DNA of 64,000 bases from Bryobacteraceae bacterium (GTDB lineage: Bacteria > Acidobacteriota > Terriglobia > Bryobacterales > Bryobacteraceae), in the NCBI GenBank assembly GCA_036500405.1, contig DASYCD010000256.1:5816-69815 (forward strand), given 5' to 3'. The notes under the pieces were generated by a model. The model was not told where the DNA came from, did no database searches, and saw nothing but the letters and a program-made list of their open reading frames with translations. Each line of letters opens with the position of its first letter. The first letter of the stretch is position 1. Of the stretch, positions 1 to 64,000 are shown piece by piece. A program made the position numbers and the translations under genes.

Positions 1-402
1 CGGCACATGCGCACGATCGTGCGCGAGATGAAGCAGCTCACGGTACTCGGCAAGGAAGAATTGATGCATGAAGCGAAGTTGCTGCAGGCGCCGTTCGAAC
101 TGGTGGAGTGGGTCGCGGAGAATGGCAAGCTGCCGGTACCGAATTTCTCGGCGGGCGGCATTGCGACTCCGGCCGATGCGGCGCTCGTGATGCACCTCGG
201 CGCGGAAGCGGTGTTTGTGGGTTCTGGCATTTTCAAGAGCGAGGATCCGGCCGCGCGCGCGAAGGCGATCGTGATGGCGACGACCTATTACAAAGATCCG
301 CAGAAGCTGCTCGAAGCGAGTGAAGGACTCGGCAACGCGATGCCCGGTCTTGAAATCTCGAAGCTGCCCGAGAGCGAGCTGATGCAGACTCGCGGCTGGT
401 AA
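1..402 (+). CDS. pdxS: Pyridoxal 5'-phosphate synthase lyase subunit PdxS (5' end outside window)
   Basis: The frame is open from base 1. The C-terminal sequence [33 protein letters not shown] is typical of PdxS/SNZ. pdxT follows 6 nt downstream. Confidence 0.9.
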
Positions 403-408
403 TCGGTA

Positions 409-999
409 ATGCCCGAAAAGAAAAAGCGCGTCGGAGTCCTCGCTCTGCAGGGGGACTTCGAAGCGCATGCGAAAGCCATTCAATCCGCAGGCGGCGAAGC
501 AGTCGAATGCCGGACTGCGCAGGACCTCGGCTCCGTTGATGGGCTCGTCATTCCGGGGGGCGAGAGCACCACCATGCTCAAGCTCCTCAACATGATGGAT
601 CTGATGGAGCCGCTTTCCGAATTTGTGCGTACAAAGCCGGTCTTCGGAACGTGCGCGGGCGCGATCCTGCTCGCGAAAGAAGTTACGAACCCGCCTCAGC
701 AAAGCCTGAATGCAATGGACCTGACCGTGGAGCGCAATGCATATGGGCGTCAGATTGACAGTTGTGTGACGAACCTTTCACCGGCCCCGGAATTTCAACA
801 GAGGGCGGGCGAAGGTGATGTGGAAGCGGTATTCATCCGCGCTCCGAAAATCCGCCGCACGGGACCGGAAGTGAAAGTGCTTGCAGAGTATGATGGAGAC
901 CCCGTGCTTGTGGAGCAAGGGCGGCATTTGGTAGCTACTTTCCACCCGGAACTCACTAAAGATTCGAGGGTACACCGATTATTTCTCAGCAAGCTCTGA
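409..999 (+). CDS. pdxT: Pyridoxal 5'-phosphate synthase glutaminase subunit PdxT
   Basis: VGVLALQGDFEAH, IPGGESTT, FGTCAG (nucleophile Cys) and TFHPEL (His-Glu) match the class I amidotransferase triad. It forms the canonical pdxS-pdxT pair. Confidence 0.9.
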   Translation: MPEKKKRVGVLALQGDFEAHAKAIQSAGGEAVECRTAQDLGSVDGLVIPGGESTTMLKLLNMMDLMEPLSEFVRTKPVFGTCAGAILLAKEVTNPPQQSLNAMDLTVERNAYGRQIDSCVTNLSPAPEFQQRAGEGDVEAVFIRAPKIRRTGPEVKVLAEYDGDPVLVEQGRHLVATFHPELTKDSRVHRLFLSKL

Positions 1000-1406
1000 A
1001 GCGCGTCGTCTTTGTCTGCATCGGTAATGTTTGCCGAAGCCCCATGGCGGAGGGTTTCGCGAACTGTTACGGGGCGGACATTCTCTTTGCGGAGAGCCGC
1101 GGTCTCGCGCCCGTGCCCAAAGTCCCGAGCCATGGCATTGCGGCGATGCGGGAGAAGAATATCGATATTTCGAAGCACGTCTCGAAGCGCTACGATCCGT
1201 CGGTCGCGGCGCTCGCCGATCTGGTGGTCAACATGTCGGGATACCCCTTGCCAGGCGTGCAGCCGAGGAAGACGCTGGTGTGGCAGGTGGTCGATCCGTA
1301 TGGCAGATCGCTCCAGGAATTTCAGCAGACGCGCGATTTTCTGGAGGACCAGGTGATGAATCTGATTCTCGAATTGCGGCGGCAATCGAGAGCGCAGGGC
1401 GCTTAG
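996..1406 (+). CDS. Low-molecular-weight protein-tyrosine phosphatase (LMW-PTP/Wzb-like); proposed CTG start
   Basis: The track ORF 1044..1406 lacks the catalytic loop. The same frame is open back to TAA 957-959 and reads (CTG)KRVVFVCIGNVCRSPMAEGF, which contains the C-X5-R-S P-loop. A DPYG Asp loop lies downstream. No ATG, GTG or TTG is available upstream. Confidence 0.7.
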   Translation: MKRVVFVCIGNVCRSPMAEGFANCYGADILFAESRGLAPVPKVPSHGIAAMREKNIDISKHVSKRYDPSVAALADLVVNMSGYPLPGVQPRKTLVWQVVDPYGRSLQEFQQTRDFLEDQVMNLILELRRQSRAQGA

Positions 1407-1433
1407 GCTGAAGCAAACCGACAGTCCGTCGTA

Positions 1434-3319
1434 CTACATCACCTCGAAATCGACCGTGCGCGTCGCGGTCTGCTGACTCGCCGGAATCATTGCGCGCACC
1501 TCCAAACGATATGACCCGGAAGGAAGCCGATCCAGAGGCAGATGCGTCGCGAACGGCACGACCGGATTACCTGCATGGACATAGTTCTGCAGGCTGACTA
1601 CGTCCGAACACCCCAGGCGAACGCCCGTCTTCCGGTCTACAATGCAATACTCCATCTTCAGCCCGGAGGGGTCGCTCGCTCCCGGATCGTAGAATTCCGT
1701 GTAGAAATAAGCCGGGCCGGATTTCTGAAATTTGTTCGTCGCGGCGGGAACGAATTGCTCACCGCCTGCAATCAGCGGACCCTGCCCTTCCAGAATCGGC
1801 GCGAGCAACGCCGCCGGATCCACGCGCTGAGCGTCTCTGCTTAACACGAGGCTTCCCATTTCAAGACTCTGGGGCTTCCACGCGTCCACTTGCAGCGGCA
1901 TCTCCACTTTGCCGAAGGCGTTTGGACCCGCGCCAATTTCCAGCCGGAAAACATATGTTCCTGGCGTCACGAAGAACTGCTGCTCGTAATGATAAGGCGT
2001 CTTCATGAAAGCGTCGGCGCTTTGCTGATTCTCTCTATCGACATCGATGCTATCGGCGAAACGCTCGGCCGTGGCGCGATCGGGCCGCAACGCGGCGCCA
2101 ACAATATCGATCTCGCCATGCAATCCCTTTTTGTCATCCGTGAATTTCATGCCGGCAGGAACGAAATCAGCCGCCAGGCGAACGCTCGCCCGGTTGGAGC
2201 CCGCATAGAAATAGGGAAGCTGCATGGCAATCCTCAGCGTCCCTGCAACTTCGCCCGCCGCGCCTGATTCCAGCGACTGACCGGCTATCTTGCCGGCCAC
2301 TACGTCGGGCTGCTTTTGCGCGCAATATTCGTTTCTGGCTCTGGCGGAGAGACCGCGTACGTTCACTGACACCCGCACTTCGTGGCAGGCGCCGGCTTTC
2401 GAAGGAGGTGGAGTGTCAGGAGGCAGCGGCGGGCGCGTGGGTGGGCGCGGCGTATTGCCGCCCCCGGAACTCGCTTCGCCACTCTCGGATCTGTCCGAAC
2501 AAACCGGCGGTCTGGGCGTTCGGCATCACGTCCGCGCTTGGCGCTGATCTGGCGGCCGTGGCGCGTGAGCAGGACGAGTATTATCGCGTTTTCTAGCATC
2601 GACGACGGGAGAAAAATATCCCACAATGGAGTAAACACCTGCGTTGGCGCGGTTGCAGGCCTCTATTCCTCCACCGTGAGATGCCGAGCCTCGGCTTAAT
2701 GAACGGATCGAAGGGCCGTCCGAATAATAAGTCCCGAAAAGAGCACCGCTTTCCGTCCCGTTGCGGGAGCCATGGAAAGACATACGGCCGCGAGCGAAGG
2801 GGAGAGTTCGTAACTCCGCGGCCCAGTCCGTATTGGCGCGCGCGCCAGCCCTACATCTGCAATGGCTTTGCTGAGCGCGGCGGGCGAAGTCGTAAAATCC
2901 TGCAATACCCGCGAGCCGACGCCGGTCATGTTCACTACCGCCATATAACGGTCCGGCCTGGCCATGCTCGCAACGAAGTTGGCAGCCGCATCTTTACTGG
3001 CCTTCTGATCGGCAATTGTCATCGCGCTGGTATCGAAGTAAAGGACAAAGTGCTTTAGTGATGTCTCAGGATCGGCGGCCGCGGGTTGCACGCTGTTGAT
3101 TTTCTGCGTCTTGCCGTCTTCCTTTATCGAGAAATCTTCCGGGGTCAATTTGACCGTGGCGGCGGTTTTTCCCGTGACGATCACGTCAACCGGCACTTCA
3201 CGCGATTCCACTCTGATAACCGGAGATTCCGCGCCGGCATGGGTTTGCGCCTGCAGGAGCGGGATGAGCGATGCGATCTCCAACGCAGCAAGCGCCCATA
3301 GAGCGACTGGCGTCTTCAC
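1434..3319 (-). pseudogene. VWA-domain protein (VWFA-related Acidobacterial domain family), apparently disrupted by several frameshifts
   Basis: ORF 2696..3319 gives the signal peptide and VWA N-terminal part, ending GRKAVLFSG. The motif continues in another frame (ORF 2526..2783: YSDGPSIRS...ACNRANAGVYSI). LFGQIREWRSEF appears in the third frame. GACHEVRVSVNVRGLSARARNEY and the rest lie in the frame of ORF 1434..2378. Confidence 0.5.
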
Positions 3320-3407
3320 TGCGGAATCTCCACGCCCGTGCTTTGCTCCGCCATCGCGGCTCCTTCCGAATCCCGCACCACCACGCGCACCAGGTATCTG
3401 CCCGGCG

Positions 3408-5015
3408 CTACTTTGAAATCGGTGGCGGAGGGAATGCCGGAATGCCGGATTGAATCCAGGCGCGAAGCGTCGCGTCTTTCAATTGCATCCGCACATCTTT
3501 CTGAATTGCGGAGATGAAGTTGCCGTTCTGATCGAAAAGCCCCACAACCAATGTCAGATTATCGAGATTGCGCCCGTCTTCCTTTCGAAACGTCAGCCTG
3601 GAGGCGTCCACATTCGCGGTTATTGTCAGAGTCGCGGCGTCGCCGTCTTTGTAGAATTTCGTTCGTAACCGGACTGGCAGATCGTCCCGCTCTTTGCTGG
3701 AGAAGAACGCTTCTTCGATTTCCCGCGTGGCGGAGTCCGCCGGGTCCGCGTTATGGATATCGGCGAAATAGCCGTTGCGCGCCTGGACGGTGAGTCCACG
3801 GTCATTTTTGAGAGTGACTTTCAGATTGTGGCGCTTGCCATCGAACCGGAGATCGGCGGGCGTGAATGCGAGCAGATAAATATACTCCGGAATCGATTCC
3901 GCGCGTTGAATCCCGGCATCCGGATCGTTCTCACGATAGTAAATGCCCCCCGAGCCCGAGGTGATTTCGTCCAAAAATGCCCCGCCCTGTTGTTCGTCGA
4001 ACACAATCGGCGTGGCCGGCGCAACGCGCTTCTCCGCTGTTTGGCCATCTGAGTCGATCACACCGCGTGGATCCACTCCGTTGATGACAACCTGCGCGCG
4101 GATGGCAGCCGCCAAAATATCTTTGAATTGCCGCCGGTATCTGTCTGGCACATAGATTCCCGGTGAAAGCAGAAGAATCGAGCGTTGCCCCGGCAAAACC
4201 GAGATTTTAGCGACCAGGTTCTGCAATGCCTGAAAGTACGCCGTCTCGTCCTTTTCCCCCCAGTTCTGCATGATGTACCACATCTCGGCAGGCGATCCTT
4301 TGCAACCCGGTATGTCGTCGTCATTTTGATAAAGCTTCATGTCGAGGTTGTAATATGTGACGCGGCAGTGGCGCTGGCCGTCTCCCAGCCGGTAATGGGA
4401 ATTTGCGTCAACCGAGTTGATGCTCACCAGCGCGTTTCGCAGCTTCTGCCGATCGCCGGTGAAATCGAGTGTGGTCTTCCCGGAGGCTGAGTAGACAGCG
4501 ACGCGTTCCTCCGGACGAAGAGTGTCCACGTAGTGGAGCGCGGCGTTGCGCCCTCTCACTAAGTCAACGACGCTGAGGCTCACATCATCCAGCAGCATGC
4601 CCACGTACCGGTTCGCCAGTTGGGCCGTAATTTCGGGACTTTGACGCTCCAGACTGCCCGCTCTGTTTTTCAGCACATCATTCGCGTCGAATTTTTCAAT
4701 CGAGAACCGAGAGATCGTCTCGGGTTTACCGTTATCGAATACCTGAAAATCTTCCGCCCGGAGCGCGCCTACAGCGTGTCCGCTGTTGTCGCGCACCACG
4801 ACCGGAACCTGGACCAGATTGGAAGATGACGTAAACACCGCGGCTGCCTGGCTGGATGTGACTTCGGGGCCGGCCTGATTCGATGCGTCTGTTTGTCCTT
4901 TTGCAATGGAAGACGGCAGAATCGACAGAAAGACGGCCAGAACGGAAGCAAAGAGCGCCGCGCCGAATACTGGCCTATGTCGCTCACGGCGATGTCCTGC
5001 CACGGTCTGGGGCAT
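3408..5015 (-). CDS. VWA-domain protein (VWFA-related Acidobacterial domain family), secreted or membrane-anchored
   Basis: It has an N-terminal hydrophobic anchor. VPVVVRDNSGHAVGALRAEDFQVFDNGKPETI is the typical family N-terminal motif. The VWA core is GQRSILLLSPG. It is a paralogue of 12401..13570. Confidence 0.8.
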   Translation of the reverse strand: MPQTVAGHRRERHRPVFGAALFASVLAVFLSILPSSIAKGQTDASNQAGPEVTSSQAAAVFTSSSNLVQVPVVVRDNSGHAVGALRAEDFQVFDNGKPETISRFSIEKFDANDVLKNRAGSLERQSPEITAQLANRYVGMLLDDVSLSVVDLVRGRNAALHYVDTLRPEERVAVYSASGKTTLDFTGDRQKLRNALVSINSVDANSHYRLGDGQRHCRVTYYNLDMKLYQNDDDIPGCKGSPAEMWYIMQNWGEKDETAYFQALQNLVAKISVLPGQRSILLLSPGIYVPDRYRRQFKDILAAAIRAQVVINGVDPRGVIDSDGQTAEKRVAPATPIVFDEQQGGAFLDEITSGSGGIYYRENDPDAGIQRAESIPEYIYLLAFTPADLRFDGKRHNLKVTLKNDRGLTVQARNGYFADIHNADPADSATREIEEAFFSSKERDDLPVRLRTKFYKDGDAATLTITANVDASRLTFRKEDGRNLDNLTLVVGLFDQNGNFISAIQKDVRMQLKDATLRAWIQSGIPAFPPPPISK

Positions 5016-5176
5016 TTTCCTGCTTTGCCAGAAGCACGGGCGGCCATCGGGGAGGAAAGCATGTCCGGGCCGTCGAGCGCCGCGTCGCTGCTCCCATTAT
5101 CTTAGGGCAAAGGACGGCAATGAAGAATACACCCAAGCCTGTAAATTGGCTCAAAATGCTCTGTAGATTCCGATTC

Positions 5177-6763
5177 CTAGCGCGAAATCTTCAGCAGGAC
5201 GACGCCGTGAGATGGAACTTCCGCCCAGATTGCGTCGGAGCCCGTGCCTCGATCGGCATGCGCCCAAAGATCGCGTACCTTCTGTGAACCGGTAAGGCCA
5301 AGTTCAGACCATTTCGCTGTCACCCTGGCGGTTGCGGCGCCGCGATTGAAAAGACCAACGGCGAGGCTGCCATCCGCTAGCGGACGGGACCAGACTTCCA
5401 GATCGCCGTCCTTGGCAGCCCGCGTCGCCTGTTTGCCCAGTGCATCCTGATCGATCGCGACGACTTCCTTGTTCGTGAGGATATCCAGAATATCGGGCGC
5501 GACACTGCGCAGATCGTTGCCTGCCAGCAGCGGCGCGGCTAACAGACTCCAGAGACTCATGTGGGTGCGGTACTCGGTGTCGGTCATTTCTCCGTTGCCG
5601 ATTTCCAGCATGTCGGGATCGTTCCAGTGACCCGGTCCGGCGAATTTCTCGCGGCCGATTTGCTGATCGAAACCGATGGTCGACATGGAGGTCCAGTTGT
5701 CCCGAATGTCTCCCGTGGTGCGCCATGAGTTGCCGTCAACCTTCGCGCCCCATTCGCCGACATCCTGCTGGCCGTACTGGCAGAGGCTGTATACGATAGC
5801 GCGGCCGGAATCGAGAAGCGCCTGACCCATTTTTGCGTAAACGGCCGGCTGCGATGTGGGTTCATAGACCTGACTCGCGGAGCACCAGTCGTACTTGAGA
5901 TAGTCGATGCCCCATGCCGCGTAGGTTTTCGCGTCCTGCTCTTCATGCTGATAACTACCTTCGTAACCGGCGCAGGTCTTCGGGCCCGGCGAAGAGTAGA
6001 TGCCGAGTTTCAGCCCCTTGCTGTGAACGTAGTCAACCAACGCCTTCATATCGGGAAATTTCTCGTTGGGCCGGATGTTGCCTTTTTCGTCGCGGGTTCC
6101 CTGCCAGGTGTCATCGATATTGACGTAGATATATCCGGCGTCTCGCATTCCGTTCTTCACCATGGCGTCAGCGACTTCGCGGACCACCTGATCGTTCACG
6201 CCACGCTGGAATTTATTCCAGCTGTTCCAACCCATCGGAGGCGTCTTTGCGAGACCGTTCGAGCGAACCGTCGTCGTCGGCATCGGCAGAGCGATCTTAG
6301 CGGGAATGGCAGGCATAGGCGGCGGGGTCGCCGTTGAGACTCGCTTCGCAAGCTGCTGCACTGGCGGAGCAGCGGCGCCGGGAGCTGGAGGATTACCGAA
6401 TCCGAAGCCACCGCCACGGCCGCGTCCAAAACCGCCGCGGCCACCTCCGGCGGGCACTTTCAGCAGCAGCCCTTCCGGCGTGATGGCGCCAGTGTATGCG
6501 ACCTTTGCATTTCCATTCGGCGTCCGGCGCGTGACGTTGAACGTGACTTCATTGCCCTTCACGATTCCGTCGGAGATGGCCTCCGGCGTCTGTCCGCCGA
6601 TATAACCGGTGAAGACATCGCCTTTGGCGACGATGAAATAGTCGGTCTCAGTAGCCTGGCCGCCCCGGCCCTGAGTGGTGGCGGTCCACTTTCCCGTGAG
6701 GTCTGCCGCGAGAAGGCTTTGCGCCATGAGCGCGCCGAGAATGCAGAGAGTGACCTTTGTCAT
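5177..6763 (-). CDS. Glycoside hydrolase family 27 alpha-galactosidase with N-terminal extra domain and Gly/Arg-rich linker
   Basis: PPMGWNSWNKF, YVNIDDTWQ, GLKLGIYSSPG and IDYLKYDWC are GH27 signatures. A signal peptide is followed by about 85 aa of beta-rich sequence and then GGGRGGFGRGRGGGFGFG. Confidence 0.85.
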   Translation of the reverse strand: MTKVTLCILGALMAQSLLAADLTGKWTATTQGRGGQATETDYFIVAKGDVFTGYIGGQTPEAISDGIVKGNEVTFNVTRRTPNGNAKVAYTGAITPEGLLLKVPAGGGRGGFGRGRGGGFGFGNPPAPGAAAPPVQQLAKRVSTATPPPMPAIPAKIALPMPTTTVRSNGLAKTPPMGWNSWNKFQRGVNDQVVREVADAMVKNGMRDAGYIYVNIDDTWQGTRDEKGNIRPNEKFPDMKALVDYVHSKGLKLGIYSSPGPKTCAGYEGSYQHEEQDAKTYAAWGIDYLKYDWCSASQVYEPTSQPAVYAKMGQALLDSGRAIVYSLCQYGQQDVGEWGAKVDGNSWRTTGDIRDNWTSMSTIGFDQQIGREKFAGPGHWNDPDMLEIGNGEMTDTEYRTHMSLWSLLAAPLLAGNDLRSVAPDILDILTNKEVVAIDQDALGKQATRAAKDGDLEVWSRPLADGSLAVGLFNRGAATARVTAKWSELGLTGSQKVRDLWAHADRGTGSDAIWAEVPSHGVVLLKISR

Positions 6764-6888
6764 TGTTTTGAAACCCCTTCCAGTGTATGACGGTTGCGCC
6801 GGGCGGACAGCTGACGGCCCGCCTCGGAAGTTCCGAACTCATGCGAACGCATGTGGGGCAGGGTGGAATCCGGGGTGGAATCCTGCCG

Positions 6889-6945
6889 CCGATTGTAAAT
6901 CGGCTTCTACGATCAACGGCTACCGACCTGCCGATTCACAATCGG
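6889..6945. promoter_or_regulatory. Two copies of the palindrome CCGATT-N3-AATCGG, 42 bp centre to centre, upstream of the alpha-galactosidase gene
   Basis: CCGATTgtaAATCGG lies at 6889-6903 and CCGATTcacAATCGG at 6931-6945. They are flanked by the 13-nt inverted repeat TGCCGCCGATTGT (6884-6896) / ACAATCGGCGGCA (6938-6950). Confidence 0.3.
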
Positions 6946-6978
6946 CGGCAGACTGCCAGTCCGCCCCACCGGTTCACA

Positions 6979-7959
6979 CTAGTCGCGGCCTTCGGTGCCC
7001 TGCACCCAATGAGGCGCCGGCTGGACAAAACCAGCGATGGCCTTGTACAAACGCAAGGCGGGAAGCCGGGTGGAATCCGGGGGATGATCGATGCCGCCAG
7101 GGCCATTCATTTCGATACGGTGATTGGAGAGAGATAGTGCGGGGGCTGGGCCGGCAAGCGTCGACCATTGAATGGTGATCTTTAAATAGTTATTGGACGA
7201 GAAGCTTGCCGCGGGCAGCAGAAAGCGCTGCCATTCCTCCACCTGGTCGTAAGGCATCCGCCATTCTCCCAGCCAGCCTTCGTTCTCGATGCTGCTCAAC
7301 TGGACGGACAAGGAGCCCGAGGAGCCTGCGGAGCGTCGAAAGTGCAGATCCAGTTGCGACAGACCTCGCAGTTGGTGCGGAAACCCGAAAACGGCGACGT
7401 TGCCCTTATCCTCCGGCGCCCATATTTCACCCGCGGGCTCCAGGAAAGCGACGATCCATGGCTTGCCCGGTATTGCCTTCGATTTCAGCTCCGCGATCAG
7501 CGCATCGGCGGTCTCCACCTGCGTTCGCAGCGACAGGATCTGATCGTGTAGATCCACATTGGATTGCGTCACCCGCCTGTTCATTTCCTTGAAATGTCCC
7601 AGCATCGCCCGCATAACAGCCAGGCCCAAATTTGCCAGGCCAGGTTCACCGTCCATCGGTTCTATCATCGGAGCTGGCAGCCCCCCTGCCCCGGCCCACC
7701 ATGCCGATAAGGCGCGAAGCTGCTCCCGGCCGGCGGACGACTGCGCCACGAACACACAGGAAGATGTGGGAGGCGACGAAAACTCATCAAGACTTGCCTG
7801 TTCGCCGCTCAGCGATTGAAAGCCTGACGCCTCGTCGAACAGAACAACCGGAATCCCGGTTAACGCAGCGAGATCACTCGCCAGGTGTGAGTCGCTGGAT
7901 CCGAGGATCATCAAGGCGCCCGAACCGAAAAGACTGTATGCCAATGTTGTGCGATTCAT
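6979..7959 (-). CDS. Hypothetical protein with central coiled-coil segment, partner of the GT2 gene
   Basis: This 326-aa ORF starts 20 nt downstream of the GT2 stop. It contains a heptad-like stretch, DLHDQILSLRTQVETADALIAELKSK. I recognise no family. Confidence 0.45.
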   Translation of the reverse strand: MNRTTLAYSLFGSGALMILGSSDSHLASDLAALTGIPVVLFDEASGFQSLSGEQASLDEFSSPPTSSCVFVAQSSAGREQLRALSAWWAGAGGLPAPMIEPMDGEPGLANLGLAVMRAMLGHFKEMNRRVTQSNVDLHDQILSLRTQVETADALIAELKSKAIPGKPWIVAFLEPAGEIWAPEDKGNVAVFGFPHQLRGLSQLDLHFRRSAGSSGSLSVQLSSIENEGWLGEWRMPYDQVEEWQRFLLPAASFSSNNYLKITIQWSTLAGPAPALSLSNHRIEMNGPGGIDHPPDSTRLPALRLYKAIAGFVQPAPHWVQGTEGRD

Positions 7960-7979
7960 CGATCCTGCACTCCCCCGGT

Positions 7980-9818
7980 CTAAACGTACCTATCCAGATT
8001 CGCGGAAAGCTTATCGGCTGGAACGCCCCTGGCTCCGAGATCCGCCGCGATTGTAACGGACTCGGCAAGATAGCCCCTGATCGCGTATTCGTACTCCAGT
8101 CCGGCGTTCAACATGGACCGCATAGACTCGCGATTCTCGTTTTCACAGATGGAGAACAGCGTAGCTACGGACAAACGCCCTAACTGGCCCGCAATGGTCA
8201 GCCATTCGGGGCATCCGTGATTCACGACAAGATCCATGACGCACAGCAGCCCGAGCATCGACCGCCGCGAACTTTCCGAAAGGGTGTCCTCGAACTCCGT
8301 TGCCGATAACGGAGTGATTGTGTCGAATACCGGATCCAAAGGCTGCCGGGGCGTCCGGTTGTCGTGAATCCAGAAGATGTGGGTCGCCCACTCTCCGGAC
8401 AGGATCATAGAGACCTGCGACGCAAGATGCCGAAGCTCATTACCACTGAGCTCTTGTTTGACGAGAATGCCGAGATTGCGGCGCCGGACAGAGACCGGAA
8501 ACAAGGTACCTGTATCGAATAACGAGCAAATGCCATGTACTGCCGGAACCTTCCGGCGATTGTTCGTGTTCACAAGAAACGCCGCACCGTCATTTTCAAG
8601 CCGGCATCGATCCTGAACTCCCGCGATGACGGTCATAAGCTCCGTGGCCGCTGCGGCATACCGTTCGTGAGCCAGACTGATGCCCCGCACTTTGCGAATG
8701 GCGCCGGATGGCGCACGAGGCGGAGACAGCGCAACATCCAGCCGCGCGCAGGCGATCTGCCCCTCTGACCCCACGCCAATCTCGCGTATTTCGACGCCGT
8801 CCTCCGTTCCGGCCGCTACGACAGGTAATGGGGATTGCGACGCGGCGGTTTCCAGGTTCCAGAGCAATCCACGCAAAGAGCGGCTCTTCGTCAACTGGCT
8901 CAGAACCGTTTCCGAAGTTGCGAGCAGGTACGCTGGCAGCCGGCCCCATTGCTTTCGCATGCCCCACCGGGAGATTCGAGCCTGGAACTCATTTCGCGGC
9001 ATTCGCCTCCCGAGATCTTCAGGGTCGCTGAAGAGAAGTACATCTTCTCCCCATTCCGCGACCAGAAGCGCATATCTCGGCGCTTCTTCGTGCTCCAGGC
9101 GAACACAGTTCCTGGGGTTGATCCAGTCGCGATGTTTACGCCGCATGAGGCTGGCGACTCCATCCCGGTCCCGCATCTGAATCTGCACCAGGCTTTCAGC
9201 GCGGTAGCGATACAGGAAGCCGGTTGCGGGCACGTATTCGCCGCGGTAGCCAAGGCGCGTAGCTCCCAGCCAGAAGTCCCAGTCGTCAAAACCAATTGCG
9301 GGGTCAAAGCGCACCCCGCTTTCCAGCACACGCCTGGCGACCATGCTACCGGTATCGACATAGCTGCGGAGCATATGTTCGAGCAAAAAGTACTGTCCCG
9401 CCGTTCCAATCAGCCCCCGATGAGCAACCATCTGCATATCGGTAAAAACCCAGCCGGCCCCCGTCTCCGCGAGGCGCTGATACAGACGCCTTAATGTCAG
9501 AGGGCCCAGCCGATTATCCTGATCGAGAAAGAATACGCCTTGCACGGCAGGCCAGGCTCTCAGGGCGACCGCGATAGCGGCGTTTCGCGCGGAAGACACG
9601 CCGCGATTGATCTGGCGAAGATATAAAATCCGATCGGGATGCGCGTCGCGGACGCGGAGGCAAAACTGATGAGTCTCTTCCTGTGGACAGCCATCGTTGA
9701 CAAGGACCAGGCCGCACGGAAATTCCTGACGCAGCACCGAGCACACTGCCTCAGGCAACAATCCGGACTCAGCGTAACACGGAATAATCACGCATACGAG
9801 AAAGTCACTTACTCCCAT
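7980..9818 (-). CDS. Family 2 glycosyltransferase with about 380-aa C-terminal extension
   Basis: The N terminus reads VIIPCYAES...VLVNDGCP...NRGVSSARNAA...FLDQDN (GT-A fold, DxD). The remaining 380 aa have no motif I can name. Confidence 0.7.
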   Translation of the reverse strand: MGVSDFLVCVIIPCYAESGLLPEAVCSVLRQEFPCGLVLVNDGCPQEETHQFCLRVRDAHPDRILYLRQINRGVSSARNAAIAVALRAWPAVQGVFFLDQDNRLGPLTLRRLYQRLAETGAGWVFTDMQMVAHRGLIGTAGQYFLLEHMLRSYVDTGSMVARRVLESGVRFDPAIGFDDWDFWLGATRLGYRGEYVPATGFLYRYRAESLVQIQMRDRDGVASLMRRKHRDWINPRNCVRLEHEEAPRYALLVAEWGEDVLLFSDPEDLGRRMPRNEFQARISRWGMRKQWGRLPAYLLATSETVLSQLTKSRSLRGLLWNLETAASQSPLPVVAAGTEDGVEIREIGVGSEGQIACARLDVALSPPRAPSGAIRKVRGISLAHERYAAAATELMTVIAGVQDRCRLENDGAAFLVNTNNRRKVPAVHGICSLFDTGTLFPVSVRRRNLGILVKQELSGNELRHLASQVSMILSGEWATHIFWIHDNRTPRQPLDPVFDTITPLSATEFEDTLSESSRRSMLGLLCVMDLVVNHGCPEWLTIAGQLGRLSVATLFSICENENRESMRSMLNAGLEYEYAIRGYLAESVTIAADLGARGVPADKLSANLDRYV

Positions 9819-9934
9819 AAGACCCTTCGGCCGTCCCGCGCCAGACCGGGAACGGGTTGCGCAAGAAATGGCTCGACTGCTTCCCGTTCATCGATGTGCC
9901 GGAATAGTTAACGTACCACTCCGGTACGAGCCCC

Positions 9935-11779
9935 TCATCGGGCGACTGGTTGCAGGACCACTCCGTCTCCTGCATTGGCGAAGCCAGGGATAGAGACCGG
10001 CAGCTTGCCGTTGATCAGGATGTCACCAAACAGAGCTTTGGCCACGGCGATTTCCGACGGCCGCACCGTGCTGTACGTCGCGAGGTACGCCGACACTCCT
10101 GGAAAATTGCGCAGCAGGTAGGGATTTCCCATCGCGATGAAGGTGACGGGTTTCTTTGTCGCAATGAGTTCCTCCACCAATTTGGGGAGAAAGCCGCTGA
10201 GCGCCGCGGTTCCGCGGCTCGGCGCCACAGAAGCGAACGCCGCGATGACAAACTGGCGCGCGGAGGAACCGCGGGCAATCAGGGCATCCATGTCCGCTTC
10301 GCTCAGCGAGGAGGCGGCGCGGATGACTTCCGCCTGCGGGGAGCGTGCGTGGAGCGCCGTCGCGAATGCATTCCCTTCCGTTGACGAGGAGCTTTCCACC
10401 AGCGTGTAGAACATCGTCCGGGTAGCGTCGCGGAGCGGAATGAGCCCGCCCTGGTTGCGCACGAGTGTGACGGAGCGATCCGCAATGCGCTGGGCGGCGG
10501 CGTTGGCCTCCGGGGTATCGATGCGCTTCGGCAGTTGCTGCAGATCGACGAATTTCGATTTCGCCAGTCCCAACTCCGCTTTTGCGCGCAGCAGGCGCGT
10601 GACGCTGCGGTCGATTCTGGCCTCAGTCAGACGTCCACTCTTCACCGCAGCCTGCACGGCGTCAATTGCGGCTTCCGGATTCGCCGGCATGAGTAGAACA
10701 TCGGCGCCCGCTTCCAGAGCGCGGACCGAGGCATCGCCGGCGCCGAAGCCGTTCACGATCCCTCCCATATCGAGCGCATCGGTCACGACGATGCCCTGAA
10801 ATCCGAGCTCATCACGCAGAATGCCGGTCAGGATCTTCGGCGAGAGTGTGGAAGGCAGACCGGGGTCATCGAGCGCCGGCACCGCGATGTGGGCGGTCAT
10901 GATGGCATCCACGCCGCTCGCGATCGCAGCGCGGAAGGGGGCCCATTCCACGGATTCGAGGTGGGGACGATCCGCCGTAATAGTGGCGAGATTCATGTGC
11001 GTGTCTGTCGCCGTATCGCCGTGGCCGGGGAAATGTTTCGCCGTGACCAGAACACGGTTCCCGGTACTCGCGTGCGCTCCTTCGATGAACGCGCTCACGA
11101 AGCGGGACACGCTCGCCGGATTTTCCCCGTACGACCGGATATTGATGATGGGGTTATCGGGATTGTTGTTGACGTCGGCGTCCGGAAAGAACAGCCACTG
11201 GAAGCCGAGGGCGCGCGACTCCTTCGCGGTGATATCGCCTTCGATGCGGGCTTCATCCGGATCGCCCGAGGCGGTGAAGGCCATGGCATGCGGAAATACC
11301 GTAGTGTCTTCGATGCGCATGGAGACGCCGCGCTCGAAATCTCCCCCGACCAGAAGCGGGATCTTCGCCATGCGCTGCATACGGTTGATGAACGTGGCGG
11401 CTTCGCGGGCGGTCGCTTTGCCCACGATGCGTCCCTCGGCCGTGTTGACGAGGATCATGCCGCCAACATGTTCGCGAGAGATGAGGTTGAGAAACCGGGT
11501 GGCATCGCGGGAGCGGCGCAGCGGATGCCCGCTGAACGGCACGATGACGAGCTGAGCAATTTTTTCGCGCAGGCTGAGCGAGGCCAGCCATTTCGCCGCG
11601 ATCGCTTCGGGAGTGGAAGGCGGGAGTGCAGCAGGTTTGGTTTTGCGAACGGGGGGAGTGGGAGCTTTACGGGAAGGAGTTTTGTGAGACGCCGCCAGGG
11701 CGCCGGACGCGATGACGGCGGCGATAACAGCGGCGATTACAGGTACAGCGGCCAGCCGCCAGGCGGCCTTCCGGATCAA
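9935..11779 (-). CDS. Glycoside hydrolase family 3 (NagZ-like beta-N-acetylhexosaminidase type) with C-terminal domain
   Basis: KHFPGHGDTATDTH and GVDAIMTAH are GH3 N-domain signatures. There is an N-terminal membrane anchor. Its start overlaps the stop of the upstream receiver gene by 4 nt. Confidence 0.85.
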   Translation of the reverse strand: MIRKAAWRLAAVPVIAAVIAAVIASGALAASHKTPSRKAPTPPVRKTKPAALPPSTPEAIAAKWLASLSLREKIAQLVIVPFSGHPLRRSRDATRFLNLISREHVGGMILVNTAEGRIVGKATAREAATFINRMQRMAKIPLLVGGDFERGVSMRIEDTTVFPHAMAFTASGDPDEARIEGDITAKESRALGFQWLFFPDADVNNNPDNPIINIRSYGENPASVSRFVSAFIEGAHASTGNRVLVTAKHFPGHGDTATDTHMNLATITADRPHLESVEWAPFRAAIASGVDAIMTAHIAVPALDDPGLPSTLSPKILTGILRDELGFQGIVVTDALDMGGIVNGFGAGDASVRALEAGADVLLMPANPEAAIDAVQAAVKSGRLTEARIDRSVTRLLRAKAELGLAKSKFVDLQQLPKRIDTPEANAAAQRIADRSVTLVRNQGGLIPLRDATRTMFYTLVESSSSTEGNAFATALHARSPQAEVIRAASSLSEADMDALIARGSSARQFVIAAFASVAPSRGTAALSGFLPKLVEELIATKKPVTFIAMGNPYLLRNFPGVSAYLATYSTVRPSEIAVAKALFGDILINGKLPVSIPGFANAGDGVVLQPVAR

Positions 11780-12234
11780 TGACCGCCGCCCGCCGATTTT
11801 CTCATGATGAGCCGGCGGCCGGATTTGGCGCCTGACGGCGGACGACGGCGCGGCGACTGACTGCCAAGCTTGCGCACCGCGCGCAACAGCTCGGGAACTT
11901 CCTTGTTGCTCTTCAGAATGACTTCGTCGGCGCCGGCTTTATCGTCATTCAGACCCACCACGCCGAGGAAACCGGAAAGCAGAATGACGCGCGCGGGAGA
12001 ATCGGCGCCGCGAATGAGACGGATGAGTTCGCCGCCGTTCATGCCGGAAAAACGGTAGTCCGTCACGACGACATCGAAACGCGAACGCTGGAAGATCTCC
12101 CAGCCTTGCTCGGCGGTCGCGCAGGTCGTAACGCCGAAGCCCTGCTCTTCGAGGATCAACTGTCTCGCCGCGAGGCCGTTGGGGTTTTCATCGACAAGAA
12201 GGACAGAGAGCGCTGCGCAGGGATCAGATTTCAT
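11776..12234 (-). CDS. Single-domain response regulator (receiver only)
   Basis: LSVLLVDENP...DVVVTDYRFSGMNG...ILLSGF...ILKS is the receiver pattern. The start was trimmed to ATG 12234 (MKSDP), which removes the overlap with the upstream VWA gene. Confidence 0.75.
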   Translation of the reverse strand: MKSDPCAALSVLLVDENPNGLAARQLILEEQGFGVTTCATAEQGWEIFQRSRFDVVVTDYRFSGMNGGELIRLIRGADSPARVILLSGFLGVVGLNDDKAGADEVILKSNKEVPELLRAVRKLGSQSPRRRPPSGAKSGRRLIMRKSAGGGH

Positions 12235-12400
12235 TGCGGGAACGGTTGAAAGTAACAGACCTGTCATGGGACTGTCAAGACTTTTGCATCCGGTTGAAAC
12301 AAGAGCAAATTCAGTTCTTGACTTCAACGCGATGCCTTCGAAGCAGCGCGCGAAAACAACGCAGGCGCAATGCGTTTTATGAATGCGGCTTATCGCAACA

Positions 12401-13570
12401 TTATTCAACGGCGCGAGGCGCTGTGTAGCCCGCCTTGGCGACGATCGAGTACTTGATTACCTTGCCCTTTTCATCGCGCATGACTACGGGCTGATTGGTT
12501 GCAGGATCGAGCAGTTGCACGGTGATCTTGCGGAATTTGCCATCCCGCGTTGTGTTTGAAGGCGCATAGGCCAGCGTGTACTGATTGCGCATGGCGGCCT
12601 GGATGGCGTTAAACACATCCGGGATTTCCGCTGGCCAGCGCGGCAGGTAGGACTGTCCGCCGGTTTCTTTCGCGAATGTCCGCATCTCATTCTGCGCCTG
12701 GAGAAGAGTGATGCCCTCCATGGCGCCGGGGTTGATCATCTGGAGCAGGCCAATCCCGTAGATGGGGACGCCGGAATCCTGCAGCTTGCGGCGCGTCTGA
12801 TCGAAGGTGATTTTGCTGAACGTATCGATGCCGGAGGTGAGCACCAGGATGGCTTTGCGGCCTTCAATTTTCGACATGCGGTCGGCTGTGTCAGTGAGAG
12901 CATCGAAAAGATTGGCTTCGGAAAAATCGGGGAAACCGAAGGAGCGCAAACCTTCGTTGAGCGCCTGCTTGTCATTAGTGAAATCGGAAACGATGGTGGT
13001 GCGGAGGTCGTAGCGGATGAGGGCGAGATAATCATCCGGCTTCAGCGAGTTGATGAATGCGCCGGCCGTCTGGAGAGTGTAATACCAGTTGGCGCTGCCA
13101 TACCACTGGAAGCGGTTGCTGAATTCGACGACCAGCGCGATGGTCATGGGCGCCTGGCCCATGGAAAATTCCTTGACGGTTTGCGGAACGTTGTCTTCGA
13201 GGACGCGGAATATGGGGCGCGGCAGATTCGGGATGAAGTTGCTCTTATTGTCGAGCACGGCGACGTCGACGGAGACGAGGCTTGCATCGGAGGAGAAGGT
13301 GGCGGAAGCGGGTCCGGCATCCGCGCCTGTCTTTGGGCGGGGAGCCAGTTTAGAAGGAATCTTCGGGAGATTTTCCGCGGGGCCGGGCTGAGCGGGCATG
13401 GGAGCCGCTGTGGCGGGGGCCGGGGTGGGATTGGCGGAAGGGGTATTGCTCACCGCCGGATGGCGGGGCCGCGCGACGGTTTCGCTGCCAATGGAACCGG
13501 GACCTTCCTGCGCAAACAACGCGGCGAGGAGCGCCAGCAGAATTGCGGACGCGGCGAGTAATTTTTTCAT
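12401..13570 (-). CDS. VWA-domain protein (VWFA-related Acidobacterial domain family)
   Basis: It has a signal peptide. Family motifs are LVSVDVAVLDNKSNFIPNLPRPIFRVLEDNVPQ, GRKAILVLTSG, FAKETGGQSY and RDGKFRKITVQL. Confidence 0.85.
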   Translation of the reverse strand: MKKLLAASAILLALLAALFAQEGPGSIGSETVARPRHPAVSNTPSANPTPAPATAAPMPAQPGPAENLPKIPSKLAPRPKTGADAGPASATFSSDASLVSVDVAVLDNKSNFIPNLPRPIFRVLEDNVPQTVKEFSMGQAPMTIALVVEFSNRFQWYGSANWYYTLQTAGAFINSLKPDDYLALIRYDLRTTIVSDFTNDKQALNEGLRSFGFPDFSEANLFDALTDTADRMSKIEGRKAILVLTSGIDTFSKITFDQTRRKLQDSGVPIYGIGLLQMINPGAMEGITLLQAQNEMRTFAKETGGQSYLPRWPAEIPDVFNAIQAAMRNQYTLAYAPSNTTRDGKFRKITVQLLDPATNQPVVMRDEKGKVIKYSIVAKAGYTAPRAVE

Positions 13571-13620
13571 AAGCTCGTCTCCTTATGAGGACGCGGCGGG
13601 GTGGGGATCTGTTTCAACTC

Positions 13621-14373
13621 TCAGTTCACCCACGGCCCTTTATCCGAGCCGTGCTTCTTCATATATACCTGAAATTTCTTCTTTGCGCGTTGCAGCTTGT
13701 ATTCGCGCCACCAGCCGGTGGGGCTGAAGGAGGGCGATGAGGCAAGCCGCGGGCGGCGGGGGGCAAACTGGCTCTTGATATAGATGTAGCCGACCAGCAT
13801 GCCGCCGAGATGAGCCACGTGGCTGACGGGACCTCCCTGCGGCAGGGCGAAGAATTCGATCGCCGCAAATATCATGACGGCGTATTTCGCACGGACCGGG
13901 AAAAGGAAGAACAGAAGAATTTCCTGGTCGGGAAACAGCATGCCGAAGGCGATCAGCAGGCCGTAGATTGCGCCGGATGCGCCGATGGTCGGCTGCCTCA
14001 CGTCGCCGATGGCCAGATTGGCGAGCACGAGGCACACGCCCGCGCCGATTCCGCAGACGAAGTAATACTGCAAAAATCTTCGCGTTCCCCAGGTCTGCTC
14101 CACCGCGGCCCCGAACATCCAGAGCATGAGCATGTTGAACAGGATGTGGGTGATGCTCCCGTGCAGGAACATGTAGCTGGCCAGCTGCCAGATTTTGGCG
14201 CGATGCACCACGTCCCAGGGCAGCAATTGAAAAATGCTGAGGAAATCGGTGTTGACGAAGAAAAGCTGGAGGATGTAAACCGCGACGGTGACGGCTATCA
14301 GCCACTTCACGCCGGGAGGGAATGAGGGGAACAGCAGCGACGCCGAACTTCGATAGCGCGTGTCAATCCGCAT
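13621..14373 (-). CDS. Rhomboid-family intramembrane serine protease
   Basis: It has multiple TM helices, GASGAIYGL (catalytic Ser) and AHLGGMLVGY (catalytic His). Confidence 0.85.
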   Translation of the reverse strand: MRIDTRYRSSASLLFPSFPPGVKWLIAVTVAVYILQLFFVNTDFLSIFQLLPWDVVHRAKIWQLASYMFLHGSITHILFNMLMLWMFGAAVEQTWGTRRFLQYYFVCGIGAGVCLVLANLAIGDVRQPTIGASGAIYGLLIAFGMLFPDQEILLFFLFPVRAKYAVMIFAAIEFFALPQGGPVSHVAHLGGMLVGYIYIKSQFAPRRPRLASSPSFSPTGWWREYKLQRAKKKFQVYMKKHGSDKGPWVN

Positions 14374-14418
14374 GGAAAAATGACTGAACCTGCCGCCAGA
14401 ATAGCAGATCGCGCAACA

Positions 14419-14793
14419 TCAACTGGCGCGCGCGGCGGCGCTGCCGGTGGCCGATTCTTCTGGCTTCGCTTCGTCGTTTTCGGGCTCAGCGAGCTTCGAA
14501 TAGCGCATCAGCCGCCAGACGGCATACTGGGTGGCGGCAGCGGCAGCCATCCAGACCTGCCAGTGGGAAAGAAGGCCCGTGGGGAACACGAAATCGCCCA
14601 AAATATCCAGATCCTGACCGAGGCGCCAGAAGCCGAAGATCGCGAACGAGATGGCGATCAGAGTCAGCAGGCTCGCGAGCAAACGCGCGGCGCGGCCGTT
14701 TTTTCCCCTCCGGTTGGTGACCAGCCGACCCCGCCCGAAACGGATTCTGACGATCATGGGATGTTCCTCACTCCAATATAACTCCGGCTTCAA
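14419..14793 (-). CDS. Small hypothetical membrane protein
   Basis: This 124-aa ORF has two hydrophobic helices (LLASLLTLIAISFAIFGFW and WQVWMAAAAATQYAVW). The competing plus-strand ORF looks like an antisense artefact. Confidence 0.4.
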   Translation of the reverse strand: MKPELYWSEEHPMIVRIRFGRGRLVTNRRGKNGRAARLLASLLTLIAISFAIFGFWRLGQDLDILGDFVFPTGLLSHWQVWMAAAAATQYAVWRLMRYSKLAEPENDEAKPEESATGSAAARAS

Positions 14794-14925
14794 AATGCGC
14801 GGCCTCCCCAGCCTTCCTTATAGATTGCAGGCGTTTACGAAAGATTCGCCGGAAGCTGCCAAAGAGGCTGTTATTATGGGGAAACAGTCGAAACGCGTCT
14901 TCGCGGATTTCCTGCTGGAGCCTGA

Positions 14926-15645
14926 ATGTATTACTTGTGGATGGCGGTCATGACATTTGTAATCGTGCAAATGTCGGTCTTCTGCACCACGATATACCTG
15001 CATCGGACCAGGACGCATCGGGGGCTGGAACTGCATCCTGTGGTCGGTTTCCTGATGCATCTGCATCTCACGGTTTTTACGGGAATCATCCCGCGTCAGT
15101 GGGCCGCTGTCCACCGCAAGCATCATCATTTTTCGGATCATGAAGGCGATCCGCACAGCCCGATTCTCTTCGGCATGTGGAACGTTCTGTTCAACAACTT
15201 CTTCATGTACCGGAAGGAAACCCGCAATCCGGACACGATTCGCAAGTACACTCCTGACTGGAAAGACGATCCGCTCGACAAGATCCCCGGCATGAACCGC
15301 GGCGTGTATGTCGGCCTGGGAGTGTTCGTGCTGATGTTCGGATGGGCATGGGGGCCGGCGATGTGGATCGCCAATATGGTCGTCTACATATTCCTGAATT
15401 CGATGATCAACAGCCTGGGCCATGTGGTGGGCTATCGCAATTTCGATGAGCAGGCGACCAATCTGCAGTGGGTTGCGATGCTGACCGGGGGCGAAGGCCT
15501 TCATAACAATCACCACGCGCATCCGACTTCCGCCCGTTTTTCACTGCGCGGCCGCGAATTCGATCCTGCGTGGCCGGTGATCCGGACGCTGGAGCGCTTC
15601 GGTCTGGCGCGGGTCAACCAGTTGCCGATCGCCAAAGCGGCTTAG
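14926..15645 (+). CDS. Membrane fatty-acid (acyl-CoA/acyl-lipid delta-9 type) desaturase
   Basis: It carries three His boxes: HRTRTH, HRKHHH and HNNHH. Confidence 0.85.
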   Translation: MYYLWMAVMTFVIVQMSVFCTTIYLHRTRTHRGLELHPVVGFLMHLHLTVFTGIIPRQWAAVHRKHHHFSDHEGDPHSPILFGMWNVLFNNFFMYRKETRNPDTIRKYTPDWKDDPLDKIPGMNRGVYVGLGVFVLMFGWAWGPAMWIANMVVYIFLNSMINSLGHVVGYRNFDEQATNLQWVAMLTGGEGLHNNHHAHPTSARFSLRGREFDPAWPVIRTLERFGLARVNQLPIAKAA

Positions 15646-15656
15646 GGGGAACTTCT

Positions 15657-18068
15657 GTGGGCGGCCGTCTCAATTTCGGCGCACTGCTTCCGATTGTGGT
15701 TCTGTGGCCGGTAACGGGTGCTCTGGCGCAAACCGCCGTTTCCCATACTGCTTCGGACCTGGTACAACAAGTCCTTTCAGCCAGTCTCAATCCGGCGGAG
15801 TGTTATCACGTCCGGGATATTGAAATCCATCAGCAGGACGTCACCTTCTATCTCACCGAAGGCTATCTGATCTTCGGAACGCCGGTGAATGGCGCGCCAA
15901 TCAACGCCGTTTTCAGCACGGATGTGGAAGGCGGCGATGGCGAGGTGGTGCTGCTGCCGCCGGATCGCGCGGAGCGGCAGACACTGGCATCGTTTACCGG
16001 ATCGCCCAATCTCGACGAGCACTTCAGCAACGCAGTCTTCTTCTTTACTGACGCGAGCGCGCGGGCGCTGGCGGAACGGATACAAAAAGATCCGACGGCG
16101 GAGAAGTCGAGGGAGATGGGTCTGCTAATGGCGGACAAGTGGAATCTGACGGTCACGAATCTGACGACGAGCTTCGAGACGCGAATTGCGCTCGATCTGA
16201 TGACAAAAGGGCCGAGCGGCGAGGGATTCTTCGACGCCACGGTGCGCGGGCGCAAGCTGGGGGATTTCGACATTGTGCATGACGCGCGGGCGGCCGAACA
16301 GATTGGCGCGGGCAAAGTGGAATTCCGGAACGGCGTGGGCACGTGGGAGACGTGGACGCGGTTTGTGGCGCGCGACCGGCGCGGGCAGCCGGAGTTCCGG
16401 CCCGAGGAAGAGATTCTGGCGTACACGATCGATGCGTCCATGGATGCGTCTCTGAATATGCGTTGCGTGACGAAGTTTCGGATTCGCGCACGGCCGGATT
16501 CGCGGGACGTGATACCGCTGGATCTGGATAGTGAGATGCGGGTGAAGTCCGCGAAAGTGGATGGCGTGCCGGTGGAGTTTTATCAGCACGATTCTCTGCG
16601 CGGCGGGCTGGTGCAAAATTCGGGCAACCAGCTTTTCCTGATTGTGCCGCCGCATCCGCTGGAGGCGGGGTCGGAGCACGAGATCGAGGTGGTGCACGAA
16701 GGCAAGGTGGTGGAGCAAACGAGGGACGGGATTTATTCCGTTCGCGCGCGGGGCACGTGGTATCCGGCGCGCGGCGCGCAGTTCGCAACTTATGACGCGA
16801 CGTTTCACTATCCGGAGAATCTGAATCTGATTTCGGCGGGCGCGATTCGCGACGAGCAGACGCGCGACGGCGTGCGAACCGCGCATCGAGTGCCGGAAGG
16901 AAAGCTGCGGCTGCTGGGATTCAATCTGGGGCGGTACACGCGGCGGGAGTACGTGAAGAATGGGATCACGCTGGATGTTTCGGCGAACCGCGAGTTCGAG
17001 GATTCGCTGCGGCCGCCGCCGCAGCCGGTTTTTTCGCCGACTTCGCAGCCTGGGTCGCACGCCATCCGCGTCCCTGATGTATTGACGGCCGCGCCACCGC
17101 CGGATCCGGCGGAGCGGCTGGATACGATTGCGTCCGGTACGCTCGCGGCGATTGAATATTTTCGCAGCCGGTTCGGGGATCCTCCGCTGAAACATATTGA
17201 GATTTCGCCGGTGACCGGGCGCTTCGGTCAGGGATTCGCGGGGATGATTTATTTACCGACGCAGATGTATCTGGATCCCTCGCTGATACGGAGCCGCCCG
17301 GGCGCGCTCGCGCCGGATGATGGGTTCATGGGTGACCTGTTGCGGGCGCATGAGGCCGCGCACCAGTGGTGGGGCAACATCGTGACGACGGATTCGTATC
17401 ATCACGAATGGCTGATGGAATCGCTCGCGAATTATTCGGCGCTGATGTTTCTGGAAAGCCGGATGGGACCGCGCGCAATTGAGCGAGCGCTCAATTACTA
17501 TCACGATCAGTTGCTGCTGAAAGGCGCGGATGGAACGATCGCGGAAGAGCGCGGGCCGGTCGTGGAAGGGCGGCGGCTGGAGAGCGCGGATGCGCCGTCC
17601 GCGGCGGATGCGGTGCTGTATGGGAAGGGGACCTGGATCATCCACATGCTGCGGCGGCGCATGGGAGATGCTGCGTTTGTGAAGATGCTGGCGGAGGCGC
17701 GGCGGCGTTATGAATTCAAGACGATGACGACCGAGGAGTTTCGGCAACTTTGCGCGGAGTTTCTGCCGAGGGGCTCGGCGGATCCAAAGCTGGTGGATTT
17801 CTTCGATCAGTGGGTTTATGACACGGGGATGCCGACGCTGAAGCTGACTTATTCGGTGAGTGGACGCAGGCTGAGCGGGACGATTACGCAGAGCGATGCG
17901 CCGGATGATTTCACGGTACTGGTTCCGGTGGAGATTCGGGTGGGCAACGCGAAGCCGATTGTGAGGCACGTTCGCACGAGTAATGGGGCGGTGAAGTTTA
18001 CGGTGGATGTGGCGGGACAGGGAGCGAAGGCGACGCTGGATCCGGGGATGAGTGTGCTGCGGCGGTAG
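15657..18068 (+). CDS. M1-family zinc metallopeptidase (aminopeptidase N-like), secreted
   Basis: HEAAHQWWGN followed by ESLANY gives the HExxH-X18-E motif. The start was trimmed to the in-frame GTG 15657, after a GGGGGA motif, which yields a signal-peptide-like N terminus. The track start 15570 overlaps the desaturase gene. Confidence 0.8.
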   Translation: MGGRLNFGALLPIVVLWPVTGALAQTAVSHTASDLVQQVLSASLNPAECYHVRDIEIHQQDVTFYLTEGYLIFGTPVNGAPINAVFSTDVEGGDGEVVLLPPDRAERQTLASFTGSPNLDEHFSNAVFFFTDASARALAERIQKDPTAEKSREMGLLMADKWNLTVTNLTTSFETRIALDLMTKGPSGEGFFDATVRGRKLGDFDIVHDARAAEQIGAGKVEFRNGVGTWETWTRFVARDRRGQPEFRPEEEILAYTIDASMDASLNMRCVTKFRIRARPDSRDVIPLDLDSEMRVKSAKVDGVPVEFYQHDSLRGGLVQNSGNQLFLIVPPHPLEAGSEHEIEVVHEGKVVEQTRDGIYSVRARGTWYPARGAQFATYDATFHYPENLNLISAGAIRDEQTRDGVRTAHRVPEGKLRLLGFNLGRYTRREYVKNGITLDVSANREFEDSLRPPPQPVFSPTSQPGSHAIRVPDVLTAAPPPDPAERLDTIASGTLAAIEYFRSRFGDPPLKHIEISPVTGRFGQGFAGMIYLPTQMYLDPSLIRSRPGALAPDDGFMGDLLRAHEAAHQWWGNIVTTDSYHHEWLMESLANYSALMFLESRMGPRAIERALNYYHDQLLLKGADGTIAEERGPVVEGRRLESADAPSAADAVLYGKGTWIIHMLRRRMGDAAFVKMLAEARRRYEFKTMTTEEFRQLCAEFLPRGSADPKLVDFFDQWVYDTGMPTLKLTYSVSGRRLSGTITQSDAPDDFTVLVPVEIRVGNAKPIVRHVRTSNGAVKFTVDVAGQGAKATLDPGMSVLRR

Positions 18069-18115
18069 GGGCGAAAAAATTTATTGGGCCACAGATGCAC
18101 ACAGATCAGAAAAAA

Positions 18116-19651
18116 CTACTTCTTTGAGAGCCGCTCGATTTCCGCGCCCAGCTGGCGGCGGACATCTTCTATCGCGCTGCCTTTCTGACTCCAGTGAGTC
18201 CAGTCCGGGGCGACGGTGTGGATTTTTTCGAGGGCCCAGTCGGTGCGGCCGAGATGGCGGAGCATTGCGACGTATTCGTAATCCTGCACGCCTTCGCGAA
18301 GCTGCTTGAGACGTATGGAAGGGACAATGCCGTCGACGCCAGCGGGCCCGCCAGGGTAGACCAGCATGCCATCGCCTGGATAATTGCCGGGGCTGAAGAC
18401 GCCCTGGTTGTTGACATTTTTCCAGGGGTCGCCGTCCCAGCGATCGATACGCCAGTAGAGGAGTCCGCTCAGGCCGTAGGTCTGGCTAAGGAAGCCCGCC
18501 TGGATGCGGTAGTCGATAGGATCGTAGTCGATCAGCCACTTCGGTGAATACGAATCCTGAATGAGCGCGTTGTATGACCAGATCTCGGCGCCGTGCGTTC
18601 GGGCTTGCGCGATAGCGGAAGTGGCGTATTCCCACTGCATGGGGAGCAGGACCCAAATGTCAACAGCGTCTAACAACTCCGGCGTGGGGCCCATCACGAC
18701 GAGATTTTTGATGTGCGCCTGGTGCAGGACGCGGCCCCAGGCTTCAATCTCCGGATAGAGATTTTTGCACTTGCCGACCTCATCCGCCGTGTAATTGAAA
18801 AGCGTGAGGTCTTTGTCGTGCGCGGCGACGGTCGTGGCCAGATCGCGCAGACTGGGCGGCGGCTTCATGGAACAGTTGGAAGCATCGGCGCCGCTCCAGA
18901 AGCCGGTGTCGCTCATGCGAAGGCCGCCCGAAGCCTGGAGGCTGCGTTCGAGCGCGGCATCGGCCTTCCCCGCCCCGTGCTGCGGCATGAGTTTGTGGCG
19001 CAGGAGTTCCTCGACATCCGCCTTGCCATGCGGATTCCAGAAGGCGAAGCTCGATTGCAGCGAAGGCTTCAGAGGAACAGTGAAGTCCCAGACGGAGAGC
19101 GTGAAGGGCAGATCCGTTTTGCCGCGGTTCGTCGACAGCGTGATGGAACCGTGATAATCGCCCGGGACGGCGTTGCGCGGTACGAAGACGTCAACCCAGA
19201 GTGTGGCAGGCTCGGTTTGGGTGGGTTCGAAAGGCGCGGCGCGATACGTTCCGGTTTTGTGAAAGGGGATGAGAGCGTCCGGATACCAGCCGGCGCCGAG
19301 AGAGCGGTTTGAGCCGTGTCGATCCGGGCTCGGGGTATCGACGTGAACGTAATGCTCACGATAGAGCGCGACGCTCGATGCAGGGATCTGGTGCTGATGG
19401 GCGTCGGTGAGCGATGACGCCGCGGCATCCAGAAACGTAACTCCCGGCGCCGGCGACGTCAGCGTGATCTGGAACGCTTCGTATTCTCCGCGCGCGCCGT
19501 ACAAGTGCGTGGCGGATTGCGCAGAAACAGAGTGGCCGGGAATGGCGCGTTCGTATTCCGGAAACGCCTGCCAGACAACGGCCTGCGGCGCGGCGGGCTG
19601 GGCACAGAGATAAGAGAGCGACAGCGCAGCGATGGGCAGGAGCTTACGCAC
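18116..19651 (-). CDS. DUF4091-type (glycoside-hydrolase-like) secreted protein
   Basis: The C-terminal pattern WSYNALIQDSYSPKWLIDYDPIDYRIQAGF...GLLYWRIDRW resembles DUF4091 proteins. The start was trimmed to GTG 19651 (VRKLLPIAALSL, a signal peptide). Confidence 0.6.
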   Translation of the reverse strand: MRKLLPIAALSLSYLCAQPAAPQAVVWQAFPEYERAIPGHSVSAQSATHLYGARGEYEAFQITLTSPAPGVTFLDAAASSLTDAHQHQIPASSVALYREHYVHVDTPSPDRHGSNRSLGAGWYPDALIPFHKTGTYRAAPFEPTQTEPATLWVDVFVPRNAVPGDYHGSITLSTNRGKTDLPFTLSVWDFTVPLKPSLQSSFAFWNPHGKADVEELLRHKLMPQHGAGKADAALERSLQASGGLRMSDTGFWSGADASNCSMKPPPSLRDLATTVAAHDKDLTLFNYTADEVGKCKNLYPEIEAWGRVLHQAHIKNLVVMGPTPELLDAVDIWVLLPMQWEYATSAIAQARTHGAEIWSYNALIQDSYSPKWLIDYDPIDYRIQAGFLSQTYGLSGLLYWRIDRWDGDPWKNVNNQGVFSPGNYPGDGMLVYPGGPAGVDGIVPSIRLKQLREGVQDYEYVAMLRHLGRTDWALEKIHTVAPDWTHWSQKGSAIEDVRRQLGAEIERLSKK

Positions 19652-20498
19652 TGGCGGCGGGTCCCGACGATCCGGGATGCAATTGTTCTTTTGACCATGC
19701 CGCGGTATGCAGACCACGGCGGAAACTTTCGACGTTCAGCAAATCTTCGAGGCGGACATCGCAGAGATGTACTTCCCGGCCGAAATGCTGGAGCAGCGAA
19801 TACTGCGTGCAGGGATCCGGCGCGGAGAAGGTCATCATATCGAGGCCGAAAGCGTGAACGAGACGTTCGGCGAAAACGGGATTGAAATGACCGAGCGGAT
19901 CGTAGTAGCCGGTGCCGCGCTCGGCATCGCCCGCAGGCGCGGCGATCTGGACGGCTCCGGCGTTGAGCCAGCTATCGCCCTGATCGATCATCTGCTCGAC
20001 TGTCTCACTGGCGGCGAAACGCCCGCCCAACTCGAACTGGACTTCGAGACCGCGGGCATGCGCCATCTTGACGACGAGCGAAGGACGCATCGGCAGGTCC
20101 GTGTGGCTCTCGCCGCATTCGACGCGAACCACGCCGAAATCAGCGCAGAGATCGAGATAAGACTCGATCAGGCCCTGGGCAACGGCAATCTGGAAGAGGC
20201 CGTTCCCCGTGACGGTGGGAACGCTGTGCGCCGCGGCAGCCGCCACTTTGCGGCGGGTCACCGTTTCATCGGCGATGATCCAGCACGCCATGGATATCTT
20301 CAGAACCTCCATGAGATTCGCGCTCTGCGCCAGGTGACCTTCCACCGTGGAAAGATCGTAGCCCGGGTCAAAGGGCGAAGTGCATGGACGAAGCTGAGGT
20401 ACGCCGATCTGGTGCAAATACTCCGTTGCTGTAATGTGGCCTCTGACCGGAAGTGACTCTGGCGCCGTTGCTTTCCTCGCAAGGACTACGGTGGGCAT
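19644..20498 (-). CDS. Phosphosulfolactate synthase (ComA) family protein
   Basis: These blocks align by eye with archaeal ComA: LKISMACWII, TGNGLFQIAVAQGLIESYLDLCADFGVVRVECGES and MTFSAPDPCTQYSLLQHFGREVHLCDVRLEDLLNVESFRRGL. Confidence 0.6.
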   Translation of the reverse strand: MPTVVLARKATAPESLPVRGHITATEYLHQIGVPQLRPCTSPFDPGYDLSTVEGHLAQSANLMEVLKISMACWIIADETVTRRKVAAAAAHSVPTVTGNGLFQIAVAQGLIESYLDLCADFGVVRVECGESHTDLPMRPSLVVKMAHARGLEVQFELGGRFAASETVEQMIDQGDSWLNAGAVQIAAPAGDAERGTGYYDPLGHFNPVFAERLVHAFGLDMMTFSAPDPCTQYSLLQHFGREVHLCDVRLEDLLNVESFRRGLHTAAWSKEQLHPGSSGPAASA

Positions 20499-20551
20499 TA
20501 GTCAGTTCCTGAAGATCGATTTCATGAGATGGCCGTTCTTCCGCCGGCCCG

Positions 20552-21565
20552 TTAGTACTGGCCAGCGCCAATCATCTGCCCTGGCAGCGGCGGCGCCGGA
20601 CTGGCGTCCGGGAAACCGGCGCGTTCCGCGAGCGCCTCCATGCGGGTGGAAAGCTGGGCCATCGTCAGAATCGAGACGTCACCCTTCTGGCGCGCGTGCG
20701 CCAGCCTTTCAACCAGCGAATCAAACAATTTATAGCCGCGCGGCGACTCGGCCAGGTTCACCGGATGCAGGCCGAAGTGAAAGACGCCGCGATGCCTGGC
20801 AGCGGCTTCGATGCCCTTTTCAAAGCGATCCAGCCTGGTCTGATGGTCGATAATGCGGCTGCGCGCTTCGCCGATCGGATAGAGAAACATGGACGCCGGA
20901 ATGTTCCAGAGTCCCGGCATTTTCTGTTGCGGCCAGACGAGAGGCGGCACAGCGCGCCCAAGCTCATCCATCACGCGAAGAACAGCGCCCGGGATGGTGC
21001 GGCCCATCTTTTCGGAAAGAGTCGGAGCCGTACCCCGATAGCAGCGCAATCCGGCATCGGCGAGCAGAGTATGGTGCCGCTCGAGATTGCGCGGAAACGA
21101 GAAGGACGCGGGTTGCGCGCCTGCATCGCGCAGCGCGGTCAGCCCGCCTTCGAGCTCCGCTTTCGCGACAGAGGGAACCGAGTGGCGATCCGTCCAGATG
21201 AGATGCGACAGGCCGCCGTGGAGACCGATGTCCTGCGGGACGGAAGCGTTCGCGAGATGGCGGATGAACGAGCGGCGATACCACAGGGGCGACGTCAATT
21301 CGTTACCGGCAGGGATGCGTTCCCGCCAGGCGGCCGGAAGGCCTTTCATGCGGGCGTCCGCCCCGCCCCGGCACTCGCTGAGCGCCATGCCTCCCACTAC
21401 CAGCCACGTGGCGCTCACGCCGGAATTGCAGAATGAGCGCAGCACGTGATCGTAAGAGGCGCGAGCGTTCGGATAGCGCGCGTTGAACCGCTTTTCATCC
21501 AGCATATCGAGATGACCCCAGAGCATTTCCGCGTCAAGCGAAAGCACCACCGCTCCCTGGTCCAT
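20552..21565 (-). CDS. Polysaccharide deacetylase family (CE4-like) protein
   Basis: VVLSLDAEMLWGH, ATWLVVGG and GLHGGLSH motifs are present. The start was trimmed to ATG 21565 to avoid overlap with the upstream gene. The start remains uncertain. Confidence 0.6.
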   Translation of the reverse strand: MDQGAVVLSLDAEMLWGHLDMLDEKRFNARYPNARASYDHVLRSFCNSGVSATWLVVGGMALSECRGGADARMKGLPAAWRERIPAGNELTSPLWYRRSFIRHLANASVPQDIGLHGGLSHLIWTDRHSVPSVAKAELEGGLTALRDAGAQPASFSFPRNLERHHTLLADAGLRCYRGTAPTLSEKMGRTIPGAVLRVMDELGRAVPPLVWPQQKMPGLWNIPASMFLYPIGEARSRIIDHQTRLDRFEKGIEAAARHRGVFHFGLHPVNLAESPRGYKLFDSLVERLAHARQKGDVSILTMAQLSTRMEALAERAGFPDASPAPPLPGQMIGAGQY

Positions 21566-21629
21566 CACGAAGGTCGGATTTTCTTTGGCCTTCAGCACAG
21601 TAGCCAACTTGTCTCCCTGGGTGAACGCT

Positions 21630-23267
21630 CTATCTGGCGCCGGCGACAGCGGGCTCGGCAACGAGATTCGCCGTATCCGAGCTGAACGGTTCGCAGGGCG
21701 CGGAGAAGGCCGCCATGACTTTGGCGTCCATCTCGTCCGTGCGAGTCGAAACACCGATCGCTTTCAGGAACTTCTTGTTGTCGTAGCTGATGTCGCGGTA
21801 GTCAGCTACCTTGCCGTCTTCGAACGCCTGCTTCATTTCGCGAATACCGTCATCGAGATTCAGGCTGCAATCGAAGCCGAGCTGGCTCTGAATCTTTTTG
21901 AATGACACGCGATAGTTGCGGCGGTCGGCGTTTTCGACATGCTCGACCTGGGTGTTGGGGAAGTGTTCACGAATTTTCGCGGCGACGTCGCCCAGAGTGT
22001 AGTTCAGATCGGGGCTGCCAACGTTGAAGACCTGACCGCTGACGAGTCCGAGCGGCGCATTCATCACGTGAGCGCAGGCGGCGGCGATGTCGCGCACATG
22101 GATGAACGGACGCCATTGCGTGCCATTGAAGATCGTGATGGAACCTTCCTGATGAGCCTTCGCGGAGAGCAGGTTCACCACGAGATCGAAGCGCGGACGG
22201 AACGAGAAGCCAAAGACTGTCGCGAAGCGCAGAATCGTCGGGTGGAAATATTCGTTGCGCGCCCGCAGCAGAGCCTGTTCGGAATCCACTTTCGTCTGAG
22301 CGTAGAGCGAGATCGGGCAAACGGCCGAAGTTTCATCCGCCAGTTCGTCCGTAGCGCCGTAGACGCTGCAGCTTGAGGCGAAGATGAAGCGCTTAATGCG
22401 GAAGCCCTTCGCGACTTCAATCAGCATGCGGGTAGCGGCGTAGTTCGTTTCGAGCGCGGTCTGGCGGTCTTCTTCGCAGGCGGGGTCGCCGACGATCGCG
22501 GCCAGATCGATGATGGTGCTGGTTCCCTTGACGGCGCGCACGACGGTCTGAATGTTGCGGCAATCGCCGACAATCAACTGAAAGTTCGGGTGATTGAGAA
22601 CCTCTTCGATTGCGGTGTAGCCGTATACCAGGCTGTCCAGCACGCGGACTTTGTGACCAGCCTCCAGCAACTGGCGCACAAGGATAGAGCCAATGTAACC
22701 GGCGCCGCCTACGACGAGAACAGGACCCGCTTCATTACTGCCGCGGGACTTTCTGGGAGAGGGAGATTCCGTTTCTTTCGGCCGCTTCTCAAAGAACGGG
22801 GCGGCAATCATGGCGCCCGTCACAAGGACCGAGAACCAGATCACAACGCTGCGCGAAACGAGATCGTCGCGGAACATCAGGTAATTCGCAGCCAGAAAGA
22901 AAAGGAGCGAGAGGCCGGCACCGCGCAGGATGGTGTTGACGCGATAGCGGATCGTGTAAAAGCCCGAACGCTCATAGACACCAACCATCAGGAAAACCAG
23001 AGGAAACACAAGTGACAGCGGCCAGAAAAAGTGGCCATAGTAGTGGGGAAAATACTCGGCGACGGTGCGAGCCGTGTCCGTCCTTCCCATCACCGTGTAC
23101 GAAGTCACCGCCGCGGCGAGAGCCACGAGCAGGCACGCGTGAATCACCAGAAAGTCTGTAAGCATCCTCCAGGAAGCAGATCGAAAGGGCGTCCGCCGAA
23201 TTGCATCAAGCATTGTCTTATTTTTTTCCTTGTCCCGATTCAAAATTCGTTTGCGTTTACCGGTCAC
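21630..23267 (-). CDS. Membrane-anchored extended-SDR NAD-dependent sugar epimerase/dehydratase
   Basis: About 170 aa with four TM helices are followed by VVGGAGYIGS (Rossmann motif), SSCSVYG and YAQTK (YxxxK). The GTG start overlaps the aminotransferase stop (GTGA). An internal ATG at 23216 is also possible. Confidence 0.8.
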   Translation of the reverse strand: MTGKRKRILNRDKEKNKTMLDAIRRTPFRSASWRMLTDFLVIHACLLVALAAAVTSYTVMGRTDTARTVAEYFPHYYGHFFWPLSLVFPLVFLMVGVYERSGFYTIRYRVNTILRGAGLSLLFFLAANYLMFRDDLVSRSVVIWFSVLVTGAMIAAPFFEKRPKETESPSPRKSRGSNEAGPVLVVGGAGYIGSILVRQLLEAGHKVRVLDSLVYGYTAIEEVLNHPNFQLIVGDCRNIQTVVRAVKGTSTIIDLAAIVGDPACEEDRQTALETNYAATRMLIEVAKGFRIKRFIFASSCSVYGATDELADETSAVCPISLYAQTKVDSEQALLRARNEYFHPTILRFATVFGFSFRPRFDLVVNLLSAKAHQEGSITIFNGTQWRPFIHVRDIAAACAHVMNAPLGLVSGQVFNVGSPDLNYTLGDVAAKIREHFPNTQVEHVENADRRNYRVSFKKIQSQLGFDCSLNLDDGIREMKQAFEDGKVADYRDISYDNKKFLKAIGVSTRTDEMDAKVMAAFSAPCEPFSSDTANLVAEPAVAGAR

Positions 23268-24466
23268 GCCACAGCGAGAGTTAACGACGGAGCAGGCGAT
23301 TCCGAATTCCGCCGCGAGGCGCCGATGACTTCGTGAACCGCTTCGATTACGTCCTCCACATCACGGTCCGACATCGCCGGGTAACACGGCAGCGAAACCA
23401 GCCCATGGTACCGGCGTTCCGCTACAGGGAACATTGCAGGTGTATAGCCAAGCTGTTCACTGTAGTAAGGATGCCGATGAACCGGGATAAAATGTACGCT
23501 CGTACCAATTCGCGCCTGCTTCAGCGCGTCGATGAAGGCGTCACGATCCAGGTTTGTGACTTCCCTGCGAATCTGCACAGCGTACAAATGATACGTATGG
23601 TTCCTCCCCTCCATCTCTTCGGGGAGCCGCAGTTCAGGGTACGCAGCGAAGGCTTCGTTGTAGCGGGCCGCGATGGCGCGCCGCCGGTCGTTGAATGATT
23701 CGAGCCGCCGAAGCTGATGAATGCCGATGGCAGCCTGCATGTCCATCATGTTGCACTTGAATCCCGCTTCTGTGACCTCGTAATACCACGAGCCGGTCTC
23801 GCCATACCGCTTCCATGCGTCACGATTCATACCGTGGAGCGACAAACGTCGCACATGGTCCGCGAAAGCGTCGTCATTCGTTGTGATCATTCCACCTTCA
23901 CCCGTTGTCATGTTCTTCGTTGCATAGAAGCTGAAGCAGGTGGATAAGCAGTGGGTTCCGATGAGGCGGCCGTGATAACGCGTACCTGCGGCGTGCGCGG
24001 CGTCTTCGACGATTGGAATATTGTGTTGTTGCGCAACGCGGATGATTTCATCCAGATCGCACGCCATGCCGGAATAATGTACCGGAACGATTGCACGCGT
24101 GCGGGGAGTAATTGCACGAGCAACCGCCTGGGGATCGACCTGCAGATATTCGTTCACATCGACCAGAACGGGTTTCGCGCCTGTGTGCACCACCACATTT
24201 GCGGTGGCGCAGAAAGTCATTGTGGGCACGATCACTTCATCGCCGGGACCGATACCGAGCGCCATCAACGAGAGGTGAAGAGCCGCCGTGCAGGAGCCGA
24301 CTGCGATCGCATGACGAGCTCCCACGTATTCCGCGAACTCAGTTTCGAAGCGCTTCACTTTGGGTCCAGTGGTGAGCCAACCCCCGCGAAGGCTATCGAC
24401 GACTTCGTTGATTTCATCCTCTCCGATAGACGGCAGCCCATAAGGCAGAAATGCAGTGCGTGTCAT
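23264..24466 (-). CDS. DegT/DnrJ/EryC1/StrS-family sugar aminotransferase
   Basis: The N terminus is LPYGLPSIGEDEINEVVDSLRGGWLTTGPKV. It also has AVGSCTAALH and FYATKNMTTGEGG (PLP lysine). Confidence 0.9.
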   Translation of the reverse strand: MTRTAFLPYGLPSIGEDEINEVVDSLRGGWLTTGPKVKRFETEFAEYVGARHAIAVGSCTAALHLSLMALGIGPGDEVIVPTMTFCATANVVVHTGAKPVLVDVNEYLQVDPQAVARAITPRTRAIVPVHYSGMACDLDEIIRVAQQHNIPIVEDAAHAAGTRYHGRLIGTHCLSTCFSFYATKNMTTGEGGMITTNDDAFADHVRRLSLHGMNRDAWKRYGETGSWYYEVTEAGFKCNMMDMQAAIGIHQLRRLESFNDRRRAIAARYNEAFAAYPELRLPEEMEGRNHTYHLYAVQIRREVTNLDRDAFIDALKQARIGTSVHFIPVHRHPYYSEQLGYTPAMFPVAERRYHGLVSLPCYPAMSDRDVEDVIEAVHEVIGASRRNSESPAPSLTLAVA

Positions 24467-24512
24467 GAATAGAATTCCCCGTTCGACTTATTTTGGTGAA
24501 AAAGAATCGTAG

Positions 24513-25496
24513 CTAAACGATTCGGCGCCAGGTGAGATTGGCGGCGGCCAGGCGGAAACCGCATCGCTCATAAAGCCGCGCAGCAGCGATGTTGCGGAGC
24601 TGCGTACCGACTTCGACGAATGAAACACCCTGAAGCGAAAACCATTCCAGCGCGGCCAGCGTGGCTGCGGACGCAACTCCGCTCTTACGCGCAGTCGCAG
24701 CGGTAGCAACCATACCAATCTCGCCACAACCGATACCAAGCACGCGCGTTGCCTCTTTATCTATGCGGCATGTCACATATCCGAGAACGCGATCACCGGC
24801 GCTGGCGATAATGACGGCATCCGCTATGTGACCAAGACAACTGTTCACGACCCATGTTTCATTGACGCGATCCGCGGTCTCCGTATCGAGCGCCGAGTCA
24901 GCGTGAAAACGATCATGAATGTAAGCAGTGCGCGCGAGTTCCCGTACCTGTGGAAGATCGGATTCACGATACAGACGGAGATTGAAGGGGAGAGATTCTG
25001 TGTTGAATTTGGTCGCTGCGGGAATCTGGAGCGAGAAAGTTTGAATGCCGTCAATGAGATCAAAGTTGTTTCTTCGTAACGCCTCAATCGAAGTGAGATC
25101 GGCGGCATCGACGCGCGCAGCGATGTGGCAAATGCCACGATTACTGCAGGCGAGTACCGCTTCCGATACGAGATCTCGCTTCACCACCGCCGCTTCGCTG
25201 CGCGCGCCGCTTGCGACAAGCAGATCCAGGCGGGCGGCGGGAAAGCCAAACTGCTCCGAATCCCACGCGAGCTCGGTCCAGCAAGCGAGGCCGGCGATTT
25301 CGAAATCGTTACGCGTGCAGATGCGATGTGTACTTTCCCGCATCAGCAGATTATGCATGCGGAGATTTACGAGGGCCTCCACACGGTCTGAAGTGGCAAT
25401 CTGATGCCACGGAGTGTACTGCTGCCTTCCGTGCCTGGCGACAAAGTGTTCCAGCTCTTCTACAGTAGATGCGGGAACCGTTTGGGCCGCGATCAT
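24513..25496 (-). CDS. Two-domain GNAT N-acetyltransferase (WecD-like architecture)
   Basis: The C-terminal GNAT motif is VATAATARKSGVASAATLAALEW...RLYERCGF. The start was trimmed to ATG 25496, which overlaps the upstream stop (ATGA). Confidence 0.7.
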   Translation of the reverse strand: MIAAQTVPASTVEELEHFVARHGRQQYTPWHQIATSDRVEALVNLRMHNLLMRESTHRICTRNDFEIAGLACWTELAWDSEQFGFPAARLDLLVASGARSEAAVVKRDLVSEAVLACSNRGICHIAARVDAADLTSIEALRRNNFDLIDGIQTFSLQIPAATKFNTESLPFNLRLYRESDLPQVRELARTAYIHDRFHADSALDTETADRVNETWVVNSCLGHIADAVIIASAGDRVLGYVTCRIDKEATRVLGIGCGEIGMVATAATARKSGVASAATLAALEWFSLQGVSFVEVGTQLRNIAAARLYERCGFRLAAANLTWRRIV

Positions 25497-27259
25497 AGTG
25501 AGGACTCCTTCTGGCTGTTGTTGGTGTGAATTCCCTGACGGCGCAAAACGAAGCCCACTGTTTGACACAGCACCCGCGCATCGTATGCGAACGACCGGCG
25601 GTCCATGTATTCGACATCGAGCTGGCGTCGACGCTCCCACGGAATTTCGTTGCGGCCGCTGATCTGTGCGAGACCCGTCACGCCAGGCCGCGCGCACAGG
25701 CGCCGCTTATCGGTTTCGGAGTAGAAGCGGATCTGATCAGGTAGTTCCGGACGCGGACCCACCAGGCTCATATCGCCAGTGAAGACGTTGATCAGTTGGG
25801 GAAGCTCATCGAAGCTCGTGCTGCGAAGGAAGTGACCGAGGCGCGTGACCCGCGGATCTTCCGGGGAACTCCAGGCGGAGCCGTCTTCATTGCGGAGGTC
25901 CGGCGCGTTCACAGTCATAGTGCGGAATTTATTCAGCGTGAAGACGCGACCGCCGCGGCCGAGCCGCTTCTGGCGGAACAGTGCGGGCCCAGGCGACGTG
26001 AGACGAATCGCGGCGGCAATCCCGAGAAGCAGAGGGCTCAGAATCACGAGCGCCGCGCCCGAGAGAATTACATCGAGGGTGCGTTTACCGAAGGGCTCGC
26101 GATCGTCACCGGCGACCATGGGAATGCATTCCGAAAGAATTTTGTCGTACTCGGCGCTGTAGCGGTCGAGCATCGCGCGGCTCGTGTACGTGGACTGGAA
26201 TCGAGCAGAAGCCGCCTTCGCGAGCTTCTCGGCGTACGCCGGCTCATTCGCGATCTTCATGATGGCAACGGCGAGCGCGGCCCGATCGCGCGGGGCAATC
26301 AAATGCGCGCATTCGCCCTCCCGCGTCACCTCGCGATTGCTGCCGATGGCGGTCGCGACGATTGGCTTTTCCATCGACATGGCTTCGAGCAGCGCGATGG
26401 AGAGCCCTTCACGCAGGCTGGGTAATGCCACCATGTCCGCAGCCGCGAGAAGATCGCCGACATCTTTGCGGAAGCCGAGGAAGTGAACCACGTCCTGCAG
26501 GCCGAGCCGGGCGGCCTGTTGTTCCAGAGCGCTCTGGATAGGCCCGGTCCCAGGCAGCCAAAGTTTGACGGGCCGTGCAATCTGCCGGCGCACGGTCGCA
26601 ACGGCGGCGAGAAGATCGTCGAGCCCCTTGCCATCAGCAAGACGACCGATAGAGACGATGAGGAAATCGTGCGGGCTCAGGCCAGCCTCCGCACGGGTCG
26701 ATTCCCTGCCCCTGGCAACGGTAATACGCTCCATCGCGATGCCGTTCGGGATTGCGACCATCTTGTTTTCATCGCCGATGCCGAGCGAGAGGCCCCAGCT
26801 GCGATGGAATTCGCTTACAGTAATGATGCGATGACACCAGTTGGCGGCACGGCGCTCAAGAGCGGCGTACACCCGAAGCGCCCACGGCTGCGATTGTTCA
26901 TGAAACGCGAAACCGTGAACGGTGTGGACCACCGCTGGTACGCCGGCCATCTTCGCGGCAAGGCGTCCAACGAATCCGCCCTTGGAGGTGTGAGTGTGAA
27001 CCAGCGTGTAGGGGTTGCGGCGAAGGAATCGGTAAAGACGCCAGAGCCCACGCATATCGCGGAATGGCCGGATGTCACGCCAGATCGCGTCCAGATAGAC
27101 AACACCGATGCCATTCTCTTCGAGAACTTCGATCAGTGCGGGATCCGTGGTGAGTACATCGACCTCCCAGCCAAGATCGCGCGCCATGCGGGCAAGGTCC
27201 AGAATGATGACGGAGCCGCCGCCGAATTTCGATTCTCCGACGACGTGGAGCAGTTTCAT
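25493..27259 (-). CDS. Fusion of a GT4 glycosyltransferase and a PglC-type (small monotopic) phosphoglycosyl transferase
   Basis: The N-terminal GT-B part has [18 protein letters not shown] (E-X7-E). The C-terminal 200 aa read [20 protein letters not shown]...FRQKRLG...FTLNKFRTM...SFDELPQL...SLVGPRP. Confidence 0.85.
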
Positions 27260-27285
27260 AGTGCTTTCGATTCCTCAGAGCGCTG

Positions 27286-28629
27286 TCATTTGACGACAGG
27301 CTCGGCCCGGTATTGCACCTGACAGTCCACAGAACCGGGGCCGGCCGATGAATTATTCGTGAAAGGATCGAGCCGCCTCCAGCGGAGGACGAGCCAGGCT
27401 CCGGCTGCTGTGCCGGCCTGAGTGGCGACCACGACCCAGGCCATACCCACGCCGCCGAAACGCGGGGCGAAGGCGATCGCCAACAGCACATTCAGCGCGC
27501 CACATATAAGAACGATGCTGTTCAGTTCCTTCTCCAGGTCGAGCGGCAGCATGCAGTGGATGGCCAGGACATTTCGAAGCGCAATAAAGGGCGCGAGCAG
27601 ACTCAGGATCCGGAGTGGCATGATGGCGGCCTCATAGCCGGGACCGAGCAGCAAGCGCACCAGCAGAGGCGACAGGACCCACATGATTGCGGCCATCGCT
27701 ATACCGACGCCGCACATGATCAGAGCGCCCAGCCTGGCCAGACGCAGCGTACGGTCGCGCGACTGAGTGGCCAGGTGGCTGATGCGCGGATAGACGGCTT
27801 CACTGGCGGGCGCAAGCAGACCGGTAAGCGCGCGGCAAATGCGATCGGCGCCGCCATAGAATCCAACAATCTCGGGCCGCGCGAAAAAGCCGAGCAGGAA
27901 GGTATTGCCGACGGAAAACAGCGTTGAAACATTTCGCGGAATGAAAGTCTTCGCACTGCCGGCGAGCGCGTTGCGAACCGCGCTCACCTTCGGAACTTCA
28001 AATCCTGTGATTCTCGAGATCAGCGCCAGCGAAATTGCGAGCGAGAAGAATGACGCTCCAGCCAGACACGCCAGCGCCGCCCACGTATCGCCGGGGCCAC
28101 GCACGAATATAAACGTGGCGACAACGGCAAGAGCTCGAACGACGAAATCGCACGTCGCCATCAGCCGCATCCGCTCAATCGACTGGAAGAACCACATCAT
28201 GTTCGAGCCCTGAAACACGGCCCAGGCAATTCCCCACCAGAACGTATTGGGGTGATCGCGGAACAGCGGCATGCTCCATTCCACGAGAAGAGCAAGCGCG
28301 CAACTCAGGACAGACAGGACGACTTTGGCGCCCAGCACCGCGGAGACGACTTCGCGAAGAGAGGCGCGGTCGCCTTTAGTGCGCGCCGCTTCGCGCGTGC
28401 CGGAAAAGGTAAATCCGAACTCGACGCCCAGCAGAAGACAGCCGCTGAACGACTGTATTGCCACAAGCACGCCCCACGCAGGTGGACCCAGTGTGCGGCT
28501 CAGGTAAGGGACCGTGACCACCGCCAGCAGATAAGTGGAGCAGTAGATCCCATACATCGAAAAAAGGTTGGTGATGACTCCAGTGGGAATGGAGAGACCG
28601 AAGCACTTGCGTGCGCCCTCAGTCTTCAT
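27286..28629 (-). CDS. wzx: Wzx-type oligosaccharide flippase (MOP superfamily)
   Basis: It is a polytopic membrane protein with the N-terminal pattern ITNLFSMYGIYCSTYLLAVVTVPYLSRTLGPPAWG. The start was trimmed to ATG 28629. Confidence 0.7.
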   Translation of the reverse strand: MKTEGARKCFGLSIPTGVITNLFSMYGIYCSTYLLAVVTVPYLSRTLGPPAWGVLVAIQSFSGCLLLGVEFGFTFSGTREAARTKGDRASLREVVSAVLGAKVVLSVLSCALALLVEWSMPLFRDHPNTFWWGIAWAVFQGSNMMWFFQSIERMRLMATCDFVVRALAVVATFIFVRGPGDTWAALACLAGASFFSLAISLALISRITGFEVPKVSAVRNALAGSAKTFIPRNVSTLFSVGNTFLLGFFARPEIVGFYGGADRICRALTGLLAPASEAVYPRISHLATQSRDRTLRLARLGALIMCGVGIAMAAIMWVLSPLLVRLLLGPGYEAAIMPLRILSLLAPFIALRNVLAIHCMLPLDLEKELNSIVLICGALNVLLAIAFAPRFGGVGMAWVVVATQAGTAAGAWLVLRWRRLDPFTNNSSAGPGSVDCQVQYRAEPVVK

Positions 28630-29884
28630 ACTGGAATTCCCGGCGAAATACGAGATCGCGCGCGGCGGCCATTGCGGCGCAGGCGAGCATCGCCATGACG
28701 AACCACCAGTGGCGCTGGTAAAGGACTTCAATTCCGCTTGAAAGACCCAACATGCCGGCGTGGGCGCCGAGCAAGCCGACCACAAGCGGCTTTGCCTGGG
28801 AATCGGCTTTTTTGAGGGCAGACCTGCCGCGCCAGAAGAACCAACCGACGAATGCCAGGTAGATCGTGAATCCGACAAGTCCCAGCTCCGTCAGAATCCA
28901 GACCGTCGTGTTGTGAATGATGAGCGGATGATAGCCGGCGGGATCGCTGCGCAGATCGAACTCGCCGAGACCGACGCCGCGGATCGGGTGCGATATGAAC
29001 ATCGGGATCGCCTGCCGAATCTGTTCGACGCGTTCCATGGCGGTATCCTGGCGAGCGATGAGTTCTTCATTTTTCGCGCTGAGCTGGCTCTGAACCCAGA
29101 GATACGTGCCGCCAGTGATGGCCAGCGCCAGCACCGCTGAAATCACCCACAGGCGGGGGCGCAGAAAGCTGACCAGGATGAAGCCGAATGTGAAACCGAT
29201 CCACGCGGAGCGAGAGAGCGTGAAAAACAGACCGGCGCCCAGCGCTATGGTGATCGCTGCTCCGAGGATACCCGGGACGGCCGTGCGTCCGCCCAGGTAA
29301 GAGCCGACCTGCATCAGCAAGGCAACCAGCACGAGTCCGCCAAACGCGTTCGGGTCGATATACATGCCGGACACGCGAGCGTTTCCGTAATTCAGCCAGG
29401 CGGCCGAGTAACCCGCTTTTAACGCGACCACCGAAATCAGACAATGGAAACTTACGGCGACGATGAAGATCCGCATGAACTGCCGGATCTCCCGCCAGGT
29501 ACGCGCGGCTGTGGTCAGGCAAAAATAAGAGGCGAACAGAGTGAGCAGGCCGACAATCTTGACGGCTACATAGTCCGTCATGGTCCCGTGCAGATAAACC
29601 GACACTCCCGCGGCACTGAGGAAGACCAGCATCAGCGCGGCGTGCGCCAGACTCCACACCGCGGGAATGAACCGCAGGCGGAACAGGCACAGGAGCAAGC
29701 CGAGAGCGAGAAACAAATCGGATGGAGCGATGTTGACGGATGTCCCCGGGAACTGGACGGGAAAAAAGAATATGTAGAGGCCCATCAGCCAGACGAGCGG
29801 GCCGTTGTGCGCGGCGACCGCCGGTCTGACGCGAACCTGCGCCGGAAGAAAATCGTCCTGCACGTAAAAGGGGACGCCGCTCAC
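28619..29884 (-). CDS. wzy: O-antigen ligase/polymerase family membrane protein (Wzy-like)
   Basis: It has about 10 TM helices and a TLSRSAWIGF motif typical of the Wzy_C/O-antigen ligase domain. The GTG start overlaps the wzc stop. Confidence 0.7.
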   Translation of the reverse strand: MSGVPFYVQDDFLPAQVRVRPAVAAHNGPLVWLMGLYIFFFPVQFPGTSVNIAPSDLFLALGLLLCLFRLRFIPAVWSLAHAALMLVFLSAAGVSVYLHGTMTDYVAVKIVGLLTLFASYFCLTTAARTWREIRQFMRIFIVAVSFHCLISVVALKAGYSAAWLNYGNARVSGMYIDPNAFGGLVLVALLMQVGSYLGGRTAVPGILGAAITIALGAGLFFTLSRSAWIGFTFGFILVSFLRPRLWVISAVLALAITGGTYLWVQSQLSAKNEELIARQDTAMERVEQIRQAIPMFISHPIRGVGLGEFDLRSDPAGYHPLIIHNTTVWILTELGLVGFTIYLAFVGWFFWRGRSALKKADSQAKPLVVGLLGAHAGMLGLSSGIEVLYQRHWWFVMAMLACAAMAAARDLVFRREFQYED

Positions 29885-32133
29885 TGGACCGCGGTCTCCA
29901 CCTCAGGCTCGGACGGAAGATAGCTGCTGTAGGCGGAACTGTCGGATCGCGGATTCCAGTCGTTCAGAATGGTGCCGGCGAGCGGGATGCGATCGGCCGC
30001 CAGACGGCTGGCGGCGGCGACGGCGTCCTGACGGGTGGTCTTGCGAGCGCGGGTAATAAGGACGGCCGCGTCCGAAAGCCGTCCAAGGAGGCGCGCGTCG
30101 GGACCGTGCAGAACCGGCGGCGCATCGATCAGGATGACGTCGTACTGGCTTCGCATGCGGTTCAGAAAATGACCCAGACGATTGCCGCCGAACAGAGGCG
30201 CGTAGCTTGACGAAAGCTTACCTGCCGTCATCAGCGAGAGGCTGGGAACCGGCAGCGTATGAATCTTTTCGGGCTCCGGATTTGCCTTTGGATCCGCGTC
30301 ACGCAGAGCGTCGGCGAGACCGGGCTCCAGGGGCACGTTGAAAATCTGATTGAGGCGCGGACGCCGCAGATCGCCATCGATCAGCAGAACATTGCGGTGG
30401 CAAAGCGCAAGCGAGATTGCCAGATTCGCGGTGATGGTAGTTTTGCCGTCGCCCGGATTCGGGCTGGTGAAGAGCAGGACGCGGCAGCCGCGGTCGCAGC
30501 TCGTCATGATGGAGGCGAGCGCGTCGTGAATGGATTCGATCAGCAGCGCGGGAGTTCCGTTCCACGCAGCGAGTTCGAGACGATCGTCCAGACGTTCGCC
30601 GCCGGGCGGAGGCAAAAGATATTGGGCGTCGCGCCGGCGATCGATAGACGGCACGGCGGCCAGTTCGGGAAGCTGCAGGAGCGTGGAGGCATCGCCGGGA
30701 GCCCGCAGGCGCGGGCGAACCTGCTCGCGCGACACCGCGGCGATCACGCCGGCGAACAGGCCCATGAAAAGACCGAGCGCGAGGTTCAGCGAATAGTTCG
30801 GCGTGTAAGGACGAACCGGCGGCGTCGCGGGCGCAACAATCTTGAGATCCGTGTTGGGCGCCACCGATGCGAGCGCGAGTTCCTGAGCTTTCTCGAGCAG
30901 TGCGGCGTGCATGGCGCGCGTGGTGTCGAGTTGCTTCTGCAGCGTCCCGTAGTGGATGAACCTGGATTCCTGCGACGAGACATGCTGCGATTCGGCGTCA
31001 AACTTTTGCTGCAGCATCGCTTCCCGCCCCGTGGCCGCTTTGAATTCGTTCTGCGCACGGTCACGGACGGCCTGGGTCTCTTTTGCGATTGCGTCCTTGA
31101 CGACAGTAATCTGCTGCTCGACTTCCTGGACTTTGTAGCTGCCCGGCTGATACATCGATTGCAGCTTCTGGGATTGCTGCTGGAGATCCGTCAGTTTGCT
31201 CTGATAAGCCTTGAGCGCCGGATCGTCGATCAGCTGGGTCATCGCGTCCGATGAGGCATTGGCCGCGACCTGATTGCGGGACTCCTTCATCATGCGGTCG
31301 GCTTCGGCGCGGCCCAGTTCCTCGCTCAGAAGACGAAGTTGCTGCTGGGTGACGGTATCCTGGCTATCGGTCTGAACAATTCCGGCGCTCTGCGCGTAGC
31401 GCTGCATTTCCTCTTCGGATGCCGCGAGCTTGCTATTCAGATCGGCGGTCTCCCGGTCCAGATAGTCGCGAAGCTGCTTCGTCGTCGCTTCATCGGACGT
31501 AGAGGAGCGCGTCATGTGCTCGGATACGAGGGTATTCACGAAATCGGCGGCGAACTTCGGGTCATCGGAGCTGTAAGAGACGTTAATGATACGGGCCTGA
31601 TGCCGGATCGAGAGGTTGTGACTGGCCATGCCAATCGCGCTTTCCAGCGGGGTGACGGCGGGCAGGTCCTGCCGGCGGAGGGTGTGCCAGATCATCTGCG
31701 CTGTATCTTTGCCGGACGCAGATCCGGCGTGCTTGTCCAGACCCATTTTCTGGACGACGTCCCGAAGGAGCGGTTCGCTGTTCAGCAGCGTCACCTGGGT
31801 TACGATAGCGTTGTCCGTCGCCGCATCCGATGCGGCGCGGGCCGGCGTGAACGGAGATACCGTGCGGCCGGGGTCCCGCAGCTCGAGAATCGTCGTCGCC
31901 CGATACATCGGCGTCTGGAATCCGCTGATCACGAGAGCGAGCACTATGGCTCCGGCGACACAGGCAAGAATCAGCCATTTGCCGCGCTGGATGGAATGCC
32001 ACGCGCTGGACACGGTGTCGGATTCGGGAGCCGACGGAGCCGGCGGCGAGAAAACATTGCGCGTGGGAGGCTGCCTGCGAACCGGCAGCGCGAGCGACGG
32101 CGGATAACTGACTGGGAATTTGGACTCATTCAT
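29881..32133 (-). CDS. wzc: Polysaccharide co-polymerase / bacterial tyrosine autokinase (Wzc/GumC-like)
   Basis: The N-terminal Wzz-like TM and coiled-coil region is followed by a C-terminal kinase domain with Walker A NPGDGKTT, A' LLIDGDLRRP and B DVILIDAPP. The tail is Tyr-containing (SSAYSSYL). Confidence 0.85.
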   Translation of the reverse strand: MNESKFPVSYPPSLALPVRRQPPTRNVFSPPAPSAPESDTVSSAWHSIQRGKWLILACVAGAIVLALVISGFQTPMYRATTILELRDPGRTVSPFTPARAASDAATDNAIVTQVTLLNSEPLLRDVVQKMGLDKHAGSASGKDTAQMIWHTLRRQDLPAVTPLESAIGMASHNLSIRHQARIINVSYSSDDPKFAADFVNTLVSEHMTRSSTSDEATTKQLRDYLDRETADLNSKLAASEEEMQRYAQSAGIVQTDSQDTVTQQQLRLLSEELGRAEADRMMKESRNQVAANASSDAMTQLIDDPALKAYQSKLTDLQQQSQKLQSMYQPGSYKVQEVEQQITVVKDAIAKETQAVRDRAQNEFKAATGREAMLQQKFDAESQHVSSQESRFIHYGTLQKQLDTTRAMHAALLEKAQELALASVAPNTDLKIVAPATPPVRPYTPNYSLNLALGLFMGLFAGVIAAVSREQVRPRLRAPGDASTLLQLPELAAVPSIDRRRDAQYLLPPPGGERLDDRLELAAWNGTPALLIESIHDALASIMTSCDRGCRVLLFTSPNPGDGKTTITANLAISLALCHRNVLLIDGDLRRPRLNQIFNVPLEPGLADALRDADPKANPEPEKIHTLPVPSLSLMTAGKLSSSYAPLFGGNRLGHFLNRMRSQYDVILIDAPPVLHGPDARLLGRLSDAAVLITRARKTTRQDAVAAASRLAADRIPLAGTILNDWNPRSDSSAYSSYLPSEPEVETAVQ

Positions 32134-32143
32134 ATTTTCGACC

Positions 32144-33082
32144 TCAGCGGAAGATGGCTACGCCCGTACCGATGGAGAGAGCGGCCTGGGCGGCTTTGAG
32201 CGCCACATTTTTCGTACGGCTGTCCGGAATGTACAGGAAGTCACCTGCCTCCAAGCGGACATTTTCGGCCTTGCCGTTGAGAACCTTATCCATATCGAGC
32301 GGAATGTCGGTGCGGGTCCCATCGGGCTTTTCACGCAGAATCCGAGCCTTGCTCAGCTTGGCCGTGGGCAATGGTCCCCCGGCCAGCGACATGGCCTGAA
32401 GAGCGGAGATCTGCTCGCGCTGGCCGACCGCGTACGCGCCCTGCTTATTGACATCGCCCATGACGTAAATCGTTTGACCCGGCTCAACGCTGATCACGTC
32501 GTGTGGCCGCATGATCAGGCCGCTGACCGCGCTCTTGTTGTCGAGCGCATCGCGCAAACCGGCCTCCGCGACATAAAAGTGCCCGGAAGGATCCAGAGCG
32601 GCGCCTGGAACGGGGAGCTGTCCCTGATCCACCTGACGCGAGATTCGGACTTTATTACCGGCATCGGCTTTAACGCCTTCCGCAAGGGAAAGAACTTCCA
32701 GCAGCGTCTTCTCACCCTGTAGTTGAAATTCGCCCGGCTTGTTGACTTCGCCCATGACGGAGACGGGCTGGCTGCGAAGCTCGGTCACGCTCACGGTAAC
32801 CTGCGGGTCTTTCAGCTGGGTGTGGAGCTGTTTCACCAGTTCGGCGTGCAGTTGATCGACGGTCAGGCCTGCGGCGTGAATCGTCCCAGCGAGAGGAACA
32901 TCCACATTGCCGCTCAGATCGATGCGGAACGGATGCGTCCCGATCTCCTCGACTCCGAGTGCCCAGATAGTGACTTCATCGCCGGCGCCGAGCTTATAGG
33001 ACGGAGGCGCCTCGGCGGCCCAGGCAGCGAGCGCCGCACAGCAGCAAATGGCGGCGGACCGCAGAATTGGTTTGAATACCAT
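32144..33082 (-). CDS. wza: Polysaccharide export protein (Wza-like, Poly_export plus SLBB domains)
   Basis: After trimming to ATG 33082, the signal peptide is MVFKPILRSAAICCCAALAAWA, with GGAGA 9 nt upstream. YKLGAGDEVTIW is the export-domain motif. Confidence 0.8.
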   Translation of the reverse strand: MVFKPILRSAAICCCAALAAWAAEAPPSYKLGAGDEVTIWALGVEEIGTHPFRIDLSGNVDVPLAGTIHAAGLTVDQLHAELVKQLHTQLKDPQVTVSVTELRSQPVSVMGEVNKPGEFQLQGEKTLLEVLSLAEGVKADAGNKVRISRQVDQGQLPVPGAALDPSGHFYVAEAGLRDALDNKSAVSGLIMRPHDVISVEPGQTIYVMGDVNKQGAYAVGQREQISALQAMSLAGGPLPTAKLSKARILREKPDGTRTDIPLDMDKVLNGKAENVRLEAGDFLYIPDSRTKNVALKAAQAALSIGTGVAIFR

Positions 33083-33204
33083 GACAGAATTTCTCCAGGG
33101 GGCGCGCAGGAAACCGACGGGCCATGTTCGAAAAAGGACGTGAGATGACTGTGTAGCTCCTGCAGCTTGAGTTTCCGGACAGATCCCCACTGGGCTAGTA
33201 CTCT

Positions 33205-33219
33205 GCAATGCTTGTGCCA
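33205..33219 (-). promoter_or_regulatory. Sigma-54 (-24/-12) promoter of the polysaccharide operon
   Basis: The minus strand reads C-TGGCAC-AAGCA-TTGC-A, an exact match to TGGCAC-N5-TTGC. It lies about 120 nt upstream of the wza start, in an intergenic region. Confidence 0.65.
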
Positions 33220-33384
33220 GGTAACCGTTGCCGCTCTTTGGCGGTAAATAAGTGGTCTGAATATCACCGGACGGGAATGTGAAGCGGCGTTCCATGGAAG
33301 AGAGTGGCAGCGAAAGCCTCTGAAATGGTGTTTCAATCCTATTGATTCCACTTTGAGGCACATCCATGGCTTCCGTCTGTTTAA

Positions 33385-34602
33385 GTGGAAGGCGTGTTGC
33401 ATGTATTCGTACGTGCGAAGGGGGCAACAGCAGATCTGAGCGAATCTGAGCAGGGCCAGCGGGAGCGAAACAGTGCGAGAACATTCACAACGGCGAAGAA
33501 GCCGTTCGGCGCCGCGATACTCGCGCTCACCAAACACGAGAGAAAATTACTCGCCGCCTGGCAGAAGCAATTGCAGGGGCCTCGCGAACTGCGGGGCGCC
33601 TTTGGCGCTCACACGGAAATTGCGCTCTGGAACGCCGCCCGAAAACTACCGAAGGTCGGCTATCCGGAATTTTCTTCCAAACTTGCCGAAGTGGGCGACG
33701 ATCTTGCGCGCCGCGAAGTTCCTCCGGAAGAAATTGTCGCGGTGATCACTAATCTGCAAAATGCCGCGCTCACCTGCCTGGCGCGAGATGAGCAGGTGGA
33801 AGCAATTGCGCTTCTGCGAATCAGTTCGCTCGCGTCCAGTATTCTGGTCGCCGGATATGCCAGGCACTGGCAGAAGCGCGCTGACAGCATGGAAGCCAGG
33901 CTGCGCGACGCGGAAGAACGGATGCTCGGTACGTCTTCTTACGTTACCGGGGTTTATGAACGTGAGCGGCGACGACTCTCGCACGATCTTCATGATGAAA
34001 TCGGACACGAACTCGTTGTGCTGAAGCTAAGGCTGGAACTGATTGCGGCGGACGTCAGTCTGAGCAAGTTCGCCCTGCTCACGCCGAGGCTGAACGACGC
34101 GCTGGAATTGGTCGGGCGGGCAATCGACTCGGTGCGGCGGCTCGTGATGGATCTGGGACCCGCCGTCTTTGACGACCTCGGATTTCTGCCCGCCATTCGT
34201 CTGTACGGAAGACAGTTCAGCGCGAGCACCGGCATTGATGTGACGATTCGAGAGGGCGATATGCCGGCTGAGATTCCGCTTTCGCACCAGACCGCGCTTT
34301 ATCGCGTGATGCAGGGAGCGCTTTCCAACACTTTGCGCCACGGAAAGGCGAAGCATGTGACCGTGGCATTCGCCTGTTTGAAAAATTCTCAATTAATGAT
34401 GACGATTGAAGATGACGGAGTAGGTTTCGATACAACCGCGGTGCGCGTCAAGCAGCGATTCGGCCTGACGGCCATGCGGGAGCGCATCGCGGTGCTGGGC
34501 GGGAAGGTTCATGTGCAGTCCTGGCCCGCAAGTCCGCTGGGTGGCCGCCGAGGCACTCGAATTGAAGTCGATTTACCGCTGGCCGGAGGGAACCCACGAT
34601 GA
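33385..34602 (+). CDS. Cytoplasmic sensor histidine kinase, HisKA_3 (NarX/DegS) type
   Basis: RRRLSHDLHDEIGHEL is the H-box. The C-terminal HATPase has ALSNTLRHGKA, EDDGVGF and FGLTAMRER. The start codon is uncertain (no internal ATG for 170 aa). Confidence 0.8.
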   Translation: MEGVLHVFVRAKGATADLSESEQGQRERNSARTFTTAKKPFGAAILALTKHERKLLAAWQKQLQGPRELRGAFGAHTEIALWNAARKLPKVGYPEFSSKLAEVGDDLARREVPPEEIVAVITNLQNAALTCLARDEQVEAIALLRISSLASSILVAGYARHWQKRADSMEARLRDAEERMLGTSSYVTGVYERERRRLSHDLHDEIGHELVVLKLRLELIAADVSLSKFALLTPRLNDALELVGRAIDSVRRLVMDLGPAVFDDLGFLPAIRLYGRQFSASTGIDVTIREGDMPAEIPLSHQTALYRVMQGALSNTLRHGKAKHVTVAFACLKNSQLMMTIEDDGVGFDTTAVRVKQRFGLTAMRERIAVLGGKVHVQSWPASPLGGRRGTRIEVDLPLAGGNPR

Positions 34603-35249
34603 ATAAGCTGCGTGTACTCGTTTGTGACGACCATTCGCTCTTCCGGGAAGGAGTGAAGTCGATTTTGACGGCGCAGCCGGATATCGAAGTCGTGGGCGAA
34701 GCCGTCGACGGGCTCCAGGCTGTGGAGCTAGCGAAAACTTTGCGGCCGGACGTGGTCCTTATGGACATTTCCATGCCGCTGCTCAAAGGCTTTGACGCCA
34801 CGCGGCGCATTCACCGGATGCTGCCCGATTTGAAAATTCTGGTGCTCACGATTCACGACGATGAGGACCTGGTGGCGCGCTGCCTCATGGAAGGCGCCGC
34901 CGGCTACATTCTCAAGGACGCGCCGCCTTCACAACTTGTTTATGCCACTCAGGCGGTGGGGCGCGGAGAGCGTTATCTGAGCCCGCGTGTGCTCGGCAGC
35001 GTGGTCAACGCTTATAAAGGAACCACAGAGCGCGCGGGCCAGACGAAATACGATCTATTGAGCGATCGCGAACGTGAAATTCTGGTATTACTCGCGGGTG
35101 GCGACGCGTTGAAGGAAATTGCGCAGCGCCTGAACCTCAGCGTGAAGACAGTCGACGCGCACAAAGCCAACCTCATGCGCAAGCTCGAGCTGCATGATCG
35201 CTCGGAACTGATCCGTTACGCGATTCGCAACAAATTGGTGGAGCCTTGA
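34599..35249 (+). CDS. NarL/LuxR-family response regulator
   Basis: The receiver part is LVCDDH...VVLMDISMP and the C-terminal LuxR HTH is LSDREREILVLLAGGDALKEIAQRLNLSVKTVDAHKANLMRKL. There is an ATGA overlap with the kinase gene. Confidence 0.9.
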   Translation: MNKLRVLVCDDHSLFREGVKSILTAQPDIEVVGEAVDGLQAVELAKTLRPDVVLMDISMPLLKGFDATRRIHRMLPDLKILVLTIHDDEDLVARCLMEGAAGYILKDAPPSQLVYATQAVGRGERYLSPRVLGSVVNAYKGTTERAGQTKYDLLSDREREILVLLAGGDALKEIAQRLNLSVKTVDAHKANLMRKLELHDRSELIRYAIRNKLVEP

Positions 35250-35294
35250 TTTAGCGGGAAGGGCTGCGCCGCCCTGCCCCGCTCACTCTATTTA

Positions 35295-36719
35295 TCAGCC
35301 TGCAGCGCTGCTGCTGCTCGCGCCTGCGCCAATCTGCCACCGCTTGATCTTATTCAGCAGCGCCTTGTAGCTGATGGACAACTTCTTCGCGGCCAGCTTG
35401 CGATTCCAGTTGACCTCATTCAGAGTGCGCAGCACAACCTCCCGCTCCACGCGTTCCGCCGCGAGCGAGGAAAGCTTCTTGAGGGAAGAAGTATCTTTCG
35501 GCAACTCGGCGACAGGCGAACTCTCCGAGGACGAAGCCGCCGCGGCGCGCGCAACGGGAACCTCGGCATGAGCTTCGGGCTCGACCAGATCGCCCAACAC
35601 AAGCTTGACATCGGGCAGAATGACGAAGCGCTTGATGATGTTTTCGAGTTGACGCACGTTGCCCGGCCATGAGTAATGTTCAATGGCGTCCATGAGATCC
35701 GGTGGAATTTCACGCGCCGGTCGTTTGTACCGGCTTGAGTAGAGATTGATCAAAAACGTGCACAGGGGGGCAATATCTTCCCTCCGATCACGAAGCGGCG
35801 GAATCTCAATCCGGATGACGTTCAGGCGGTAATAAAGATCTTCGCGGAAAGTTCCCTCAGCAACGCACTCTTCAAGACGCTGATTTGTCGCGGCGACTAC
35901 ACGGGCACCGGAGCACTGCGGCTTGGTCCCACCCAACCGCGTAAACTCTCCATCCTGAAGTACATGCAGGAGTTTCGCCTGAAGCAACGGGCTCATTTCC
36001 CCGATTTCATCAAGGAAGATGGTGCCCCGTCCGGCGAGTTCAAACTTGCCGGGTTTATCGCGCAGGGCGCCGGTGAAAGCGCCACGCTCATAGCCAAACA
36101 GTTCCGATTCAAGGAGTTCGGAGGGTAACGCAGCGCAATTCACCTTCAACAGCTGCTCATTGCGGCGAGCAGAAGAGTAGTGAATATGGCGGGCCATCAC
36201 TTCTTTTCCGACTCCCGATTCCCCCAGAATCAGGACCGGCACATCGGTATCGGCAACCTGCGCCGCCAATTCCCGCATCTGCATCATTTGCGGATTGCAC
36301 GAAATCACTTCGCGTGCGGGCGTTCCTGTCGGCGCTGGAGCGCCGCCCTGGCTCTCATCGAGAGCACTTTGAACAGCACGCTCTAAGTCTTCGTCGGCAA
36401 AAGGTTTAACAAGGTAGTCGCTGGCGCCCAGTCGCATCGCTTTCACGACCATGTTTACCTGTCCCATGCCGGACAAAACGATTGTCGGGACGGCGCGCCG
36501 GGAGCGCGCCATTTCTTCCAGAACATCAATGCCGCCGACGCGGGGCATCATGAGATCGAGAATCAGAACATTTGGCTGGCTGGCAGCGCGGAGCCGCGCA
36601 ATTGCGCGCTCGCCGGAAACCGCAGTTTCCACATCATAGCCACGCTGCGTGAGAAAGGCGCCGAGTGACGAACGAAACGACTCGTCGTCATCGACTACAA
36701 GGACACTGGGTTTGGTCAC
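35295..36719 (-). CDS. NtrC-type sigma-54-dependent transcriptional activator (REC, AAA+, Fis HTH)
   Basis: The receiver is VLVVDDDESF...LILDLMMP, Walker A is GESGVGKE and the GAFTGA loop is YERGAFTGA. A C-terminal Fis-type HTH is present. The GTG start 36719 overlaps the upstream stop (GTGA). Confidence 0.9.
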   Translation of the reverse strand: MTKPSVLVVDDDESFRSSLGAFLTQRGYDVETAVSGERAIARLRAASQPNVLILDLMMPRVGGIDVLEEMARSRRAVPTIVLSGMGQVNMVVKAMRLGASDYLVKPFADEDLERAVQSALDESQGGAPAPTGTPAREVISCNPQMMQMRELAAQVADTDVPVLILGESGVGKEVMARHIHYSSARRNEQLLKVNCAALPSELLESELFGYERGAFTGALRDKPGKFELAGRGTIFLDEIGEMSPLLQAKLLHVLQDGEFTRLGGTKPQCSGARVVAATNQRLEECVAEGTFREDLYYRLNVIRIEIPPLRDRREDIAPLCTFLINLYSSRYKRPAREIPPDLMDAIEHYSWPGNVRQLENIIKRFVILPDVKLVLGDLVEPEAHAEVPVARAAAASSSESSPVAELPKDTSSLKKLSSLAAERVEREVVLRTLNEVNWNRKLAAKKLSISYKALLNKIKRWQIGAGASSSSAAG

Positions 36720-37348
36720 GCATCTATACCAGCATGCTGCAGACCAACTGCAATCTCGCCTAAACGATTGATGTTTCGAAGCGCGGCGGAAAGATATTCC
36801 GGACTCCCCACGCAAGCAGTTCGCGCATCATCGAGCGCCATACGCGTAAATCCACGAGCCGCCATAAGGGGATCCGCGAGCTCGCCCGCAATGGTGATCA
36901 TCGTCTGCATGGCTTCGTCCCGCTCCCGCAAACCCGCAAGAACGACAGCCGCAGGCTCGCAGATTTTGCGGAGAGCACGTATTGTTGAGCCATCCACGGG
37001 GCGCTCGGCGGCGAGAGCCAGAATTCCTTCCAGGCGGCCGGATGATGCGATCGGGATCAAAACACGTCCGGCGAACGAGACATCGTCGCCTCGCTCCAAT
37101 GCGGGAAGCGTTGCCGGATGCTCCGCGATCCAGCTATGGAAATCGCCCTCCCAGAGCCGACGTTCGCCTTCCCATCCGCAGGCGGAAACAAAGCGGGGAG
37201 CTGACGCGTCCCAGCAAAAAGCTACAGCGTCGCCGGCGTCGAAAATCGGCCGCGCGGAAGCACACAAAAGCGTGAGAAGAGCGCGAACTGAAGGCGACGG
37301 TTCGCGGCCCGACATTTTTACCTGCGTGCTTCCGATGGCAACCTCCAT
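36716..37348 (-). CDS. GAF-like domain protein with degenerate HisKA/DHp-like tail (no phospho-acceptor His, no ATPase domain)
   Basis: The N-terminal 140 aa are GAF-like (RLEGILALAAERP). The tail IAGELADPLMAARGFTRMAL...YLSAALRNINRLGEI mirrors the HisKA motif sHELRTPL, but with Gly in place of His. Confidence 0.5.
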   Translation of the reverse strand: MEVAIGSTQVKMSGREPSPSVRALLTLLCASARPIFDAGDAVAFCWDASAPRFVSACGWEGERRLWEGDFHSWIAEHPATLPALERGDDVSFAGRVLIPIASSGRLEGILALAAERPVDGSTIRALRKICEPAAVVLAGLRERDEAMQTMITIAGELADPLMAARGFTRMALDDARTACVGSPEYLSAALRNINRLGEIAVGLQHAGIDA

Positions 37349-37517
37349 ACGACCCCTGTGTGCGTTCCTGGTGAGTCAACATAACTCACTTCCGGCGAGG
37401 GTTCTTTTAGCCATATCGTAGCTAATCGCACGATTCATGGCACTGAGAAAACACCTAAACTCCCAGGATAAAATCCCCTGGTCACCTGCTTGCTGCGCAT
37501 AAGCAGACCTTGCTTGA

Positions 37518-37874
37518 ATGCGAGTACCCATTCTTAAACAGGGCGACTATCTGATCGCCTCCATACAATCCGCTCTTTCCGATGAGGATTTGATTCAGCT
37601 GCGGGATGACCTCGCGGCTCGGGTTGGAAAGTATCGTTCCAAAGGCGTTATCGTCGACGTGACCGTTCTCGACGTCATGGATTCCTTCGCTACCCGCACA
37701 TTGCGCGACCTTGCCCAGTCCGTTCGTCTACGCGGGGCACAGACCGTAATCGTGGGGATTCAGCCGGAGGTGGCGTTCGCCATGGTGCAGTTGGGTCTCG
37801 AACTGGGAAATGTTCATACAGCGCTCGATCTTGAAGAAGGCCTGGAGCTGATGACGGCGGGCCTGCCTGCCTGA
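37518..37874 (+). CDS. rsbS: STAS-domain stressosome scaffold protein RsbS
   Basis: This 118-aa single STAS domain starts VPILKQGDYLIASIQ and contains VIVDVTVLDVMDSFATR, with the conserved DS phospho-serine position. Confidence 0.8.
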   Translation: MRVPILKQGDYLIASIQSALSDEDLIQLRDDLAARVGKYRSKGVIVDVTVLDVMDSFATRTLRDLAQSVRLRGAQTVIVGIQPEVAFAMVQLGLELGNVHTALDLEEGLELMTAGLPA

Positions 37875-37883
37875 GGATCGCCG

Positions 37884-38285
37884 GTGGCGGTGGAAACCAG
37901 GCATCTGCCAATTCGGTCGGATAGTGACGTGGTGGAAGCGCGTATGGCTTCACGCACGCTGGCGGGGCGCGTCGGTTTTTCGGGCACAGATCAGGTGCTC
38001 ATTGCGACCGCTGTCTCCGAGATCGCGCGCAATATCGTTGAATACGCGCGCGGTGGCGAGGTGTTGATCTCGGCGCTTGAAGGAAGGCGAAAGGGTTTGG
38101 AAATCATTTTTCTGGATGAAGGGCCGGGCATCGCGGACGTCAGCCGGGCCATGGAGACCGGCTTCACCACCGCGCGTGGCTTGGGGATGGGTCTGCCGGG
38201 CGCCAAACGTCTGATGGACGAGTTCGATATTGCGTCGCGCGTGGGGCGCGGCACCGCAATCAAAATGAGGAAGTGGGTCGGATGA
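37884..38285 (+). CDS. rsbT: RsbT-type serine kinase / switch protein
   Basis: This is a 133-aa GHKL kinase-only protein with an N-box (EIARNIVEYA), G1 (DEGPGI) and G2 (GLGMGLPGAKR). It has a GTG start. Confidence 0.8.
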   Translation: MAVETRHLPIRSDSDVVEARMASRTLAGRVGFSGTDQVLIATAVSEIARNIVEYARGGEVLISALEGRRKGLEIIFLDEGPGIADVSRAMETGFTTARGLGMGLPGAKRLMDEFDIASRVGRGTAIKMRKWVG

Positions 38286-38908
38286 CGCGCTCATTCCGCA
38301 AACAGCGCTCGCTGATCGAGTGGAGTTTCTCGTCGGTACGGCCGCCGGGCGAATCGGAATCGGGCGACATGGCTCTCGTCAGGCCGGTAACCAACGGCGT
38401 GCTTCTGGCCGCGGTGGATGGCGCCGGACACGGTCATGAGGCGGCGAGTGCGGCGCAGATTGCCGTGACGACTCTGAAGGAACACGCTGGCGAAGGAATC
38501 GCCGCGCTGCTGCGGCGGTGCCACCTGAAACTCAGAGGGACGCGCGGCGCCGTCATGAGTCTGATTTCGTTCGACGGCGAACGTAATGAGATGAAGTGGC
38601 TCGGCGTCGGAAACATCTCCGGGCTGCTCGTGCGCCGGCGCGATCATCCGGGCGCAACTCAGGAAGGGATTCTGCTGAGAGGCGGTTTGCTGGGATACGC
38701 GCTGCCACGCCTGCAGCCCCAAATCGTCGCGATACTGCCAGGCGACACGGTCGCGCTGGCGACGGACGGAATCCATCCGGATTTCGTCAAAGATATGGAT
38801 GCCGACACGCCGCCCGGGACTCTCGCCGCCCGGCTCTGTTCGCGATACGCCACCGGGCGCGACGACGGCATGATGCTGGTGGCGCGATATCTGGGGTGGA
38901 ATACGTGA
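38282..38908 (+). CDS. rsbX: PP2C/SpoIIE-family phosphatase (RsbX-like)
   Basis: LAAVDGAGHGHEAASAA and ALATDGIHPDF are the metal-binding Asp motifs of small RsbX-type PP2C proteins. There is an ATGA overlap with rsbT. Confidence 0.65.
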   Translation: MTRSFRKQRSLIEWSFSSVRPPGESESGDMALVRPVTNGVLLAAVDGAGHGHEAASAAQIAVTTLKEHAGEGIAALLRRCHLKLRGTRGAVMSLISFDGERNEMKWLGVGNISGLLVRRRDHPGATQEGILLRGGLLGYALPRLQPQIVAILPGDTVALATDGIHPDFVKDMDADTPPGTLAARLCSRYATGRDDGMMLVARYLGWNT

Positions 38909-38996
38909 CCCGAAGGACGAAACAGTACGTAGATGGACCGTCGCGTGCATTCTGTGCGATACGGCGGGAGTGCGCGCTGGTGGAGGAACGAAGCTG

Positions 38997-39902
38997 ATGG
39001 CGATCAAAGATCGAGTCCGCAAGGACGCCGTAATGAAGTTGCCTGTGGCGGGCGAGTCCACCAAAGATCTGCTGACAGAGCTCGTTGCCCACCTGCGCCA
39101 GAACCGGACTCAGTTGCGTGAGGAGTGGGCGCGCCGCATTACCGAATCCCGCCTGCTGATGGCGATGACGCGGGAAGAAATTTTCGTGGAAGCCACAGCG
39201 GTTTACGACAACTATGTCGCGGTGCTCGAAACCGGCAGCGTGGAGGCTCTCCAGGAATACGCGCGCGATCTTTCTGAACGCATTATCCCGCGGGGCGTCG
39301 AAACCCATGAAGTGCTGGGAATCGTGCTGCTGCTGCGCGACGTTCTGGCGCGCTCTCTGTTCAAAAAGTACCAGGCCAATTTCGCCATGCTGAACCGCGT
39401 GCTGGATGCTTATGAGCCCGCCGCCAACCGCATTGCGAACACGGTGGGCGTCAGCTTCGTCCAGGAGCGCGAACGCATCATCCGCGAGCAGCAGGAAGCG
39501 ATCCGGGAACTCTCCACGCCGGTGCTCCAGGTACGTGAGCGTCTGCTCATTCTTCCCATCATTGGTGTAATCGATCCCCAACGAGCCCGGCAACTTACTG
39601 AGCAGTTACTGCGCGGTATCCGGGGAAACCGCGCGAAAGTGGTGGTGATCGATATTACGGGGGTCCCCTCGGTAGATTCCGGGGTGGCAAATCATCTGGT
39701 CCAGACCGTAGATGCCTCGCGGCTTATGGGCGCTACAGTTATTGTTACCGGCCTGTCATCGGAAATTGCGCAAACCCTTGTTACGATCGGCGTGGATCTG
39801 ACTAAAATGAAGACGGTCGGCGACTTACAGGGTGGAATTGAAGAGGCGGAACGGTTGCTGGGATATCAGATTGTTAGTCCCGCGTCATCGGCGGGCAGCT
39901 AA
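38997..39902 (+). CDS. rsbR: RsbR-type stressosome sensor protein (N-terminal globin-like sensor domain plus C-terminal STAS)
   Basis: The C-terminal sequence LSTPVLQVRERLLILPIIGVIDPQRARQL...VVIDITGVPSVDSGVANHL...VIVTGL is classic RsbR STAS. The start ATG 38997 is preceded by GGAGGA. Confidence 0.8.
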   Translation: MAIKDRVRKDAVMKLPVAGESTKDLLTELVAHLRQNRTQLREEWARRITESRLLMAMTREEIFVEATAVYDNYVAVLETGSVEALQEYARDLSERIIPRGVETHEVLGIVLLLRDVLARSLFKKYQANFAMLNRVLDAYEPAANRIANTVGVSFVQERERIIREQQEAIRELSTPVLQVRERLLILPIIGVIDPQRARQLTEQLLRGIRGNRAKVVVIDITGVPSVDSGVANHLVQTVDASRLMGATVIVTGLSSEIAQTLVTIGVDLTKMKTVGDLQGGIEEAERLLGYQIVSPASSAGS

Positions 39903-40066
39903 CGAAGATAACTGCCGGATCGTAGTGGATCAGGCAGTACAGAACATTTCCTGGCTGTGAATAATGCCGGTTGATCGCGGGCCGTTTTCCATTAACATAT
40001 AGTCATCTGAGCCACCGCTTAGCCAAGGTGTGCTTCGATACCAGTCACATTCCGGGAGGTTTTTCC

Positions 40067-41128
40067 ATGTCGCGACAGGTAAATGTGACATCGAACCAGG
40101 GTTCCCCCTTGCTTACCAATGATCTCCGGAGACTCGACGCAACGTTTTCCGACGCGGCGAGCCAGGGGAAACGCTGGGCGATCGTGCTCGCGGGCGGCGA
40201 TGGAAAGCGTCTGTTGCAGATGACGCGCGTTGTTGCCGGCGATGACCGTCCGAAACAATTTTGCGCGCTGGTGGACGCTGACACGCTACTGGAGAAAACG
40301 CGCAAACGCGCCGAGCGCAGTGTTGCGCCCGAACGCACGCTTTTTGCTCTGACGCGCGGACACAGCCGCTTCTATCTGAAGGAATCCGGCATTCGGGCCT
40401 CGCAGCGAATTGTGCAGCCCTGCAATAAGGGCACGGCGGCGCCAATTGTTTATGGATTAATGAGCATCGAGAAGCAGGATCGCGATGCGGTAGTGGCCGT
40501 CTTGCCGAGCGATCATCACTACTCCGACGAGGCGGCGTTCACGCGAGCGCTGAATTCGGCATTCGATGCGGCACAGCGTTATACGGGATCGGTCATTCTG
40601 ATGGGGGGGCATGCGCGGGGCGCCGAAACGGAATACGGGTGGATCGAACGGGGGGACGCGGTTGGCGGCGGAGCAAGCACGGCCTGGCGCGTCCGGAGCT
40701 TCCACGAAAAGCCGCCGGCGCCCGTCGCGCAGCGCTTGTTCGAAGAGGGCGCACTGTGGAACACATTCGTAATGGTAGGCCGCGTTCGCGATTTTATCGA
40801 TCTGGTGGGAGCAGCGCGCACCGGTCTGCTGAAAGCGTTCCCTCAGGAACATCTGTGGAACGGCTCGGAGGTTCACCTGGAAGAGTGGGTCTACAGCCGC
40901 ATCTATAACATCGATTTTTCGCGCGAGGTCCTTTCGAGCCAGACAGACCGGCTTCTGACGTTACCTTTGGAAGTCGGCTGGAACGATCTGGGACATCCGG
41001 AGCGCGTGCTCGACGTACTGCAGTCGACCGGGATGGAGCCGTGGTGGATGAAGGAATGGCAGGCTATGAAGCGGCCGGCGGCCCGCGCCGCGGCAACTGC
41101 CGGAGCGAGCGAAGCCGCCGTCGCGTGA
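40067..41128 (+). CDS. Mannose-1-phosphate guanylyltransferase-like sugar nucleotidyltransferase
   Basis: WAIVLAGGDGKRL...DRPKQF is the nucleotidyltransferase signature. The start was trimmed to ATG 40067, which has GGAGG 7 nt upstream. Confidence 0.75.
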   Translation: MSRQVNVTSNQGSPLLTNDLRRLDATFSDAASQGKRWAIVLAGGDGKRLLQMTRVVAGDDRPKQFCALVDADTLLEKTRKRAERSVAPERTLFALTRGHSRFYLKESGIRASQRIVQPCNKGTAAPIVYGLMSIEKQDRDAVVAVLPSDHHYSDEAAFTRALNSAFDAAQRYTGSVILMGGHARGAETEYGWIERGDAVGGGASTAWRVRSFHEKPPAPVAQRLFEEGALWNTFVMVGRVRDFIDLVGAARTGLLKAFPQEHLWNGSEVHLEEWVYSRIYNIDFSREVLSSQTDRLLTLPLEVGWNDLGHPERVLDVLQSTGMEPWWMKEWQAMKRPAARAAATAGASEAAVA

Positions 41129-41135
41129 TTTTCCT

Positions 41136-41435
41136 CTAAACTACGCTGGCGGTAGCGCGCGCCAGTTCTTCCGGATCATTCGCATGCTGGCTCTCGCGCA
41201 GCTTTCGCACGAGCGCGGCGATCGACCGTACGGAACGAAGGTCGTCAATTTCCAGATCCGCCAGTTCGATCCGGATATCGAAGGTCTGCTCGAGGTGCAT
41301 GATCAACTGCACGAGCGTGACTGAATCGAGCACGCCCTCCGCGAGCAGGTCCGTATCGTCACTCGCCACTTCCACGGCGAGTTTATCCGCGATCAACCGC
41401 CGAACGACGCCGGCGAGATTCAACACCGCACTCAC
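41136..41435 (-). CDS. Acyl/peptidyl carrier protein
   Basis: This 99-aa protein has LLAEGVLDSVTLVQLI (DS phosphopantetheine attachment motif). Its start overlaps the stop of the adenylation gene. Confidence 0.8.
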   Translation of the reverse strand: MSAVLNLAGVVRRLIADKLAVEVASDDTDLLAEGVLDSVTLVQLIMHLEQTFDIRIELADLEIDDLRSVRSIAALVRKLRESQHANDPEELARATASVV

Positions 41436-43087
41436 TGAAATGCCTCCTGGGTGGCCGTTGCGCTGCGCGTCCCGAGAGGGCGCGGCATGGGCGATTCCGC
41501 ATTAGCGGCGAGTTCAAGGAACTTCTCTTTCAGACAACGCCGGTCTGTCTTGCCGTTACCGTTGAGCGGCATGCGATCGAGCGGCATCCACTGCGCGGGA
41601 ATCATATAGCTGGGGAGCAGCTTCGAAAGACTGCGCCGCAGGGCCGCGGGACTCTCTTCCCCGCCCGGCGCCGGCACCCATGCGCAGCAAATCGTGGTAC
41701 CTTCGAAAGCCGAGCAGTCGATCGCCACCACAGCCGCCGTCTGAATTCCCGGAAGCGAATGCAGCGCCGCTTCGATTTCGCCGAGCTCGATTCGATAACC
41801 GCGGCTCTTGATCTGCGAATCGGAACGGCCGAGCAGACAGAGATCTCCGTTTTTCGTCCACCGGGCCAGATCGCCTGTGCGATAGATGCGTCCTTCCGGT
41901 CCAGGCGTGGCGGGATCCTGCACAAAGACTTCTGCCGTACGCGCCGGATCACGCCAGTATCCCGGACTCAGACCGGCTCCGCCAATATACAGATCGCCAG
42001 CCTCCTCCGGTTTGACCGGCTGCAGCTTTTCATCCAGCACCAGAAGCCGTTCACCCGCGCAGGGTTCGCCAATTGGCGTTTCGGCGGTTTCATCCGAAGG
42101 GCATGCCGGTACTTTGTAAAAGCTGCTCGCGATCGTCGCCTCCGTGGGGCCATAGAGGTTGTAGAATCCGATGCCCGGCAAGCGGCTCATCCAGTAGATG
42201 AGGCCGGGCGTGGGAAATTTCTCGCCGCACCAAAGCAGCCGTTTGAGAGATGGGAAATCATTCTGGCGCACTGCGTCCGATTTCGCCATGTGGGTGAGAA
42301 TCGACGGCACCGAAAACCACTGCGTCAGCTTCGCATCGCGGATGAAACTTGCCAGGCGGGCCGGCAACAGGTTCAGTTCGGGCGGAACAAGATGCAGTTC
42401 GGCGCCGACGCGAACGGTTCCATGAATGTCGAAAGTGGAAAGATCGAAATGAAAGGGCGGATGCGCGGAAACGCGATCGCTCGATTCCATGCCGAAATAC
42501 GGCACGGCCCAATCGAGAAACTGCAGCGCGTTCGAGTGCGTAATCATCACGCCTTTGGGCGCCCCGGTGGTGCCGGAAGTAAACAGCAGGTGCGCGATGT
42601 CTTCGTCCGTTGTGGAGGATGGAAGAGGCGCCGAAGAGAGCGACTGCACCTCCGGCCAGGAGAAAGCAGCGCGGTCATCGTCCGGGCTTTCCGTAACAGG
42701 ATCCATCCAGCCCACTTTGGCTGAACCGCGTAACAGATCCGTCAAGAGGGGTCCCGCGGAATGCATGGCCAGTACGCAGCGGCAATCTGCCGCTTCGAGG
42801 ATGCGCGCAAGCCGGGCGGCGGGCGAGGACGTATCCAGCGGAACGTAGATGCAATCCGCCTTGAGCGCGCCGAACATGCCGATCAGAATTTCAAGCGACT
42901 TCGGAAGGAACAGACCGACGCGGTCCCCTTTCACGCAACCAGCGTTCCGCAACGCGCGCGCCACGCGATTGGAAGCCTGCTCCCATTCCGCATAACTCAT
43001 CCGCTGATTTTTAAAGACGACAGCAGTTTTCTCGGGGTGATTTTCCGCCGACTTCGTCAGAGCGTCCTGCAATCTCCGCCTCACCAA
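41432..43087 (-). CDS. Stand-alone adenylation enzyme (ANL superfamily, DltA/NRPS A-domain-like)
   Basis: LFTSGTTGAPKGV (A3), YGPTE (A5), YRTGDLARW (A8) and GRSDSQIKSRGYRIELGEIE (A8-A10) core motifs are present. Confidence 0.85.
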   Translation of the reverse strand: MVRRRLQDALTKSAENHPEKTAVVFKNQRMSYAEWEQASNRVARALRNAGCVKGDRVGLFLPKSLEILIGMFGALKADCIYVPLDTSSPAARLARILEAADCRCVLAMHSAGPLLTDLLRGSAKVGWMDPVTESPDDDRAAFSWPEVQSLSSAPLPSSTTDEDIAHLLFTSGTTGAPKGVMITHSNALQFLDWAVPYFGMESSDRVSAHPPFHFDLSTFDIHGTVRVGAELHLVPPELNLLPARLASFIRDAKLTQWFSVPSILTHMAKSDAVRQNDFPSLKRLLWCGEKFPTPGLIYWMSRLPGIGFYNLYGPTEATIASSFYKVPACPSDETAETPIGEPCAGERLLVLDEKLQPVKPEEAGDLYIGGAGLSPGYWRDPARTAEVFVQDPATPGPEGRIYRTGDLARWTKNGDLCLLGRSDSQIKSRGYRIELGEIEAALHSLPGIQTAAVVAIDCSAFEGTTICCAWVPAPGGEESPAALRRSLSKLLPSYMIPAQWMPLDRMPLNGNGKTDRRCLKEKFLELAANAESPMPRPLGTRSATATQEAFQ

Positions 43088-44184
43088 GTGACCTCGCGGG
43101 CAGCCATCCGGAACGCGGTTCGCATGTGCTCGAATTCCTCTTCGAGAGCGGGAATATCCAGAATGAAGGTGTCGTATCCGGCCAGGAGATAACCCGATAG
43201 CGCCCGCGCCACCGACTCATAATTCCCGACGAGATACGGACAGAACGTCTTGTAGTTTTCGTAAGGACCGAGCCAGTATGGGTTGCGGCCTGTCGCACTC
43301 GCCGACGTTTCCTGCGGGTTCGATTTACCAAGCTCAGCCAGACGCTGGTGCCAGACAGAATCCGAAACCTTGAGGGCGAGCTTATGCGTGATCTGTCCCT
43401 GCCGATCGTCCGGGAATCGATCGAGCGCGACGCGCCACGCTTCCTCTTCATCGGACCGCGCAATAATGCCGATGCGAAGACCGTGGCCTCCGAGCGGCTT
43501 GCCGTCCGATGGTTTGCTTTCCGATAATGACGCGTAGTGCTCCGGCGGTTCAGGATACTGCACGGGAATAGCGCCAATGGCGCGGGCTGAATTCAAACCG
43601 GCGGGTGAGGAACCCGACATCAGTACCTGCGGCATCAACTCGGCCGGCAATGCAGGCTGGAGAGTCAGATTGCGAACCTGATAAAAGCGCCCTTCGAATG
43701 TGGATGGCGAAGGGTGGCGAAGCAGATCGAGCATGACCTTCGCATATTCCGCGAGGCGTTCGTAACGCGCGTCATGCGGAGTGGGGTCATTGAGGGCAAT
43801 CAGATCGTTGCGGAATCCACCGGCGACAAGGTTAAGATCCACACGCCGCTCATGCAGCGCCGAGAGCGAACTGACCATTTTTGCCGCGCTGAACGGATGC
43901 ATGTAGATGGGCTGCAGCGCCACAAGTGGGCTTAAATGGAACGTGTTCCCGATAACAAGTTGCGCGATCAGCCATGGATCGACCATTTGGTTATCGGTGT
44001 AAATCAGCATCCCCTCGCAGCCTGCGTCCTCACTCCACTGCGCCGCGCGAGTTACCGATTTTTTGTATCTTCTGAAGTCTTTTTGCCCGTAGCTCGGCGG
44101 ACAGGTCGAATAAACTTTGGCGCCCGGGCAAAGAATATCCCGGCCTGAAGCGGCGGGCCGCGGGGCCGCCAGCGTTTCCACCAT
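43081..44184 (-). CDS. Luciferase-like (LLM class) flavin-dependent oxidoreductase
   Basis: GCEGMLIYTDN...DPWLIAQ...MVSSLSALHERRVDLNLVAGG is LLM-like. The start was trimmed to ATG 44184, which has AGGAGGA 6 nt upstream. Confidence 0.75.
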   Translation of the reverse strand: MVETLAAPRPAASGRDILCPGAKVYSTCPPSYGQKDFRRYKKSVTRAAQWSEDAGCEGMLIYTDNQMVDPWLIAQLVIGNTFHLSPLVALQPIYMHPFSAAKMVSSLSALHERRVDLNLVAGGFRNDLIALNDPTPHDARYERLAEYAKVMLDLLRHPSPSTFEGRFYQVRNLTLQPALPAELMPQVLMSGSSPAGLNSARAIGAIPVQYPEPPEHYASLSESKPSDGKPLGGHGLRIGIIARSDEEEAWRVALDRFPDDRQGQITHKLALKVSDSVWHQRLAELGKSNPQETSASATGRNPYWLGPYENYKTFCPYLVGNYESVARALSGYLLAGYDTFILDIPALEEEFEHMRTAFRMAAREVTW

Positions 44185-44212
44185 CTGCGATCCTCCTACT
44201 TCACCCGGACGC

Positions 44213-44228
44213 AGCACGATCAGTGCCA
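44213..44228 (-). promoter_or_regulatory. Candidate sigma-54 promoter of the LLM / adenylation / carrier-protein operon
   Basis: The minus strand reads TGGCAC-TGATC-GTGC-T, with a perfect -24 element and conserved -12 GC spacing. It lies about 30 nt upstream of the SD-supported ATG 44184. Confidence 0.45.
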
Positions 44229-44344
44229 GAGCAGGTGTGTTTTTATTACCCGATTTTCAACACCCGCGAAATTCCAGATACCACTTCAGGGGTAAACATT
44301 TCCACTCTTTTCCCGGAGTGGAACCGAACGACATCCATTGTCCC

Positions 44345-44393
44345 GAAAACAAAATCCGCGAGCGAAGGCATTTCCTGCCGTCGCTCGCGGATT
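44345..44393 (-). terminator. Rho-independent terminator of gene 44438..45709
   Basis: A perfect 12-bp stem, AATCCGCGAGCG (44353-44364) / CGCTCGCGGATT (44382-44393), is followed on the minus strand by TTTTGTTTTC. Confidence 0.7.
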
Positions 44394-44437
44394 GTACTTT
44401 ATAAAACGTGAAGCGCTGGAGGCTTTCGCGCCCGCGC

Positions 44438-45709
44438 TTACCTCTTTACAGTGATCTTCAGACCACCCTGCGTGTTCACTCCCTGGTAGGTGCACTGGAT
44501 CGGGTTGTCGCCGTCAGTGGCTCCATTCGGGATTACGACATTGAGCTGGTAAAGACCGGGGCTCACCACGCCGGCATAGGTAACTGTCGCCGATGCGTTG
44601 TTGATCTGACAGGTTGGCAACACGGGAAGAGGGCTCGACTGGGTATTGGAGCCCGGAACCAGCGTGTCCTTCGGCAGACCGAAGCCGCTCGTCCACAACA
44701 CTACGGTTTCGCCAACAGACGCGGGAGTCGAGAAGCCCGTAAAGAGACTGGTGGGGCCCAGTATCCTGTAATCGGCGTGGGTTGCTGTTACGTAGGGCTT
44801 GCTTCCGTCCCACTGGAACAGCGAGGGGGTCACCTGAGTCTCAGTGACTTTAAACGCCGCCGAAGTGGCTGAGCCATTCGAGACAACTACGTCGACCGGT
44901 CCTGTCGTGGCGTCGAGCGGTGTCAATGCATTGATTTGATCCTGCGAAGTGCAAACAGATCCCGGCGCAGTGCTGGCGGCGCAATAGAAGTAAACGTAGG
45001 CCGTTTTGCCGTTCACTTTTACGCTCACGCCATTCAGCGAATCCGGCATCAATCCATTTGCGAATGAAGGGGCATTGCTCCAGAGCGCGCCGCCCACTGG
45101 TGTTCCAGCTGGGGCCAGGTTCGTACCCCGGATTGCGATCCACGTATTTTGCGAAACTCCCGTGCCGTATGCGGCTGCCGCAGACGCAATGACCGGGGTA
45201 TTCCCGCCGCCGGCGCTCACAGACACTTGAACGCTCACGCCAGCCACCGATTGCAGCGTAAGGTTGCCAGCCGACGTTTTCATCGGGCTGGCTGTGGGAA
45301 ACACATTCGTGGTGCCCTGAGTGGCGGCCTGGCTGGCAGACAAGGTATAAGTCGAAAACACTGGATTGCCTACAGTCAGGTAATCCGGAGAGTCGTAGTG
45401 CCAGACGCCTAGCGTCTGCTCGTCCTGATGGACGAAGACGGACTGGTTGTCAGCAAGAGTGAACTTTCCAGCTGGCCCGAAGTCCGCCGCCGCAGGTGTT
45501 CCCGAAGGTGTTGAGTAATCCTCCGCGCAGCACGGGGTTCCATGGGTCACGCTTGACGTATCGGTAGTAAAGGTGATCGAGAATGGCTGGTTGGTGAACG
45601 CCGTAGCGCCGACGCTGCCAGTCGCATTACCGGAAAAGACAATGGTCATCGGCGCCGCCAGAACCGGAGATGCAACAAGAGCTGCCAGCAGCAAAAAGCG
45701 TTTGATCAT
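44438..45709 (-). CDS. Secreted protein with C-terminal Solibacter-type (TIGR03437-like, IPT/Ig-like) domain
   Basis: It has a signal peptide. The C-terminal 230 aa read NTWIAIRGTNLA...VSVKVNGKTAYVYF...PSLFQW...YAGVVSPGLYQLNVVIPNG. Confidence 0.7.
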   Translation of the reverse strand: MIKRFLLLAALVASPVLAAPMTIVFSGNATGSVGATAFTNQPFSITFTTDTSSVTHGTPCCAEDYSTPSGTPAAADFGPAGKFTLADNQSVFVHQDEQTLGVWHYDSPDYLTVGNPVFSTYTLSASQAATQGTTNVFPTASPMKTSAGNLTLQSVAGVSVQVSVSAGGGNTPVIASAAAAYGTGVSQNTWIAIRGTNLAPAGTPVGGALWSNAPSFANGLMPDSLNGVSVKVNGKTAYVYFYCAASTAPGSVCTSQDQINALTPLDATTGPVDVVVSNGSATSAAFKVTETQVTPSLFQWDGSKPYVTATHADYRILGPTSLFTGFSTPASVGETVVLWTSGFGLPKDTLVPGSNTQSSPLPVLPTCQINNASATVTYAGVVSPGLYQLNVVIPNGATDGDNPIQCTYQGVNTQGGLKITVKR

Positions 45710-45877
45710 TTATGTGAAAAGCCTCCGGGCCGCATTAAGGCAACTGGGATGCCAGAAAGCAGACTTGTGAGTAACACGAGTAATTCACAGGTGAAACTAT
45801 TGATAATCACGCACATAGCGACTTACGCTTGTGAGCGCACTCACCTTCCGGGGGATTTAAAGGAATAAAAGTGCCAC

Positions 45878-47647
45878 TTAGCTGGTGCACTTTCCGCGCC
45901 GCGAAACCATCGCATTGCCCACGAACAGGAAATCTATTCCCGTTCGCAGGAACGTTTCGACCGCCTCTTCGGGCGTGTTCACAATGGGCTGACCCTTTAC
46001 ATTGAAGCTGGTGTTCAACACCATCTCCCGACCTGTGGTTTTTCCCATGGCGCGCAGCAGCGCGTGAAAAGCCGGATTGCTGGTGGCCGATACCGTCTGG
46101 ACGCGGGCGGATCCGTTCACGTGAGTGATTGCCGGCAACTGTTCGCGATACGGCTTGCGGACGTCGACGGTCACGATCATATAAGGAAGCTTCGTTCCCG
46201 GCTCGACTTCGAACCATTGATGAACCTGTTCCTCGGAGACCGCGGGGGCGAAGGGTCGAAACGCTTCCCGCATCTTCACCATGGCGTTGACGCGGTCGCG
46301 CATTTCCACGCGGCCCGGATCGGCAATGATGCTGCGATTGCCGAGAGCGCGGGGACCGAACTCCATCCTGTCGCGATACCAGGCGAGCACATGCCCACGC
46401 GCCATCAGGTCCGCGGCTTTCGCGCAGGTCTGGTCGAGACTGTCAAAATGTTCCACCTCGATCGAGTCGCGAAAACGCGCAAATGCGGTGTTCGTATCCT
46501 GCTGGCCATATCCGGGCCCGAGATAGGGCACGGGAAATCGCTTGTGGTTCACTTCGCCCGCCAGCATGGCGCGATAGAGAGCGGCGCCGAGCGATGAGCC
46601 ATCATCGGCGGCGGCGGGCTGAATGTAGATTTCATCGAACAGACCGGAACGCATCAGATGGCCGTTCGCCGTGCAGTTGAGCGCTACGCCGCCCGCGAGC
46701 GCAAGCCGCCGCTGTCCGGTGCGCTTGCCCCAGGACCCGCAGAGATGCAGAAAAGCGCGGTCCAGGCACTCCTGCAAACCGGCCGCAAGATCGCGATGAC
46801 GATCAGTGATTTCGGAATCCGGCTCGCGCACTTCCATCAATTCCGAACTCAGATAGCGCCGAGTGGCGAGATAGTTTTCCCGTTCGTCCGGCGTGCGATT
46901 CAGGGCGAGGATCGGAATCCGGATTGTTCCGTCATCCCGCAGTTGCACCGTCTTTTCGAAAAACGGCCGAAACCGCGCGGGATCTCCATACGGCGCGAGT
47001 CCCATAATCTTGTATTCGTCCGAATTGAAATCGAAACCGAGATGCAGTGTGATCAGCGAATACAGAATGCCGATGGAGTCATGAACGGGAATCCACGCCA
47101 CGCGATCGAGCGAACCGCCGCGCGCCAGAAACGCGGACGCGCTTTCCGCCTCGCCCATCCCGTCAATCACAACCGTGAGGCACTCATCCCAACCGGACGT
47201 GCATGCCGCGCTGGCCGCATGCGCCTGATGATGACTCACCTGAACAACGCGATCCTCCGGATAATCCGGCAAATGTTTGCGCACCAGGTCAAGCAGAGCG
47301 GCTTTCGAATACACCTCCGCATATCGCGCGGCCGAAATCGTGCCCGCGGGATAGAACTTCGCGTAGGGAGAATAATCGAAACCGTGAGCGATCTCGTCGA
47401 TATCGCTCATCTTCAGCCCCGCCTCGCGCATGCAGTATTGAATCGCGTTGATGGGGAATCCGGCCGTGTGCTTCTGACGCGTGAAGCGCTCTTCCGCGGC
47501 CGCGGCGACACAGACGCCATCCACGATCAGCGCCGCCGCCGAGTCATGGCCCTGTGAGATACGGTATTCGCGCTCGTCCAGATTTGGCCAGTGGCGCTTC
47601 TTAAAAGGAACGGAGGTTTCGAGTCCGCTGATTCCGATGATGTTCAT
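45878..47647 (-). CDS. Carbamoyltransferase (NodU/CmcH family)
   Basis: MNIIGISG...HDSAAALIVDG...AAAEERFTRQKH and the C-terminal NTSFNVKGQPIV are family motifs. The start was trimmed to ATG 47647. Confidence 0.9.
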   Translation of the reverse strand: MNIIGISGLETSVPFKKRHWPNLDEREYRISQGHDSAAALIVDGVCVAAAAEERFTRQKHTAGFPINAIQYCMREAGLKMSDIDEIAHGFDYSPYAKFYPAGTISAARYAEVYSKAALLDLVRKHLPDYPEDRVVQVSHHQAHAASAACTSGWDECLTVVIDGMGEAESASAFLARGGSLDRVAWIPVHDSIGILYSLITLHLGFDFNSDEYKIMGLAPYGDPARFRPFFEKTVQLRDDGTIRIPILALNRTPDERENYLATRRYLSSELMEVREPDSEITDRHRDLAAGLQECLDRAFLHLCGSWGKRTGQRRLALAGGVALNCTANGHLMRSGLFDEIYIQPAAADDGSSLGAALYRAMLAGEVNHKRFPVPYLGPGYGQQDTNTAFARFRDSIEVEHFDSLDQTCAKAADLMARGHVLAWYRDRMEFGPRALGNRSIIADPGRVEMRDRVNAMVKMREAFRPFAPAVSEEQVHQWFEVEPGTKLPYMIVTVDVRKPYREQLPAITHVNGSARVQTVSATSNPAFHALLRAMGKTTGREMVLNTSFNVKGQPIVNTPEEAVETFLRTGIDFLFVGNAMVSRRGKCTS

Positions 47648-47663
47648 TTGCCGGCGTGTAGGA

Positions 47664-48902
47664 TCAAAGGTGGATGGGGCCGTCCCCGTCTCCCCGAGTG
47701 ATGTGAACGCGATCCCCCCGTGGATCGCATTCACTCAGAAGAGCGGTAAAGGCCTTCGAGGCGCCCAGAATATAGTTCGACGGGCCTTCGATGAAGCCCG
47801 CTATGCGGCAGGCTTGCCGCCAGGAAGAGTGACTTTGATTGGTCACGACGATATCGGCGTCGCGCCTCACCAGAATGCGCAGCGCCTCTTCCATCACCGT
47901 GGCTTCTTCGCCCGGCACGGCCAGGCAATCCACCACGGAACCCACCAGCATGTTGCCGAAATACTTGCTCTCTTCCATTCGCGTGCAGAGCAAAACGGCC
48001 CAGCCAACGGTGCGATCCCGCCGCAGCACGCGGATTCGAATGAATCTGTCACTATCGGGCGGATACAGGATGTTGAGGATGTCAGCGGTGCGCACGGCGA
48101 TCGTCGAATAGTGATCGCCGCATTGGCGCCAGATATCGTCCGCCCAGCATCCGAAGGCGGAAAACGATTCCGCGAATACGTCGCAATTTCGAGAAAGCTT
48201 TGCCAGCACGCCATGGCGAAGCGTAGTGAGTTGCCGCGCTGCCCAATGAGCCAGCTTGGCGCCCAACGAAGCAATACCGGACCATGCCGCCAGATTCAGC
48301 AGCAACCGGCGAAGCGGCGACGTCCGCAGGTAGCGGATCTCCCGCGCAAAAGCGCGACCATGCTGAATCCGGAAGTAAAACGGCAGGGCGCTGAAACTCC
48401 ACCCCATCGCCTTGTGTACCTTCGCGATCGACGCATCGAAGCTGCCGATCCCCAGATCGTAGGCAAGCGGCTGCCGGCGCAGCGCGTCCTGCATAATCTG
48501 AATCCCCACCAACGCATAACGCTTATCGACAATGCCTTCGGAAATCGGCATCTGACAGCTTCCCACCGTCCGGATTTCGCCGCCGCACAGGAATTCCTGG
48601 AGCTTGAGCGTATATGCTCCGCGCACGCCGGTGTCATCGAGAGCCAGAAAGATCTCGCGATGCAAAGTCCGGTCCGGCGCCTTGGGCAGCCAGACCGCCG
48701 AAGGAGTGATGGGAACGCTGAAAGAAATGTTCGCGGGCGCAACCCGGCGGTTGAAGTCTGCGACGGATTCGCTCAACTCTTCTGTATACGGCCGGATCTG
48801 GATGCCCACAATAACGAACGTTCTCGGGTGCAATTTGAGTGCCGGAATACAAAGGCTTTCGTTGCTTGTAATTAAAGGACTTTTCGCGACCGCCAACTCC
48901 AC
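47664..48902 (-). CDS. Hypothetical acyltransferase-like protein (GNAT/FemAB-superfamily-like)
   Basis: This 412-aa ORF ends 16 nt upstream of the carbamoyltransferase start. Its composition is protein-like, unlike the antisense ORF 47481..48875. The family call is weak. Confidence 0.45.
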   Translation of the reverse strand: MELAVAKSPLITSNESLCIPALKLHPRTFVIVGIQIRPYTEELSESVADFNRRVAPANISFSVPITPSAVWLPKAPDRTLHREIFLALDDTGVRGAYTLKLQEFLCGGEIRTVGSCQMPISEGIVDKRYALVGIQIMQDALRRQPLAYDLGIGSFDASIAKVHKAMGWSFSALPFYFRIQHGRAFAREIRYLRTSPLRRLLLNLAAWSGIASLGAKLAHWAARQLTTLRHGVLAKLSRNCDVFAESFSAFGCWADDIWRQCGDHYSTIAVRTADILNILYPPDSDRFIRIRVLRRDRTVGWAVLLCTRMEESKYFGNMLVGSVVDCLAVPGEEATVMEEALRILVRRDADIVVTNQSHSSWRQACRIAGFIEGPSNYILGASKAFTALLSECDPRGDRVHITRGDGDGPIHL

Positions 48903-48954
48903 CGGGAGGTTTCAGAAGCAACATTGGCCGAAAGTGTGCTGTTTTTGCCTCTCC

Positions 48955-50430
48955 ATGACTCCGCTCGAAAATGATGAGATTGATCGTGCTTCGGCCGGGT
49001 CTTTCCCCGCCTCTGACCCGCCGCCGTGGACTTTGGGGCCGGAACAGACCGATTGCCGGATTGAACATGACTCCATGGGTGAGGTCGCTGTTCCCTCACA
49101 TGCGCTTTATGGCGCACAGACGCAGCGGGCCATTCTCAACTTTCCGATCTCCCACCACCGGCTTCAGCCGGAATTTGTCCGTGCGCTGGGGCTGATCAAG
49201 GCCTGCGCTGCCGAGACGAACGCCGAGTTGGGTGCGCTGCCGGCCGATATTGCCGGACGCATTGCCGCCGCGGCTGGAAAGATCTCTCAGGGCGAGTATC
49301 TCGATCAGTTTGCCGTTGACGTTTTTCAGACCGGCAGCGGCACGTCCACCAACATGAACGCGAACGAAGTGATCGCCCATCTGGCCGGCTGCCATCCGAA
49401 TGACCACGTGAATCGGAGCCAGTCGAGCAATGATGTGATCCCATCGGCGATTCACATCGCCGCGGCACGCCGAATTCACGGCGAACTGCTGCCCGCCATG
49501 GAACTGCTGCGCGGCACGCTCGAAGGTAAGGCGATGGAGTTTGCGGAAATCTTCAAGATTGGCCGCACCCATCTGCAGGACGCCACGCCGATGACGCTCG
49601 GTCAGGAATTCAGCGGCTACGAACATCAGGTGCGGGCGAATGCGGCGCGGCTCGAAGCATCCATGCAGGGCTTGCTGGAATTGCCGCTCGGCGGAACAGC
49701 GATCGGCACAGGGGTCAATGCTCCCGCGGGATTCGCCGCGAGGACCATTGAACGCATTTCGCGCATCACGGGGCTGGACTTTCATGAGGCGCGCAATCAT
49801 TTCGAGGCGCAGTCATCCAAAGACGCCGTGGTGTTCGTGAGCGGCGCTCTGCGAACGTATGCCGTGGCGCTGACCAAAATTGCTAACGACATTCGATGGC
49901 TCGGCTCCGGACCTCGCGGTGGGCTGGGTGAAATCCGGCTGCCCGAACTGCAGCCAGGGTCGAGCATCATGCCGGGCAAAGTCAATCCCGTAGTGCCGGA
50001 GAGCGTGCTGATGGCGTGCGCGCAGGTGATCGGTCACGACGCGACGATTGCCTGGTGCGGCGCCGCTGGCAATTTCGAGCTGAACACCATGATGCCGCTG
50101 ATCGCGTGGGACCTGCTGGACTCTATCAATCTGCTCGCGGCATGTTCACGCAACTTCGCGGTTCGCTGTATCGCCGATCTGGCTGTGGACCCGAAGCGCT
50201 CGGAAGCCCTGATCGAACAATCACTCGCGATGGCAACGCTGCTGGCGCCGGAGATTGGCTATGACAAAGCGGCCGGCATCGCAAAACGCGCCGCGGACAC
50301 TGGCCGTACCGTGCGGGAAGTCGCAGCGGAAATGAGCGGCCTCGATTCCGCGCGCCTCAATCAGCTGCTGTCGTTCCGTCCGCATGGAACAGGTGAGGAC
50401 GGAGATTCCCCGCTTCGTCGAACTCAATAG
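48955..50430 (+). CDS. Class II fumarate hydratase / aspartate ammonia-lyase family enzyme
   Basis: HPNDHVNRSQSSND and GSSIMPGKVNPVVPE signatures are present. The motifs are mixed between FumC and AspA. The start was trimmed to ATG 48955, because the track start overlaps the divergent gene. Confidence 0.85.
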   Translation: MTPLENDEIDRASAGSFPASDPPPWTLGPEQTDCRIEHDSMGEVAVPSHALYGAQTQRAILNFPISHHRLQPEFVRALGLIKACAAETNAELGALPADIAGRIAAAAGKISQGEYLDQFAVDVFQTGSGTSTNMNANEVIAHLAGCHPNDHVNRSQSSNDVIPSAIHIAAARRIHGELLPAMELLRGTLEGKAMEFAEIFKIGRTHLQDATPMTLGQEFSGYEHQVRANAARLEASMQGLLELPLGGTAIGTGVNAPAGFAARTIERISRITGLDFHEARNHFEAQSSKDAVVFVSGALRTYAVALTKIANDIRWLGSGPRGGLGEIRLPELQPGSSIMPGKVNPVVPESVLMACAQVIGHDATIAWCGAAGNFELNTMMPLIAWDLLDSINLLAACSRNFAVRCIADLAVDPKRSEALIEQSLAMATLLAPEIGYDKAAGIAKRAADTGRTVREVAAEMSGLDSARLNQLLSFRPHGTGEDGDSPLRRTQ

Positions 50431-51637
50431 GAAACGCAGGCCCGGCGATTTCGAGATCCGGATTCGCGTCGATTTCCCGGCGCAGATTTTCACTGAGCGC
50501 GAGGGCGCCGAGTTCCAGCGAATTGTGGATCCACGCGATTGTCACATCGGCGGGGTTGAGTTTGCCGACTGTTGCCATGAGCAGATCGATGCATTCGCGA
50601 TCGGACGGAAAGTGCAGGGGAATTCTGACCGTAGCCAGCGAGCCGGACGTCCTCGCATTCAGACCACTCACCTGCAGGTTCACGCGCGGCAGCACATCGT
50701 CATGTACAACATCGGCCAGGCCCACGCCCACCGCGTTGCCGCCGCTGTGAGGCGAGAGGCTGCGGATGAAAATGCGCTCGACGCGCGGCGTATTCGGCCA
50801 CGGGTTGTACTCCCCGTGGACCCCGCGGTTCACGACTTTCAGATCCATTCCGGTGCCGCTGATGTTCTTGCCAATTTCGTCCACAATCAGAATGTCCACC
50901 GCCGGAATGGGAATGCGCGGCATCCACGACTTGACAAGGCTCAGCAGTTTCTCTTCGCGTTCGATGAGTTGCGCGGCCGGCAGCACGGCGACCTCCGCGG
51001 TCTCGTGTGTAGCGTCTTCCAGAATCGCCAGTCCGCCGAGAACTTTGCCCGTTCCGAAAATCAGCTCGCCGGACGAGCGGATCACGCGGTCCATGCCGAG
51101 GCTGCGCGCATGAGAGTGCGACGTTTTCGCCCCCTCCAGCTTTCCAAGACCAATCGCCGCCATCTTCGTGAGACCGCTTTCGAGCGGGCCGGCGAAGCTC
51201 GTGTGCCACTTGATGCGATTGATCAGGAAGATGGCGTCGGCATTCCACGCGTCGCGGCTAACAAAGGTTTCAACGCCTAAGTTCGATTCGCCAAGCGAGA
51301 GAACATCGAGCGAGCTGACGATGGGGCACCCCATCGTCGCTTCGTCGATGCCGTAGTGTGCGAGCGTCGCGGCCTGACCTTCCGCGGTCCCGCCGCCATG
51401 ACTGCCCATCGCCGGAAAAATGAAAGGCCGAAAGCCGTTCGTCCGGAAGAATTCGACAACCGTTCCGACGACCGCGCTGATATTCGAAACGCCGCGACTG
51501 CCCGCGCCGATTGCGACCCGCGCCCCGGGCGACAGTCCTGCGGCGATGCCGCTTGCATCCAGTTCACGGCGGACCGCTCCAGCGACATCCGCCAGAGCTC
51601 GACGTGGAAAGTTTTGCCGTACTGGCAGAAGCAGCAT
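50357..51637 (-). CDS. LarA-like (lactate racemase N-terminal domain / DUF2088-type) protein
   Basis: This 426-aa protein contains IAIGAGSRGVSN...FPAMGSHGGGTAEGQ, which resembles the LarA-related family. The assignment is tentative. Its start overlaps the MEDS gene stop by 1 nt (TGATG). Confidence 0.45.
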   Translation of the reverse strand: MLLLPVRQNFPRRALADVAGAVRRELDASGIAAGLSPGARVAIGAGSRGVSNISAVVGTVVEFFRTNGFRPFIFPAMGSHGGGTAEGQAATLAHYGIDEATMGCPIVSSLDVLSLGESNLGVETFVSRDAWNADAIFLINRIKWHTSFAGPLESGLTKMAAIGLGKLEGAKTSHSHARSLGMDRVIRSSGELIFGTGKVLGGLAILEDATHETAEVAVLPAAQLIEREEKLLSLVKSWMPRIPIPAVDILIVDEIGKNISGTGMDLKVVNRGVHGEYNPWPNTPRVERIFIRSLSPHSGGNAVGVGLADVVHDDVLPRVNLQVSGLNARTSGSLATVRIPLHFPSDRECIDLLMATVGKLNPADVTIAWIHNSLELGALALSENLRREIDANPDLEIAGPAFPIEFDEAGNLRPHLFHADGTTAAD

Positions 51638-52200
51638 CAGTTCTTGTTGGATAAATCGTGGTTATGGGCCCGGGAAATCCGATCCCGAAGGTCCTGCCCC
51701 ACGGGCCGCAGCGCATCGAGAGAATAGCTGCACAAGACCGGGATATACTGCGATTCCTCGAGCGAATTCCAAAGCTCTTCCATCTGGACGGCGGCTTCCG
51801 CGCTGCCACAGGAACACATCTGGTTTACCGTTTCGCCATACACCCGCACTTTGCCGGAAGGTGCGCTGGCGATGCCGTGGCGAACCGCCACGCCGACGAA
51901 TGCGTCGAAAGCCTCCGGGCTCGGACTGTCGCGCAACAAATCGCTGCTTCCCACATCGAGAAAAATGAGCCGTCCCTCGCCTTCCAGACCGCGCGCATCG
52001 ATCGAATCCTGGGAAAGCGACTCGATGATAGCCTCGCGGTGTTCATCCGTGACCATCAGGACAACGGCCTGACCTCGCGTGATGCCTTCCGCCGCAAAGC
52101 GGGCCACCACCGGCACGATCTGCTCGAAGTTGCTGTAGGGGTAAACCATGTGCGTCTTCGGAGGCGGATCGGCAAGCAGCGCGGCTGTTTTCGGTGTCAT
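51637..52200 (-). CDS. MEDS-domain protein
   Basis: HMVYPYSNFEQIVPVVARFAAEGITRGQAVVLMV...VRVYGETVN...LWNSLEE...VLCSYS is the MEDS pattern. The start was trimmed to ATG 52200, 2 nt after the upstream stop. Confidence 0.6.
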   Translation of the reverse strand: MTPKTAALLADPPPKTHMVYPYSNFEQIVPVVARFAAEGITRGQAVVLMVTDEHREAIIESLSQDSIDARGLEGEGRLIFLDVGSSDLLRDSPSPEAFDAFVGVAVRHGIASAPSGKVRVYGETVNQMCSCGSAEAAVQMEELWNSLEESQYIPVLCSYSLDALRPVGQDLRDRISRAHNHDLSNKN

Positions 52201-52202
52201 GC

Positions 52203-52853
52203 TCAGTTCGGCAGAAGCTTCTTCACGTGATCGAGAAATTGCTCCGATGAAAACGGCTTCTGAAGAAATTCTACCGCCCCCGGCGTCATTTCCTTCTGCG
52301 AGAGCAATCCGCGCCGCTGGAGTTCGGGCAGACTGAACCCGCTGATATAGAGAAGACGCATGCAAGGCTGGAGGTTTTTCACTTTGCGCGCGACTGCCGG
52401 ACCGTTGCTCTCCTGCAGGACGACACCGGCACCAGCAGATCGATACTCTTCGAAAAGGTTCGCAGTGCTGCACGGCGCATGGTTCGTTGGCGCATTGGAG
52501 AATCCGGGCCTCCGTGCCAGGACGCGCTCGGTCACGTCGATGCCGCTTCCGATGTAACCCTGAAATGCGCCGTCATCGGCGTAGAACGGGAAGCCGCGAT
52601 CGAATATCCAGCGATATTCGCCGTCTGCGTGCTTTATCCGGTAGTGCGTTTCGAAAATTTCACGCCGGCCGAAAAATTCGAGGTAGGTCTTCAGGCAGTG
52701 ATCGAAATCCTCGGGATGTACGCCTTCTGCCCACTGATTGCCGGTCTCCTGGTCCATCGTGCGTCCGCGGAATAGAAGCCAGCGGTCATTGAAGTAGTCG
52801 CACTCCGTGCTGGTGTTCGCTCGCCAGATCATGATCGGGGCTTGTTCCACCAA
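52203..52853 (-). CDS. PAS-domain protein fused to a C-terminal partial receiver-like segment
   Basis: The PAS part is APIMIWRA...YFNDRWLLFRGRT...GNQWAEGVHPEDF...YRIKHADGEYRWIFDRGFPFY...GIDVTER. The tail RLLYISGFS...FLQKPFSSEQFLDHVKKLL is the last half of a REC domain. Only a TTG or GTG start is available. Confidence 0.55.
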   Translation of the reverse strand: MVEQAPIMIWRANTSTECDYFNDRWLLFRGRTMDQETGNQWAEGVHPEDFDHCLKTYLEFFGRREIFETHYRIKHADGEYRWIFDRGFPFYADDGAFQGYIGSGIDVTERVLARRPGFSNAPTNHAPCSTANLFEEYRSAGAGVVLQESNGPAVARKVKNLQPCMRLLYISGFSLPELQRRGLLSQKEMTPGAVEFLQKPFSSEQFLDHVKKLLPN

Positions 52854-52905
52854 TGCCCGGTATTCAATTGCCGAGAGCGGAAGCCACTTTGTCGATCCTC
52901 AGGAC

Positions 52906-53802
52906 TCAAGCAAACACGTCCCTCACCACGATGGACCCGGCGGTCAGCATCCAAGGGCAGTGCTGATAGTCGGAAACCCGCTCAACCTGTCCGTCCGCCC
53001 GGATACCGAGCCGGATAACCCCCTCGATTTCCCATACGCCATTCCGTTGGTTGACGACAACAATGGAGGGCTCGCCGTCAACCTCTCCCATCGCCAGCCG
53101 CCAAATCTGCTTCATCCGTGAGTAGACGCCAAGATAGTCACCAGCGGCGAAGCTGCCTGAATAGCGATCGGCCACCAGCAGCCGGGCGTCGGCGCTGATC
53201 AGTTCGCGAAGTCCGTCCCAGTCGCGACTGTTGAACCGGTCGACGTAAAGCCGCAGAATCTGCTGATTACCAGGCGTCGAGCCGCGTGGGGCGGCTGGCA
53301 TATTCTGCAGTGACTCCAGTTTCGACCTGCCGCGATTCAAAGCTGCTTTGACGCCGCCGGCCGTCGATTCGACCAACTCCGCGATTTCCTCCAGCGAATA
53401 CTCGAAGACATCCTTCAGCAGCACGCATGCGCGCTCCTTCGGCGGAAGATTCATCACCAGATGTTCGATCGCGGGGCCAATAGCCGGCCCGATGGGGTCG
53501 CCGGGCTCGGTGAAGTCCGGCGCCGCCACGGCCGCTTCCGCCTCGATCCGCACGCCGCGGCTTCGCAGAAAATCGATGCACTGATTGTGCGCGATGCGAA
53601 AAATCCACGGCGTGAGCGGACGGTTGTCGTCCCACATTTCCAGGTTGCGATAGGCGCGAAAAAGCGCGTCCTGCACCACGTCTTCGCCGTCCATGATGGA
53701 GCCGGTCATGCGGGCGCAGTATCGATGGAGCCGCGGCCGCAGGGGGCCGAGGGTTTCCAGAAATGCGAGATAGCGAGCTTCGAACTTTCCGGTGTCTTCC
53801 AT
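52906..53802 (-). CDS. ECF sigma factor with C-terminal SnoaL/NTF2-like extension (ECF41/SigJ-like)
   Basis: Region 2 is DGEDVVQDALFRAY...PWIFRIAHNQCIDFLR and region 4 is ERACVLLKDVFEYSLEEIAELV. A roughly 110-aa extension follows (LYVDRFNSRDWDGLRELI). Confidence 0.85.
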   Translation of the reverse strand: MEDTGKFEARYLAFLETLGPLRPRLHRYCARMTGSIMDGEDVVQDALFRAYRNLEMWDDNRPLTPWIFRIAHNQCIDFLRSRGVRIEAEAAVAAPDFTEPGDPIGPAIGPAIEHLVMNLPPKERACVLLKDVFEYSLEEIAELVESTAGGVKAALNRGRSKLESLQNMPAAPRGSTPGNQQILRLYVDRFNSRDWDGLRELISADARLLVADRYSGSFAAGDYLGVYSRMKQIWRLAMGEVDGEPSIVVVNQRNGVWEIEGVIRLGIRADGQVERVSDYQHCPWMLTAGSIVVRDVFA

Positions 53803-53809
53803 GTTTACT

Positions 53810-54580
53810 TCAGCCGCAGTTGCAGCCTTTCGCCTCTTCGTCGCGCCTCCGCGCGGCGGCTCCTTCAGGGTCGGAGATCATATCGAGCCATTTCGCGTCA
53901 GGCCCGGGCTGCGCGGCGTATTGGTCATGCCATCTCCACCATTCGTACGGCTTGGTTTGAGGGTAACCCTCCGGCGAATCTTCCCAGGTCTCCTGGCGGC
54001 CGAGCGGGGTGATGTCGAGATAGCTCCAGACGCTCCCCATCGCCTCATCCCCGCGGTTGTTGATGAGGTAGGTGCGGAACACTTTCTCGCCATCCCGCAA
54101 GAACACGTTGTGCCCGTGCCACTGATCGACACCGAAGTCTTTGTCGAAGTCGCCGGTGATCGTGTACCACGGCATTTTCCAACCCATCCGTTGTTTGAGG
54201 CGTGCGATATCGGCCTGCGGAGCGCGCGAGGCATAAACGAGCGTTGTATCACGGGCGTTCAGGTGTGAGAGATGTCCTACCTGATCCGCGCCGAGAGAGC
54301 ATCCGCGGCAGGCATGGTCTGGCCAGCCGATAACGCCGGGCTCAAAGAAGGCGCGATAGAGGATCAGTTGTTTACGGCCTTCAAACAAATCGAGCAGGCT
54401 CACCTTTCCGCCCGGCCCGTCGAACTCGTACTTCTTCTCAACGCTCATCCACGGCATACGCCGGCGTTCGGCGGCCAGCGCGTCACGCGAGCGGGTAAGC
54501 GCCTTTTCTTTCACGAGAAGCTGCTGCTGCGCTGCCTCCCACTCCTGCCGGGACACGATTGAGGGTGCATTCATTACCAT
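53810..54580 (-). CDS. DUF899 thioredoxin-fold protein
   Basis: REKALTRSRDALAAERRRMPW, YEFDGPGGKVSLLDLFEGRKQLILY and CRGCS are present, with a Trp-rich C-terminal part. AAGGAG lies upstream of the ATG. Confidence 0.85.
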   Translation of the reverse strand: MVMNAPSIVSRQEWEAAQQQLLVKEKALTRSRDALAAERRRMPWMSVEKKYEFDGPGGKVSLLDLFEGRKQLILYRAFFEPGVIGWPDHACRGCSLGADQVGHLSHLNARDTTLVYASRAPQADIARLKQRMGWKMPWYTITGDFDKDFGVDQWHGHNVFLRDGEKVFRTYLINNRGDEAMGSVWSYLDITPLGRQETWEDSPEGYPQTKPYEWWRWHDQYAAQPGPDAKWLDMISDPEGAAARRRDEEAKGCNCG

Positions 54581-54963
54581 TCGGTTTCTCCTTCTGCTTT
54601 CTACAATATGACTTCCAAAATAAACGGAAACGGTTCGCGTCGAAAAAGGTTCGGAGCCGGCCGGCGGCTATCGCGAGAATTCCTCCGGCGGACCCGGCCC
54701 CGGCGACTACTACTGCTGTGTTTGCTATGCAGAGCGGACACATCTTGTTTCCCTTTCATCGCTAACTACGGTCTTCGAACGAGAAAAGATACGGAGCCGC
54801 TGTCCGGAAATGAAACACCTTCATTTTTTTATTAACTTTGGTAATACCACTTTGGGTATATATGCCACCTCCGTCGCTTTTTGCCGTTTTTCCACAGTTT
54901 GGATCGCCCGATTGAAGAAGTTTTCTTTTGCACTGCGGCCAATGGGTGTTATTCTGCTTCCAA

Positions 54964-55455
54964 ATGGAATCGGAATCGCCGGACATGGTGGCCGGCAGAT
55001 CGACAAACAGGCCGGCGGCGGTCGACAAACGCGTCCTCGTCGTCGTGGGTTTTCTTTTCATCCTCGGCGCCGCTTATCTGCTCTCGCGAGCAAGCACACC
55101 GGTCTCGCCCGCGCCGCAAACATCGGTTTTTGCGGTCTCTCCCCCCAATGGCGCAGTGGCTGCGGCCGAAGCCGCGGTAAAACAAAGCGCAACGCCCGAA
55201 AACTATCTGAACCTATCCCTGGCGTATAGCAGGGCGCGGCGATTTCAGGAGTCGTTGGACGCCGCGAAAAATGCGGTCCGGCTGCGTCCGAATTATGCCG
55301 AAGCCTTCAACAATGAAGCTGCGGCCTACGAAGATCTACATCAGTGGGACGATGCAATTGCAGCCGCGCGGGAAGCTCTAAGATTAAAACCGGATTTCAC
55401 GCTCGCCCGCAACAACCTGATCTACGCGGCATCGCAAAAGACGCGCGGTAGATGA
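54964..55455 (+). CDS. Membrane-anchored TPR-repeat protein
   Basis: It has one TM helix (VLVVVGFLFILGAAYLL) and TPR repeats (NYLNLSLAYSRARRFQESLDAAKNAVRLRPNYAEAFNNEAAAY). The track start 54928 is a TTG that coincides with a -35-like hexamer. ATG 54964 or ATG 54985 is more likely. Confidence 0.6.
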   Translation: MESESPDMVAGRSTNRPAAVDKRVLVVVGFLFILGAAYLLSRASTPVSPAPQTSVFAVSPPNGAVAAAEAAVKQSATPENYLNLSLAYSRARRFQESLDAAKNAVRLRPNYAEAFNNEAAAYEDLHQWDDAIAAAREALRLKPDFTLARNNLIYAASQKTRGR

Positions 55456-55462
55456 AAACTCA

Positions 55463-55497
55463 GGCCATAATGCCGAATGGCCTGCGAAATTTGTTTC
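55463..55497 (+). terminator. Candidate terminator hairpin after the TPR gene
   Basis: A 7-bp stem, AGGCCAT (55463-55469) / ATGGCCT (55478-55484), is followed by a T-rich GCGAAATTTGTTTC. Confidence 0.35.
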
Positions 55498-55579
55498 AAT
55501 TTCGTGTTTTTTCATCTCTATTACACCAGTATTGTTTCCAGTTTTCGCCACCGCCCGTACTATTTCACACCAATCTTCA

Positions 55580-55609
55580 TTGACCGCTAAATGTGTGCTC
55601 CAGTAGAAT
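55580..55609 (+). promoter_or_regulatory. Sigma-70-like promoter candidate for the collagen-like gene
   Basis: TTGACC (55580-55585), an 18-nt spacer and TAGAAT (55604-55609) lie in an unusually AT-rich intergenic region, 88 nt upstream of the ATG. Confidence 0.35.
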
Positions 55610-55696
55610 GCTCTGGTACCACCTGTACTAATTATTATTAAGCGTGTAAATTTTAAATTTATCGCTTAATATTCCGGGGGAGGTCTGCGCAAAAAT

Positions 55697-58681
55697 ATGG
55701 TATTTTCGCGACTTGGGAAAGTTCCGTGCTATGGGATTATTTTGCTGGCGGCAGCTGTCTCCGCTGCCGCGCAGGGGCCCGAAATCACGTCGGTTCAGAG
55801 CGCAGCTCCACTTGTGCGCTCCACCGGCAACGTGGCGCGCGGCGAGTTGATCAGTATCTACGGCTCGGGTCTGACAACGGGTGTCACGCTGAACGCCTAT
55901 CCGCCGACTGCTCCAACGACCCTCGCAGGCACGTCAGTGAATATTGGAGGTATTGCCGCCCCGATCCTTTATATAAGTCCTGGGCAGCTGAACGTCCAGG
56001 TCCCCTTTGAGCTTCCCGCGGGCTCGGCCTCTGTGAACGTGACGGTTACCTCCGGAAGCCAGACGAGCACCCCATTCCTGATGACTTTGGCCGCGTCGGA
56101 CCTGGGAATGTTTGTGGCGCAGGGAACGAGTATCGCCGCTCCATCCTCGGCGAACACCGCCGTGATTTTGGCGGCTCCAGGAAATACAATCCACATCGTG
56201 GCGACCGGGCTTGGCGCCATTGCGCCTGCTGTGCCGAGCGGTATGACGCCGAGTCCCGTGGGGCCGACGTCTAATGCTCTCGCAATACCGGCGGTTACAG
56301 TGAACGGAGCGGCTGCCCAGGTTGATTCGGCCACATATTCCGGCCTCGGACTCTATCTCATTTCGGCCATTGTGCCGCCCAGCGCCGACACAGGCACAGT
56401 CACGGTAGCTCTCGGAGCAACGGGGCTTGTCGGACCAACCGGAGCAACCGGACCTTCTGGCGCGACGGGAGCGACAGGGCCAATCGGTCCAGCGGGAATA
56501 GATGGGTCTGCGGGACCGGCGGGACCGGCGGGGCAAGCAGGTCCTGCCGGATCAGCGGGACCAATGGGTCCGGCGGGAGCAGCAGGGTCGCCTGGAGCAG
56601 TTGGCGCTAACGGGGCAACAGGCGCTACCGGTGCAGTCGGCGCAACCGGTCCCTCGACCGTAAACTACACATCGAACGGCAGCACGGGAAATCTGCTGCA
56701 GACACTGGCAGTCGTCGGCACGGCGTCGGAAGCTCAGGACGCGACCACGTCCACCTTGACCGGTATCGTTGGAATCGCCGGTAACACAACGACTGCCGGT
56801 TCGCCTGTAGCGGTAAGCTCCTACGGCACCACGGCTTGTGTGTTTGACGGTCCGACGACCGCTGGCGACTATTTCCAGGCCAGCACCACCGTTGCCGGAA
56901 ATTGCCACGATGCGGGAGCGATCTATCCCACCAGCAACCAGATCCTTGGGTTTGTTTTGTCAACCAACGGTAGTGCGGGCATGAACCCGGTATTTCTGTT
57001 CGGAGTGGAAATTCGCGGCGGCGCAACGGGCCCGACAGGAGCCACCGGCGCGGTTGGTGCGACGGGCGCAACCGGAGATGCAGGCGCGACAGGCGCGCAG
57101 GGAATTCAGGGCATCACCGGAGCCGTAGGCGCGACGGGCGCGCAGGGAATTCAGGGCTTCACCGGAGCCGTAGGCGCCACCGGCGCAGAGGGAATCCAAG
57201 GCATAACCGGAGCTATAGGCGCGACAGGCGCGCAGGGAATTCAGGGCTTCACCGGAGCCCAGGGACCAGCCGGCTCGCAAGGCGTTACAGGCTCCCAGGG
57301 AATTCAGGGACCTCAGGGAATTCAGGGCATCCCGGGTACGACAGGCACAACCGGCGCGATGGGCGCGACAGGAAATCCGCCGACGGCGGCGGGGACATGG
57401 TCAGCGGGAGACGGCAGCGGCGCCGGCGGCAGTTACAACGCCGGAGACGTCGTATTCTACGCTCCGACGCAATCTTCGTATATCAGCGCCGCGAGCCTGA
57501 ACTTCAGCGTGCCCCCGGCTTCGCCATGGCAACTGCTTTCCGCGCCAGGTCCGACCGGGACCACGGGTACGACTGGGGCTGTGGGGTCGACCGGAGCAAT
57601 CGGAGCGACAGGCGATACCGGAGCACAAGGTATCCAGGGAATCACCGGCCCTGTTGGGGCAACGGGTACGACCGGAACCATGGGCACAACGGGCGCGCAG
57701 GGTATCCAGGGATTCACCGGACCGCAGGGACCGGCCGGCGAGCAAGGCATCACGGGCGCACAGGGAATTCAGGGTAATCAGGGTAATCCGGGCTTTGCTG
57801 GTGCGACCGGCGCGACAGGCGCAACCGGCGCCACAGGCAGCCCGTTGCTCGCGGCGGGAACATGGTCGGCGGGAGGCGGCAGCGCTCCCGACCATAGTTA
57901 CAACGCGGGCGACGTCGTATTCGATGCGCTGACACAGTCGTCCTATATCAGCGCTTCGAGCGAAAACAACAGCACGCCTCCGAACGCGCCATGGCAGCTG
58001 CTCTCGGGGCCAGGCGCGACGGGGACCACGGGGTCGACTGGCGCGACGGGCGCGACAGGCGATGCTGGACCGCAGGGTATTCCGGGAATCACCGGCGCGG
58101 TAGGGGCAACGGGCAGCACTGGCGCCACCGGAGCTACAGGCTTAACGGGTGCGCAGGGCATCCAGGGTATTACAGGACAGCAGGGACCCGTTGGTGCGAC
58201 AGGCGTGGGCTTGACGGGAGCGGCGGGTTCACCTGGTCCAGCCGGTCCGACTGGTGCCACTGGCCCCAGTGCAGCCGGAGGCGGAGTATATGCGGGAACG
58301 TTCACAAATACTGGCAACACAACGCCGACGGTAGACTTTTACCCCTTCTTCGCCTCAGGAAACGGTGGCCCCAATTTCTCGATCGGCGCGACGATCTTGC
58401 CGGCCGCGTGCACGGTAAAAGCGATGTACGTCCTGGCATATAACAATGGCCAATTTAGCGCCGCCGCAGATACGCTGACTTTCGTTCTCTATCACAACGG
58501 CAGCGTTGTATCCGGCGCTACAGCCAGCGTGACGACGAGTAGTACGTCATTCCAAAGATTTACTAACAACGTGACGGGCCTCAGCGAATCCATCTCAGCA
58601 GGCGATGTGATCGCGATAGGAATCCAACAATCAAGCAACGCCCCCGGCGTGAGTGGTTCTTACTCGATTAGTTGCCAATGA
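55697..58681 (+). CDS. Secreted multi-domain collagen-like (Gly-X-Y triple-helix repeat) protein
   Basis: GGGGGAGG lies upstream of the ATG and a signal peptide follows. The N-terminal roughly 210 aa form a Solibacter-type Ig-like domain. The four Gly-X-Y blocks are 56414-56656 (27 triplets), 57020-57379 (40), 57548-57844 (33) and 58013-58270 (28, with one G-X-G break). They are separated by globular inserts and followed by a 136-aa C-terminal globular domain. Confidence 0.9.
57083..57262 (+). repeat. Four tandem 45-bp (15-codon) repeats inside collagen block 2
   Basis: The units start at 57083, 57128, 57173 and 57218. Each encodes [10 protein letters not shown](I/F)TGA(V/I) and variants. 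Units 1, 2 and 4 are nearly identical and each contains GAATTC. Confidence 0.9.
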
Positions 58682-58862
58682 GGATACAGAACACGCCCAT
58701 ACAGGAGAAACCGAAATCCTGACCGCTCTCCTTACATCCCGGGATCCGGCGAGGACCGTCTGGCGCTGAGTACGTGCGACGGACCTCGCTGGCATTCTTG
58801 ATTCCGGCGCGAATTGCAGTCTTAAGCAGCAACTACCGTATACAACAGAAAGGACCTTTCCA

Positions 58863-59429
58863 ATGGCTGACACACCTATTCTCGGATGCATTTACATGTT
58901 CGCGGGCAATTTCGCGATCAGAGGCTACCAGATGTGCAACGGACAAATTTTGCCGATTTCCCAGTACGCGGCATTGTTTTCCATTCTCGGCACCACTTAC
59001 GGAGGTAACGGCACGACGACCTTCGCCCTCCCCGATTTGCGCGGACGCGCTCCGGTCCATCAGGGCACCGGACTTGGACTGTCGCCGGTGGAGTTGGGTG
59101 AAGCCGCAGGCAACCAGAACGTCTCGCTTACCGTAGCCAATCTGCCGGCGCATACGCACGTACCGACGGTAACGGTCGCGGTCAATGGAGCGGGTGCCCG
59201 CCCAACCGCCAACACGCCCGCCGGGAATCTCCTCGCCACAACCGCAACGACAAATAATATATACTGTCCTGGAAACTCAACCCCGCTTGCTCCCCTCGCC
59301 GCGGCGGCTGCCACTGTTACTGCGCAAAACGGTTTGACCGGAAGTAACATTCCTGTAGCTACCCAATCGCCCTTCCTCGGCGTCACGTTCCTCATTGCTA
59401 CGGAAGGCATATTCCCATCACGGAATTAG
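58863..59429 (+). CDS. Phage-tail-collar domain protein (MdpB / tail-fibre-like family)
   Basis: ILGCIYMFAGNFAIRGYQMCNGQILPISQYAALFSILGTTYGGNGTTTFALPDLRGR, NLPAHTH and C-terminal IATEGIFPSRN form the typical full-length family pattern. Confidence 0.85.
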   Translation: MADTPILGCIYMFAGNFAIRGYQMCNGQILPISQYAALFSILGTTYGGNGTTTFALPDLRGRAPVHQGTGLGLSPVELGEAAGNQNVSLTVANLPAHTHVPTVTVAVNGAGARPTANTPAGNLLATTATTNNIYCPGNSTPLAPLAAAAATVTAQNGLTGSNIPVATQSPFLGVTFLIATEGIFPSRN

Positions 59430-59435
59430 CTTGTC

Positions 59436-59936
59436 ATGCATAAAATGCTCCGGGTCTTCTGCGCGACGGCATGGGAACTGGAGGGAGAGCGCCGCGCTTT
59501 CCATGAAGCAATTGGAGAATTCAACGAAACCGAGGCCATGAAGCATGGTTTGCTCTACGTCCCGGTTTCGTTGATTAACATCCGCGACAAGCGTCCTTAT
59601 CAGTACGTGGTCGAAGAGAATATCGGCGCCTGCCGTGCGTATATCCTCGCGCTCTGCGACGGCTCCTGGGGGCCGCCCGAGCGAAACTTTGAGCGAGACC
59701 TGATGCTCGCGGCACAGCAAAGCGCCAATCCGGATTTTCCGATGCGCGATGTCACGCTGCTGTATCGCGAGCCTTCCTCGCCCCCCAAACCCCTTCCCGC
59801 AGACGTGACCGTATCGCCCTTTTCCACGACCGAAGATTTTGTCCGCCAGTTCCGCGCATTGATGTCCACCTGGCTTGCCGCCGACCTCGCCGTGACGGAG
59901 AGCCCCGCGCCGGCTGGCGCCTCACCCGCTTTATGA
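59436..59936 (+). CDS. Hypothetical protein
   Basis: This 166-aa ORF lies 6 nt after the tail-collar gene and has an ATGA overlap with the next gene. I cannot name a family with confidence. Confidence 0.5.
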   Translation: MHKMLRVFCATAWELEGERRAFHEAIGEFNETEAMKHGLLYVPVSLINIRDKRPYQYVVEENIGACRAYILALCDGSWGPPERNFERDLMLAAQQSANPDFPMRDVTLLYREPSSPPKPLPADVTVSPFSTTEDFVRQFRALMSTWLAADLAVTESPAPAGASPAL

Positions 59937-60415
59937 CGGTTTCGTTCCGTCCGGAGACTCCCGGCGACGAGCCCTATCTTCGCGAACTGATCGTGGAAGC
60001 CGTGAGCCAGGAGCTGGGCGCCGACTCATGGCCGGAACCGATGCGAAGCCATCTGTTGAGAATCCAGTACACGCAGCGCCGCTACGCCGTTCGCGTCCAC
60101 TATCCCGAAGGCGAAAGCCGCATCATTCTCGCCGACGGGAAAACCGCTGGCTGGATTTATGTGGCCGCTCTTCCGGATGAGATCCGCATCGCGGAGATCA
60201 TGGTGATGGCCGGATCCCGGAGTCGCGGAGTGGGGTCGGAGGTTATCCGGCGGATCGTCGCCGAGGCTGGCCCTTCCGGTAAGCCCGTGCGCCTGCACGT
60301 GAACGTGATGAACGTACGCGCCGGCGGCTTTTATGAACGCCTCGGATTTCAGCGCATCGGCGGCGACGAACTGCAGCACCTGATGGAGCGCCTTCCGTCG
60401 GCTGAGATATGCTGA
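59933..60415 (+). CDS. GNAT-family N-acetyltransferase
   Basis: IAEIMVMAGSRSRGVGSEVIRRIV (motif A, R-x-x-G-x-G) and FYERLGFQ are present. Confidence 0.8.
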   Translation: MTVSFRPETPGDEPYLRELIVEAVSQELGADSWPEPMRSHLLRIQYTQRRYAVRVHYPEGESRIILADGKTAGWIYVAALPDEIRIAEIMVMAGSRSRGVGSEVIRRIVAEAGPSGKPVRLHVNVMNVRAGGFYERLGFQRIGGDELQHLMERLPSAEIC

Positions 60416-62079
60416 ACGCCCTCGATCTCCCGCTTCGATTTGATCCGGCAAAACTACAGGCGGACCTCGCGCGCATTCAGCCGCACGAATGGGCGCCGCA
60501 CTATAACGAACAGGAATATGGCGGCGAGTGGCGCGGCGTTGCTTTACGATCCGCATCCGGGCAACTGGGCGGGATTGCGGCCCAGGGCAGTTCCTTCGCC
60601 GACACGGAAGTGCTGCGGCGTTGCGATTATTTCCGCGAAATTCTGGCGGGCTTCGAATGCCGTCTGCTGTCGGTTCGCCTGCTCAGCCTGGCTCCGGGTT
60701 CGTTTGTCCGAGAGCACTGCGACCGTGCGCTTGGCTTCGACGACGGCGAAGTACGGATTCATATTCCGATCGAGACCAACACCGGCGTCGAGTTCTATTC
60801 CTGCGGCGAACGCCTGCGTCTGGCGGAAGGCGGCTGTTATTACGTGGACGTGAGCCGGCCACACCGCGTCGCCAACCGCGGGGGACGCGATCGCGTTCAC
60901 CTGGTGATCGATGCAGAAGTGAACGACTGGATTCGCCAACTGTTCTCAGAGGCGAGGGCAACCGAACGAATCGCGCCGCCGCCGCTGGGGTTCGCGGCAT
61001 TTCGCGACGTGGTTCTGGCGGATACCGAATTGCGGCAGGCCCTGCACGCAATTTCGGAGCCGCGGGAATTCGTCGACGAGGTGATTCGCGCCGGCCACAG
61101 CCGTGGTTTCGAATTCGACGCGGCGGATGTCGAAGCGAAACCAAACCCGCTTCCCGAGTCTTCCCCGCCCGCTTCTTCTCCATCCGGCGCGTGGATTCCC
61201 ATAGCGCTGAAGGAGACCGCCGCGGAGTGGATTTATTTCGGCGCTCGGCGCTTCACCCAGCCATTTTTCGACGACGACGTGAAAGCGGCGCTGCAAAATC
61301 GCTTCGCGCGGACATTCCGGCGAATCGCGCCGCTGCCGAATGGACAGAATTGTTCCCCGTCCGGCTTCATCCTCCACATGTCCCGCTGCGGCTCCACGCT
61401 GGCCGCGCGCATGCTTGCGGCGCTCCCCAACGCCACTGTGATCTCGGAAGCTCCCATTCTCGATGAGGCGATTCAAACCGGCCGCGCCGAAATCGTGCGA
61501 TCCGCCGTCGCCGCTCTGCAGATCGAAGCCGGGCCGTACTTCATCAAATTCGATGCCTGGCACATTCACCGCCTGCCGCTGATCCGCGAAGCCTTTCCCA
61601 ATACACCCTGGGTGTTCCTCTATCGCGAGCCGCTCGAGGTCCTGGTATCGCAATCCCGCATGCCCGGCCGAATGTCCCTCCCGGGCGCCATGGATCCGGC
61701 AATCCTGGGGATGCGACGCGAAGACATCACGATTCCCAGAGACGAGTGGTGCGCGCGCGTCATCGCCGCGTTCTGTGAATCGGCTCTGCGATACCGGTCC
61801 GATCCTCAGGGATTATTCGTGAATTATCGCGATCTCTGCGAAGCCGGCCCGGCAATCCTGCTTCACCACTTTGGCGCCGGTATGGATGACACCAAACAGG
61901 CCAGCATGGACCTCGCGATGGCTGCGGACGCGAAATTCCCCTCCCGCCCGTTTCAGCCGGATGGCGAAAGTAAGCGCGACGCCGCTCCGGATGCTCTGAG
62001 ACAGCTTTGTGTGCGCACTGTGAATCCTCTTTATCGCGAACTCGAGGCGGCGGCCGAATCCGCTTTCGCTAAGATTTAA
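60409..62079 (+). CDS. Three-part fusion of an Asp/Asn beta-hydroxylase-type 2OG oxygenase, a Nif11-like linker and a sulfotransferase
   Basis: The N-terminal cupin has VREHCD...RIHIPI...VSRPHRVAN (H-x-D...H triad). The middle part FAAFRDVVLADTELRQALHAISEPREFVDEVIRAGHSRGFEFDAADV is Nif11-like. The C-terminal part has ILHMSRCGSTL (PAPS 5'-phosphosulfate loop) and FLYREPLEVLVS. Confidence 0.65.
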   Translation: MLNALDLPLRFDPAKLQADLARIQPHEWAPHYNEQEYGGEWRGVALRSASGQLGGIAAQGSSFADTEVLRRCDYFREILAGFECRLLSVRLLSLAPGSFVREHCDRALGFDDGEVRIHIPIETNTGVEFYSCGERLRLAEGGCYYVDVSRPHRVANRGGRDRVHLVIDAEVNDWIRQLFSEARATERIAPPPLGFAAFRDVVLADTELRQALHAISEPREFVDEVIRAGHSRGFEFDAADVEAKPNPLPESSPPASSPSGAWIPIALKETAAEWIYFGARRFTQPFFDDDVKAALQNRFARTFRRIAPLPNGQNCSPSGFILHMSRCGSTLAARMLAALPNATVISEAPILDEAIQTGRAEIVRSAVAALQIEAGPYFIKFDAWHIHRLPLIREAFPNTPWVFLYREPLEVLVSQSRMPGRMSLPGAMDPAILGMRREDITIPRDEWCARVIAAFCESALRYRSDPQGLFVNYRDLCEAGPAILLHHFGAGMDDTKQASMDLAMAADAKFPSRPFQPDGESKRDAAPDALRQLCVRTVNPLYRELEAAAESAFAKI

Positions 62080-62082
62080 ATC

Positions 62083-64000
62083 ATGCGACGATCGATGACG
62101 TTCGTTGCGGCGCTCTCTGTATTGCTTGCCGTTACGCTGACCTACACGAATCATTTTCATAACGCGTTTCAGTTCGATGATTTTCACAGCATCACAGACA
62201 ACGTCTTTATCCGCGACCTCTCGAATATTCCGAAGTTTTTCACCGACGCCCGGACGTCCAGCGTCTATCCCACGCACCAGGCATGGCGTCCGCTCGTCAC
62301 AACGTCTCTGGCGCTCGACTACTGGCTCGGCCAGGGTTACAACACCTTCTATTTCCATCTCTCCACGTTCCTGTGGTTCCTGACGCTGCTGGTTTTCGCA
62401 GCCTGGCTATTCCGGGCCATTCTCGACAAAGTCGAGCCCGATCCGCGAAATCTCTGGATTGCCTGGTTTGCGGCGGCCTGGTTCGGCCTGCATCCCGCGA
62501 TTGCCGAAACGGTGAATTACATCATCCAGCGGGCGGACCTGATGTCCACGTGCGGCGTGGTTGCCGGCGTTGCGATCTACGCGGCCTTGCCGAAGTGGCG
62601 GGCGTGGGGCATCTACCTGCTGCCAGTCGCGATCGCCTTTCTTTGTAAGCCGCCCGCCATGATTTTTCCGGCGTTGCTGGCCCTGTATATTTTCCTGTTC
62701 GAAGAGGATGCATCGCGCGGGAGCTGGCCGCGGGTGTTTCGGAGGACATTGCCATCGTTGGCCCTGACGATTGCGTTCCTTGCGCTTCAGGCCACAATGA
62801 CGCCGAAGAGCTTTTCGCCCGGATCTGTTTCGGCGTGGCGCTACCTCATCACACAGCCCTATGTCTGGTTCCGTTATTTCGTTTCGTTTTTCCTGCCGTT
62901 CCACCTGAGCGCCGATACCGATCTCTCCGCGCTGAGCAGTCTGCTGAGCCTGGAGGCGCTGGGAGGGCTGCTCTTTGTTGCCGTGCTCGTCTTCGCAATC
63001 GTCGTTTTGTCGAAACGTCCGGCGGCGCGGCCGGTTGGGTTCGGACTCGGGTGGTTTGCGCTGAGCCTGATTCCGACTTCGATCTTCCCGCTCGCGGAGG
63101 TCGAAAACGATCACCGCATGTTTCTTCCATTTATTGGCCTGGTGCTCGCGGGTGCGTGGACAGGCGCGGCGATCCTGAGACGACGCCGCGAATTCCAGAC
63201 CGTTCTTGTAGCCGGAGCGCTCTGCGTGCTGCTCCTCTACGCCCTGGGAACTCGCCGCCGCAACGAAGTCTGGCGAACGCAGGACAGTCTCTGGGAAGAC
63301 GTGACTTTGAAGAGTCCCCAAAACGGCCGGGGACTGATGAATTATGGGCTGGCGCGAATGTCCGTCGGGGACTATCGCGTGGCGCTGAATTATTTCGAAC
63401 GCGCGCTTCAGTACACGCCCAACTATCCGTCGTTGGAGATCAACCTCGGAATCGATTCCAGCGCTTTGGGCCGCGACACGGAAGCCGAGGCGCACTTCCG
63501 GCGCGCGATCGCACTCGCTCCCACAGACTCCGAGCCGCATTATTACTACGGGCGATGGCTCCGCGGCAAAGGACGGAATGATGAGGCTATCGGGGAGTTG
63601 CGGACAGCGATCGGCTTCAATCGCGCGGACATGAACTCTCGTGTTCTGCTGCTCGCCACGTACGCGGATAAGGGAGATTGGGCGCAGCTCAAACCGTTGG
63701 CGATGGAAACGCTGCAACTCGCGCCGAACGATCCGGAAGTCCGCCGTTATGCGTCCATGCAGCCGTCGCAGCAACAGCCGCGGCCAGCGGCGGCTGCTCC
63801 CGCGAATGCGGTAGATTCGATGATCAACCTTTCCCTTCAGGCGTTTCAGAAGGGGGACTTCGAAGGCTGCATCCGTGACGCGAAGATGGCGCTCCAGCTA
63901 AAGAAGGATTCCGCGGAAGCCTGGAATAACATCATCGCCGCAAATAACGCGCTTCACCGATGGGATGAAGCCATCCAGGCGGGCCACGAGGCGCTCCGGA
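62083..64000 (+). CDS. TMTC/PMT-like GT-C-fold membrane protein with C-terminal TPR repeats (3' end outside window; absent from ORF track)
   Basis: I translated 639 codons from ATG 62083 to the window end without a stop. It has about 10 TM helices, FQFDDFHSITDN after TM1 (an acidic GT-C loop motif), then TPR repeats (GLMNYGLARMSVGDYRVALNYFERALQYTPNY...). Confidence 0.75.
   Translation, partial: MRRSMTFVAALSVLLAVTLTYTNHFHNAFQFDDFHSITDNVFIRDLSNIPKFFTDARTSSVYPTHQAWRPLVTTSLALDYWLGQGYNTFYFHLSTFLWFLTLLVFAAWLFRAILDKVEPDPRNLWIAWFAAAWFGLHPAIAETVNYIIQRADLMSTCGVVAGVAIYAALPKWRAWGIYLLPVAIAFLCKPPAMIFPALLALYIFLFEEDASRGSWPRVFRRTLPSLALTIAFLALQATMTPKSFSPGSVSAWRYLITQPYVWFRYFVSFFLPFHLSADTDLSALSSLLSLEALGGLLFVAVLVFAIVVLSKRPAARPVGFGLGWFALSLIPTSIFPLAEVENDHRMFLPFIGLVLAGAWTGAAILRRRREFQTVLVAGALCVLLLYALGTRRRNEVWRTQDSLWEDVTLKSPQNGRGLMNYGLARMSVGDYRVALNYFERALQYTPNYPSLEINLGIDSSALGRDTEAEAHFRRAIALAPTDSEPHYYYGRWLRGKGRNDEAIGELRTAIGFNRADMNSRVLLLATYADKGDWAQLKPLAMETLQLAPNDPEVRRYASMQPSQQQPRPAAAAPANAVDSMINLSLQAFQKGDFEGCIRDAKMALQLKKDSAEAWNNIIAANNALHRWDEAIQAGHEALR

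Follow-up and report, generated by a model that had tools for sequence, protein, structure and literature searches.

A collagen-like gene and a tail-collar gene module form a conserved acidobacterial gene string composed of two separate partnerships

In a 64,000-nucleotide stretch of a MAG from a soil acidobacterium of the Bryobacteraceae (hereafter the window), we find an operon organized around a threonine-rich (G-X-T) collagen-like protein that reads as Sec-exported. Other genomes preserve this string as well, yet it is assembled from two partnerships that are each conserved separately: one between the collagen-like gene and a gene for a GT-C membrane protein with TPR repeats, the other among genes for tail-collar proteins, a GNAT, and a fused oxygenase/sulfotransferase. 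The cassette is real, conserved, and uncharacterized; a literature search found no published description of it, as the original prediction had supposed for Acidobacteria. We place about even confidence in a reading of the operon in which the GT-C protein glycosylates the collagen-like protein and the cytoplasmic enzymes modify the tail-collar protein, with both substrates assigned from gene linkage.

The collagen-like gene (55697–58681, plus strand, 994 aa) is followed by five genes on the same strand, which encode a tail-collar (Collar) protein (58863–59429, 188 aa), a DUF4062-like protein (59436–59936, 166 aa), a GNAT (59933–60415, 160 aa), an oxygenase/sulfotransferase fusion (60409–62079, 556 aa), and the GT-C/TPR protein (62083–64000), which runs past the window end with 639 aa inside it (relatives are ~665 aa). 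A gap of 181 nt separates the collagen-like and Collar genes. From Collar onward, successive genes are spaced by 6 nt, overlap by 4 nt and then by 7 nt, and are spaced by 3 nt. The original prediction had named the five downstream genes, these four junctions, and the families, giving the 166-aa protein as unknown, and all of this holds. The 181-nt spacer contains a long imperfect hairpin in its centroid structure (58743–58796, plus strand), possibly an attenuator or mRNA stabilizer; this element lacks a proper U-tract and was not called by a terminator scan, and the spacer as a whole shows no extra stability over shuffled sequences (z = -0.97). Upstream of the collagen-like gene lies a sigma-70-like promoter match (55580–55609, plus strand; TTGACC-18-TAGAAT, 10/12), a consensus match only, and the number of such sites is not above shuffled expectation. 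Further 5′, a small gene (54964–55455, plus strand, ~163 aa; TPR_2, 1.4e-8) encodes a membrane-anchored TPR protein with one hydrophobic segment, read from the translation, and 43% identity to the C-terminal TPR region of the GT-C protein. A similar gene stands 5′ of the collagen-like gene in L005 and at the P0003 locus and is also present in L001 and L203, and its product is a possible accessory.

The collagen-like protein (PF01391 Collagen, 9.8e-52) comprises a signal peptide, an IPT-like Soli_cterm N-domain (TIGR03437, aa 42–249), four G-X-Y blocks, inserts of 120 aa (one) and 55 aa (two), and a C-terminal domain of ~130 aa that holds two Cys and ends in SCQ; a Pfam search of the last 133 aa gave no match. 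Thr fills the Y position in 44% of the 128 triplets, giving the protein the G-X-Thr-rich region of BclA-type collagens, and Pro fills 17% of X positions. Lys is absent from Y (0.00) and Pro is rare there (0.05), with similar values in 19 related collagens. The prolyl/lysyl hydroxylation system of animals and giant viruses requires Pro or Lys in Y, and the window protein therefore offers it few targets, which weakens the original proposal of hydroxylation of that style.

The transmembrane region of the GT-C/TPR protein had no Pfam match at E-values up to 10, whether to the PMT family (PF02366/PF13231), to a MIR domain, or otherwise, and its fold was assigned by structure. When its AlphaFold2 model (pLDDT 90.7) was searched against the PDB, the top 14 matches were all GT-C enzymes; matches included ArnT (E = 8.8e-4, TMq 0.50), STT3, AglB, and PglB, with Pmt4 ranked 20th (TMq 0.52). 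The helix count of the model fits ~11 TM helices, the D32-D33 pair (a DD motif in the first loop after TM1) is invariant in 32 relatives, and C-terminal TPR repeats begin at ~aa 410 (TPR_2, 2.2e-18). Membership of the TMTC family is defined by TPR repeats after ~11 TM helices and by a DUF1736 loop (PMC7801869); the protein has the former arrangement, and no match to the latter was found between TM7 and TM8. The earlier description of a TMTC-like GT-C/TPR protein thus holds for fold and architecture.

The conserved partner of the GT-C gene is the collagen-like gene. We sampled eight relatives, and in four of the five at ≥60% identity (P0244, P0250, P0260, and P0267; 60–71%) a collagen-like gene lies directly upstream, among varied flanking genes that include no Collar, GNAT, or fusion gene. 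The remaining relative in that range (64% identity) has no collagen neighbor, nor do the three whose identity is ≤58%. The window collagen and the collagen-like protein encoded upstream of one GT-C orthologue (L195) share 60% identity across their N-domains. TMTC enzymes use dolichyl- or polyprenyl-phosphate-mannose to O-mannosylate Ser/Thr, and the one indirect pointer to such a donor here is a GT2+GtrA_DPMS_TM gene resembling polyprenyl-phosphate-sugar synthases, which overlaps the end of two of the collagen-linked orthologues and lies near two other orthologues. The recurrence of same-family collagen genes directly 5′ of close GT-C relatives, with different flanks, supports periplasmic O-glycosylation of the collagen-like protein and thereby the glycosylation link of the original prediction.

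The remaining genes follow a different distribution. From a scan of fusion relatives 79 species-level loci were kept, among which a Collar gene occurs in 44, a GNAT gene in 40, both in 37, and a collagen-like gene in 9, all of them in Acidobacteriota. Collar genes typically form tandem triplets of ~175-aa paralogues, the GNAT adjoins such arrays in 37 of the 79 loci, and the Collar-to-fusion gap has a median of ~1 kb. The Collar/GNAT/fusion module extends across Acidobacteriota, Alpha-, Beta-, and Gammaproteobacteria, Planctomycetota, and Verrucomicrobiota, and also occurs in one IMG/VR contig; in Acidobacteriota it recurs directly 3′ of collagen-like genes. Metagenome contigs bearing close Collar relatives place a collagen-like gene directly 5′ of Collar in 15 of 80 cases; every such contig with at least 3 kb downstream carries the fusion (5/5), and GNAT or fusion is present in 13 of 22 well-flanked loci of the Collar-centered metagenome sample. 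The string had been expected to be conserved beside collagen-like genes, and it is in these nine acidobacterial genomes, with the collagen-then-Collar order repeated in the 15 contigs. The GNAT and the hydroxylase/sulfotransferase had also been cast as collagen partners, but their conserved partners are tail-collar genes, and 35 of the 44 Collar-containing loci lack a collagen-like gene. The idea of one five-gene cassette behind the collagen gene likewise survives in part: the string recurs, but the GT-C gene adjoins the fusion gene only in the closest relative(s).

The window Collar protein (PF07484, 1.3e-26; 92.7 bits against a cut-off of 24) is of the T4 gp12 type, COG4675/MdpB-like, with the T4 short tail fiber as its best PDB match (1ocy/1pdi). 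A P-x-H-x-H motif is conserved in 95 relatives, and a C-terminal GIFPSRN is conserved as well; the former may correspond to the HxH metal site that holds the gp12 trimer together. The domain begins at residue 8, and Collar proteins generally start 5–7 residues ahead of it, placing it so near the N-terminus that there is no signal peptide. A virion part would have baseplate or tail genes beside it, but the 12 kb upstream contain no phage genes. With Collar start codons assigned by rule, Ser or Ala occupies position 2 in 75 of 107 Collar proteins with a GNAT gene within 3 kb and in 7 of 30 without (Fisher p = 5.7e-6, a statistic that ignores phylogeny); counted per locus, the figures are 49/60 and 5/19. 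No Collar alignment column tracks the presence of the fusion. We found no reported function for the cellular Collar family (COG4675 "MdpB"). In Acaryochloris marina, the tail-collar genes AM1_3688–3690 and the adjacent putative acetyltransferase AM1_3686 share differential-expression tables (PMC11633204).

The GNAT (PF00583 Acetyltransf_1, 5.8e-10; 39.9 bits against 20.7) has as its best NCBIfam match the RimI-like TIGR01575, at 37.2 bits, below the 86.4 cut-off and thus short of equivalog level; a functional analogy to RimI rests on the position-2 Ser/Ala correlation. Its probable partner is the 166-aa DUF4062-like protein. This protein has no direct Pfam or NCBIfam match and belongs to a family of 137 proteins without a Pfam match, yet remote relatives of the family match PF13271 at 1e-6 to 1e-10, and a profile search with the family reaches DUF4062-TPR proteins. 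Its AlphaFold2 model (pLDDT 93) has a flavodoxin-like alpha/beta fold with weak similarity to nucleoside 2-deoxyribosyltransferase, DNPH1, and TIR structures, and natural fusions join the domain to this GNAT (P0370, P0381, and P0399).

The fusion protein, with at least 563 protein relatives and at least 580 genomic loci, comprises a 2OG/Fe(II) oxygenase (aa 1–~180), a Nif11-like helical domain (aa 196–243; TIGR03798, 3.2e-5; PDB 9zn4, 1.5e-3), and a sulfotransferase (aa ~310–556). The oxygenase matches PF05118 Asp_Arg_Hydrox (2e-13; 50.9 bits against 22.6), as do 17 of 17 relatives, and its best PDB match is L-proline cis-4-hydroxylase (4p7w, 1.7e-13), to which the iron triad and Arg of an invariant H103-x-D105...H152 plus R162 set align. 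The sulfotransferase is a borderline match to PF13469 Sulfotransfer_3 (27.3 bits against 27), a family matched by 15 of 17 relatives (best 2.3e-9); a profile search of the PDB reached TPST1 at a non-significant E of 0.75–1. An SRCGSTL loop is invariant among relatives and is presumably the 5′-phosphosulfate (PAPS-binding) P-loop. Literature searches found no oxygenase-Nif11-like-sulfotransferase fusion, and we know of no characterized protein in which a 2OG oxygenase and a sulfotransferase are joined by a Nif11-like domain.

Together, the gene linkages point to the following mechanism. In the first partnership, the TMTC-like GT-C/TPR glycosyltransferase, with its catalytic loop and TPR domain facing the periplasm, would most likely move a sugar from a polyprenyl-phosphate donor to Thr or Ser of the exported collagen-like protein; the acceptor residues would lie within its G-X-T repeats or its IPT-like N-domain. 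The second partnership would be a cytoplasmic module of one or more gp12-type tail-collar proteins, the DUF4062-like protein, the GNAT, and the fusion, and the proteins of this module all lack signal peptides. The GNAT, aided by its DUF4062-like partner, may acetylate the leaderless Collar N-terminus once Met is removed; the fusion enzyme may hydroxylate a residue, probably of this Collar protein too, and then O-sulfate the hydroxyl group so formed. Because these enzymes and the Collar protein are leaderless and GNAT presence tracks the residue at position 2 of Collar, the Collar protein appears the more likely substrate of the cytoplasmic enzymes than the exported collagen. The decorated surface fiber originally envisaged accordingly keeps its conserved gene string and a GT-C gene linked to the collagen gene, and loses ground on hydroxylation, sulfation, and acetylation of the collagen-like protein itself in the cytoplasm. 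In Acidobacteriota the module is repeatedly placed directly behind collagen genes, suggesting that the Collar and collagen proteins, both presumably trimeric, probably act together, for example as binding head and stalk. Against this reading, the Collar protein is leaderless and the collagen exported, which puts them in different compartments.

Other assignments of substrate are conceivable. One, in line with the original proposal, has all four enzymes decorate the collagen-like protein. Hydroxylation, sulfation, and acetylation would then take place in the cytoplasm, ahead of Sec export, and glycosylation would follow in the periplasm, leaving the Collar protein the sole role of tip or adaptor. 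The string is kept in nine species-level loci, the fusion accompanies every sufficiently long collagen-then-Collar contig, the closest solved oxygenase is a proline hydroxylase and Pro is available at X, and some adhesins are modified in the cytoplasm ahead of Sec export (by HMW1C and autotransporter heptosyltransferases). We nevertheless think this unlikely: most Collar-plus-fusion loci lack a collagen gene, the GNAT tracks the Collar N-terminus whereas that of the collagen is a cleaved signal peptide, Y offers no Lys and little Pro, and the oxygenase belongs to PF05118 rather than to the collagen prolyl/lysyl hydroxylase type. Alternatively, the GNAT and fusion may act on a small molecule, a RiPP-like peptide, or a glycan that the Collar protein binds, carries, or senses. 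The Nif11-like domain of the fusion is of a RiPP leader type, and 4p7w acts on free proline, not on protein. In 13 Alphaproteobacteria/Azonexus loci, a sulfotransferase-only homologue, three Collar genes, and a GNAT lie beside lasso-type maturation genes (Asn_synthase, Transglut_core3, an HPr-kinase-like gene, and Sulfotransfer_1). Moreover, in ~45% of fusion loci (Myxococcus, Caulobacter, and some Bryobacteraceae) the nearest 10 kb contain no Collar gene, so the fusion need not act on Collar proteins. However, a search for the B-protease and C-cyclase genes (Transglut_core3 and Asn_synthase), which covered these genes only, found neither in the window or the acidobacterial loci, with the Alphaproteobacteria/Azonexus relatives the only ones to have them, and the tight Collar-GNAT pairing with its N-terminal correlation makes this reading quite improbable to us.

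Two further explanations dispense with parts of the system. The GT-C/TPR protein could be a general periplasmic glycosyltransferase, or serve another substrate, with its position reflecting lineage-specific gene order; its family is very large (at least 1621 relatives), distant relatives sit in unrelated contexts, and adjacency to the fusion is confined to its nearest kin. Against this, the collagen-like gene persists directly 5′ of four relatives whose flanks differ, one such collagen having an N-domain akin to that of the window protein, and we regard it as very unlikely. The whole region might instead be a decayed prophage tail-fiber remnant without cellular function, since the collagen-like and Collar proteins both match phage tail-fiber families (PHROGs). 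The chance of this seems slight indeed: the absence of other phage genes noted in the original prediction extends through the 12 kb upstream, the open reading frames are intact with translationally coupled junctions, the gene set is conserved across phyla, and among 2.9 million viral contigs (IMG/VR) no more than one or two contain a full-length fusion relative.

Returning to the two-partnership reading, we tentatively advance a bolder version, which we hold to be possible though rather doubtful. The tail-collar module would constitute an unrecognized pathway, spread across phyla, by which cellular trimeric binding proteins of the gp12-like kind mature in the cytoplasm; it would combine N-terminal acetylation by a GNAT with DUF4062-like help and side-chain hydroxylation-then-O-sulfation by one fusion. 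The GT-C protein would be the first TMTC-type O-glycosyltransferase of bacteria to which genetics assigns a substrate, here a collagen. Hydroxylation followed by direct O-sulfation by a single fusion would, if true, be a new reaction pair on a bacterial protein; to our knowledge, neither that pair nor the oxygenase-Nif11-sulfotransferase architecture has been described.

Each part of the locus resembles a known system and departs from it. BclA of the Bacillus cereus group exosporium, whose Thr residues are O-glycosylated, is a trimeric collagen; like the window protein, which is presumably trimeric too, it is bacterial, abounds in G-X-Thr triplets, and ends in a globular domain. That of BclA is a C1q/TNF-like trimerization domain, and that of the window protein matches no known family. 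Soluble glycosyltransferases modify BclA in the cytoplasm of the mother cell, whereas the candidate enzyme here, from a diderm phylum, is a membrane GT-C protein whose TPR repeats would face the periplasm, and BclA loci lack the tail-collar, GNAT, and hydroxylase/sulfotransferase genes that the window locus has. Known Rim substrates begin Met-Ser or Met-Ala, as do the predicted substrates of our GNAT, which resembles RimI, RimJ, and RimL in being small and having RimI as its best NCBIfam match. It differs in its pairing with a DUF4062-like domain, at times within a single protein, and its target would be a tail-collar rather than a ribosomal protein. The window Collar protein shares with T4 gp12 and COG4675 "MdpB" the Collar domain, the P-x-H-x-H motif, and the conserved C-terminus; unlike gp12, it lacks a shaft, a virion, and a phage neighborhood, and its gene has GNAT and sulfotransferase genes for neighbors. 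The fusion resembles AspH-type oxygenases and L-proline cis-4-hydroxylase in its HxD...H triad and Arg, and TPST/RaxST-type sulfotransferases in its PF13469 family and P-loop-like SRCGSTL; its similarity to TPST1 itself is below significance. The eukaryotic O-mannosyltransferases TMTC1–4 and TMEM260 share with the GT-C protein a GT-C domain of ~11 TM helices, DD in the first external loop, and non-cytoplasmic TPR repeats, and in either case the structure that serves best as a template is ArnT (5ezm/5f15; PMC7801869). TMTC/TMEM260 enzymes modify exported proteins at beta-sandwich or Ig-like domains, and the GT-C protein may do the same. TMEM260 takes IPT domains as acceptors (PMC10214176), and the window collagen has an IPT-like N-domain. 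In contrast to those enzymes, the GT-C protein is bacterial, is paired with a collagen-like gene, and has neither DUF1736 nor any Pfam GT-C match.

Behind the collagen-like gene (55697–58681, + strand, 994 aa), the window carries five further plus-strand genes. They encode a phage-tail-collar protein (Collar; 58863–59429; PF07484, 1.3e-26), a 166-aa protein (59436–59936), a GNAT (59933–60415; PF00583, 5.8e-10), an oxygenase–sulfotransferase fusion (60409–62079; oxygenase part PF05118, 2e-13; sulfotransferase part PF13469, borderline), and a TMTC-like GT-C membrane protein with TPR repeats from about aa 410 (GT-C/TPR; 62083 onward, past the window end). ORF calls confirm that the five genes are joined by 6 nt, a 4-nt overlap, a 7-nt overlap, and 3 nt, and family and fold matches bear out the assignments made in the original prediction for Collar, the GNAT, the fusion, and GT-C/TPR. 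The 181-nt spacer between the collagen-like and Collar genes (58682–58862) contains a hairpin, but its stability does not exceed that of shuffled sequences, and a terminator scan called no terminator there. An exact-sequence look-up of the window Collar protein gave no match. The source of the window is a Bryobacteraceae MAG, and the 12 kb upstream hold ordinary cellular genes only, which agrees with the prediction that no other phage genes are present and led us to reject a prophage remnant; a search for defense systems with PADLOC returned no match.

The fusion family is large: at least 563 related proteins were found, and species-representative genomes contain at least 580 loci. PF13469 is matched by 15 of 17 fusion relatives, and aligning 17 relatives showed both the iron triad H103-x-D105...H152 and the SRCGSTL loop to be invariant; the triad aligns with L-proline cis-4-hydroxylase (4p7w, 1.7e-13). 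Joining the two catalytic halves is a Nif11-like helical domain (60994–61137, fusion aa 196–243), a domain otherwise known as a type of RiPP leader. At many alphaproteobacterial loci the oxygenase half is missing and the Nif11-like and sulfotransferase parts are kept; the Nif11-like domain stays at the N terminus of these sulfotransferase-only homologues.

The five genes behind the collagen-like gene had been proposed as a candidate fiber assembly and modification cassette. Comparative analysis supports part of this: the gene set recurs beside collagen-like genes, but a survey of fusion loci and sampling of GT-C relatives indicate that it is not one unit. A fusion relative with 79% identity is accompanied by a small TPR gene, a collagen-sized gene, two Collar genes, a 162-aa gene, a GNAT, and a 667-aa TPR protein. 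Another, at 55% identity, has three collagen genes, three Collar genes, and a 166-aa gene, without a GNAT or GT-C, and a third, at 46% (locus L002), neighbors a GNAT and three Collar genes without collagen. At this last locus, two DUF6916 genes and a PhyH-family oxygenase adjoin the three Collar genes (15313–17842). Across the 79 best-matching of the at least 580 loci, searched 10 kb to either side with iterated profiles, Collar genes occur at 44, usually as one copy or three tandem paralogues, and GNATs at 40, with both present at 37. Collagen genes were found at 9 of the 79, all in Acidobacteriota and always directly upstream of Collar genes, the 166-aa gene at 6, and GT-C/TPR relatives at 4 (weak, mostly TPR-only matches). 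The Collar–GNAT–sulfotransferase set spans Acidobacteriota, Alpha-, Beta-, and Gammaproteobacteria, Planctomycetota, and Verrucomicrobiota. At about 45% of fusion loci, among them those of Myxococcus, Caulobacter, and some Bryobacteraceae, no Collar gene lies close to the fusion; the genes around these fusions are lineage specific only.

Metagenomic contigs scanned from the Collar side gave 22 loci flanked on each side by at least 3 kb, among which 10 contain the fusion, 9 a GNAT, and 13 either. A collagen gene lies directly upstream of a Collar gene on 15 metagenome contigs, and the fusion is present on all five collagen-then-Collar contigs that extend at least 3 kb downstream. The fusion is almost never found on viral contigs; the single clear case carries a GNAT and three Collar genes.

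The GT-C/TPR enzyme follows a different distribution. Its membrane part has no Pfam match; the top PDB fold matches of its AlphaFold2 model (pLDDT 90.7) are all GT-C enzymes (ArnT, STT3, AglB, PglB, and Pmt4), and D32-D33, after the first helix, is invariant among 32 relatives. The TMTC family criteria used are those of PMC7801869. Only in the closest relatives does the GT-C gene adjoin the fusion gene. Relatives at 71%, 69%, 68%, and 60% identity sit directly behind a collagen-like gene and lack Collar, GNAT, and fusion genes; a collagen neighbor is absent for one relative at 64% and for three at or below 58%. Because four relatives share this position, the conserved partner of this GT-C subfamily is the collagen-like gene, and in the window the Collar-to-fusion module stands between the two. 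At locus L195, which carries a relative, the collagen has a Soli_cterm N-terminal domain 60% identical to that of the window, G-X-T repeats, and a C-terminal "...TCQ" domain. A GT2+GtrA_DPMS_TM gene overlaps the GT-C 3' end in two of the four collagen-linked loci and lies nearby in two further sampled GT-C loci; we take this gene to be of the type that makes polyprenyl-phosphate sugars. This comparative evidence supports the general idea of a modified-fiber locus with a putative GT-C activity on collagen. At L201 (8059–8529 and 13890–14133), a more distant GT-C/TPR paralogue (53% identity) is followed immediately by an opposite-strand GNAT gene, and a Collar gene lies at a distance of 5.7 kb; this proximity may be due to chance.

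The window collagen-like protein has a signal peptide by our reading of the sequence, and thus reads as Sec-exported. It contains a TIGR03437 "Soli_cterm" domain (aa 42–249), 128 G-X-Y triplets with Thr at 44% of Y positions, and a C-terminal domain holding two Cys. The repeats are broken by two 74%-identical inserts of ~55 aa (57380–57550 and 57851–58012; aa 562–618 and 719–772), whose motif, W-x-x-G-...-Y-x-x-G-D-x-V-...-P-W, is reminiscent of CBM5/12 chitin-binding modules, and to which Pfam gives no match; similar W/Y-rich inserts were seen by eye in the L195, L197, and L198 collagens. We compared collagen C termini from the window and loci L005, L007, L010, L014, L017, L019, L038, L195, and L198. 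Many share an end domain of ~130 aa in which one internal Cys is conserved and a second Cys is the penultimate residue (...SCQ, ...SCN, ...RCQ, ...QCK), and the other type ends ...SDG(N)HxW...; neither type has a Pfam family. A second secreted protein in the window (44438–45709, − strand, 423 aa) carries Soli_cterm at its C terminus (TIGR03437, 1.7e-38), whereas the collagen-like protein has it at the N-terminal end. The collagen gene is closely preceded by a gene for a small single-pass TPR protein (54964–55455, + strand) that shares 43% identity with the C-terminal TPR of the GT-C protein; comparable small TPR genes recur near collagen or GT-C genes at L001, L005, L203, and the P0003 locus.

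The original prediction made the collagen a possible substrate of hydroxylation, sulfation, and acetylation as well. We consider these modifications less likely for collagen than for the Collar protein, given compartment, a link between Collar position 2 and the GNAT, and the composition of the window collagen, with no Lys and little Pro in Y positions. No signal peptide is present in Collar, the 166-aa protein, the GNAT, or the fusion. In nearly all relatives the Collar domain starts 5–7 residues past the start codon, and position 2 is Ser or Ala in 75 of 107 Collar proteins whose genes have a GNAT within 3 kb versus 7 of 30 without (p = 5.7e-6, a statistic that ignores phylogeny; the GNAT-less set comprises loci whose flanks reach at least 3 kb). 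Counted per locus, the figures are 49/60 versus 5/19, again ignoring phylogeny. Met-Ser and Met-Ala N termini are classic substrates of Rim-type N-terminal acetyltransferases, and the best NCBIfam match of the GNAT, although sub-threshold, is RimI. The fusion is assigned to Collar because of linkage, translational coupling to the GNAT gene, and compartment; a search for a Collar alignment column that tracks fusion presence, as a sulfation or hydroxylation site, yielded no convincing candidate (114 versus 17 proteins).

The 166-aa protein has a flavodoxin-like alpha/beta fold, and an exhaustive profile search ties it to DUF4062. Natural fusions of its domain to a GNAT, found in the same search, suggest that it is most likely the GNAT's partner. 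Its fold gave no function, since PDB matches to nucleoside 2-deoxyribosyltransferase, DNPH1, and TIR were only weak (TM 0.43–0.55, E > 1e-3).

We also considered Collar N termini (Ser1...Glu7) as leaderless lasso substrates, since the module is found together with lasso-type genes in Alphaproteobacteria. Such clusters, in Alphaproteobacteria and Azonexus (L047 10022–18834; L032, L046, L048, L052–L054, L056, L057, L065–L067, and L078), hold a sulfotransferase-only homologue, three Collar genes, and a GNAT, together with lasso-type maturation genes (a ~640-aa Asn_synthase-like protein, Transglut_core3, an HPr-kinase-like protein, and Sulfotransfer_1); at L047 the sulfotransferase gene overlaps the Asn_synthase-like gene, downstream of which the Collar genes and GNAT lie in the same orientation. 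For the window we rejected this reading: acidobacterial loci have no cyclase or protease, and Gln often replaces Glu.

Co-regulated genes listed for Acaryochloris marina include three tail-collar genes together with a neighboring acetyltransferase gene (PMC11633204), and signs of positive selection have been reported for tail-collar paralogues of "Candidatus Solibacter usitatus" (PMC3174227). In our literature search, no publication connected tail-collar proteins to sulfotransferases, lasso peptides, or collagen-like genes; there was no account of bacterial TMTC-like enzymes with a collagen substrate and, with tail collar plus acetyltransferase and Nif11 plus sulfotransferase also searched, no description of the system. 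The cassette is real, conserved, and uncharacterized. If GT-C/TPR glycosylates the neighboring collagen, it would allow TMTC-type O-glycosylation to be studied in a simple bacterial model; eukaryotic enzymes of this type are difficult to work with, and their substrate rules are unclear. If the fusion hydroxylates and then sulfates a protein, it would represent a new bacterial modification route. The Collar–GNAT–sulfotransferase module, which occurs in many soil and water bacteria, offers an initial lead on the function of the "microcystin-dependent protein" tail-collar family, which is widespread but unexplained. Modified surface fibers are known in bacteria; these proposed enzyme–substrate pairings are, to our knowledge, not.
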